A stretch of DNA of 32,000 nucleotides from assembly GCA_025839675.1 (NCBI GenBank), contig CP104013.1:3390001-3422000 (forward strand), written 5' to 3'. Within the stretch, counting starts at the first letter, position 1. Every line of letters starts with the position of its first letter. Shown here one piece after another: positions 1-32,000 of the stretch. Origin of the DNA: Candidatus Lokiarchaeum ossiferum. Lineage in GTDB: Archaea > Asgardarchaeota > Lokiarchaeia > Sigyniarchaeales > Promethearchaeaceae. Under the pieces are notes generated by a model. The model made no database searches. It was not told the DNA's origin and saw only the letters and a list, made by a program, of their open reading frames with translations. Position numbers and translations under genes: made by a program.

Positions 1-321
1 ATTTATTTCTCATTCTTTAGAAAATCTACTCTACCTTTGATCCAACTTTTAATGTGAACCTAGAAATAACTCATTTTAGTTCTTTGGAAAAATTTTTCAT
101 ATAATTGAAACAACATAATCTGGCTAAAAACCCAAAAAATCAAAAAATCATTTTCTTCCTTGAGTTTTAGATTCTTGGATATATTCTCTAGAAAAAACAT
201 AACATTTTTCTGATAATATTCTAAAAAAACTTGAAAAAGGTTATTCGAGAACAAATGCTTTTTAATCTAAAAGACATTTCATAGATTTAAACCTTAACTA
301 ATCTTTATAGTTATATCACAA

Positions 322-327
322 AGGTGA
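322..327 (+). promoter_or_regulatory. Shine-Dalgarno (AGGTGA) for the formimidoyltransferase gene
   Basis: Complementary to the conserved 16S 3' end (..UCACCUCC..), with a 10-nt spacer to ATG 338. Confidence 0.6.
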
Positions 328-337
328 AAATAAAATC

Positions 338-1234
338 ATGGCATTAGTAGAATTGGTACCAAATTTCTCTGAAGGGAGAAGACAAGATGTTATAGATAAA
401 ATACTTGCAGCTATGAAAGAAGCAAGTACAGCCAAAATAATTGATTCGCGAGCAGATCCAGATCATAATCGATTAGTTGTCACAATTGTTGGAGAACCTG
501 AAGAAACGTTTAAAGCGGGGTTTGCAGGAATTAAAACAGCCGCAGAATTAATAGACATGGATGAACATCAAGGTGAACATCCTCGGGTAGGTGCTACCGA
601 TGTAGTTCCTTTTGTTCCTGTTACAGGAATTACTATTGAAGAATGTACGGAATTAGCAAAACGCTTAGCCAAAAAAGTTTCTGATGAATTAGGGATTCCT
701 ACTTATTTATATGAAGCAGCTGCAACTCGGCCGGATAGAGAAAATCTTGCAAATATACGTAAAGGGCAGTATGAAGGATTAAAAGAAGCAATTAAAACTG
801 ATCCTGATCGAAAACCCGATTTTGGACCTAGCGAATTACCCAAAGCAGGAGCAACTGTTATTGGTGCTCGAGAATTCTTAATTGCTTATAATATTTATTT
901 AAATACCGATGATGTTGAAATTGCAAAAACAATTGGCAGAAATATTCGGCATAAAAATGGAGGTTTTGCATACTGTAAATCCATGGGATTCGCAACAAAG
1001 CCATATGTTCAAGTATCGATGAATTTAACCAATTATAAAGAAACTCCTATGGCGATGGTAGTAGAGACTGTACGAAATGAAGCACGACGATATGGTGTTG
1101 CAATTACAGAAACAGAAGTCTATGGGATGATTCCCGTTGATGCGCTCTTAGATGCTGCAGAATATTATTTACAGCTCAATGGAAAGTGGAATCGTTCTCA
1201 AATCATAGAAAAGAAATTAACGGAAATGGAATAA
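338..1234 (+). CDS. ftcD: Glutamate formimidoyltransferase (homologue of the FTCD transferase domain)
   Basis: 298-aa ORF. The N-terminus 'VELVPNFSEGRR' is the hallmark opening of formiminotransferases, and 'HPRVGATDVVPFVP' is also present. An AGGTGA Shine-Dalgarno at 322-327 lies 10 nt before the ATG. Confidence 0.9.
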   Translation: MALVELVPNFSEGRRQDVIDKILAAMKEASTAKIIDSRADPDHNRLVVTIVGEPEETFKAGFAGIKTAAELIDMDEHQGEHPRVGATDVVPFVPVTGITIEECTELAKRLAKKVSDELGIPTYLYEAAATRPDRENLANIRKGQYEGLKEAIKTDPDRKPDFGPSELPKAGATVIGAREFLIAYNIYLNTDDVEIAKTIGRNIRHKNGGFAYCKSMGFATKPYVQVSMNLTNYKETPMAMVVETVRNEARRYGVAITETEVYGMIPVDALLDAAEYYLQLNGKWNRSQIIEKKLTEME

Positions 1235-1235
1235 G

Positions 1236-1868
1236 GTGAATAGTTTGTTAAAAGATTTGACAGTAGAAGGATTTATTCAAGAACTCGCATCTGATAGTGC
1301 TGCACCTGGAGGAGGTTCTGCAGCTTGTTTGGCGGGGGCTTTGGGTGCCGGATTGGGGGCGATGGTTTCCCGTTTAACAATAGGAAAAAAAGGGTATGAA
1401 GCATTAGAACCTTTTTTTAAAGAGAAAATTGTTGAACTTGACGAACTCCATAAAGAATTAACTGACTTGATTGATAAGGATGCAAACGCGTTTAATGGTG
1501 TAATGGCTGCTTTTAAGTTACCCAAAAATACTGATGAAGAGAAAGCGGCTCGATCAGCGAAAATTCAAGAAGAGTACAAAGTTGCTGCTTTAGTTCCTAT
1601 GACGACAGTCCGTGCGTGTAAAAAAGTGTTAGATATTTTACTCGAAATTGGAACCAAGGGAAATAAAAATGCCCTCTCTGATGTAGCCGTAGGTGCATTA
1701 AATGCTTTAACTGGATTGAAAGGAGCTGCGCTTAATGTAGAAATTAATCTTCCTTCAATTAAAGATGAAGCATTTAAATCAGAAATGACGCGAGAATTAG
1801 CTGAAATTATGTCCAATTTGGATTATAAGATTTCTAATCTTGTGATAGAAATTCGTGATCTCTTTTAA
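1236..1868 (+). CDS. Formiminotetrahydrofolate cyclodeaminase (FTCD C-terminal domain / FchA-like)
   Basis: 210-aa ORF carrying 'SDSAAPGGGSAACLAGALGAGLGAMV', the glycine-rich signature of the cyclodeaminase family. The GTG start lies 1 nt after the upstream TAA, which suggests translational coupling. Confidence 0.85.
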   Translation: MNSLLKDLTVEGFIQELASDSAAPGGGSAACLAGALGAGLGAMVSRLTIGKKGYEALEPFFKEKIVELDELHKELTDLIDKDANAFNGVMAAFKLPKNTDEEKAARSAKIQEEYKVAALVPMTTVRACKKVLDILLEIGTKGNKNALSDVAVGALNALTGLKGAALNVEINLPSIKDEAFKSEMTRELAEIMSNLDYKISNLVIEIRDLF

Positions 1869-1891
1869 TAAAAAAAAGTTCTGATCCGTCT

Positions 1892-1900
1892 TTTTTTTTA
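1892..1900 (+). terminator. Oligo-T tract (T9), candidate archaeal intrinsic terminator
   Basis: A run of 9 T lies 24 nt downstream of the cyclodeaminase stop. Archaeal RNA polymerase terminates at oligo-T tracts. Confidence 0.4.
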
Positions 1901-1977
1901 TCTTACTTATGAACCCTATTCGTAAAGGAATTAAAGGATGTTGAATTTGGTTTAGCTATAGTTATCTGTAATTTGTT

Positions 1978-2196
1978 GTGATTAAAATGAGCAAAAAATT
2001 CGAAAATTTCGATTCCTTTTCCGAAATTCGGTTACCAAAATCACTACAAAACGTCCCTCGGTGTGATTTTTGTGAAAAGCCTCTTCCAAAACGTCATGTT
2101 GTTCATGTAAACCAATGTCAAGATACTGCAACTCACAAATTTTGTGGAAAAGTTTGCAAAGAAAATTGGTGTCATGCTCAACGTAATGCAAAATGA
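1978..2196 (+). CDS. Small TRASH/FCS-like zinc-binding protein
   Basis: 72-aa ORF (GTG 1978; ATG 1987 is an alternative start). The cysteine pattern CDFC-x23-C-GKV-C with 'KFCGKVCKENW' matches the TRASH layout C-x2-C-x(19-23)-C-x3-C. Confidence 0.5.
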   Translation: MIKMSKKFENFDSFSEIRLPKSLQNVPRCDFCEKPLPKRHVVHVNQCQDTATHKFCGKVCKENWCHAQRNAK

Positions 2197-2217
2197 TTTT
2201 TTTCGACAAAAAATCTC

Positions 2218-4038
2218 TTATTTGGAACAAACTTCTTTTATGGAGGGTTGTATTTTTAACAGTCGGTCAATTATTTCAGGAAAATTTTCATTCCATTCAG
2301 AAAATGTTTTCGGTTGAATTGATTTAATGCTTATTGCTCGTTTTTTGCCAATTCCGTCAATACTCTCCAGTTCTTTTTGTGAGAGTTCGATTAGATTGAC
2401 TGGAGATTGTAAACATGTAATTGATCGCTGTCCGTGATTTACGATTAGTAAATTATAATACTGCTTTAAGGGAAGTTTAGTGTGGACAAAACATATTATC
2501 GGATAAGTTCCTGGTTGTCGCAGTAAAGTTGCATTTCCTTCATGTTTTTCAGCATAGCAATTACTTAATTCACGCCCAATTGGGTATATTTTTTTTAACA
2601 TTGGATTATCTATTTGTTCTCGGATTAACTCTTTCCAATGGTAGTATTTTGAAGCAAATTTAGTGAGATGTTTGGAAATTTTCCTTGCATTTTTTTGAGG
2701 AATTGAAGTTGGAACCATAAATTTTCGGAGATTAATGCGTCGAAGCAATAAATTTTGTTCTATAACCGAAGATAGAAATTCAAAGCATTCATCTAGTGAA
2801 GTTTTCGTTTCACCTGGGAGGCCCATAATAAAGTTTAATCCTGGAAGAAATTTTGGAGATCCATTTTCACCAATATCGCTCCCATAGAGATTGATTATTT
2901 TAATTGTTTCTAAAATTTCGGGAGCTGTTGCTTTTAAATTATTTTTTATAATAACATCATTATCAACAGATTCCACCCCAATGGCTGCAATATTTCCAGC
3001 GGTACAATACTTTACTATTGCTTTGGTTATCTGAGTTGCTTCGTCAGGATAAAGAACAAAATTAAGGGCATTTACATTGTCAATATGCAATGTTTTTAAG
3101 TCTGGACATGCATTCCGGATGGAAGAGAGTAAAAATTCAATCACCTCGGGATTGGGTCGCGGATATTTAGGATGATCAAATGCTTTATGTTGAAATGCAT
3201 AAAAATCAGTTTGGCTTCCTAGGCGAAAATGTCTTACACCTTGAGAATATAAGGCTACTATTTCCGCAATTACTGAATCAGGCGATCTATGCAATGTTTT
3301 TCCTTTAAGGGGTTCAATGCAAAATGCACATCCTCCAGAATGATATCGCGGGCAACCTCTAAAGGTTTCAATTTCACATATTAGATTACCACCATTTCCT
3401 TCACTGTAATTGGGATGGGAAGGAATTAGTTTAGCTCCTTCTATTGCAAAATCTCTTATTTCTTCCATTGATTTTCGTTCAAAACGAGAAATTTCCTCAA
3501 TATTTTCGGGTAATTGAAACGTAGATAGAAATTCTCCTGATAGAAGTTTATTTAATACAATTTCTGGATCACCATAAATTATTAAATTGAAAATTTCCTT
3601 CAATTTTTCGGCAGAGATAGAGGTTTTTCCTCCTTCCTCTCCAATACCGTATTTTGTGGCAGGACCGCATAGAATTGTAAAGGAATTTGTTAGTAAATGA
3701 CCATATCTTCGCAGTTCTGAAAACCGAATAGGCTGACTTGTCAAATACTTACCTGGAACAGAAACACCCGTGATGAAAATGGTTATATCATATATTCCAG
3801 ATATGAAATTTTGTATGGATTCACCTTGGTTTGTTTCAAAACGCTCTTGTTGCGTTTTTTTTTCTTGGGATTTACGGAATTGATCTATGGTGACATAATT
3901 AATTTGTGAGTTAACTGGTAGATTTTTTTTAACAGATCCAAAAATGTAACGAGCTAATGGGCTTAAATAAGGTGGGACGCCTAAGCATCCAGGTGTATCG
4001 ATATATCCATCAATTATCAGTAATTTCATCTCATTCAC
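2218..4038 (-). CDS. Radical SAM protein with C-terminal helix-hairpin-helix (COG1031-like)
   Basis: 606-aa ORF. It has an N-terminal flavodoxin/B12-like fold start ('MKLLIIDGYIDTPG'), the cluster motif 'RGCPRYHSGGCAFC', a TIM-barrel-like core, and a C-terminal 'LESIDGIGKKRAISI' HhH motif. The start is GTG 4038 or ATG 4029. Confidence 0.7.
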   Translation of the reverse strand: MNEMKLLIIDGYIDTPGCLGVPPYLSPLARYIFGSVKKNLPVNSQINYVTIDQFRKSQEKKTQQERFETNQGESIQNFISGIYDITIFITGVSVPGKYLTSQPIRFSELRRYGHLLTNSFTILCGPATKYGIGEEGGKTSISAEKLKEIFNLIIYGDPEIVLNKLLSGEFLSTFQLPENIEEISRFERKSMEEIRDFAIEGAKLIPSHPNYSEGNGGNLICEIETFRGCPRYHSGGCAFCIEPLKGKTLHRSPDSVIAEIVALYSQGVRHFRLGSQTDFYAFQHKAFDHPKYPRPNPEVIEFLLSSIRNACPDLKTLHIDNVNALNFVLYPDEATQITKAIVKYCTAGNIAAIGVESVDNDVIIKNNLKATAPEILETIKIINLYGSDIGENGSPKFLPGLNFIMGLPGETKTSLDECFEFLSSVIEQNLLLRRINLRKFMVPTSIPQKNARKISKHLTKFASKYYHWKELIREQIDNPMLKKIYPIGRELSNCYAEKHEGNATLLRQPGTYPIICFVHTKLPLKQYYNLLIVNHGQRSITCLQSPVNLIELSQKELESIDGIGKKRAISIKSIQPKTFSEWNENFPEIIDRLLKIQPSIKEVCSK

Positions 4039-4719
4039 TCGTTAGTTATAACATTTCAGATGGCTATTGTTTGATAGTTATTTTTAGTCTGTATGTCGAG
4101 AGATTAATATTTTGCCCTTATTGCGTTGATTTTATATTTATATAAAAATGGGAAATATCGTGATGTTATTTCTTAAATATTTTATTCCCAAAATTCGGAA
4201 ATCAATCGATTTTTGTCGACAGACGTTTCAAGAATTTTAATAAACCAACATAGCTAGGACGCATAAATGAGACTTCTTTAATAATAGATTAATATGATTA
4301 GTACGATCGCCGTTTCAAAATTAGAAATTCAAAATTCCTCAATCCAAGATTTAATTCATTTTCAATTCTTGTTTCATTCCAAAACTCTCAACAAAGCGGA
4401 AATCATTATAACTTATCAATTACCTCGAATAACAAATTCTCTGCTCAATCAACTTCCCCATATTGTACGTACTAAGCGTATTTTGGATGAGATCAATGTT
4501 TGTTCATATTTACATAAAACTGTTGAAGAAGAAATCGGTCATAGCCGCTTTTATTCCATATTTAGGGATCATTATAGATTTGAAATAGATTAAAAATAAT
4601 TTTAGGATTAAAGGGGGTAATTTTTGATGTTTTTTCAACCATAAATTTAATCTTACCTTTATCTTAATCACAAGATGTTTTGCCAACATTTTATTTGTTT
4701 TGGATTCATTAAGTAAAAC

Positions 4720-5832
4720 ATGAAGAATAGAGTGAAGCGTGCAATTATTGTAGGTATTGGAGGACATGCCCATGCTTGGAAAAAAGCGTTAGCTATCCAT
4801 GAAGATTGGTGCTTAGCGGCTATCGTGGACACAAACACTGATAAATTAGAAAATGCTCCCAGTACTTGGGGTGTGCCAGAAACACATGCCTATACAACTA
4901 TGGAAGAAGCAATTCACTTTAGTGAAGAACCATATGATCTTGCAATTATCGAAACTCCGACCTTTTCTCATCATGTTTTGGCCATGGAAGCCATAGATCT
5001 AGGGTTGAATGTTATTTGTGAAAAAAACATGGCATGTAGCGTAGATCAAGGGCGTCAAATGGTGAAAGCAGCTCATGCACACCCAGAATTATGCACGGCG
5101 ATAGGCACTCAAACTCGATATTTCGCTCAGAATTGGACTTTAAAGAAGTATCTTTTGGAAAATAAAGACAAACTTGAAGAAATAACTTCCCTGAATTTAA
5201 CCTATTTATATAATTGGGGAAAAACTCGTCAAGGTTGGCGACGATGGCTGAAAGATCTATTTTTAGAAGATATGGCCCCCCATCATTTAGATTTGATCCG
5301 ATATTTAACTGATATGGATGTTGTGCAAGTCAAGGCTGTTAATTTCAAACCCTCGTTTTCCTATTTTAAAGGTTCATCTACCACTTACGCCATTCTTGCT
5401 TTAGCTAAGCCTGAAAACTATGATAATCCTGATAACTGGATTTATGCCACCTATCGTGGTGATTGGCAAAAAAAAGGAGAACTATATCACCGTGTAGATA
5501 TGAATTGCGTGGGTGGCGAAATCAACCTATTGGAGAAAGCGGGTAAAAAAACTGTATCTGCTACTCTCTTTGAGGACCCTGAAGGATTCAAGTATCAAAC
5601 AACAGAAGTGCAAAATACAAACGATGTGGAATTCAATATAAAGGGATACACTTCGGAATTATATTTATTAGAAGAAATGTCAAAAGGGATAAATTCGAAG
5701 GGGAAAACTCAACCTAGCACAAATTTTAAAGATGCATTCAAATCCTTTGCTATAACACAAGGAATAATTGAGAGTTATGAGACAAATAAGGCGGTTTTTC
5801 TCCCAAAGTATTGGAAAAATTTACCAATATAG
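4720..5832 (+). CDS. Gfo/Idh/MocA-family NAD(P)-dependent oxidoreductase
   Basis: 370-aa ORF. It has an N-terminal Rossmann start ('RAIIVGIGGHAHAW'), an 'EKNMA' motif (EKP-type) after the third beta-alpha unit, and an alpha/beta C-terminal domain. A TATA-like 'TTTTATTTG' lies about 30 nt upstream of the ATG, and I saw no Shine-Dalgarno, so the mRNA may be leaderless. Confidence 0.75.
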   Translation: MKNRVKRAIIVGIGGHAHAWKKALAIHEDWCLAAIVDTNTDKLENAPSTWGVPETHAYTTMEEAIHFSEEPYDLAIIETPTFSHHVLAMEAIDLGLNVICEKNMACSVDQGRQMVKAAHAHPELCTAIGTQTRYFAQNWTLKKYLLENKDKLEEITSLNLTYLYNWGKTRQGWRRWLKDLFLEDMAPHHLDLIRYLTDMDVVQVKAVNFKPSFSYFKGSSTTYAILALAKPENYDNPDNWIYATYRGDWQKKGELYHRVDMNCVGGEINLLEKAGKKTVSATLFEDPEGFKYQTTEVQNTNDVEFNIKGYTSELYLLEEMSKGINSKGKTQPSTNFKDAFKSFAITQGIIESYETNKAVFLPKYWKNLPI

Positions 5833-5895
5833 TTCTGATTAAAAATTATTTAGAAATTAGGTGATAATTAAAAAAAACCCTGATAAATTGCCCCA

Positions 5896-6774
5896 TTAGT
5901 TATCTTTCTTTGAATCGTTGATTCCTAATTGGGTAACCATTTGTTTTTTCAAAGTTTGAATATCTCTGGATAAGCCAAAAGTATCAGCAAATTGATCTGT
6001 CGTAATAATTTCATGAGAACGACCTTTTTTATAGGTTTCAATAAACCCTCGATCGAGGAGAAACTTAACGTGATCATAAGCTCCCGAACCTCGAATTTTT
6101 ACAAGAGTTGACTTTAAAATCGGTTGTTTCAATGCAATGATTGTCAATGTTTTTAAATGCTTATCGGGGATCAATCCTCCGCTTGCAAATTTCTTCACAT
6201 TGGGAGTGTATTCGGGCTTGATTTGTAGGCTATATTTATCTTGGATTTGAACAATTTCCAATGCTGTAGAACGCATTAAATAGTCCATCGCTAATTCATT
6301 AAGAATTTCTTCCAATTCTCGTTTTTTTATCTCAGTTTTGATATTCAATTCTTCGACTGAAATGGGTCTTCCTGCAACAAACAATGCACCTTCAACAATA
6401 TTTTTTTTCTTGGATTGTTCATCCTCAGCATCGGACTTCAATTCATCGGATGAAATTGGTGATTCTTGTTCACTTTCCTCTTCTGATTCTCCTACTTCAT
6501 CCAAATCTTCTATTAAATCTTCTGATTCTCCTTCTTCAGCAGGAATATCACTTTCTGGCTCATTTATTTCTTGATCGTTTGATTTGATTCCATCTTCTTC
6601 AATTTCTTCTTCTTGATCTGAAGGTTCGCTAGGCTCATCGTCTGAATCTGATAGTTCATTTGTGTCTTCTTCATGAATTGCATCATCCAATTCATTATCC
6701 AAATCTTCCAAATCTGCCATGATTTCTGCTTCAATATCATCATTTTCTTCGTTCTTTTCTTCTTTTTCCGACAT
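5896..6774 (-). CDS. scpB: Segregation and condensation protein B (ScpB) with a roughly 125-aa acidic N-terminal extension
   Basis: 'VEGALFVAGRPISVEEL' and 'LKTLTIIALKQPILKSTLVKIRGSGAYDHVKFLLDRGFI' match the two ScpB winged-helix domains. The ORF track starts at TTG 6783. A GAGGT Shine-Dalgarno (6784-6788) abuts that TTG but lies 9 nt from ATG 6774, so ATG 6774 is preferred. Confidence 0.8.
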   Translation of the reverse strand: MSEKEEKNEENDDIEAEIMADLEDLDNELDDAIHEEDTNELSDSDDEPSEPSDQEEEIEEDGIKSNDQEINEPESDIPAEEGESEDLIEDLDEVGESEEESEQESPISSDELKSDAEDEQSKKKNIVEGALFVAGRPISVEELNIKTEIKKRELEEILNELAMDYLMRSTALEIVQIQDKYSLQIKPEYTPNVKKFASGGLIPDKHLKTLTIIALKQPILKSTLVKIRGSGAYDHVKFLLDRGFIETYKKGRSHEIITTDQFADTFGLSRDIQTLKKQMVTQLGINDSKKDN

Positions 6775-6783
6775 ATTAATCAA

Positions 6784-6788
6784 ACCTC
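6784..6788 (-). promoter_or_regulatory. Shine-Dalgarno (GAGGT) for scpB
   Basis: The minus strand reads TAAAAATGAGGTTTGATTAATATG. The site lies between the scpA stop and the scpB ATG. Confidence 0.55.
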
Positions 6789-6792
6789 ATTT

Positions 6793-7803
6793 TTAAAAAC
6801 TAATTCCTGTTTTATCGGTTAATAAAATATCTATATCACTTCGCATCGTTTCTTGATGTAATTTTACTTTGTTTAATGACGCTAAAAATAACATCTCTTC
6901 AAATCGCTGAATATATGCGACTTTTTTCTCAAAAATTGTTTGTTCAGTGTTTTTATAGATGAGTTCCTTGAAATACTTCATTGGGATTATTTCATCTTTA
7001 AAATCTTCTAATTGGATTATCTCTTTCACACGAATATGAGTTTTTTTTAACCGATCTTCGATAGTTTCAGATTTTCCAGTAATATGTTTTAATATTTCGG
7101 CTGGAAGTTTCCCTTTTCCGCGTTTTTTTACTTTTACTTGCTTCTTTGCTTCCTTTGTTTCTCTCCGGATTCTCAATTTTTCGCGTTTTTGCATCGTTTC
7201 AATAATTGCTCTCCGCATTGCTCCAAATAGTTCATCTGACGTCGCAATTTTTCGACTTTCACGAATTGGTTGTGATATTGCTTTGGGTACTTCCCTTCTC
7301 ATCCGTTCCCGAACAATTTCTTTCTGAATTTTTTCTTCTTCATGGATTACTCCAGTAATCTTTTGATGATAAAATTTCGCAGAAGAGTAGATTGCTAACC
7401 CAGAAATTCGAAAATCAATGAGATCTTCCTGCAACATTCTATCAGTAAAATCCTCAATCAGTTTGCTCAAATCAAATTGGGAAAATTCTACATTCTTAGC
7501 AAGATCAGGATCCAATAAGCTACGCCATGGTTCGCTTAACCACCATTTTCCAGATTTAATTAAAGCATCTTCATCTTCTGCACTGATTTCTTCTTCTTCA
7601 ATCTCTTCTCCAATAGTTATGACTTCTACCTCTTTAATTTCAGGTTCAACTTTTACTTTTGAGGTTTTCTTCCTTTTCTTAACTGGTTTTGATGATTCTT
7701 TCGAGGCTGATTTTTTGGGGGATTTCCCCCCTATCTTCAGTGTTGTTTTTTTTTTTGTAGTTTTCCGAGAGGTTTTTTTCGTTGTCTTCTTTTTTGCGAC
7801 CAT
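6793..7803 (-). CDS. scpA: Kleisin ScpA with a roughly 50-aa lysine-rich N-terminal tail
   Basis: 336-aa ORF. 'DLIDFRISGLAIYSSAKFYHQK' matches the archaeal ScpA '..DLRISG.ALLAAS.LLR.K' segment, and a C-terminal winged-helix-like end is present. It sits between smc and scpB with 11-nt and 9-nt gaps. Confidence 0.8.
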   Translation of the reverse strand: MVAKKKTTKKTSRKTTKKKTTLKIGGKSPKKSASKESSKPVKKRKKTSKVKVEPEIKEVEVITIGEEIEEEEISAEDEDALIKSGKWWLSEPWRSLLDPDLAKNVEFSQFDLSKLIEDFTDRMLQEDLIDFRISGLAIYSSAKFYHQKITGVIHEEEKIQKEIVRERMRREVPKAISQPIRESRKIATSDELFGAMRRAIIETMQKREKLRIRRETKEAKKQVKVKKRGKGKLPAEILKHITGKSETIEDRLKKTHIRVKEIIQLEDFKDEIIPMKYFKELIYKNTEQTIFEKKVAYIQRFEEMLFLASLNKVKLHQETMRSDIDILLTDKTGISF

Positions 7804-7808
7804 TTTAT

Positions 7809-7816
7809 CTCCTCCT
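7809..7816 (-). promoter_or_regulatory. Strong Shine-Dalgarno (AGGAGGAG) for scpA, overlapping the smc stop codon
   Basis: The minus strand reads TAGGAGGAGATAAAATG, with a 5-nt spacer to the scpA ATG at 7803. Confidence 0.7.
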
Positions 7817-10800
7817 AATCATCATCTTCATCATTATCTACTACTATCGGTTTATCAAGATCTTCTTCATCGGTACCTTCAATTGCGGCACCAAAATCAT
7901 CACGATCTTTTTCTTCTTCGAGATCAACAGTAAAAATATCGGTTATACCATCATTCATAGCAACCCCATAAATCCTGTCGCTGTTGGTTATATTTTCTTC
8001 CCTGTGGCTAATGACTAAAAATTGTGCTTGGGCAGCATATTCTTTGATAACCATTGAAACACGATATACATTTGGTCCATCCAACGCAGCATCAATTTCG
8101 TCCATAATATAAAATGGAGCGGGATAAAAATTCTGGACAGCAAAAATAAAGGAAAGTGCAACTAAAGTTTTTTCTCCTCCACTTAATATCGTTAAGGAAG
8201 AGATTTTTTTACCTCTCGGTCGGGCTTCAATATTAATCCCTGCTTCAAAAGGATGAGCGGGATTCTCTAAAATCATTTTTGCAGATCCTCCAGGGCTTAA
8301 TTGTTGGAAAACATTGGAAAATACGCGATTGATTTCATGATAAGCTTTCATAAAATTCCTAGTTTTCTCCAATTCGATACGATCAATTGAATCTAAGATT
8401 GCCTTACGTTCCCTTTGCAATGTTTGCCGGCGCATATCAATTTCATCCCATCGTTCCCGAACTACTTCATATTCTTCAATAGACTTCAAGTTTACAGGTT
8501 CTAATGCCGTTTTTTCGTTCGTTGCTTTTGCTATAGCTTGATTTAAAGATGCTTCTGCAAGATCATCGGTTACTGGTGGAAGAGTTCCATAATCCTTCGA
8601 TTTTTCAAATAATTCATCTATACGTTCTTCTAATACTATTTTTCGCGTTTCTAAATTATTAAATTTCGCACTATTTCTGGAGAGATCGGAATTAAGATCA
8701 CTTAATTCTTCTTGCATTCCCTTTTGTTTTTGCCATGAATCAGATTTCTGAGATTGTAATTCGGATAATTGATCTAACTTCTCTGAACGTTCAAGCTCCA
8801 ATTTTCCAATGTTCTCTATAATTTCCTTGATTTTTTCTTCCAAATCTGCAATTGCATCTCCAAGCTCACCCATTTCATTTTTTAAGTCATCAATTTCTTC
8901 TGCCCGGTTTTGCATTTGTTTCTGTTTATCACGCGTTTTTTCCAAATTATTCTTTTCATTACTAAGTTGCTTAATTGTATTGCGCAAAATCTTTTCTTTT
9001 TCTTCTAATTCTTTCCGTTCTGCTTGAATTTTTTCAATTTCAGCATCTTCTGCTACGATTTTTTCTTCTTGAGTGGTTATTTCTCCTTCAAGAACTTCTA
9101 TTTGTTTTGAATTATCTTCAATTTTCGTTTGAGCTTCTTCATTTTCATGGTTTAAAGTTTCAATATCTGAAATTAACTTTTGAACGTTTTCCAAATCCTT
9201 CAATCGTGCTGTTACTTCTTTAAGTTTCTCATTTTCCTCGTCTATTTGAATTTGAAGCTCATTTCGTTTTTCATCAGCAATATCACGTTCTCCTTTGACA
9301 GTTTTTGTATTCTCTACCACTGCTTGAACATCTGCTTTTGCAGTATCGCTACTTTTCTCTAAATCATTTATAGTTTTCTTTTTAGCTTCAATATCCTCTG
9401 AAAGACTGACCTGATCTTGAGTGGCATTTTCAATATCATCTAAGATTCTTTTCACACTGCCTAAATCATTGAGATCTGCTTGAACTTGGGCTAATTCAGA
9501 AGTATGCTTATCAATAGTTTCTTGTAATTCTTTTGTAATTTTCCAGTAATTTTCAGAAAATTTCTTAATTCCATCGAGATCTTGGGTGAGTTTCTTAATT
9601 TCGTTCTCATTGAGCTCAATTTGCTCTGATTTTTCTTGATTTTCTTTATTTCCCTTCTCAACCCGTTTGGAATTTTCTTCAATTGATTTTGTAAGATTTC
9701 CGATTAGTATTTTAAGTTCGCTTTGATCTTTGTTCTTTTGCTCTAATTGGGTCTCAATCTTTGTCAAATTATTCTTTAGTTCTGCAAGTTTGTTCTGATC
9801 TCGTTGTATTCCTTCATTTAATCCATCTAGTGCTTTGTATACTTCCGATGTATCAGAAATAGCGATCGCTTGGAGAGCTAATCGGATTGAATCAAATTTG
9901 TTTACAAAATCTGCAATGAATCCATCAAAATTCGATGTGGATTCAAGTAAGGCTTCTTCACTTGCCTCTTTTACTACTTCATTTAATTGCTGAATGGGTT
10001 GATCTGAGTTTTCAATCAAGAAATTTAAAGTCGTGACAACTTGTTCTAACTCTTCTTTGATTTCTTGAGCCTGTTTTCCTGCTATCTCATTTATTGTACC
10101 CAACATGTCTGTTATATCCATGACAAAACTACGTAGCACGCTTTCAGATTCGTCAATTGCAACTTGACTGGCATTTTGTATATCAGATTTAACATTTCCA
10201 GCGGATCGATCGATATTTTCCATTAAACTTTGAAGCGTTCCTAACACACTTTGCAATTCACTGGAATTTTGTTCTTGCTCAGTTTCTTTTTTATCAATTT
10301 GTTCTTGCAATATTTTCCTTTCTTCTTGAAGTTGGGTCAGTTTATTTTGAATGTTCTGAGCTTGCTTGTCAAATTTCGATTTTTCTGAAGTCAGTGCCTC
10401 AATTTCCTTTTGGACATTTGCCATTTTGAGATCATTAGCACTTTTCTCACGTTCAGCAGTTTTTAATTCATTTTGAGCATTTTTTAATTCAACTTTTAGC
10501 CCAGATAATCTCTTTTCGAAATCTGCTAATTCACTTTCTAAAGTTCTACGTTTATGCTCCAATCCTTCCTTTTTGTTTTCTGATCGCTTCTGATCATCAT
10601 TAGCTTTTTTCAAGCTTTCTTTCGCATTTTTTAAGTTTTCCAAAATTTCTTTTTCAGATTTCTTCAATTCGTTGATCTGATCTTCAACTTTCTTTCCCTT
10701 GGTTAATCGATCGTATTCTTTTTGCATTTTATTCTTCCGTGTCTCGAGATCTTCAATCTGTTTTTCGATCATCTTGATTTCTGCACCTGTGGAAGAAATT

Positions 10801-12332
10801 GCCGCTTGAATATCTGCCAATTTTTGATTTGCTTTATCACGAGATTTTTCTAGTTTAAGTAATTCTTTATCAATCTCTTTTTGACGTTTTTTCTGCTCTT
10901 CAATTTTACTTTTTAAATCATTAATGGTTTTAGAAATTTCATTAGCTTCTTCTGAAGTAGTTTTAATTGCTTCTTCAACACTTTCGCCTTCTTTCTTTAA
11001 TTTGGCCAAATCACTCTCTAATTTTTCTAACTTCTTTGTATTCTTTTTTATTGACTTTTCCAATAACTTGATTTCTGTCGATAAAGCTTTTATTTCTTGA
11101 TGAACCTTTGAAATTTCTTTATTAATTTCTGTCTTTATCTTATTTATTTCCGCAATTGATGCTTCTTTTCCCTTTTGCTGAGCAGTATTTTCTTCAATCA
11201 ATTCACTTGTCTCATCAATTTCTTTTTCTTTAACATCAATTTCTTGGTTGGTTAAAGTAACTAAATCTGTATAGGTCTGTCCTTCTTCCAATTTATCTTG
11301 CAATTCTTCAAGTTTGATAATATTTTGCTCTAAACGCTTCAGGTTATCTTTGCTTGCTTGTAATGTAGCTTCTTTTGCCGATAAATCTGATTTCTGGGAG
11401 GTTAAAGTCTCATCAAGCTTTGATTTTTCCTCTTCCATGCCAGCAATATCCTCTTCGATCCCTTTTAGAAGCAAGGATTCAGATTCTATCCGATCTTTTT
11501 GGCGTTTAATTTTTCCTTCTAATTCTTCAATAACGAGTTGAGTTGATTCAATATCTGCTTCAACTTCTTCTTCCTCTTGGCGTAAATTGTGAATTTTAAG
11601 GGCAATTAGTTGAGCATTATGGAGTTTTACTAGATTATCTAATTCTTTCCATCGAAGAGCATCATTTTTTTCTTTTTCAACTTTTTTTAATTGGGCGCTA
11701 ACTTCTTTGAAAATTGCTTCAAACTGACCTAAATCCTTATCTGCTTTCTCCAATTCCTTTAAAGTTTGTTCTTTCATCCGATCATACTTAGAAAGACCAA
11801 TCAGTTCTTCAATAAATTCACGTCGTTTATTGGTGTTCATGTGAGTCAATTCAACAATACGACCTTGAAGAATAAATTGATTAGAGCCATCGGGATCAAT
11901 GTTTGCTTGTGCTAAGGCATTTAAAATTGTCTCTCGTGTTGCCTTTTTTCCTTGAATTTTATATCCACTGGTTCCTTTTTTCCGAATCCATCGGGATATC
12001 GAATATTCACTCGCATCACTTGGAAAAACTTTATCCCGATTGTCAAAAGTAATCTCAACTTCTGCTTTTGTTGCGGGTTTTTTAGTTTTTGATCCGGCAA
12101 AAATCAAATCGGTTAAACTCTTCGCACGCATTGTTTTTTTTGACATTCGGCCAAGTGCGAAGCATAATGCATCAATAACATTGGATTTACCATTTCCATT
12201 TGGTCCAATAATGCATGTAAAGCCCTTAGCTAAAGAAACACTGACGGTTCGGTTTCCAAAACTCTTGAAACCACTCATTGTAACACGTTTTATATAGGTC
12301 AAAGTTGTAACTTTCTCCTCTTTCTTAGGCAA
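7815..12332 (-). CDS. smc: SMC-family chromosome ATPase with unusually long arms and a non-canonical central domain
   Basis: 1505-aa ORF. The N-terminal head has 'YIKRVTMSGFKSFG' and Walker A 'GPNGNGKSNVIDAL'. The C-terminal head has the signature 'LSGGEKTLVALSFIFA' and Walker B/D-loop 'PFYIMDEIDAALD'. Long heptad-rich arms separate them, and scpA-scpB follow in the same operon. The start is TTG 12332, or TTG 12302 giving 'MTYIKRV..'. Confidence 0.85.
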   Translation of the reverse strand: MPKKEEKVTTLTYIKRVTMSGFKSFGNRTVSVSLAKGFTCIIGPNGNGKSNVIDALCFALGRMSKKTMRAKSLTDLIFAGSKTKKPATKAEVEITFDNRDKVFPSDASEYSISRWIRKKGTSGYKIQGKKATRETILNALAQANIDPDGSNQFILQGRIVELTHMNTNKRREFIEELIGLSKYDRMKEQTLKELEKADKDLGQFEAIFKEVSAQLKKVEKEKNDALRWKELDNLVKLHNAQLIALKIHNLRQEEEEVEADIESTQLVIEELEGKIKRQKDRIESESLLLKGIEEDIAGMEEEKSKLDETLTSQKSDLSAKEATLQASKDNLKRLEQNIIKLEELQDKLEEGQTYTDLVTLTNQEIDVKEKEIDETSELIEENTAQQKGKEASIAEINKIKTEINKEISKVHQEIKALSTEIKLLEKSIKKNTKKLEKLESDLAKLKKEGESVEEAIKTTSEEANEISKTINDLKSKIEEQKKRQKEIDKELLKLEKSRDKANQKLADIQAAISSTGAEIKMIEKQIEDLETRKNKMQKEYDRLTKGKKVEDQINELKKSEKEILENLKNAKESLKKANDDQKRSENKKEGLEHKRRTLESELADFEKRLSGLKVELKNAQNELKTAEREKSANDLKMANVQKEIEALTSEKSKFDKQAQNIQNKLTQLQEERKILQEQIDKKETEQEQNSSELQSVLGTLQSLMENIDRSAGNVKSDIQNASQVAIDESESVLRSFVMDITDMLGTINEIAGKQAQEIKEELEQVVTTLNFLIENSDQPIQQLNEVVKEASEEALLESTSNFDGFIADFVNKFDSIRLALQAIAISDTSEVYKALDGLNEGIQRDQNKLAELKNNLTKIETQLEQKNKDQSELKILIGNLTKSIEENSKRVEKGNKENQEKSEQIELNENEIKKLTQDLDGIKKFSENYWKITKELQETIDKHTSELAQVQADLNDLGSVKRILDDIENATQDQVSLSEDIEAKKKTINDLEKSSDTAKADVQAVVENTKTVKGERDIADEKRNELQIQIDEENEKLKEVTARLKDLENVQKLISDIETLNHENEEAQTKIEDNSKQIEVLEGEITTQEEKIVAEDAEIEKIQAERKELEEKEKILRNTIKQLSNEKNNLEKTRDKQKQMQNRAEEIDDLKNEMGELGDAIADLEEKIKEIIENIGKLELERSEKLDQLSELQSQKSDSWQKQKGMQEELSDLNSDLSRNSAKFNNLETRKIVLEERIDELFEKSKDYGTLPPVTDDLAEASLNQAIAKATNEKTALEPVNLKSIEEYEVVRERWDEIDMRRQTLQRERKAILDSIDRIELEKTRNFMKAYHEINRVFSNVFQQLSPGGSAKMILENPAHPFEAGINIEARPRGKKISSLTILSGGEKTLVALSFIFAVQNFYPAPFYIMDEIDAALDGPNVYRVSMVIKEYAAQAQFLVISHREENITNSDRIYGVAMNDGITDIFTVDLEEEKDRDDFGAAIEGTDEEDLDKPIVVDNDEDDD
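9828..10265 (-). other. Central non-coiled region of SMC (about aa 690-835) occupying the hinge position
   Basis: The segment 'LQSLMENIDRSAGNV...FVMDITDMLGTINEIAG...FDGFIADFVNKFDSIRLALQAIAISD' breaks the charged heptad pattern. It lacks the glycine-rich hinge motifs and contains no CxxC. Confidence 0.5.
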
Positions 12333-12345
12333 ATGAATTATTTGC

Positions 12346-12353
12346 TATATATA
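12346..12353. promoter_or_regulatory. TATATATA element in the smc/protease divergent intergenic region (candidate smc TATA box)
   Basis: A palindromic TATA 8-mer. On the minus strand it would place a transcription start near 12323, upstream of a GAGGAG (12315-12320) and TTG 12302. Confidence 0.35.
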
Positions 12354-12445
12354 CATAATGTTTTCCTTACTACCTATTTTACTTTATCCCTATTTTAGTC
12401 AAAAATGGTCTATTTCAATTTATGAAAACGAATTTTTTCTAAAAA

Positions 12446-12464
12446 TTTCATCAATTTGATGAAA
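12446..12464. repeat. Perfect 9-bp inverted repeat with 1-nt spacer (TTTCATCAA-T-TTGATGAAA)
   Basis: Read directly from the sequence. It sits in the 213-bp divergent intergenic region, 82 nt upstream of the protease ATG. Confidence 0.6.
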
Positions 12465-12531
12465 CATTAATAGGGTTAGTCGATCATCATAATTGTAAGT
12501 TCGATGGTTGTTAGTTAAGAACAAATTAATT

Positions 12532-12536
12532 GAGGA
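12532..12536 (+). promoter_or_regulatory. Shine-Dalgarno (GAGGA) for the C11 protease gene
   Basis: The sequence reads TTGAGGAAAAATTAAGATG, with a 9-nt spacer. Confidence 0.5.
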
Positions 12537-12545
12537 AAAATTAAG

Positions 12546-15500
12546 ATGAAACAAATTAAAACATCTCTCTATTCTTTAATCATTCTTGGGTTGATATTTT
12601 TCCCAAGTTACAGTTCTCCTTACAATTTAACTACATATTCTAATTCAAACGAAATTGGTGCTACCAATGAGAATATTCCTTTATCTTCTCAAACAGAAAA
12701 AAAATGGACGGTTATGGTGTATCTTGATGGCGATAATAATCTGGAAGAAGCAGCAATTAATGATCTAAATGAAATGGAGATGATTGGGAGTTCTTCAGAA
12801 GTAGATATTGTTGTTCAATTTGATCGTATTAATGGATATGACGATTCAAATGGTGATTTGAAAGAAACTTATCGTTATTATGTCGAAAAAGATACCAGTC
12901 AAACTGAAATTGGTAATCCGGTAGATGCTCTTGGAGAAGTGACTATGGGTTCAAGTCTTACGCTGGAAAGTTTTATTATTTGGAGTCAAACTAATTACCC
13001 TTCAGAAAATTATGCTTTAATTTTATGGGATCATGGATCGGGACCAATGTGGGGCCCTTATTTAGGGGGAATTTGTTGGGATGATACAAATGATCAAGAT
13101 TTTCTTACTCAAGATGAAATAGCCTCAGCAATATCAGGAAAAAATATTGATTTACTGGGAATGGATGCATGTTTAATGGGATCTACGGAAGTTATATTTG
13201 GATTGCATGAATATGTTGATGTATTTGTAGCAAGTCAAGAAAATGAACCCGGTGATGGGTGGGCTTATGACATGTTTCTGCAAGAGTTGATTGGCAATCC
13301 ATCCATGTCTGCGGAAACTTTGGGTCAAGTTATTGTCCAAGGTTATTATGATTTTTATCTACCCTATGTTCCCTACGGATGGGAAGTTACTCAAAGTGCA
13401 ATTAAAACGGATCAAATTGCGAACGTGGTGCAATCTCTTTCAAGCTTAGCTGGTGATTTAATTGATCAGATTAGTGGATTTAGATCTTCAATTGAAGCAA
13501 TTCGTTCTTCTTTACACAATTATGGTGATTCTCCTTACATTGATTTATATGAATTCTTGGTTAAATTAGATGATGAAGACATTTTGCCGGCAGAAATTGC
13601 AACAGTTAAAAACAATATTGACACTTTAATTTTGTTATCAAAATATACTGGTTCATTGTCAGAAAGTCATGGAATGACCATCTATTTTCCAGAAACAGCA
13701 GAAGATTTTTCTAACATATACATCACGAGTCTTTTTGGACAAAATTCATTATGGGATGAATTTTTACTTTCCTACTATTCCGCTCCAATTGGGGATGATC
13801 AATTTGAAGAGAACGATTTTCTTATTGATGCAAAACGTATTCGTTTCAAGGAATATATAGGCTTAATTTGTAATGATACTGATTACTATAAATTTAATGT
13901 AAGTACTGGGGATGAACTTTCTGTAAGTCTTGAATATAGTTATGTATTTGATGTAAGCGATTTGAATTTATTTTTATACGCTGAAAATGAGTCTTTGATC
14001 GAATTTTCATCAACGCCAACTAATTCTGAATGGATTTCATGGGTAGTTGATTCTAATCAAACTGTATCTATAAAAATCAACAATACTTACGGGGATGGTT
14101 ATATGTCCATGTACTCTCTTTCTGCTTCAATTCCAATTGATGACGATATTTTTGATGCAGGTGATGGTAATAACAATTTCACAACAGCCACTGAAATAAA
14201 CGATGATTTATTGGATGGAAATGAAACGTATTCTGAACTCGTTTGCATCAATCCAGATTACTATAATTTTTCATTGTATGAAATTCCAGCAGATGATAGG
14301 GATGCTTATGTCACCGTCAAACTTGAATATATTGCCACAGAAGGTTTTTTGGGCTTAGATATAATACTCATTCGATCGTCTACTAAAACATTGATACAGT
14401 CTATTAATACACCAGATGATAACGCAATTGCAGAGTTTACTGCCGAAAATTACATTGGGTTTGACTATTATATTATTATATCAAATTATGAAAACAATTC
14501 CAATTATAATTTGTCAGTGTTTCTTGAATACAAATTGGATGATCAGTTTGATAATACGACCTTCGATAATGATTTTCTATCACTAAGTGCTGATATTCCT
14601 AGAATTAATCAAATTTATACTGATTTAGTTTGCATCGACGATGATTTTTACAATATTAGCTTAGTTGAGAACGAATGGCTAAATGTTTCAATATTCTTTC
14701 AACATTCAATGGGGGATCTTGATTTATATTTATATGGACCTCATTCAAACTTGAGTTCAAAAAATGCTTACCTTTCCTCTTCATATTATTGGGAAAACAA
14801 TGAGATGATCACTTTTCTCTGTCCAGAAAATGGAACGTATGCAATCCAAGTCTATCCAAGGGAGATGAATTTAAATTATAACATGTCAATAATCGTTAAT
14901 GAAACTGGGATCAGTAATGATGCCTATGATACCTCTAATAATCATTGGGATCAACACGAAAATTTTCCTGAAATTAGTGTAAACTCTGTGGTGCCAGATT
15001 TAGCCGCTTGGGATGACGATTATTACAATATTACACTTGATCAAAATGAAAAAATTGTCATCTCTGTAATATATGAAGGTTCTGAGGGTACACTCGCTAT
15101 TTCGTTGCATGATAGTTTAGGTAATGAAATATTAACTCAATTCAATCACCTTTATTATTCAACAATTGATGCAGAAACCTATATTATTAAAATTATTCCT
15201 TTACAAAGGATTTCTGAATATATTTTAATGGTTGTTGATGAACCAGACCTCTCAGTTGATTTTAGCTCTACACTAACAAGTAGTTTAGAATTGGAGTTAA
15301 CTGAATTGGTGGATTTAACTGGAACGGTGGATCTCAACTTTTACGTAGATTATTTCATATGGGAATTCGGTGATGGAAGTCACTATTTAGGAACCAATGC
15401 GAACTTAACCCATTTATATGATGAACCGGGACATTATCCCGTATCTTTAACTGTTTGGACAAAATATGGGAAGGGTATGAAATATACAGAGTATGTTGAT

Positions 15501-15935
15501 GTATTTTCTACTCCTGAGGATGGCTTCTTAATCTACTTAAATGGGACAAATCCATTATCAAACTCAACTTTTACTATCTATTGGGAGCCTATTACTAATG
15601 CTCAAACTCTTTCGATATATTATACGGTATCCAATTCTACTCCTGTCGAAGATTGGGCATTACTTCAAGAAGATTCTTCAGGAAATGGCATTTCAATTAC
15701 ATTAACGATGCCTCAAAGTGGAAAATATTATTTTGTTGTGAAATATTCCAACCCATTCGGAACCGCTGTCTCTGAAGTGCTTCTTGTTGAAATTCAACTT
15801 GATTCCGGAATAGATACTGGTGGTGGTGATATAGGACTCTTAGATTTTATTCCTGGCTTTAATTCTCTAATTATGGTCTCAAGTTGTTTTGCGGTATGCT
15901 TATACTTGATCTTGAATCAGAAAAAAAGGGAATAA
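12546..15935 (+). CDS. Secreted clostripain-family (peptidase C11) protein with four PPC-like repeats, a PKD domain and a PGF-CTERM-like anchor
   Basis: 1129-aa ORF with an N-terminal signal/anchor ('LYSLIILGLIFFPSYS'). 'KWTVMVYLDGDNNLE', 'LILWDHGSG' (His163) and 'LLGMDACLMG' (Cys209) match the C11 His/Cys dyad context. The downstream domains are listed as separate features. Confidence 0.8.
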   Translation: MKQIKTSLYSLIILGLIFFPSYSSPYNLTTYSNSNEIGATNENIPLSSQTEKKWTVMVYLDGDNNLEEAAINDLNEMEMIGSSSEVDIVVQFDRINGYDDSNGDLKETYRYYVEKDTSQTEIGNPVDALGEVTMGSSLTLESFIIWSQTNYPSENYALILWDHGSGPMWGPYLGGICWDDTNDQDFLTQDEIASAISGKNIDLLGMDACLMGSTEVIFGLHEYVDVFVASQENEPGDGWAYDMFLQELIGNPSMSAETLGQVIVQGYYDFYLPYVPYGWEVTQSAIKTDQIANVVQSLSSLAGDLIDQISGFRSSIEAIRSSLHNYGDSPYIDLYEFLVKLDDEDILPAEIATVKNNIDTLILLSKYTGSLSESHGMTIYFPETAEDFSNIYITSLFGQNSLWDEFLLSYYSAPIGDDQFEENDFLIDAKRIRFKEYIGLICNDTDYYKFNVSTGDELSVSLEYSYVFDVSDLNLFLYAENESLIEFSSTPTNSEWISWVVDSNQTVSIKINNTYGDGYMSMYSLSASIPIDDDIFDAGDGNNNFTTATEINDDLLDGNETYSELVCINPDYYNFSLYEIPADDRDAYVTVKLEYIATEGFLGLDIILIRSSTKTLIQSINTPDDNAIAEFTAENYIGFDYYIIISNYENNSNYNLSVFLEYKLDDQFDNTTFDNDFLSLSADIPRINQIYTDLVCIDDDFYNISLVENEWLNVSIFFQHSMGDLDLYLYGPHSNLSSKNAYLSSSYYWENNEMITFLCPENGTYAIQVYPREMNLNYNMSIIVNETGISNDAYDTSNNHWDQHENFPEISVNSVVPDLAAWDDDYYNITLDQNEKIVISVIYEGSEGTLAISLHDSLGNEILTQFNHLYYSTIDAETYIIKIIPLQRISEYILMVVDEPDLSVDFSSTLTSSLELELTELVDLTGTVDLNFYVDYFIWEFGDGSHYLGTNANLTHLYDEPGHYPVSLTVWTKYGKGMKYTEYVDVFSTPEDGFLIYLNGTNPLSNSTFTIYWEPITNAQTLSIYYTVSNSTPVEDWALLQEDSSGNGISITLTMPQSGKYYFVVKYSNPFGTAVSEVLLVEIQLDSGIDTGGGDIGLLDFIPGFNSLIMVSSCFAVCLYLILNQKKRE
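12700..13780 (+). other. Peptidase C11 (clostripain-like) catalytic domain
   Basis: The motifs above. The His codon is at 13032-13034 and the Cys codon at 13170-13172. Confidence 0.75.
13791..15240 (+). repeat. Four diverged protein-level repeats (about 115-130 aa each), pre-peptidase C-terminal (PPC)-like
   Basis: Each unit opens with 'DDxF(D/E)..N(D/N)' and contains 'L(I/V)C..(D)DYY(K/N)(F/I)(N/S)(V/L)'. The units start near 13791, 14139, 14536 and 14917. The DNA itself is not repetitive. Confidence 0.55.
15319..15510 (+). other. PKD domain
   Basis: 'FIWEFGDGSHYLGTNANLTHLYDEPGHYPVSLTVW' matches the PKD consensus WxFGDG...H.Y...G.Y.V.L.V. Confidence 0.75.
15852..15932 (+). other. PGF-CTERM-like archaeosortase sorting signal
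   Basis: The C-terminus reads 'TGGGDIGLLDFI-PGF-NSLIMVSSCFAVCLYLIL-NQKKRE'. That is a Gly-rich linker, a PGF tripeptide, one transmembrane helix and a basic end. Confidence 0.5.
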
Positions 15936-15939
15936 AACC

Positions 15940-16728
15940 TCATTCCATCATTTTTTTTAAATCTTTTATCGAATTTATCGTCAAGTAAGGGATTATATCA
16001 CTCGCTAATTTATTATAATCTCTCCCTTTCCCTGTTCTGACCAAAATACTGCGAATTTTTGAATTTAATCCTCCGGGATTGTCTGATTCGAGATCATCTC
16101 CAACAATAATTACTTCATCTGGACTTAATCCAATTTTAGAGAGAGCAAAATGGAAATAATCTTCACTCGGTTTTCCCATGATTTTAAAATCTTTTTGAGT
16201 TGCATTTGCAATCATACGGACAAAAGCTCCAGTATCAATGCAAGGTTCCCCGGCTTTATTTAAGAAATACCTATTACCTTGTGTTCCTATTAACATTGCA
16301 CCATTATAGACATATTTAAAGACTTGATCCAATTTCTCTACTCTCCAATCATCCGAAAAATCACCCATGACAACAATATCTGGTTGTTCTCCATCAGAAA
16401 CTTCATTTGCTTCTGAAAATTCTTTTTTAACTTCTTTTGTTGTTAAAAAAAATACTTTTTTCTCTGGACAACTCTTCAAATATTCCTTAATTGCAACAAT
16501 TGGGGTAAATATATCTTCTTTCTTCACTCCAAAGCCGTAATTTTTCAAGAGATCATACATTGCCCGTGGAGTTCGACTATCTGTGTTTGTTAAGAAAACA
16601 ATCCTAATTCCCTTATCTTTTAGGAATTGAATTGTATCGATTGCTCCCTCAATTGGTTTTTTTTTGAATTCAACAGTTCCTGCAATATCACACAAAATAC
16701 CTTTTACAAATTCTAACTTATTTTTCAT
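15940..16728 (-). CDS. HAD-superfamily subfamily IIA hydrolase (LHPP/NagD-like)
   Basis: 262-aa ORF with motif I 'CDIAGTV', motif II 'FLTNTDS', 'GKP' and motif IV 'VGDDLESD'. The cap position is typical of HAD-IIA. Confidence 0.75.
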   Translation of the reverse strand: MKNKLEFVKGILCDIAGTVEFKKKPIEGAIDTIQFLKDKGIRIVFLTNTDSRTPRAMYDLLKNYGFGVKKEDIFTPIVAIKEYLKSCPEKKVFFLTTKEVKKEFSEANEVSDGEQPDIVVMGDFSDDWRVEKLDQVFKYVYNGAMLIGTQGNRYFLNKAGEPCIDTGAFVRMIANATQKDFKIMGKPSEDYFHFALSKIGLSPDEVIIVGDDLESDNPGGLNSKIRSILVRTGKGRDYNKLASDIIPYLTINSIKDLKKMME

Positions 16729-16827
16729 ATTTTTTCCCCGCTAGTCTTGTTTAAAAAAAATACGTTAAAAAAGTGGTGTTTCGCTTGAATTCTCGGGATC
16801 TTTAAAGTTTGTAGAGAATCTCGTTTA

Positions 16828-17421
16828 TTAAGATTTAAAGGATGATTTAACTTTTCCCAAGTGTTCGCGCCACTCATTGATATTTTTTGAGATTTCATCA
16901 AATAAGATGATTTCTTCGGATGTTAAAACCTTTTTTGATTGAACATTTTGAGGTTGTGTAGCAAGACGATTAATTTTCGCTAATCTAACACGGATCAAAT
17001 CATTCAAATCACTATAAAATTGCTTGAAATCTTGTCTAGGGGCTTTTCCTTGTTCGTACATTTCATTTATTATTTTTAATTGCTCATGGGCTTGAGTATA
17101 AACATAACTATGATCCTCGATTTTTCCTAATTCAGGATTTGTGGATTCCTGAAAATTTATTTTTTGGATGCTCTTTCGATTCAATAGTTTTTCATCATCA
17201 AAACGTAGATACCCTTTTTTCACCAGAATTTTAGCAACATAATGATCTAAAGGATATGGATGTCCTACTTTAAAAGGTCCGATGCGTTTTCCCAAATGGT
17301 TTATCGAATGTGGAAAATCTTTCATGCACAGGGTATCCACTTTTTCATGACTAAATTCATTTTCTTCGCGAAGAAGCTGAGCACAAATGGAATTTGATGC
17401 AAAATTGGAAGATATTCCCAT
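16828..17421 (-). CDS. GINS-family replication protein (Gins23-like domain order), putative
   Basis: 197-aa ORF. A beta-rich 'IGPFKVGHPYPLDHYVAKILVKKGYLRF' (B-domain-like) is followed by a helical 'DLIRVRLAKINRLA...LTSEEIILFDEISKNINEW' (A-domain-like). The assignment is by eye only. Confidence 0.5.
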   Translation of the reverse strand: MGISSNFASNSICAQLLREENEFSHEKVDTLCMKDFPHSINHLGKRIGPFKVGHPYPLDHYVAKILVKKGYLRFDDEKLLNRKSIQKINFQESTNPELGKIEDHSYVYTQAHEQLKIINEMYEQGKAPRQDFKQFYSDLNDLIRVRLAKINRLATQPQNVQSKKVLTSEEIILFDEISKNINEWREHLGKVKSSFKS

Positions 17422-17519
17422 GATTTAATTATTCGAAAAATCATTATAAATTTCTCTAATAGCAGATTGACATTTAAAAACAAAATTTCTAAAGGCAGTT
17501 CAGCTAAGTTTAATGTGAA

Positions 17520-20500
17520 ATGGGTCTCAAAGAGTTTTTTCAAGTTTTTAGTGTAAAAAATAGTCAAGGTATTGAAGTATCATATTCATTGCTTATATTC
17601 TTAACAATTGTATATATCGGAACAATTGTTGCTGGTTATTTCTTAATGTCCTCACAGGTTAAAATTGTCAAAAAAGAAATTTGGTCATATAAAGATACTC
17701 TAAAATGCATTGTTTTTGCTTTCTTTTTCGGAAGTGGCATTACTATAATAATTACTATGATGGCCACATTTGTCCTTAATAATACAGTAAATGGGCCTAA
17801 TCAAGGACAAGCTTTTTTCATTTTCATCCCGATGTTCTTTTGCCTAATTTTTATTACACTTTACCCTCTTTTAGAATTTCTATTCATGGCACATTCTGCG
17901 AATGATTTGTCCGTAACACCTACCCAAAAATTATTTGAAAACCTGATTAAAAAATTCAAGAAACCCACATCATATATAATAGCTTTACTGCTGTACATAT
18001 TTTGTATCCCAACTCCAATTTTAATAATGGTTCTTAGCGGCGTTGAGTTAGTAGTAGCTTGGATCAGTTGGGCATTATTATTTCCGATGTCGATGATTGT
18101 ATATTATGCCTCATTGGGATTTTCTGTAGGTCATGCTCTGTATTATTCACATATTGCTCATTTAGAACGATCAACCTTTCTACATTTTGATAACAGTAAT
18201 CGAGCTCTCAAAGAATTTTGGAGAAATCCATTTTTTTACATTATTTTTTTTGTCTTAAACTATATCTACGTCTATGAGCTATACAAAAGCTACAGCACAC
18301 TAAGTCATTTTAGTATAAATTACATTGAAAAAGCACCACTAATTAATTTTGATTGGTCCATTCCCATAGCACTTGTATTCGCTATTTCTGCGTATTTCAC
18401 TAGGTACTGGAAACGAAAAGTCAAAGTTTCGGCTCAATCGATTTTCTTTTCTGGGTTTTTAATTGCTGCAATAGGCATAAATGTATTAATTAATATTTTT
18501 ATCACATATAATGGAACAAGAGTTTTTGAGAGTATGTTTAAGCAGTGGGAATTCACATCCGTCTTATATGAAGCTAGAATTCCTGGTAGGGCTATCCTCA
18601 ATCATTCAAAGTTAAATTTAATTGGATCCATTGAAGAAGTAGGGTTATTCGTTATTATTTCATTTTTCTTCTTTATTCAGAAAGACCATAAACTCTATAA
18701 TGATGCCTTGGAAGGTGTAGTCACCGCTGCAGCCGATAAGTTTAATCCTATCCCTCCATTTAACATGTGTCGATATAAGAATTCTGAACAACGAAAATAT
18801 GCCAATCAAATCTTATTGACTATGTATGATAGAATTCCAATAAAATATGGCTATAATCTGACCCAAGATATTTTTAAAGATCCTTTACTGGATGCCATGT
18901 GTGATCCCAGTAATATTTACGCCCAACAAACCGGTAAGTTGATTTTTAACCAATTACTTCAAAATCACCCCAAAAAAACGCTTCCAATTATTTATGAAAA
19001 TATTGAATCCTCAAATTTTGATAAAGTTCAAATTATTCTTGAAAGTTTAATTTCTCATGGAGAAAATATTATTCCCTTCATAAAGATCAATAAATTTTAT
19101 ACATTGTTAACACACCCGAATTATAAATTGAGGAAAGCGGCCTTATCTTTCGTAAATGTATATTATCGAAGTTCTTATGCTGATATAAAAGAAATCTTTC
19201 CAAGTTCTGATCAAATTTCACAAATAATTCCTCTCTTAGAAGATGCAGATTATGAAATTGAAGCTGAATCTTTAGAATTTTTGAGTCACTATTCTAAAGA
19301 CCTTGATGCCTCCATCTTTGCTAGTCGTTTAGAACATCCTGTTCCAAAAATACGAAGTATTGCCGCCAGTATATCGAGTCAAATAACTGGAGATGATTTG
19401 TCTTCAGCAACTATTCCAAAATTAATAGAAATGCTTGAAAGTCCTAATAATGATGTAAAAATTGCTGCTATGAATGCTCTAGGCAAAATAGGTGATTTTG
19501 ATTCGAATAAAATTCCGCTTCAACCCTTTAAAACTTCCTTGGTAGATAACAATGAAAAAATAAGGAAAGCAGCCGTTGCAGGTATAGTTTCATATCTGAA
19601 AGAGAAGCCCCTTGGGATAAAACCTGAATATATTTTGCGCATCCTATCTGATTCTCCTTCAGATATTCAGGAATCCTTGCTAACAATCTTAGGTTATATA
19701 TGGAAACAAGCCCCAGCGAAAGTCTTTCCTGTTTTAATTACATTTCTAAGAAACGAAGATACAAAAATCAAAAAAATCTCTCAACAAACTCTTGTTGCAA
19801 TGGGGTATCAAGATCCAAAGACGGTTACTTTGAAATTGATTGTAGAGCAAGAAACAGAAAGTTACATTCGTAGAGGAAAAATCTCAGATACTATAATTCG
19901 AATTTCAGCTAAATATTGGAAAAGAGTTATTCCTATTATAATGACCAAGTTAGAATCCCCGGAAGAACATATAAGACTTAATTGTGCAACTGTACTTAAC
20001 GCAATATCTGAATTACATCCTGAAGATATCCCTGCTGATAAATTTATTTCATTGTGGATAAATGAATCTTCCTCAAAAATGAAAAAAGAGATGAGTCCTT
20101 GTATTGGAAATATCTCCTCAACTGCTTTCGAAGTTATTAAAGCAAATTTCTCACAAATAAAAAATACTTTTGTTAAGTCAAATTCAACTGTAAAACTTGC
20201 CATTGTCAAAATGTATATAACTCTTGCACAAAAATCACCATCGCTCATAAAATTTGATTTGATCAAAGATTTGACTAAGGATAAAGATCCAAATATCCGT
20301 GAATTGTCAATGGAACTTATTGAAATTATGGGATCAGTCGATCCCCAAAAATCTATCAAATTTCTGATGAAAGGTTTGAATGACCCAGAATGGCCTGTAA
20401 AAAATGCTGCAGCGGATTCAATAGCACATTTTGGAGAAAAAGTTGAAAATGAAACTGTGATTAATGAAATTAAAAAGATGCTTTATGAAAAAGAAAAGTG

Positions 20501-20969
20501 GACAAGATTAAAAGGATTGGAAGTAATCACCTCAATCACAGAAAAACGTAATACCGTTTTGACGATCGATGAAATTTTAGCTTTAAATTCAAGTTCTGAT
20601 GATGTTAATTTTCGAAAAGGCTTTGCAAAGTTACTTGGTCTTACCGCGGTCCAAGATTTTGACAAATTTTTCCCTGAAATTTTAAAACTCCTGCAAGATA
20701 CAGATGAATCCGTTAGGAAAGGAATGATTTCTGGAGTTGTCTCTCTTTCGAGCAAAATTGAAGTAAATCTACTTGTTCCAAAACTTCTCTTCTATTTAAC
20801 AGAAGAAACTCCTCTTGTTTTGCAACAAAGTATCGCTCTTGCTCTAAAACGTATAGTAAAATATGAAAAAAAGGAATTGAAAGATCGAGTTATTGCTTTA
20901 CTTAAAAAACGAGCCCTTGTGAGTCAAGACGAAATAATATCTTCCGTATTATCAGACTTGAAATACTAA
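17520..20969 (+). CDS. Polytopic membrane protein (about 8-9 TM helices) fused to a long HEAT/ARM-repeat solenoid
   Basis: 1149-aa ORF. The first roughly 390 aa contain hydrophobic helices, for example 'SLLIFLTIVYIGTIVAGYFLM' and 'AFFIFIPMFFCLIFITLYPLL'. From about aa 430 there are recurrent HEAT_PBS-type units: 'NNDVKIAAMNALGKIGD', 'NEKIRKAAVAGIVS', 'DPNIRELSMELIEIMG', 'EWPVKNAAADSIAHFGE' and 'DESVRKGMISGVVSL'. Confidence 0.7.
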   Translation: MGLKEFFQVFSVKNSQGIEVSYSLLIFLTIVYIGTIVAGYFLMSSQVKIVKKEIWSYKDTLKCIVFAFFFGSGITIIITMMATFVLNNTVNGPNQGQAFFIFIPMFFCLIFITLYPLLEFLFMAHSANDLSVTPTQKLFENLIKKFKKPTSYIIALLLYIFCIPTPILIMVLSGVELVVAWISWALLFPMSMIVYYASLGFSVGHALYYSHIAHLERSTFLHFDNSNRALKEFWRNPFFYIIFFVLNYIYVYELYKSYSTLSHFSINYIEKAPLINFDWSIPIALVFAISAYFTRYWKRKVKVSAQSIFFSGFLIAAIGINVLINIFITYNGTRVFESMFKQWEFTSVLYEARIPGRAILNHSKLNLIGSIEEVGLFVIISFFFFIQKDHKLYNDALEGVVTAAADKFNPIPPFNMCRYKNSEQRKYANQILLTMYDRIPIKYGYNLTQDIFKDPLLDAMCDPSNIYAQQTGKLIFNQLLQNHPKKTLPIIYENIESSNFDKVQIILESLISHGENIIPFIKINKFYTLLTHPNYKLRKAALSFVNVYYRSSYADIKEIFPSSDQISQIIPLLEDADYEIEAESLEFLSHYSKDLDASIFASRLEHPVPKIRSIAASISSQITGDDLSSATIPKLIEMLESPNNDVKIAAMNALGKIGDFDSNKIPLQPFKTSLVDNNEKIRKAAVAGIVSYLKEKPLGIKPEYILRILSDSPSDIQESLLTILGYIWKQAPAKVFPVLITFLRNEDTKIKKISQQTLVAMGYQDPKTVTLKLIVEQETESYIRRGKISDTIIRISAKYWKRVIPIIMTKLESPEEHIRLNCATVLNAISELHPEDIPADKFISLWINESSSKMKKEMSPCIGNISSTAFEVIKANFSQIKNTFVKSNSTVKLAIVKMYITLAQKSPSLIKFDLIKDLTKDKDPNIRELSMELIEIMGSVDPQKSIKFLMKGLNDPEWPVKNAAADSIAHFGEKVENETVINEIKKMLYEKEKWTRLKGLEVITSITEKRNTVLTIDEILALNSSSDDVNFRKGFAKLLGLTAVQDFDKFFPEILKLLQDTDESVRKGMISGVVSLSSKIEVNLLVPKLLFYLTEETPLVLQQSIALALKRIVKYEKKELKDRVIALLKKRALVSQDEIISSVLSDLKY

Positions 20970-20974
20970 TATCA

Positions 20975-22582
20975 TTAGGTCAAATTTAATAAAAATTGAA
21001 GATAGTGTTCTTTTTTTGAGGAATTTAAAGTTCCTTTTTTTTCCAACATATCAAAACCTTTTTTGATCTCATTTTTATAAACAGGAGCTCGCTCACAACA
21101 AAATTCAAAATTGCTTCTTAATTGCATATTAATGTCTAATATCTTCGAAACTTCTTTTTCAAAGGCAATATACTCGGGAGTGAGGGGGATTCGTTCTAAA
21201 TTAGAAAAAGTGTATTCAGATGGGAAGATTATTTCTATACGTTCATCTTCCTCCTCGTCTTCAAATATAGCTATACCGATTGGAACATAAATATTCATTG
21301 TGGGATTGGTTAAATGTGTAATATTATCATCTATTTGCCAATTACGCAATTTTATTTCATCAAATTTGCATCTTTTTATTTTGTCATCAATAATATTAGT
21401 AATTTCAAGAAAAATATTTGAGAGATTATCTAATGTTGTTTGAATTTCCTCTATTTTTTGATTCCGTTCATTTTTCAACACTTGTAATTTATTTTTCTGG
21501 TTTTGTTGGCGATCTATTAGTTCAGAGTTCAATAAGTGAATTCGTTCTTCCGCGGATAAGTTTGTGTTCTCCAAATCTTTCCTAATCTTGTTAATTTTCG
21601 ATGATATGTTATCTAGTTGGGTTTCTGATTCTTCTAGAGCTGTCCGAATATGGGCAACATTCTGATATGCTTTAACTACTACGGTTCCAACTGAATTTTT
21701 TGCTTTAAGTATATCGGTTTGCAGAAAATAACTATTTCGCTTATGAATATCCTCAAAGACCAGATCGATACCTTTAAACATTTTCCCAATTTTTTCAATA
21801 ATATTTTTTTGTTCTTGGAGAATCCAGACATCCACATTATCTTTCGCTTTATCTAATGTTTTTTGAATATCAGTTTCATCAATTTGGTGAGCTTTATCTA
21901 ATTTACTTTGATAAATTTCTTGAATATCCTTTTTTTGAACTAAAAGATCAACTTTCCATCGAGACATTGGTTTTTCAATCATATCCTTTAAAGATTTCCA
22001 CCTATCTCTAATTCCACGGACCATTCGCAAAGTTTCTATCCATTCTTGTCCAAAATTTATTGAATCATCAAAAGTATAAATATTTTCTAAACATGAAAAA
22101 TCATTTGAATTAAAATTAGTCAACTTTGGAACTATTTTACCAATACCTTTCAAAAGATCTGGATCAAATAATCCATTAATCTCTTGAGAGAGAATTTCTT
22201 CTGAATGGTTATTATCACTTTCAGTATCGAGTTCATTTTCAAGAAAAATCCTCTCTTTGAATTCAATAATATTTTTAACAGTTTCTAGTTTTGCAAAATT
22301 ATCCATTTTTGAATTTCGAAGAACATGACCAATTTGGGCTGTTTTTGGAGCATTATTTATGTTCATATTCAATTTACTAACTCCCACTTTATCAATCATC
22401 AACTTAAAATTTGGTTCTGCTTGGATGAATATAACTGGCCAAAGAATTTGAGTCATTTTCATTAAAGTCTCATCAGGATTCATTCGATCAATAAGTTGAG
22501 CAAAATTTAATGCAATTGATTCTTCAAATGATATTTCTTGATGAGATCGATGTTCAATATTGAAGGGTAAACGGATCGACAT
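20975..22582 (-). CDS. Hypothetical protein with a central coiled coil; no family recognised
   Basis: 535-aa ORF with clean coding character. The N-terminal region of about 110 aa is mixed alpha/beta ('ILWPVIFIQAEPNFKLMIDKVG'). A heptad-rich stretch covers about aa 230-400. Towards the C-terminus there is an acidic patch 'FEDEEEDERIEIIF'. It is transcribed divergently from 22695. Confidence 0.6.
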   Translation of the reverse strand: MSIRLPFNIEHRSHQEISFEESIALNFAQLIDRMNPDETLMKMTQILWPVIFIQAEPNFKLMIDKVGVSKLNMNINNAPKTAQIGHVLRNSKMDNFAKLETVKNIIEFKERIFLENELDTESDNNHSEEILSQEINGLFDPDLLKGIGKIVPKLTNFNSNDFSCLENIYTFDDSINFGQEWIETLRMVRGIRDRWKSLKDMIEKPMSRWKVDLLVQKKDIQEIYQSKLDKAHQIDETDIQKTLDKAKDNVDVWILQEQKNIIEKIGKMFKGIDLVFEDIHKRNSYFLQTDILKAKNSVGTVVVKAYQNVAHIRTALEESETQLDNISSKINKIRKDLENTNLSAEERIHLLNSELIDRQQNQKNKLQVLKNERNQKIEEIQTTLDNLSNIFLEITNIIDDKIKRCKFDEIKLRNWQIDDNITHLTNPTMNIYVPIGIAIFEDEEEDERIEIIFPSEYTFSNLERIPLTPEYIAFEKEVSKILDINMQLRSNFEFCCERAPVYKNEIKKGFDMLEKKGTLNSSKKEHYLQFLLNLT

Positions 22583-22694
22583 ATTCGCATGTACAAATAG
22601 TAGTTTAGATCTTTAGAGGCTTTTGCCTTGAAATATCAAAAGTGGAACTTCACCAAAATCTTTTAATAGTGTAAAAATGGATCAAATTGTGTAA

Positions 22695-23558
22695 ATGACT
22701 GCTCCAAGTCAAGAATTTGAAGTTGAAGTTACTTGCCCCATACCCGAGTGCAAAAAAACAAAAATTGTAAAAATCCCTTCATATCTTTTTGAAAACAAGA
22801 AAATGGGAACAATTAAAGTACAAATTCACGCAGATATATGTTGTGAACATGAATTTATTATTTTTGTTGGAAAAATGAAAGGAAAGCCTCCTAGGGTCAG
22901 AGCGTATGAAATGGTGGATTTAGCAATAGATCTATCAAAGATAATAAAAACTGGCAAAAATGATCAAGTGTTCTTGAAAGATCTATTAAAAAAATATGGT
23001 GATTATGCAGTTAGCTCATGTCTTCATGCTTTGATGTTAAATTGTCACATTATTTTTCTTCGAACTGAACATGATACCAATCAATCAAATCAAATTACAA
23101 ATCTTCTGAATAGTTTTATCCCATCTCAACATCCAAGTGATAATATTACAATATCACATATTTTAGAATCCGAATATAAAAAGGCTAAGATTTCCAATGC
23201 CTTGGTTGTTAACCCTCAAGGAGTTATTGCTAACACTCCATGGTCAGATATTTCTTTAGATATTGAAAAACATCTTATCCAAGAATCTTTAGAAATCCTA
23301 GATGATTCGCTACAAGCAATGATCCTAAAACAGGAATTGGAACTTTTATTTAACAAGTCCCAATTTATTGTCAACATAATCAAGAAAGATGAAATTTTTG
23401 AAGAAGATTTAAATCAGAAAATTTCACAAGAGTATGGAAATACGATATCCAAGTCTGAAATGAAATTACTTAAGCAAATCGTCGAATTTCGATTTAAAGG
23501 TAATCTCAAAAAAATCAAAATTCGATCCTTTAGTAAATTGAAGGAAGGTCTCTGGTAA
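22695..23558 (+). CDS. Hypothetical Zn-ribbon protein with a possible DENN/folliculin-like core
   Basis: 287-aa ORF. The N-terminal 'CPIPEC...ICCEHEF' supplies four potential Zn ligands. The centre reads 'SSCLHALMLNCHIIFLRTEHD..ITNLLNSFIP'. The C-terminus is helical ('SKSEMKLLKQIVEFRF'). The CDS call is confident, but the fold assignment is speculative (about 0.3). Confidence 0.6.
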   Translation: MTAPSQEFEVEVTCPIPECKKTKIVKIPSYLFENKKMGTIKVQIHADICCEHEFIIFVGKMKGKPPRVRAYEMVDLAIDLSKIIKTGKNDQVFLKDLLKKYGDYAVSSCLHALMLNCHIIFLRTEHDTNQSNQITNLLNSFIPSQHPSDNITISHILESEYKKAKISNALVVNPQGVIANTPWSDISLDIEKHLIQESLEILDDSLQAMILKQELELLFNKSQFIVNIIKKDEIFEEDLNQKISQEYGNTISKSEMKLLKQIVEFRFKGNLKKIKIRSFSKLKEGLW

Positions 23559-23605
23559 TAAAACCAAAATTTTTTTGATTTAATTAACTAGTACTTTTGT
23601 TAAAT

Positions 23606-24550
23606 ATGGAAAAGAAATCAGAGATCGATATTCAAAAAGCAATACGAGAAGGAATTATAGAACTTAAAAAAACCTACGAAAAGCAAGAAAATATCAAAGT
23701 TATTGAAGAAAGAGCCACTATTGCTTCCAGTCTGGGTGTTCTTTTATGGAAAGATAATCAATCACAAGATGCTAAGAAATATTTTCTTCTCGCTCTTGGG
23801 GAATATGAAAAATTAAACGATGATTTTAAAATTGCGACTACTCAAGGAACTTTGGGTTCCTTATTTTTAGAATTGGGTGAATATGCTCTATCGCAAAAGT
23901 ATAATGAAGATGCATATGAATATTGGAAAGGCACCAATTTTCTAAATGAGCGGATTGCATGCCTTCAAAATTTAGGAATAATTTTATTACGAAATCAAGA
24001 CGAGTTGAAAGCTTCTGAATATATACTAGAAGGGCTTAGGATGGCTATATCTTTGCAAGATGAAAATCAATTTGCAATTACTATTCAAATTTTGTTAGAA
24101 CATTACGAAAAACTCAAAAGATTTGATATGTTACTTGAGCTGAAAAAGAAAGCTCTCGAATTTTGGACACAAATGGATTTGCCACAAAGGAAATTTAAAA
24201 CTTTAATCGATTTAGGTGTAATTTCTCAACTAATGGAAGATTTTTCTGCAGCAATAACATTTTTCAAACCGGCATTCAATATTGGCTATCATGCTGGAGA
24301 TCTGGAAAAAATGTTTCTAGCCGAAGGATTTTTAGCAGAAACATATCTGAAACTTAGGGAAATTGAGAAAGCAAAAAACACATACTTACAAGCCTTTAAA
24401 TTGGCTGTGTACATCAATGTTGAGAAAGATTATAAGCAACATGTTGAAGCCATGCGGTTGGCTTTACTCTCGCTTGGATATACTATCGAAGAATTAGTAA
24501 AAGAGGGTCAAAAAGCTTTGGAAGAAGCTCAATTTGACCAAAACCAATAA
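23606..24550 (+). CDS. TPR-repeat protein
   Basis: About 314 aa from ATG 23606 (the ORF track starts at TTG 23597). It has successive 34-40-aa helix pairs with TPR spacing: 'SSLGVLLWKDNQSQDAKKYFLLALGEYEKLND', 'GTLGSLFLELGEYALSQKYNEDAYEYW' and 'QNLGIILLRNQDELKASEYILEGLRMA'. Confidence 0.7.
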   Translation: MEKKSEIDIQKAIREGIIELKKTYEKQENIKVIEERATIASSLGVLLWKDNQSQDAKKYFLLALGEYEKLNDDFKIATTQGTLGSLFLELGEYALSQKYNEDAYEYWKGTNFLNERIACLQNLGIILLRNQDELKASEYILEGLRMAISLQDENQFAITIQILLEHYEKLKRFDMLLELKKKALEFWTQMDLPQRKFKTLIDLGVISQLMEDFSAAITFFKPAFNIGYHAGDLEKMFLAEGFLAETYLKLREIEKAKNTYLQAFKLAVYINVEKDYKQHVEAMRLALLSLGYTIEELVKEGQKALEEAQFDQNQ

Positions 24551-24619
24551 ACAAAACAGTTATATTGGTTATTTTTCTTTCATTATTCGGGGGAGTCAAA
24601 TATTAAAAAAATTGCTGAG

Positions 24620-25711
24620 TTGTGGGAATCAGTTGGAGATCTGAAAGACAAGAAAGTTAGATGTAAAGTTTGTTCTCATTATTGTGTGATTTCTCCTGGA
24701 AAAAGAGGTTTTTGCAATACTCGCGAAAATATTGAAGGAAAATTATACACTTTAATTTATGGGTCATGCATTTCCACCGGAAGTATTGATCCTGTAGAAA
24801 AGAAACCTCTCTATCATTTTTGGCCTGGTTCAGATGCCTACTCTATCGCAACAATAGGTTGCAGTTTTCGCTGTCAACATTGCCAAAATTGGGAAATATC
24901 GCAATCTCATCCAGACTCCAACGGAGAATTTGCTCAATTTAAGCAAAAAGATCAAACAAATTTTGGGGCGAGATCTTTCCCCCTCACAAAGATGACACCA
25001 GAACAAGTTGTATCTAACGTAAAACGATCCAAATCGAGATCGATTGCTTATACCTATAACGAGCCAACTATTTGGTATGAATTCATCAAGGACACATCCA
25101 TTTTAGCAAAAAGGGAAGGGATCAAAAACATACTAGTAACCAACGGTTATAGTAGTTCCGAAGCCAACCGAGATTATATTAAATTCATCGATGGGGCAAA
25201 TATTGACATAAAGGCATTTTCTGATAAATTTTATAAAGAAATTGTAGGTATACCCTCGATTAAGCCAGTATTAGAAACTGCAGAATTTTTTTATAAAAAT
25301 GGGGTGCATGTTGAACTAACTACTCTAATCATTCCTAATCAGAATGATAAGGAATCAGAAATACGAGAATTAATTCAATGGGTCATTAACAAACTTGGAT
25401 CTGAAGTACCCATGCACTTTTCAGCCTATCGACCAATGTATAGAATGAATGAACCCTCGACTTCCTCGAATATTTTGGAGCAATATTACGAGATCGCAAA
25501 AAAAGAAGGACTCCAAAATGTTTTTTTAGGGAACATTAATTCAAAACGTGGAAATCATTCCATTTGTCCTTCTTGTGGGGAAATAATTATTCATAGACAT
25601 GGATATTCCATCAGTAATAAGAATTTAACGGAAAATAATACTTGTAAAAAATGTGGGTCAAAAATTGCAATACAAGGAGAAATTACATCATCCAAAGCAA
25701 GATTTTTTTGA
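24620..25711 (+). CDS. amrS: AmmeMemoRadiSam-system radical SAM enzyme (AmrS; PFL-activase-like)
   Basis: 363-aa ORF. It has an N-terminal Cys cluster ('VRCKVCSHYCVISPGKRGFCNTR'), 'DPVEKKPLYHFWPGS', the canonical 'GCSFRCQHCQNWEISQ' CxxxCxxC motif, and a C-terminal zinc ribbon ('CPSCGE...CKKCGSKI'). The start is uncertain (TTG 24620). Confidence 0.8.
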   Translation: MWESVGDLKDKKVRCKVCSHYCVISPGKRGFCNTRENIEGKLYTLIYGSCISTGSIDPVEKKPLYHFWPGSDAYSIATIGCSFRCQHCQNWEISQSHPDSNGEFAQFKQKDQTNFGARSFPLTKMTPEQVVSNVKRSKSRSIAYTYNEPTIWYEFIKDTSILAKREGIKNILVTNGYSSSEANRDYIKFIDGANIDIKAFSDKFYKEIVGIPSIKPVLETAEFFYKNGVHVELTTLIIPNQNDKESEIRELIQWVINKLGSEVPMHFSAYRPMYRMNEPSTSSNILEQYYEIAKKEGLQNVFLGNINSKRGNHSICPSCGEIIIHRHGYSISNKNLTENNTCKKCGSKIAIQGEITSSKARFF

Positions 25712-25826
25712 GTTTCATGGTGTTTTTATTCAATTGTTCAACTTTTCGCTCTAGAAATTTTTTATTAATTTCTTGCTTGAATGTATCAGATATATAGTTT
25801 GAAATTAATGTAGGTATGAAATTAGA

Positions 25827-28520
25827 ATGAGTATTACGTCGTTGCGCAATAACTTAAAATTCGGAATTTTAGGAATCTTTCTTGGAATTCTCATTTTTCA
25901 ATCGGTACTTCTGGTTCAGTCACCAATAAATTTCGACAAAAACCAAAATGAAGCATCCTTTCTGGAAGAAACAACTATTCCCCTCGATCAAGGGGGTTAC
26001 GATCTCACAAAGTTACCCTTTTTGGAGAACACCTCCCCAATAGTAAATTGGTTAGAAAATGACCTTATCGATAATGCTACTCTCCGTGAATCCCCCAATG
26101 ATCCAAATTATCCCTTATATTATGGAGAATCAAATGAAGCTGGTTCAAACATAGATGATACTAATCACTATTTAGAAGATTTTGCTGTTTTTCTTGATAG
26201 TCTCTTTGGATTCGTTGCAGAAGATGGTGAAAACATTATCGATTATTATAATCGCTTAGGTGATTATGGATTTCAAAATTCCACCGAAGATGGATATTAT
26301 TCTTTTGTGACTGATGGCTATTCTGAAAATTCCACAGTCAAAGATTTCATGGGAAACGCTCAATTAATTCTCTCTCTTATAACCGCGATTGAGAATGGCG
26401 ATATTGAATCCGCACAAGTTGAAAGTATTATTTCTGATCAATGGGATGCATTGAATTCTGTGTTTTATGATGAGACCGATTCCGTCAATCTATTTAACCA
26501 CAGTACTTCTGATAGCCAAAAGTATTACAAAGATCAATTTTTAGCCGCTCTAATTGGGATGAAATTAGATCAGTTGAACATTTATGATTCTGCTTCAATA
26601 AAAGCACAGGATATTATGTATCGATCAACTTCCACTGCAACTGGTTTCAAAGAACAAAATGAATATGATATTGCTCTAGATGAAGATGGAACAAATTTAA
26701 ATGCTGATCGAGACTTAACCACCCAAGCTTATGCAATTATGGCATTAATTGAGTATGATTTAATTAATACATCCACTGATGCTAGAGCAAAAGGTATTGA
26801 AATGGCTGAAGAAATTTATCAAAAAATTAACTCAACCATGACTAATTCATCTACAAATTCATTATTCTTGAATACATGGGAAACCGTAGGTATTAATGAT
26901 GTCGCTGAAACTGATGTAGTCATTGATTTGAAAGCAAACGCTATAATGATGATGGCAATCCAACGCTTATTTGAAGTAACTGGAAACATGACCTATTATA
27001 ACCATTTACTGAGCATGTATAATGCAGTTCAAGATTTATTCTTAGATGGAACGAATGGGAACTATTATAAATCGGCTCGTCCTTGGGATGCAACTACAAT
27101 TAAAGTGAAAAATCTGGGGACTCATGCATATTTATATCGTTCTTTGAACGCTCTTGATTCCTTGGCAAGTCAATCCGTCCTGTCCTTACAACTAAATTCT
27201 AGTGATCTAGAAGATGGTGCCCAATTGCTCAAAGCTGAAAATGTAGGTCTTAACATTACGGGTCAATTCTATTTTGATTTACCTGATTACGATGGATTAG
27301 CATTTATTTTGAACTCCACTTTCTATTATTCCGTACGTGGAGATGATAACACCTTGCTTTACAATGTTACTTTCAACGAAAATATTACAGGTGAAACTTC
27401 ATTAATCTATGATATTTCAAGTTTAAACACTGGAATTTACACTGTGTCTGTCATGGCTAATTTTTCTGGTATTGAAACTCAATTTGCAGATATTAAATTT
27501 GAAATAATCTCCGGATTAGAAACTGACTCCCTCGTTTTAGAATCGGATTCTCTTTATGCAGGAGAACAAACAGAATTGAATTTAACTATTGAGAGTACTC
27601 GAGTAGATCCTATGGATCTTACGGTTCAAATAAATGGAACGACTATACAAAATCAAACCCTCATAAATCAAGAAGTCCTAAATGAAACTTCTACCTCTTT
27701 GGTTTTTGATGTTCAAACATTAACAAACGCAGAAGTAGGTGCTTCTTCTTTAACAATCGAAGCTTTTGATGGGGATGATAAGATTTTATCTAAAGATGTT
27801 GCTTTCACAATCTCTGCTCCAATCGTGATTCAAGAAATTAGTACAAGTTCAAAAGCGTTCAAGGGTGAAGACTTAGAAATTGAAATTCGTTTCCAGAATC
27901 TCGTTGATCCATCAATTGATGTAAAAATTTCTGTTACTGGAGATTATGTTAGTTTCACAACAATTACACATACTGTCGGTGCAGGTGTTTCATCAATGAA
28001 AATCAATGTCTCCATTAGTGAAGACGCTCCTTATGGCACCATTGATTTCGAATTGGAAATAAATCGTGCTTCTGTTGGGGATCTAGTCAAATCTGAAGAA
28101 CTCACTGTCTCAGTTAAAAATATGGTTGAATTTATTTCCTTCAATGCTCCAGAAAACTCTTATCAAGGAAGAGAAAGTGTGGCTACCTTGGAAGTTATCA
28201 ATCATCTTTCTTCTGCCACAGATATAATAATCTCTGTTGATGGAGAAGAGTACAATGAAAGTTTGATTTCCGGTGAAAATACCATTGATATCGCATTTGG
28301 TAATAAATTTTTGAATCCTTACAAAATGGGTACTCAAGGTTTCACGATTAAAATTGTAGATTCTGATGGAAATCTCATTTATGAAGAATATGTAGAAACC
28401 CAAGTGAAATTGTCAATGGGCAGTATTCTTCTTGGATACGTCTTGCCAGTGTTGATTCCTGCCTTAGGAATCGTGATTTTGAAACACTTAGCAATGGAAA
28501 ATAAAAAACGATTAAGTTAA
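25827..28520 (+). CDS. Membrane-anchored surface protein: possible (alpha/alpha)6 six-hairpin domain plus CARDB-like beta-sandwich repeats
   Basis: 897-aa ORF with an N-terminal signal anchor ('FGILGIFLGILIFQSVLLV') and a C-terminal TM helix ('ILLGYVLPVLIPALGIVIL') followed by a basic end. The helical-hairpin signatures include 'TQAYAIMALIEYDL' and 'ANAIMMMAIQRLFEVTGNMTYYNHLLSMYNAVQDLF'. Three CARDB-like units are 'YAGEQTELNLTIES', 'FKGEDLEIEIRFQN' and 'YQGRESVATLEVIN'. Confidence 0.65.
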   Translation: MSITSLRNNLKFGILGIFLGILIFQSVLLVQSPINFDKNQNEASFLEETTIPLDQGGYDLTKLPFLENTSPIVNWLENDLIDNATLRESPNDPNYPLYYGESNEAGSNIDDTNHYLEDFAVFLDSLFGFVAEDGENIIDYYNRLGDYGFQNSTEDGYYSFVTDGYSENSTVKDFMGNAQLILSLITAIENGDIESAQVESIISDQWDALNSVFYDETDSVNLFNHSTSDSQKYYKDQFLAALIGMKLDQLNIYDSASIKAQDIMYRSTSTATGFKEQNEYDIALDEDGTNLNADRDLTTQAYAIMALIEYDLINTSTDARAKGIEMAEEIYQKINSTMTNSSTNSLFLNTWETVGINDVAETDVVIDLKANAIMMMAIQRLFEVTGNMTYYNHLLSMYNAVQDLFLDGTNGNYYKSARPWDATTIKVKNLGTHAYLYRSLNALDSLASQSVLSLQLNSSDLEDGAQLLKAENVGLNITGQFYFDLPDYDGLAFILNSTFYYSVRGDDNTLLYNVTFNENITGETSLIYDISSLNTGIYTVSVMANFSGIETQFADIKFEIISGLETDSLVLESDSLYAGEQTELNLTIESTRVDPMDLTVQINGTTIQNQTLINQEVLNETSTSLVFDVQTLTNAEVGASSLTIEAFDGDDKILSKDVAFTISAPIVIQEISTSSKAFKGEDLEIEIRFQNLVDPSIDVKISVTGDYVSFTTITHTVGAGVSSMKINVSISEDAPYGTIDFELEINRASVGDLVKSEELTVSVKNMVEFISFNAPENSYQGRESVATLEVINHLSSATDIIISVDGEEYNESLISGENTIDIAFGNKFLNPYKMGTQGFTIKIVDSDGNLIYEEYVETQVKLSMGSILLGYVLPVLIPALGIVILKHLAMENKKRLS

Positions 28521-28522
28521 AT

Positions 28523-28527
28523 GGTGA
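28523..28527 (+). promoter_or_regulatory. Shine-Dalgarno (GGTGA) for the cadherin-like gene
   Basis: It lies 5 nt before ATG 28533, in the 12-nt gap after the upstream stop, which implies co-transcription of the two surface-protein genes. Confidence 0.55.
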
Positions 28528-28532
28528 TTTAA

Positions 28533-30233
28533 ATGACAAAAATTAATACAAAAACAATATTAGTATTTAGTTTGATGTTAGCAGGATTTTTTATGGTGGA
28601 TTTAACTTCTACCAACAATTTATCTAATCTTGGTTTAACTCAATCAATTTACTCTGCTGATGGTAATCTATCAAACTGGAATGTTTCTATTGATAAGGAT
28701 GAAGTAAATCGGGCAATTGAAACTGTTTCAATTTCGTTTACTGATGAAGATCATAATTCCTCTCTTCCAATTACTTTCAAGTATTATGCCAATATTACAT
28801 TATCCAATGGATCAGAATTGAACGTAACCTTGAATAACGCATCTAACATATGGAGCGGAACTTATACACCTGCAGTAACCACTCCAGTTGGTCAAGCAAA
28901 TATTACAATTCTCAAAGTAAACATAGCCGATGAAACAGTTCTTAATGCAGCCACTTTAACTTTGGATGCTTTCTTTGAAATTAAAAACAATCATCCAAAT
29001 ATTGGTGTACAATTAAACGCTACTGAAGTGTTTCGTGGTGATGAAATCAATATGCTTTTGACTCCTTTTGATGTTGAAGATTCAATGGGCGATTTAGAGT
29101 GGGCAGTTGGATTTTATGATTCTACAAATGCTCTTGTGGACCCAATTCGAGCGAAAGGTGATGAACCAAAATTAGATTATGATTATACCATCCCATCCGA
29201 CATTAATACTGGTGCCTACTACATCAATGCAACCTGCTGGGATTCAGAAGATAATGTAACCACCGTAGAATATCCAATAACTGTGTTAGATAATACTCCA
29301 GTTATTGATGCTTATCTCTTTGAAATCGATGGCGTTGAACAAACTGGTGCAATTTCAGTTTTACGAGATTCCGTAATGTTATTGAAAGTTAATGTCAGTG
29401 ATGCTGATTATGATAGCGGAAGTGAAGATTTGCTTCTATCCATTTCTGCCAAGGATGCTTTTACTGGAGAATCAATTTTCCCTGGACTCTATACTACCAT
29501 AGCCTTAAATGAAGCTGGATGGAATTTTACCAAAAATATCACTTTTAACGCCGATATCTCTACTGGATATACTTTATTAACAATGAGAGTTTACCAAGAA
29601 GGAGATACTTCTGTTTACTCCGAATTCACACAAGCAGTAACCGTATTAAATAATGCTCCTGAAATTTCTGAGTATCAAATTAATGAAAAAACTCCATCTG
29701 AACAAAAGACTTTCACTGAAGGAGATATCATTACTTTCACTTTCAATGTTACTGATGTTGAAGATGGAATTGACTATATTAAAGTGGATATTATTTATGT
29801 CGATACCACTACAAATGCGGAAGAAACTATAAGTTATATTGTCCCATACGAAGGTTCGACTACAAGTTTATCCATCCGGACAGTTGATTTGTCCTTAGGA
29901 ACTTTCACAGCATGGGTTTATGTTTATGATGATTTAGGTGCTTTCGATAAATTTGATGAAGGTAATACATTTGAAATCGTAGAAGGTGAAACGATTCAAC
30001 CTATTACTTGGTTAATCTCTGTTGCAGCTTTTATTCTCGGGGGTGCTATTGCTTTAGGTATTAGTTATTCTATTATCAAACCTAGTGTTGCAAAGAAAAC
30101 CTCAAGTGATGATAATTCCACAACAGATGATGACGTAATGACAACCTCAGATGAAGTTGAAGAAGAAGTGCAAGAAGACGCTCCAAAATCAGATCAAAAA
30201 ACAAAGAAGAAAAAATTAATCCGTAAGTTGTAA
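28533..30233 (+). CDS. Type-I membrane protein with cadherin/Ig-like ectodomain repeats and a charged cytoplasmic tail
   Basis: 566-aa ORF with a signal peptide ('ILVFSLMLAGFFMV'). Domain linkers 'IKNNHPNI', 'VLDNTPVI' and 'VLNNAPEI' are spaced about 100-120 aa apart and resemble cadherin 'DxNDNxPxF'. Acidic motifs include 'FDVEDSMGD', 'VSDADYDSGSED' and 'VTDVEDGID'. The TM helix is 'ITWLISVAAFILGGAIALGISYSII', and the tail is acidic and then ends in 'KTKKKKLIRKL'. Confidence 0.65.
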   Translation: MTKINTKTILVFSLMLAGFFMVDLTSTNNLSNLGLTQSIYSADGNLSNWNVSIDKDEVNRAIETVSISFTDEDHNSSLPITFKYYANITLSNGSELNVTLNNASNIWSGTYTPAVTTPVGQANITILKVNIADETVLNAATLTLDAFFEIKNNHPNIGVQLNATEVFRGDEINMLLTPFDVEDSMGDLEWAVGFYDSTNALVDPIRAKGDEPKLDYDYTIPSDINTGAYYINATCWDSEDNVTTVEYPITVLDNTPVIDAYLFEIDGVEQTGAISVLRDSVMLLKVNVSDADYDSGSEDLLLSISAKDAFTGESIFPGLYTTIALNEAGWNFTKNITFNADISTGYTLLTMRVYQEGDTSVYSEFTQAVTVLNNAPEISEYQINEKTPSEQKTFTEGDIITFTFNVTDVEDGIDYIKVDIIYVDTTTNAEETISYIVPYEGSTTSLSIRTVDLSLGTFTAWVYVYDDLGAFDKFDEGNTFEIVEGETIQPITWLISVAAFILGGAIALGISYSIIKPSVAKKTSSDDNSTTDDDVMTTSDEVEEEVQEDAPKSDQKTKKKKLIRKL

Positions 30234-30275
30234 CCCTTTTTCTTCTAACAACCTTTTTTCTTTACTTATTCTCTT

Positions 30276-31232
30276 CTAACGATGTTTTATCATTTCCTCT
30301 AATTCTTTCAACTTATCAGATACCACTTGTGAAGATCCAAAAAGTGTCGGAAATATATTATTGTTTTTATCTGGACTTATGACAATTAGCATCCCATAAT
30401 CATTGATTTCTTTGAGAATAATAAATCGAGTTTCTGTGGTAAAAATATAGGAATCCAAATACATATGTTCCTGCTTAGATTGCTGGAAGGCTTCTTGAAT
30501 TGATTCAAAGATCGAATCAATATTTGATTCCATCAGTGCGATATCCAATGGGATGTATTTTAAAGGATCTGCAGGAATATCCCCTAATGTTGATGTAGTG
30601 ATTAATCCATCTGGACGGTTTAACAAGATCAATTCACAATTAATGTCCGCTTTTATGGATTCTAACATTTCCCGAATATTTTTCCTTTTCTGGAGTTCAA
30701 GAACAGAATTTTCCAAAGCATTATCAAGAATTTCAATCAATCGATGTTGAGCCGTGCCATGTTTCACAGAAACGGGGGTGAATTCTAATAAGTGGAGATA
30801 TTTTGGGTCAATTTCCAACCGCAATAATTCAAACAGCTTGTTCGGATCTGCTCCTTCAACATCAGTTTTATTCATCAAAACATAAATCCGTTTAACTTGG
30901 GGAGATAATTCGACAATATTTTCTACAAATTGTTTGAAGAGCTTTGCTTGTTCTGGGTGCAATTCTGAACAATCCTCCATGAATATGGGAATTGATACTT
31001 CAGAAAATAAACTTTCTCGTTGGTTTTCAGAAAAATATCGTTTAAGATATTTATCTTGCCCGCCAGAATCCCATGCATTGATTTCAAGCAATCCCCGAAA
31101 GAGATAGTTTTCTCTGCTAATTCCTCTAGTAGGTGGGATGTTTATCAGTTGCAAAAATGTATAGCCTTCACAGGTTGATTTCAGTAATGAAGTTTTCCCA
31201 ACAGCAGCATTTCCGAATACAAGCGTCTTCAC
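30276..31232 (-). CDS. Rag/Gtr1-family small GTPase with C-terminal roadblock domain
   Basis: 318-aa ORF with a GTG start. G1 is 'GNAAVGKTS', G2 is 'PPTRGI', G3 is 'WDSGGQDKYLKRYFSENQRESLFSEVSIPIF' (compare Rag/Gtr1 'WDCGGQDTFMENYF..Q.D.IF..V.VLI.VF'), and G4 is 'NKTD'. The C-terminal roughly 140 aa ('ELILLNRPDGLITTST', 'RFIILKEINDYGMLIVISPD') align with the Rag roadblock domain. Confidence 0.8.
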   Translation of the reverse strand: MKTLVFGNAAVGKTSLLKSTCEGYTFLQLINIPPTRGISRENYLFRGLLEINAWDSGGQDKYLKRYFSENQRESLFSEVSIPIFMEDCSELHPEQAKLFKQFVENIVELSPQVKRIYVLMNKTDVEGADPNKLFELLRLEIDPKYLHLLEFTPVSVKHGTAQHRLIEILDNALENSVLELQKRKNIREMLESIKADINCELILLNRPDGLITTSTLGDIPADPLKYIPLDIALMESNIDSIFESIQEAFQQSKQEHMYLDSYIFTTETRFIILKEINDYGMLIVISPDKNNNIFPTLFGSSQVVSDKLKELEEMIKHR

Positions 31233-31254
31233 TATTAAAAATCGGATTTAATCC

Positions 31255-31262
31255 TTATAAAA
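31255..31262 (-). promoter_or_regulatory. TATA box (TTTTATAA) of the Rag-like GTPase gene
   Basis: The minus strand reads TTTTATAAGGATTAAATCCGATTTTTAATAGTG. The TATA centre lies about 26-27 nt upstream of the GTG, which predicts a leaderless or near-leaderless mRNA. Confidence 0.45.
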
Positions 31263-31439
31263 AGTTCGCAGAGATAAAAATAATGGAGAAAAAGTTTTTA
31301 TTGGGCTATTGGCTTAAAAACATGGTCTATGATGATGTTACCCCCGAAGATATATGCTTTAGCATGTAAATGATTCACTTTTATAATTCTGAGACCAAAA
31401 ATGCTTGAATTGCCGTTGAATTAGAATTAAATGCTAGTA

Positions 31440-31667
31440 TTAGATTAAGTGGCGCATGAAGTAGTCAATTTGCTTCTTCGAGTTTTCATAGGCCTTTTCA
31501 ATATTTTTCCCAAAAAGCTTTGGCATTACTTCCTCGATGGAATAGTCAATTATTTTTGACAATTTATCAAAATTCTTGAGATTAGAACCTATATTTTGAA
31601 TAATTTTGGAATAATCTACTTTGGTTTTTTTGTTTATTTCTTCGATTTCATTTGATCCTTCAGTCAT
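31440..31667 (-). CDS. Small helical hypothetical protein (75 aa)
   Basis: A GAGGT Shine-Dalgarno lies 8 nt upstream of the ATG (minus strand GAGAGGTTGCATCAATG). The ORF starts 21 nt downstream of the activase stop. No family was recognised. Confidence 0.45.
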   Translation of the reverse strand: MTEGSNEIEEINKKTKVDYSKIIQNIGSNLKNFDKLSKIIDYSIEEVMPKLFGKNIEKAYENSKKQIDYFMRHLI

Positions 31668-31688
31668 TGATGCAACCTCTCTATCGAA

Positions 31689-32000
31689 TTAAAAAACAGC
31701 CCATTTTCCACACCGATCTCCCCAACGGGCTACTACTTCTTTTCGTTCTTTACCATTCTCATCTGTATCTCCTGTTTTCATAAGAACAGATACAACTTCA
31801 CAACGATTAGGACAACCCTGACACCGAAATGCTTTAGTTTGAAATTCAATATCCAAAACATCAAAGCCTCGGAATTTTGTTTGCCATTTACCCGCTATTT
31901 TTTCTGTCCGGTGAGCTTCTTCCATTACTAAAATTGCTGCCCCAATTGCTCCCATTAAGATATTATTTTCTGGGACGATAACTTTTGCGTTCAAAGCTTT
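31689..32000 (-). CDS. C-terminal part of a BcrAD/BadFG-type ATPase (CoA-substrate-specific enzyme activase / HgdC-like), truncated by the window edge
   Basis: 'VIVPENNILMGAIGAAILV' is the typical end of the acetate/sugar-kinase-fold activase domain. It is followed by a Cys cluster 'FRCQGCPNRCEV...CGKW'. The ORF runs off the window, so the M at 31994 is not the true start. Confidence 0.6.
   Translation of the reverse strand, partial: KALNAKVIVPENNILMGAIGAAILVMEEAHRTEKIAGKWQTKFRGFDVLDIEFQTKAFRCQGCPNRCEVVSVLMKTGDTDENGKERKEVVARWGDRCGKWAVF

Follow-up and report, generated by a model that had tools for sequence, protein, structure and literature searches.

The gene NEF87_002894 of Candidatus Lokiarchaeum ossiferum was analysed together with its surroundings in a 32-kb window, that is, the whole stretch of DNA under study. 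The gene occupies positions 22695..23558 on the forward strand. Its ORF of 287 aa proved to be real, with a translation exactly as quoted in the original prediction, and the product was 100% identical to the database protein NEF87_002894, which is annotated as "hypothetical". Direct reading of the flanking DNA revealed a TATA-like box, ttttaata (22661..22668, forward strand), 27 nt 5' of the ATG in a divergent intergenic region of 112 nt, which suggests transcription from a separate promoter and an mRNA with a short leader or none. Downstream, a run of seven T residues, possibly an archaeal terminator signal, was found at 23570..23576 on the same strand, 12 nt past the stop codon. Another TATA-like sequence, ttaattaa, was read between this run and the following gene, and the two signals suggest that these genes are transcribed separately in L. 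ossiferum.

The following gene (23597..24550, forward strand) encodes a TPR protein of 317 aa as listed, the probable start of which is the ATG at 23606 (Pfam TPR_12, E=3.7e-18). On the other side, a gene on the reverse strand (20975..22582) runs divergently from NEF87_002894 and encodes a 535-aa protein that appeared coiled-coil-rich by eye and gave no family or structure match. Next to it, a protein of 1149 aa is encoded at 17520..20969 on the forward strand. Its N-terminus is hydrophobic and, by eye, apparently a multi-pass membrane region, and it is followed by HEAT/adaptin-N-like repeats (HEAT_2, E=1.2e-27; Adaptin_N, 40.7 bits with a cut-off of 37). Although no GTPase gene adjoins NEF87_002894, a Gtr1/RagA-like GTPase of 318 aa is encoded at 30276..31232 on the reverse strand; its assignment to the Rag family in the original prediction was confirmed with Pfam (Gtr1_RagA, E=9.7e-18, 64.9 bits with a cut-off of 22). 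This gene lies 6.7 kb and four genes away from NEF87_002894, on the opposite strand, with a radical-SAM gene and the genes for two large predicted surface proteins among those in between.

Subsequently, the N-terminal part of the protein was examined. DSSP analysis of an AlphaFold2 model showed a predicted five-stranded β-sheet domain at residues 7-73 (22713..22913, forward strand), with strands at residues 7-13, 22-28, 39-44, 54-59 and 67-73 and a single helix of four residues (29-32). The hairpin between strands b1 and b2 carries a first zinc knuckle, C14-P15-x3-C19 (22734..22751), which reads CPxC in most relatives, and the hairpin between b3 and b4 carries a second one, C49-C50-E-H52 (22839..22850), in which the conserved ligands are C50 and H52. 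C14, P15, C19, C50 and H52 were invariant in an alignment of 21 orthologs. In a broad alignment of 120 diverse relatives, the ligands were conserved in 118 (C14), 118 (C19), 120 (C50) and 115 (H52) sequences, so that the zinc-ribbon pattern CPx(1-4)C in b1-b2 and CxH in b3-b4 is 96-100% conserved, far above chance. Since the ligands are near-universal even though the mean column identity of this alignment is 20%, the four-ligand Cys/His motif originally noticed in the sequence is real and under strong selection. The four residues lie in two hairpins of the model and would form a structural Cys3-His zinc site.

The domain occupies the slot of the longin or u-DENN domain in DENN proteins. The longin pattern is b-b-a-b-b-b-a-a, and the strand order of NEF87_002894 fits it with five strands, but helix 1 has just four residues and no C-terminal longin helices could be assigned in the model, and the domain is therefore not called a longin domain here. 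The most fitting description from the model is that of a zinc-ribbon-like sheet at the longin position. The same layout was predicted for the model of a Thorarchaeota paralog (P0172), which is described below.

The AlphaFold2 model, built from the ortholog alignment, had a mean pLDDT of 84.9 and a pTM of 0.83. After the sheet and a low-confidence linker, it shows an alpha/beta domain at residues 94-200, an all-helical domain at residues 204-265 and a terminal helix at residues 277-286. The alpha/beta domain (22974..23294, forward strand), which includes SSCLHALMLNCHIIFLRTEHDTNQSNQITNLLNSFIP, was identified as core-DENN-like by its secondary structure, by Foldseek and by the register of an HHalign alignment. 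The helical domain (23304..23489, forward strand; helices 204-231, 236-247 and 253-265) was identified as d-DENN-like by Foldseek. The central segment had been picked out by eye for a buried hydrophobic strand followed by an 'hhxxhhP' motif, and both elements were recovered: the model has a helix at 103-115, a buried strand at 118-123 (HIIFLR), a helix at 131-140 and then P143, which is invariant among the orthologs. The central hydrophobic pattern is kept across the whole family.

When the model was searched with Foldseek against 350,542 PDB chains, five matches were obtained at E<=0.001, and every one of them was a DENN-module protein. These were two chains of DENND1B in complex with Rab35 (3tw8; best E=5.7e-5, probability 1.00), two chains of DENND1A (6ekk) and folliculin (FLCN), the last in its complex with FNIP2, Rag and Ragulator (6ulg_L; E=2.2e-4, probability 1.00). 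DENND10 (8p0v_M) came next with a probability of 0.90, and all remaining PDB matches were below 0.4. As a replicate, we modelled the Thorarchaeota paralog, which is 18-24% identical to the NEF87_002894 orthologs. Its model (pLDDT 79.9, pTM 0.64) showed the same order of elements, and its top eight matches were exclusively DENND1A/B or FLCN chains (probabilities 0.57-0.96; the rest at most 0.33), including the isolated DENN domain of FLCN (3v42_B, TMt 0.47). Thus, the structure prediction and Foldseek search proposed at the outset returned DENN-module chains and no other fold of comparable score, and the DENN- or folliculin-like core perceived by eye was upheld in predicted structure. We consider it likely that the C-terminal two-thirds of NEF87_002894 adopt a DENN-type fold; this assignment comes from two concordant predicted structures and not from sequence-level similarity.

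The alignments with DENND1A and DENND1B (connecdenn), the Rab35 GEF module, comprised 346-392 columns and spanned the whole protein, with the order of N-domain, c-DENN and d-DENN kept. The identity was about 9-10% and the global rmsd 17-20 Å, and therefore either the domains are placed differently to one another or the proteins were only loosely aligned. NEF87_002894 also differs from these proteins in its N-domain, a putatively zinc-stabilised sheet in place of a longin domain with helices, and in having no adjoining Rab-like gene.

At the sequence level, the profile searches suggested with the original prediction gave no significant match to DENN or folliculin families. Pfam returned nothing above cut-off for NEF87_002894, just a sub-threshold DUF, and no DENN, uDENN, dDENN, Folliculin or Folliculin_C at E<=1. 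Neither the protein nor the family profile matched any PDB sequence. Across 120 family members, Folliculin_C was found weakly in two sequences (best E=0.0023) and Zn_ribbon_Brz weakly in 18 (best E=0.0066), all below the cut-offs. For a direct comparison, an FLCN profile was prepared from a human FLCN sequence that was verified against 6ulg_L; the retrievable homologs were all from tetrapods, with at least 83% identity, and the profile was accordingly shallow. HHalign of the family against this profile was not significant (probability 0.24%, E=0.26), and the tetrapod-only FLCN HMM matched none of 180 family members. Because such a profile gave little power, we regard these two negatives as weak evidence. 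The lone local alignment by HHalign paired residues 93-144 of NEF87_002894 with FLCN 348-397. The register in which the segment had been likened to folliculin was therefore the one in which the alignment fell, whereas the similarity itself did not reach significance.

NEF87_002894 has 20 further orthologs of 277-300 aa (40-82% identity) in Loki-type (Promethearchaeota) assemblies. When 1.84 billion cluster representatives were searched with a profile, 547 relatives passed the threshold of E<=1e-3, and 197 passed that of E<=1e-10, with clusters defined at 50% identity; most are about 280 aa long. Those carrying a name are labelled Loki-/Promethearchaeota, Thor- and Odinarchaeota, and all retrieved relatives are annotated "hypothetical" and go unrecognised by Pfam models.

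The gene neighbourhoods of the paralogs were then compared. In a branch labelled Thor/Odin, the gene is convergent with a Ras/Arf/Roc GTPase gene whose product has 167-185 aa (Ras, E about 1e-21), the two genes being 5 nt apart or overlapping in four assemblies. Two genes of about 105 aa follow the GTPase gene. Their products had been considered as Roadblock/LAMTOR-like; Pfam found no Roadblock in them, and by eye both resemble small membrane proteins of the multi-pass type. In a second branch, the protein has an N-terminal extension of about 210 aa and its gene is divergent from one for a 311-aa fusion protein, in which Roadblock (residues 8-97) is joined to a Ras-like GTPase (Pfam Ras, E=5e-49). 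This arrangement was seen in L023/L025 and is kept in the 62%-identical L026 and L029, and the family HMM matched the proteins beside the fusion with E=5.6e-44 to 1e-41. The extension, which looked Roadblock-like by eye, had no Pfam match even at E<=10. Three other paralog contexts (P0100, P0043 and P0039) have no adjoining GTPase gene, and in one of them tandem paralogs adjoin an ESCRT cluster. Tandem paralogs (L018/L019) occur in a branch other than that of NEF87_002894. Two paralog branches are adjacent to small GTPase genes, and these GTPases are Ras/Rab-like and not Rag; when the GTPase of the Roadblock fusion was aligned with the Rag-like protein of the window over 126 residues, the two were just 28% identical.

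The original prediction had treated DENN-type regulators as eukaryotic inventions. This premise is outdated, because Liu et al. (10.1101/2020.10.19.343400; Nature 2021) already reported in 2020/21 DENN proteins of Asgard archaea, with expanded paralog families in Loki, and an operon of "LAMTOR1-like Roadblock, Rab-like GTPase, DENN" that is shared by the majority of Asgard archaea. In later literature, DENN domains are routinely listed among the Asgard eukaryotic signature proteins. The DENN proteins of Liu et al. resemble the present family in the organisms that carry them, in a fold detectable by sensitive methods only, in the paralog expansion in Loki and in architectures unlike the eukaryotic ones. 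Their operon likewise resembles the branch of the present family that lies beside Roadblock and a Rab/Ras-like GTPase, and we infer from their text that the proteins beside the Roadblock fusion are the same as the operon DENN. The branch of NEF87_002894 differs from the operon in that GTPase and Roadblock genes either were never next to it or have since been lost from there, and the HEAT, 535-aa and TPR genes are found instead.

DENN and longin-DENN proteins are GEFs or GAPs of small GTPases, and FLCN-FNIP acts on RagC/D. From the fold and from the GTPase neighbours of its paralogs, we regard it as reasonably probable that NEF87_002894 is a compact protein with a DENN fold that regulates, or serves as an adaptor of, a GTPase of the Ras superfamily whose gene lies elsewhere in the genome; it would be stabilised by a Cys3-His zinc site and ends in a conserved Trp-terminal tail. 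The five-stranded sheet would be held by the structural zinc site with its knuckles in neighbouring hairpins, and would be followed by the core-DENN-like alpha/beta domain and by the d-DENN-like helical domain leading into the tail. To judge from eukaryotic DENN modules and from its paralogs, the protein would bind a Rab/Ras/Arf-like small GTPase and regulate its nucleotide state or localisation, in a mode that may be GEF-like, GAP-like or that of a scaffold. One paper considers the DENN fold widespread across life; fold similarity alone therefore need not mean shared function. In the Lokiarchaeum/Harpocratesius clade, NEF87_002894 may further work with the TPR, 535-aa and membrane-anchored HEAT/adaptin-like proteins.

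The last suggestion derives from gene order and from the C-terminus. In Lokiarchaeum and Harpocratesius-type loci (42-82% identity), the order GINS(Sld5)-like, TM-HEAT, 535-aa on the reverse strand, NEF87_002894 and TPR is kept. The 1149-aa protein gene lies two genes upstream of the ortholog, the 535-aa gene adjoins it and the TPR gene follows directly in every locus, and most of these loci go on with the radical-SAM gene and the genes for the two large predicted surface proteins. The block is not kept in Promethearchaeum (MK-D1 and two MAGs), where the tail of the closest homolog is of another kind and its gene lies beside an SMC-like one. The tail itself, KKIKIRSFSKLKEGLW (23508..23555, forward strand), is nearly invariant: in the 21-ortholog alignment, the proteins end in near-invariant KIKIRSFSKLKEGLW, a feature overlooked in the original prediction, where the C-terminus had been described as helical, as it is in the AlphaFold2 model. 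L/I/F-W termini occur in 32 of 119 full-length relatives, including those of other family branches. The idea that the tail forms an amphipathic helix for membrane targeting was dropped, because a hydrophobic moment of 0.33, which ranks 82nd among 274 windows, is nothing unusual.

These observations allow another explanation, in which NEF87_002894 is an adaptor particular to this clade that does not itself act on a GTPase. Its DENN-fold body would serve as a scaffold, and its KLKEGLW-COOH tail would dock in the groove of the TPR protein to link it to the 535-aa and membrane HEAT/adaptin-like proteins. TPR domains commonly bind C-terminal peptides, as Hop does with EEVD and PEX5 with SKL. The order HEAT, 535-aa, NEF87_002894 and TPR in all 11 Lokiarchaeum/Harpocratesius-type loci is consistent with such a complex, as are the overlap of the NEF87_002894-type and TPR genes in one locus (L002) and the near-invariance of the tail while the body diverges to 40% identity. 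However, the block is embedded in a wider housekeeping synteny (SMC, ScpB and GINS), and the gene order may therefore reflect relatedness only. Furthermore, CR_4 retains the KLKEGLW tail although the TPR, HEAT and 535-aa neighbours are missing, branches with different gene neighbourhoods likewise include proteins with Trp-terminal tails, and the terminator- and promoter-like signals between the two genes point to separate transcription in L. ossiferum. A functional link to the TPR and 535-aa proteins may exist, but we consider an adaptor of this kind unlikely, if still the best of the alternatives.

The resemblance to folliculin was examined separately. FLCN carries a published putative split Cys/His zinc module with its first half at the extreme N-terminus, and in our reading of the FLCN sequence this half lies in the first β-hairpin; in FLCN as in the Asgard family, the first zinc knuckle would be placed in the first hairpin. 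Both share an [AV]-R-G-[FY]-[QE] motif, which is A-R-G-F-Q around R164 in FLCN and V-R-G-Y-E at the start of b5 in the Asgard proteins, so that R69 (22899..22901, forward strand) is a candidate counterpart of R164. The isolated FLCN DENN domain was also among the top structural matches. On the other hand, the ligands are arranged as HxCx2H...Cx2C in FLCN and as CPx(1-4)C...CxH in the family of NEF87_002894, FLCN has 579 aa against 287 aa, with no significant sequence similarity, and NEF87_002894 has neither a GP motif nor long insertions, an invariant arginine or a nearby FNIP-like gene. Asgard 'GAP longins' of the FLCN/SMCR8 type have been proposed as relatives of the eukaryotic longin-type GAPs for Arf or Rag GTPases, and the defining marks of GAP longins (FLCN/SMCR8/NPRL2) are a GP motif ahead of strand 2 and a universally conserved arginine finger (Traffic 2025, PMC12290439). 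GAPs of this type form obligate heterodimers with another longin-DENN subunit (FNIP, C9orf72 or NPRL3). At that hairpin, NEF87_002894 and its family consensus have a zinc knuckle and no GP motif (the b1-b2 loop reads C-P-x-x-x-C-K-K-T). R69 is Arg in 17 of 21 orthologs, with V, K or M in the other four, and in 87 of 120 family members. As read from the sequences, the absence of GP, the variable R69 and the different ligand pattern argue against assignment to the folliculin-type GAPs, and the resemblances are to be taken as leads, not as tests. It is a rather improbable idea, less so than those that follow, that the Asgard Zn-ribbon-DENN family represents the archaeal stock of folliculin and yeast Lst7. 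The zinc module at the first β-hairpin and the arginine would then be ancestral, and longin helices, a GP motif and specificity for Rag would be later additions.

The zinc ribbon could also mean that the protein is a nucleic-acid-binding or regulatory protein whose likeness to DENN arose by convergence or as an artefact of prediction. The weak matches to Zn_ribbon_Brz, a zinc ribbon of transcription regulators, would fit, as would the absent sequence-level DENN signal and the low TM-scores. Against this, two models of sequences about 20% identical agree on a match list of DENN proteins only, Pfam detected no HTH or other nucleic-acid-binding domain in the 287-aa form, and two paralog branches have a conserved small-GTPase adjacency. 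We therefore hold this explanation to be very unlikely.

The original prediction had proposed that NEF87_002894 acts on the Rag-like GTPase of the window, which could be understood as a folliculin-like GAP inserting R69 of the N-domain into the Rag pocket, as FLCN R164 does for RagC/D. The Rag-like gene was found at the equivalent position only in an 82%-identical relative (L017). It is missing there in all syntenic loci of at most 53% identity, and a small-GTPase HMM detected none in the 15 other ortholog loci, including three (L003, L010 and L011) that extend well beyond the corresponding point. A metagenome scan with the Rag-like GTPase gave no relatives. Asgard genomes encode many small GTPases (Liu et al., 10.1101/2020.10.19.343400), and by a rough estimate a GTPase gene within about 7 kb is therefore unremarkable. 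Hence, even though FLCN chains are among the top structural matches of both models, no DENN proteins other than FLCN/Lst7 carry a putative N-terminal zinc module of the split Cys/His type, the motifs around R69 and R164 are alike and the Rag-family gene is near in two genomes, action on this GTPase is not supported and is the least probable of the explanations: the GP motif is absent, R69 is replaced in four orthologs and present in just 87 of 120 relatives, the Rag gene lies on the opposite strand behind intervening genes and is not retained, the family HMM found no second member, and so no FNIP-like paralog, within the 32-kb window, and the GTPases next to the paralogs are Ras/Rab-like, as is the non-Rag GTPase in the operon of Liu et al.

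The reading as a DENN-fold GTPase regulator does not overturn current views, since Asgard DENN proteins have been known since 2020/21 and NEF87_002894 is a previously unannotated one. It adds to the Asgard inventory about 550 sequence clusters with a predicted DENN fold behind a conserved zinc site, which are further candidate small-GTPase regulators. L. ossiferum is one of the few cultured Asgard archaea, and biochemistry and localisation are feasible in it. If the family were indeed the archaeal stock of folliculin, NEF87_002894 would be a surviving example of a minimal DENN regulator of the pre-longin kind, with an adaptin-like membrane protein as its co-worker. The zinc parallel with folliculin/Lst7 and the adaptin-like/TPR neighbourhood may provide testable leads on the pre-eukaryotic organisation of trafficking-type regulators.

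Zinc ligands aside, E191 (window positions 23265-23267), D203 (23301-23303), and P182 (23238-23240) ranked highest in conservation among the polar or structural residues in the DENN-like part of the target, NEF87_002894; they were conserved in 103, 79, and 78 of the 120 aligned relatives, respectively. Judging from the alignment, these three residues are candidates for an interaction surface.

Tandem paralogs of the family were found at locus L018 (4159-4983 and 6001-6852) and in the same way at L019, where an ESCRT cluster (Snf7, Vps4, ESCRT-II, and EAP30) lies at a distance of about 1.9 kb in both cases. By analogy, the two paralogs could be a heterodimeric pair in the style of FLCN-FNIP. 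A 160-aa gene was also observed between them. The DENN-fold gene of the Thor/Odin-labelled branch is convergent with a conserved unit made up of a Ras-like GTPase gene and two genes of about 105 aa (L006 10918-12191, L008 6520-7854, and L020 6295-7490). The products of both small genes had the appearance of small multi-pass membrane proteins. At three further loci (L023 4045-6723, L026 4682-7461, and L029 2132-5035), the family members were 477-496 aa long and adjoined, in divergent orientation, a fusion of Roadblock and a Ras-like GTPase. Their N-terminal extension of about 210 aa had no match in Pfam even at E<=10.

The closest homolog of the target in Promethearchaeum syntrophicum MK-D1 (L015 9986-10843) showed 36% identity and lies divergent from a 1197-aa SMC-like gene. 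This homolog was without the nearly invariant C-terminal KLKEGLW tail of the target orthologs; instead, it carried a polybasic stretch that ends in ...STIYFF.

The Rag-like GTPase gene (window 30276-31232, minus strand; 17621-18577 in L017, the locus of an 82%-identical relative) is flanked by a large predicted surface-protein gene on one side and by a small gene on the other, beyond which lie BcrAD/HGD-type genes. The GTPase was present at this junction only in the Lokiarchaeum-level relatives, namely the window and L017. Because the equivalent junction in L003 contained no GTPase, a recent insertion or loss is suggested.

Elsewhere in the window, an SMC (1505 aa)/336-aa protein/ScpB cluster is located at 5896-12332 on the minus strand; the unannotated 336-aa gene, which had no Pfam match, occupies the position expected for a kleisin between SMC and ScpB. 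For the TPR gene, the listed start is TTG at 23597, and an alternative ATG (MEKK...) is present at 23606. A T7 run and a TATA-like ttaattaa precede this ATG, which from the sequence looks like the true start. The 535-aa protein encoded divergently from the target (20975-22582, minus strand) was well conserved (43-49% identity), and its terminal regions contain numerous invariant residues. Neither Pfam nor the PDB sequences yielded a match.

Two genes from the target, in a placement conserved in one clade, lies the gene for a 1149-aa protein (17520-20969, plus strand). Its HEAT repeats scored 40.7 bits against Adaptin_N, above the Pfam threshold of 37. They follow a long hydrophobic N-terminal region, which by eye was apparently multi-pass. 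An adaptin-like solenoid anchored in the membrane would be unusual.
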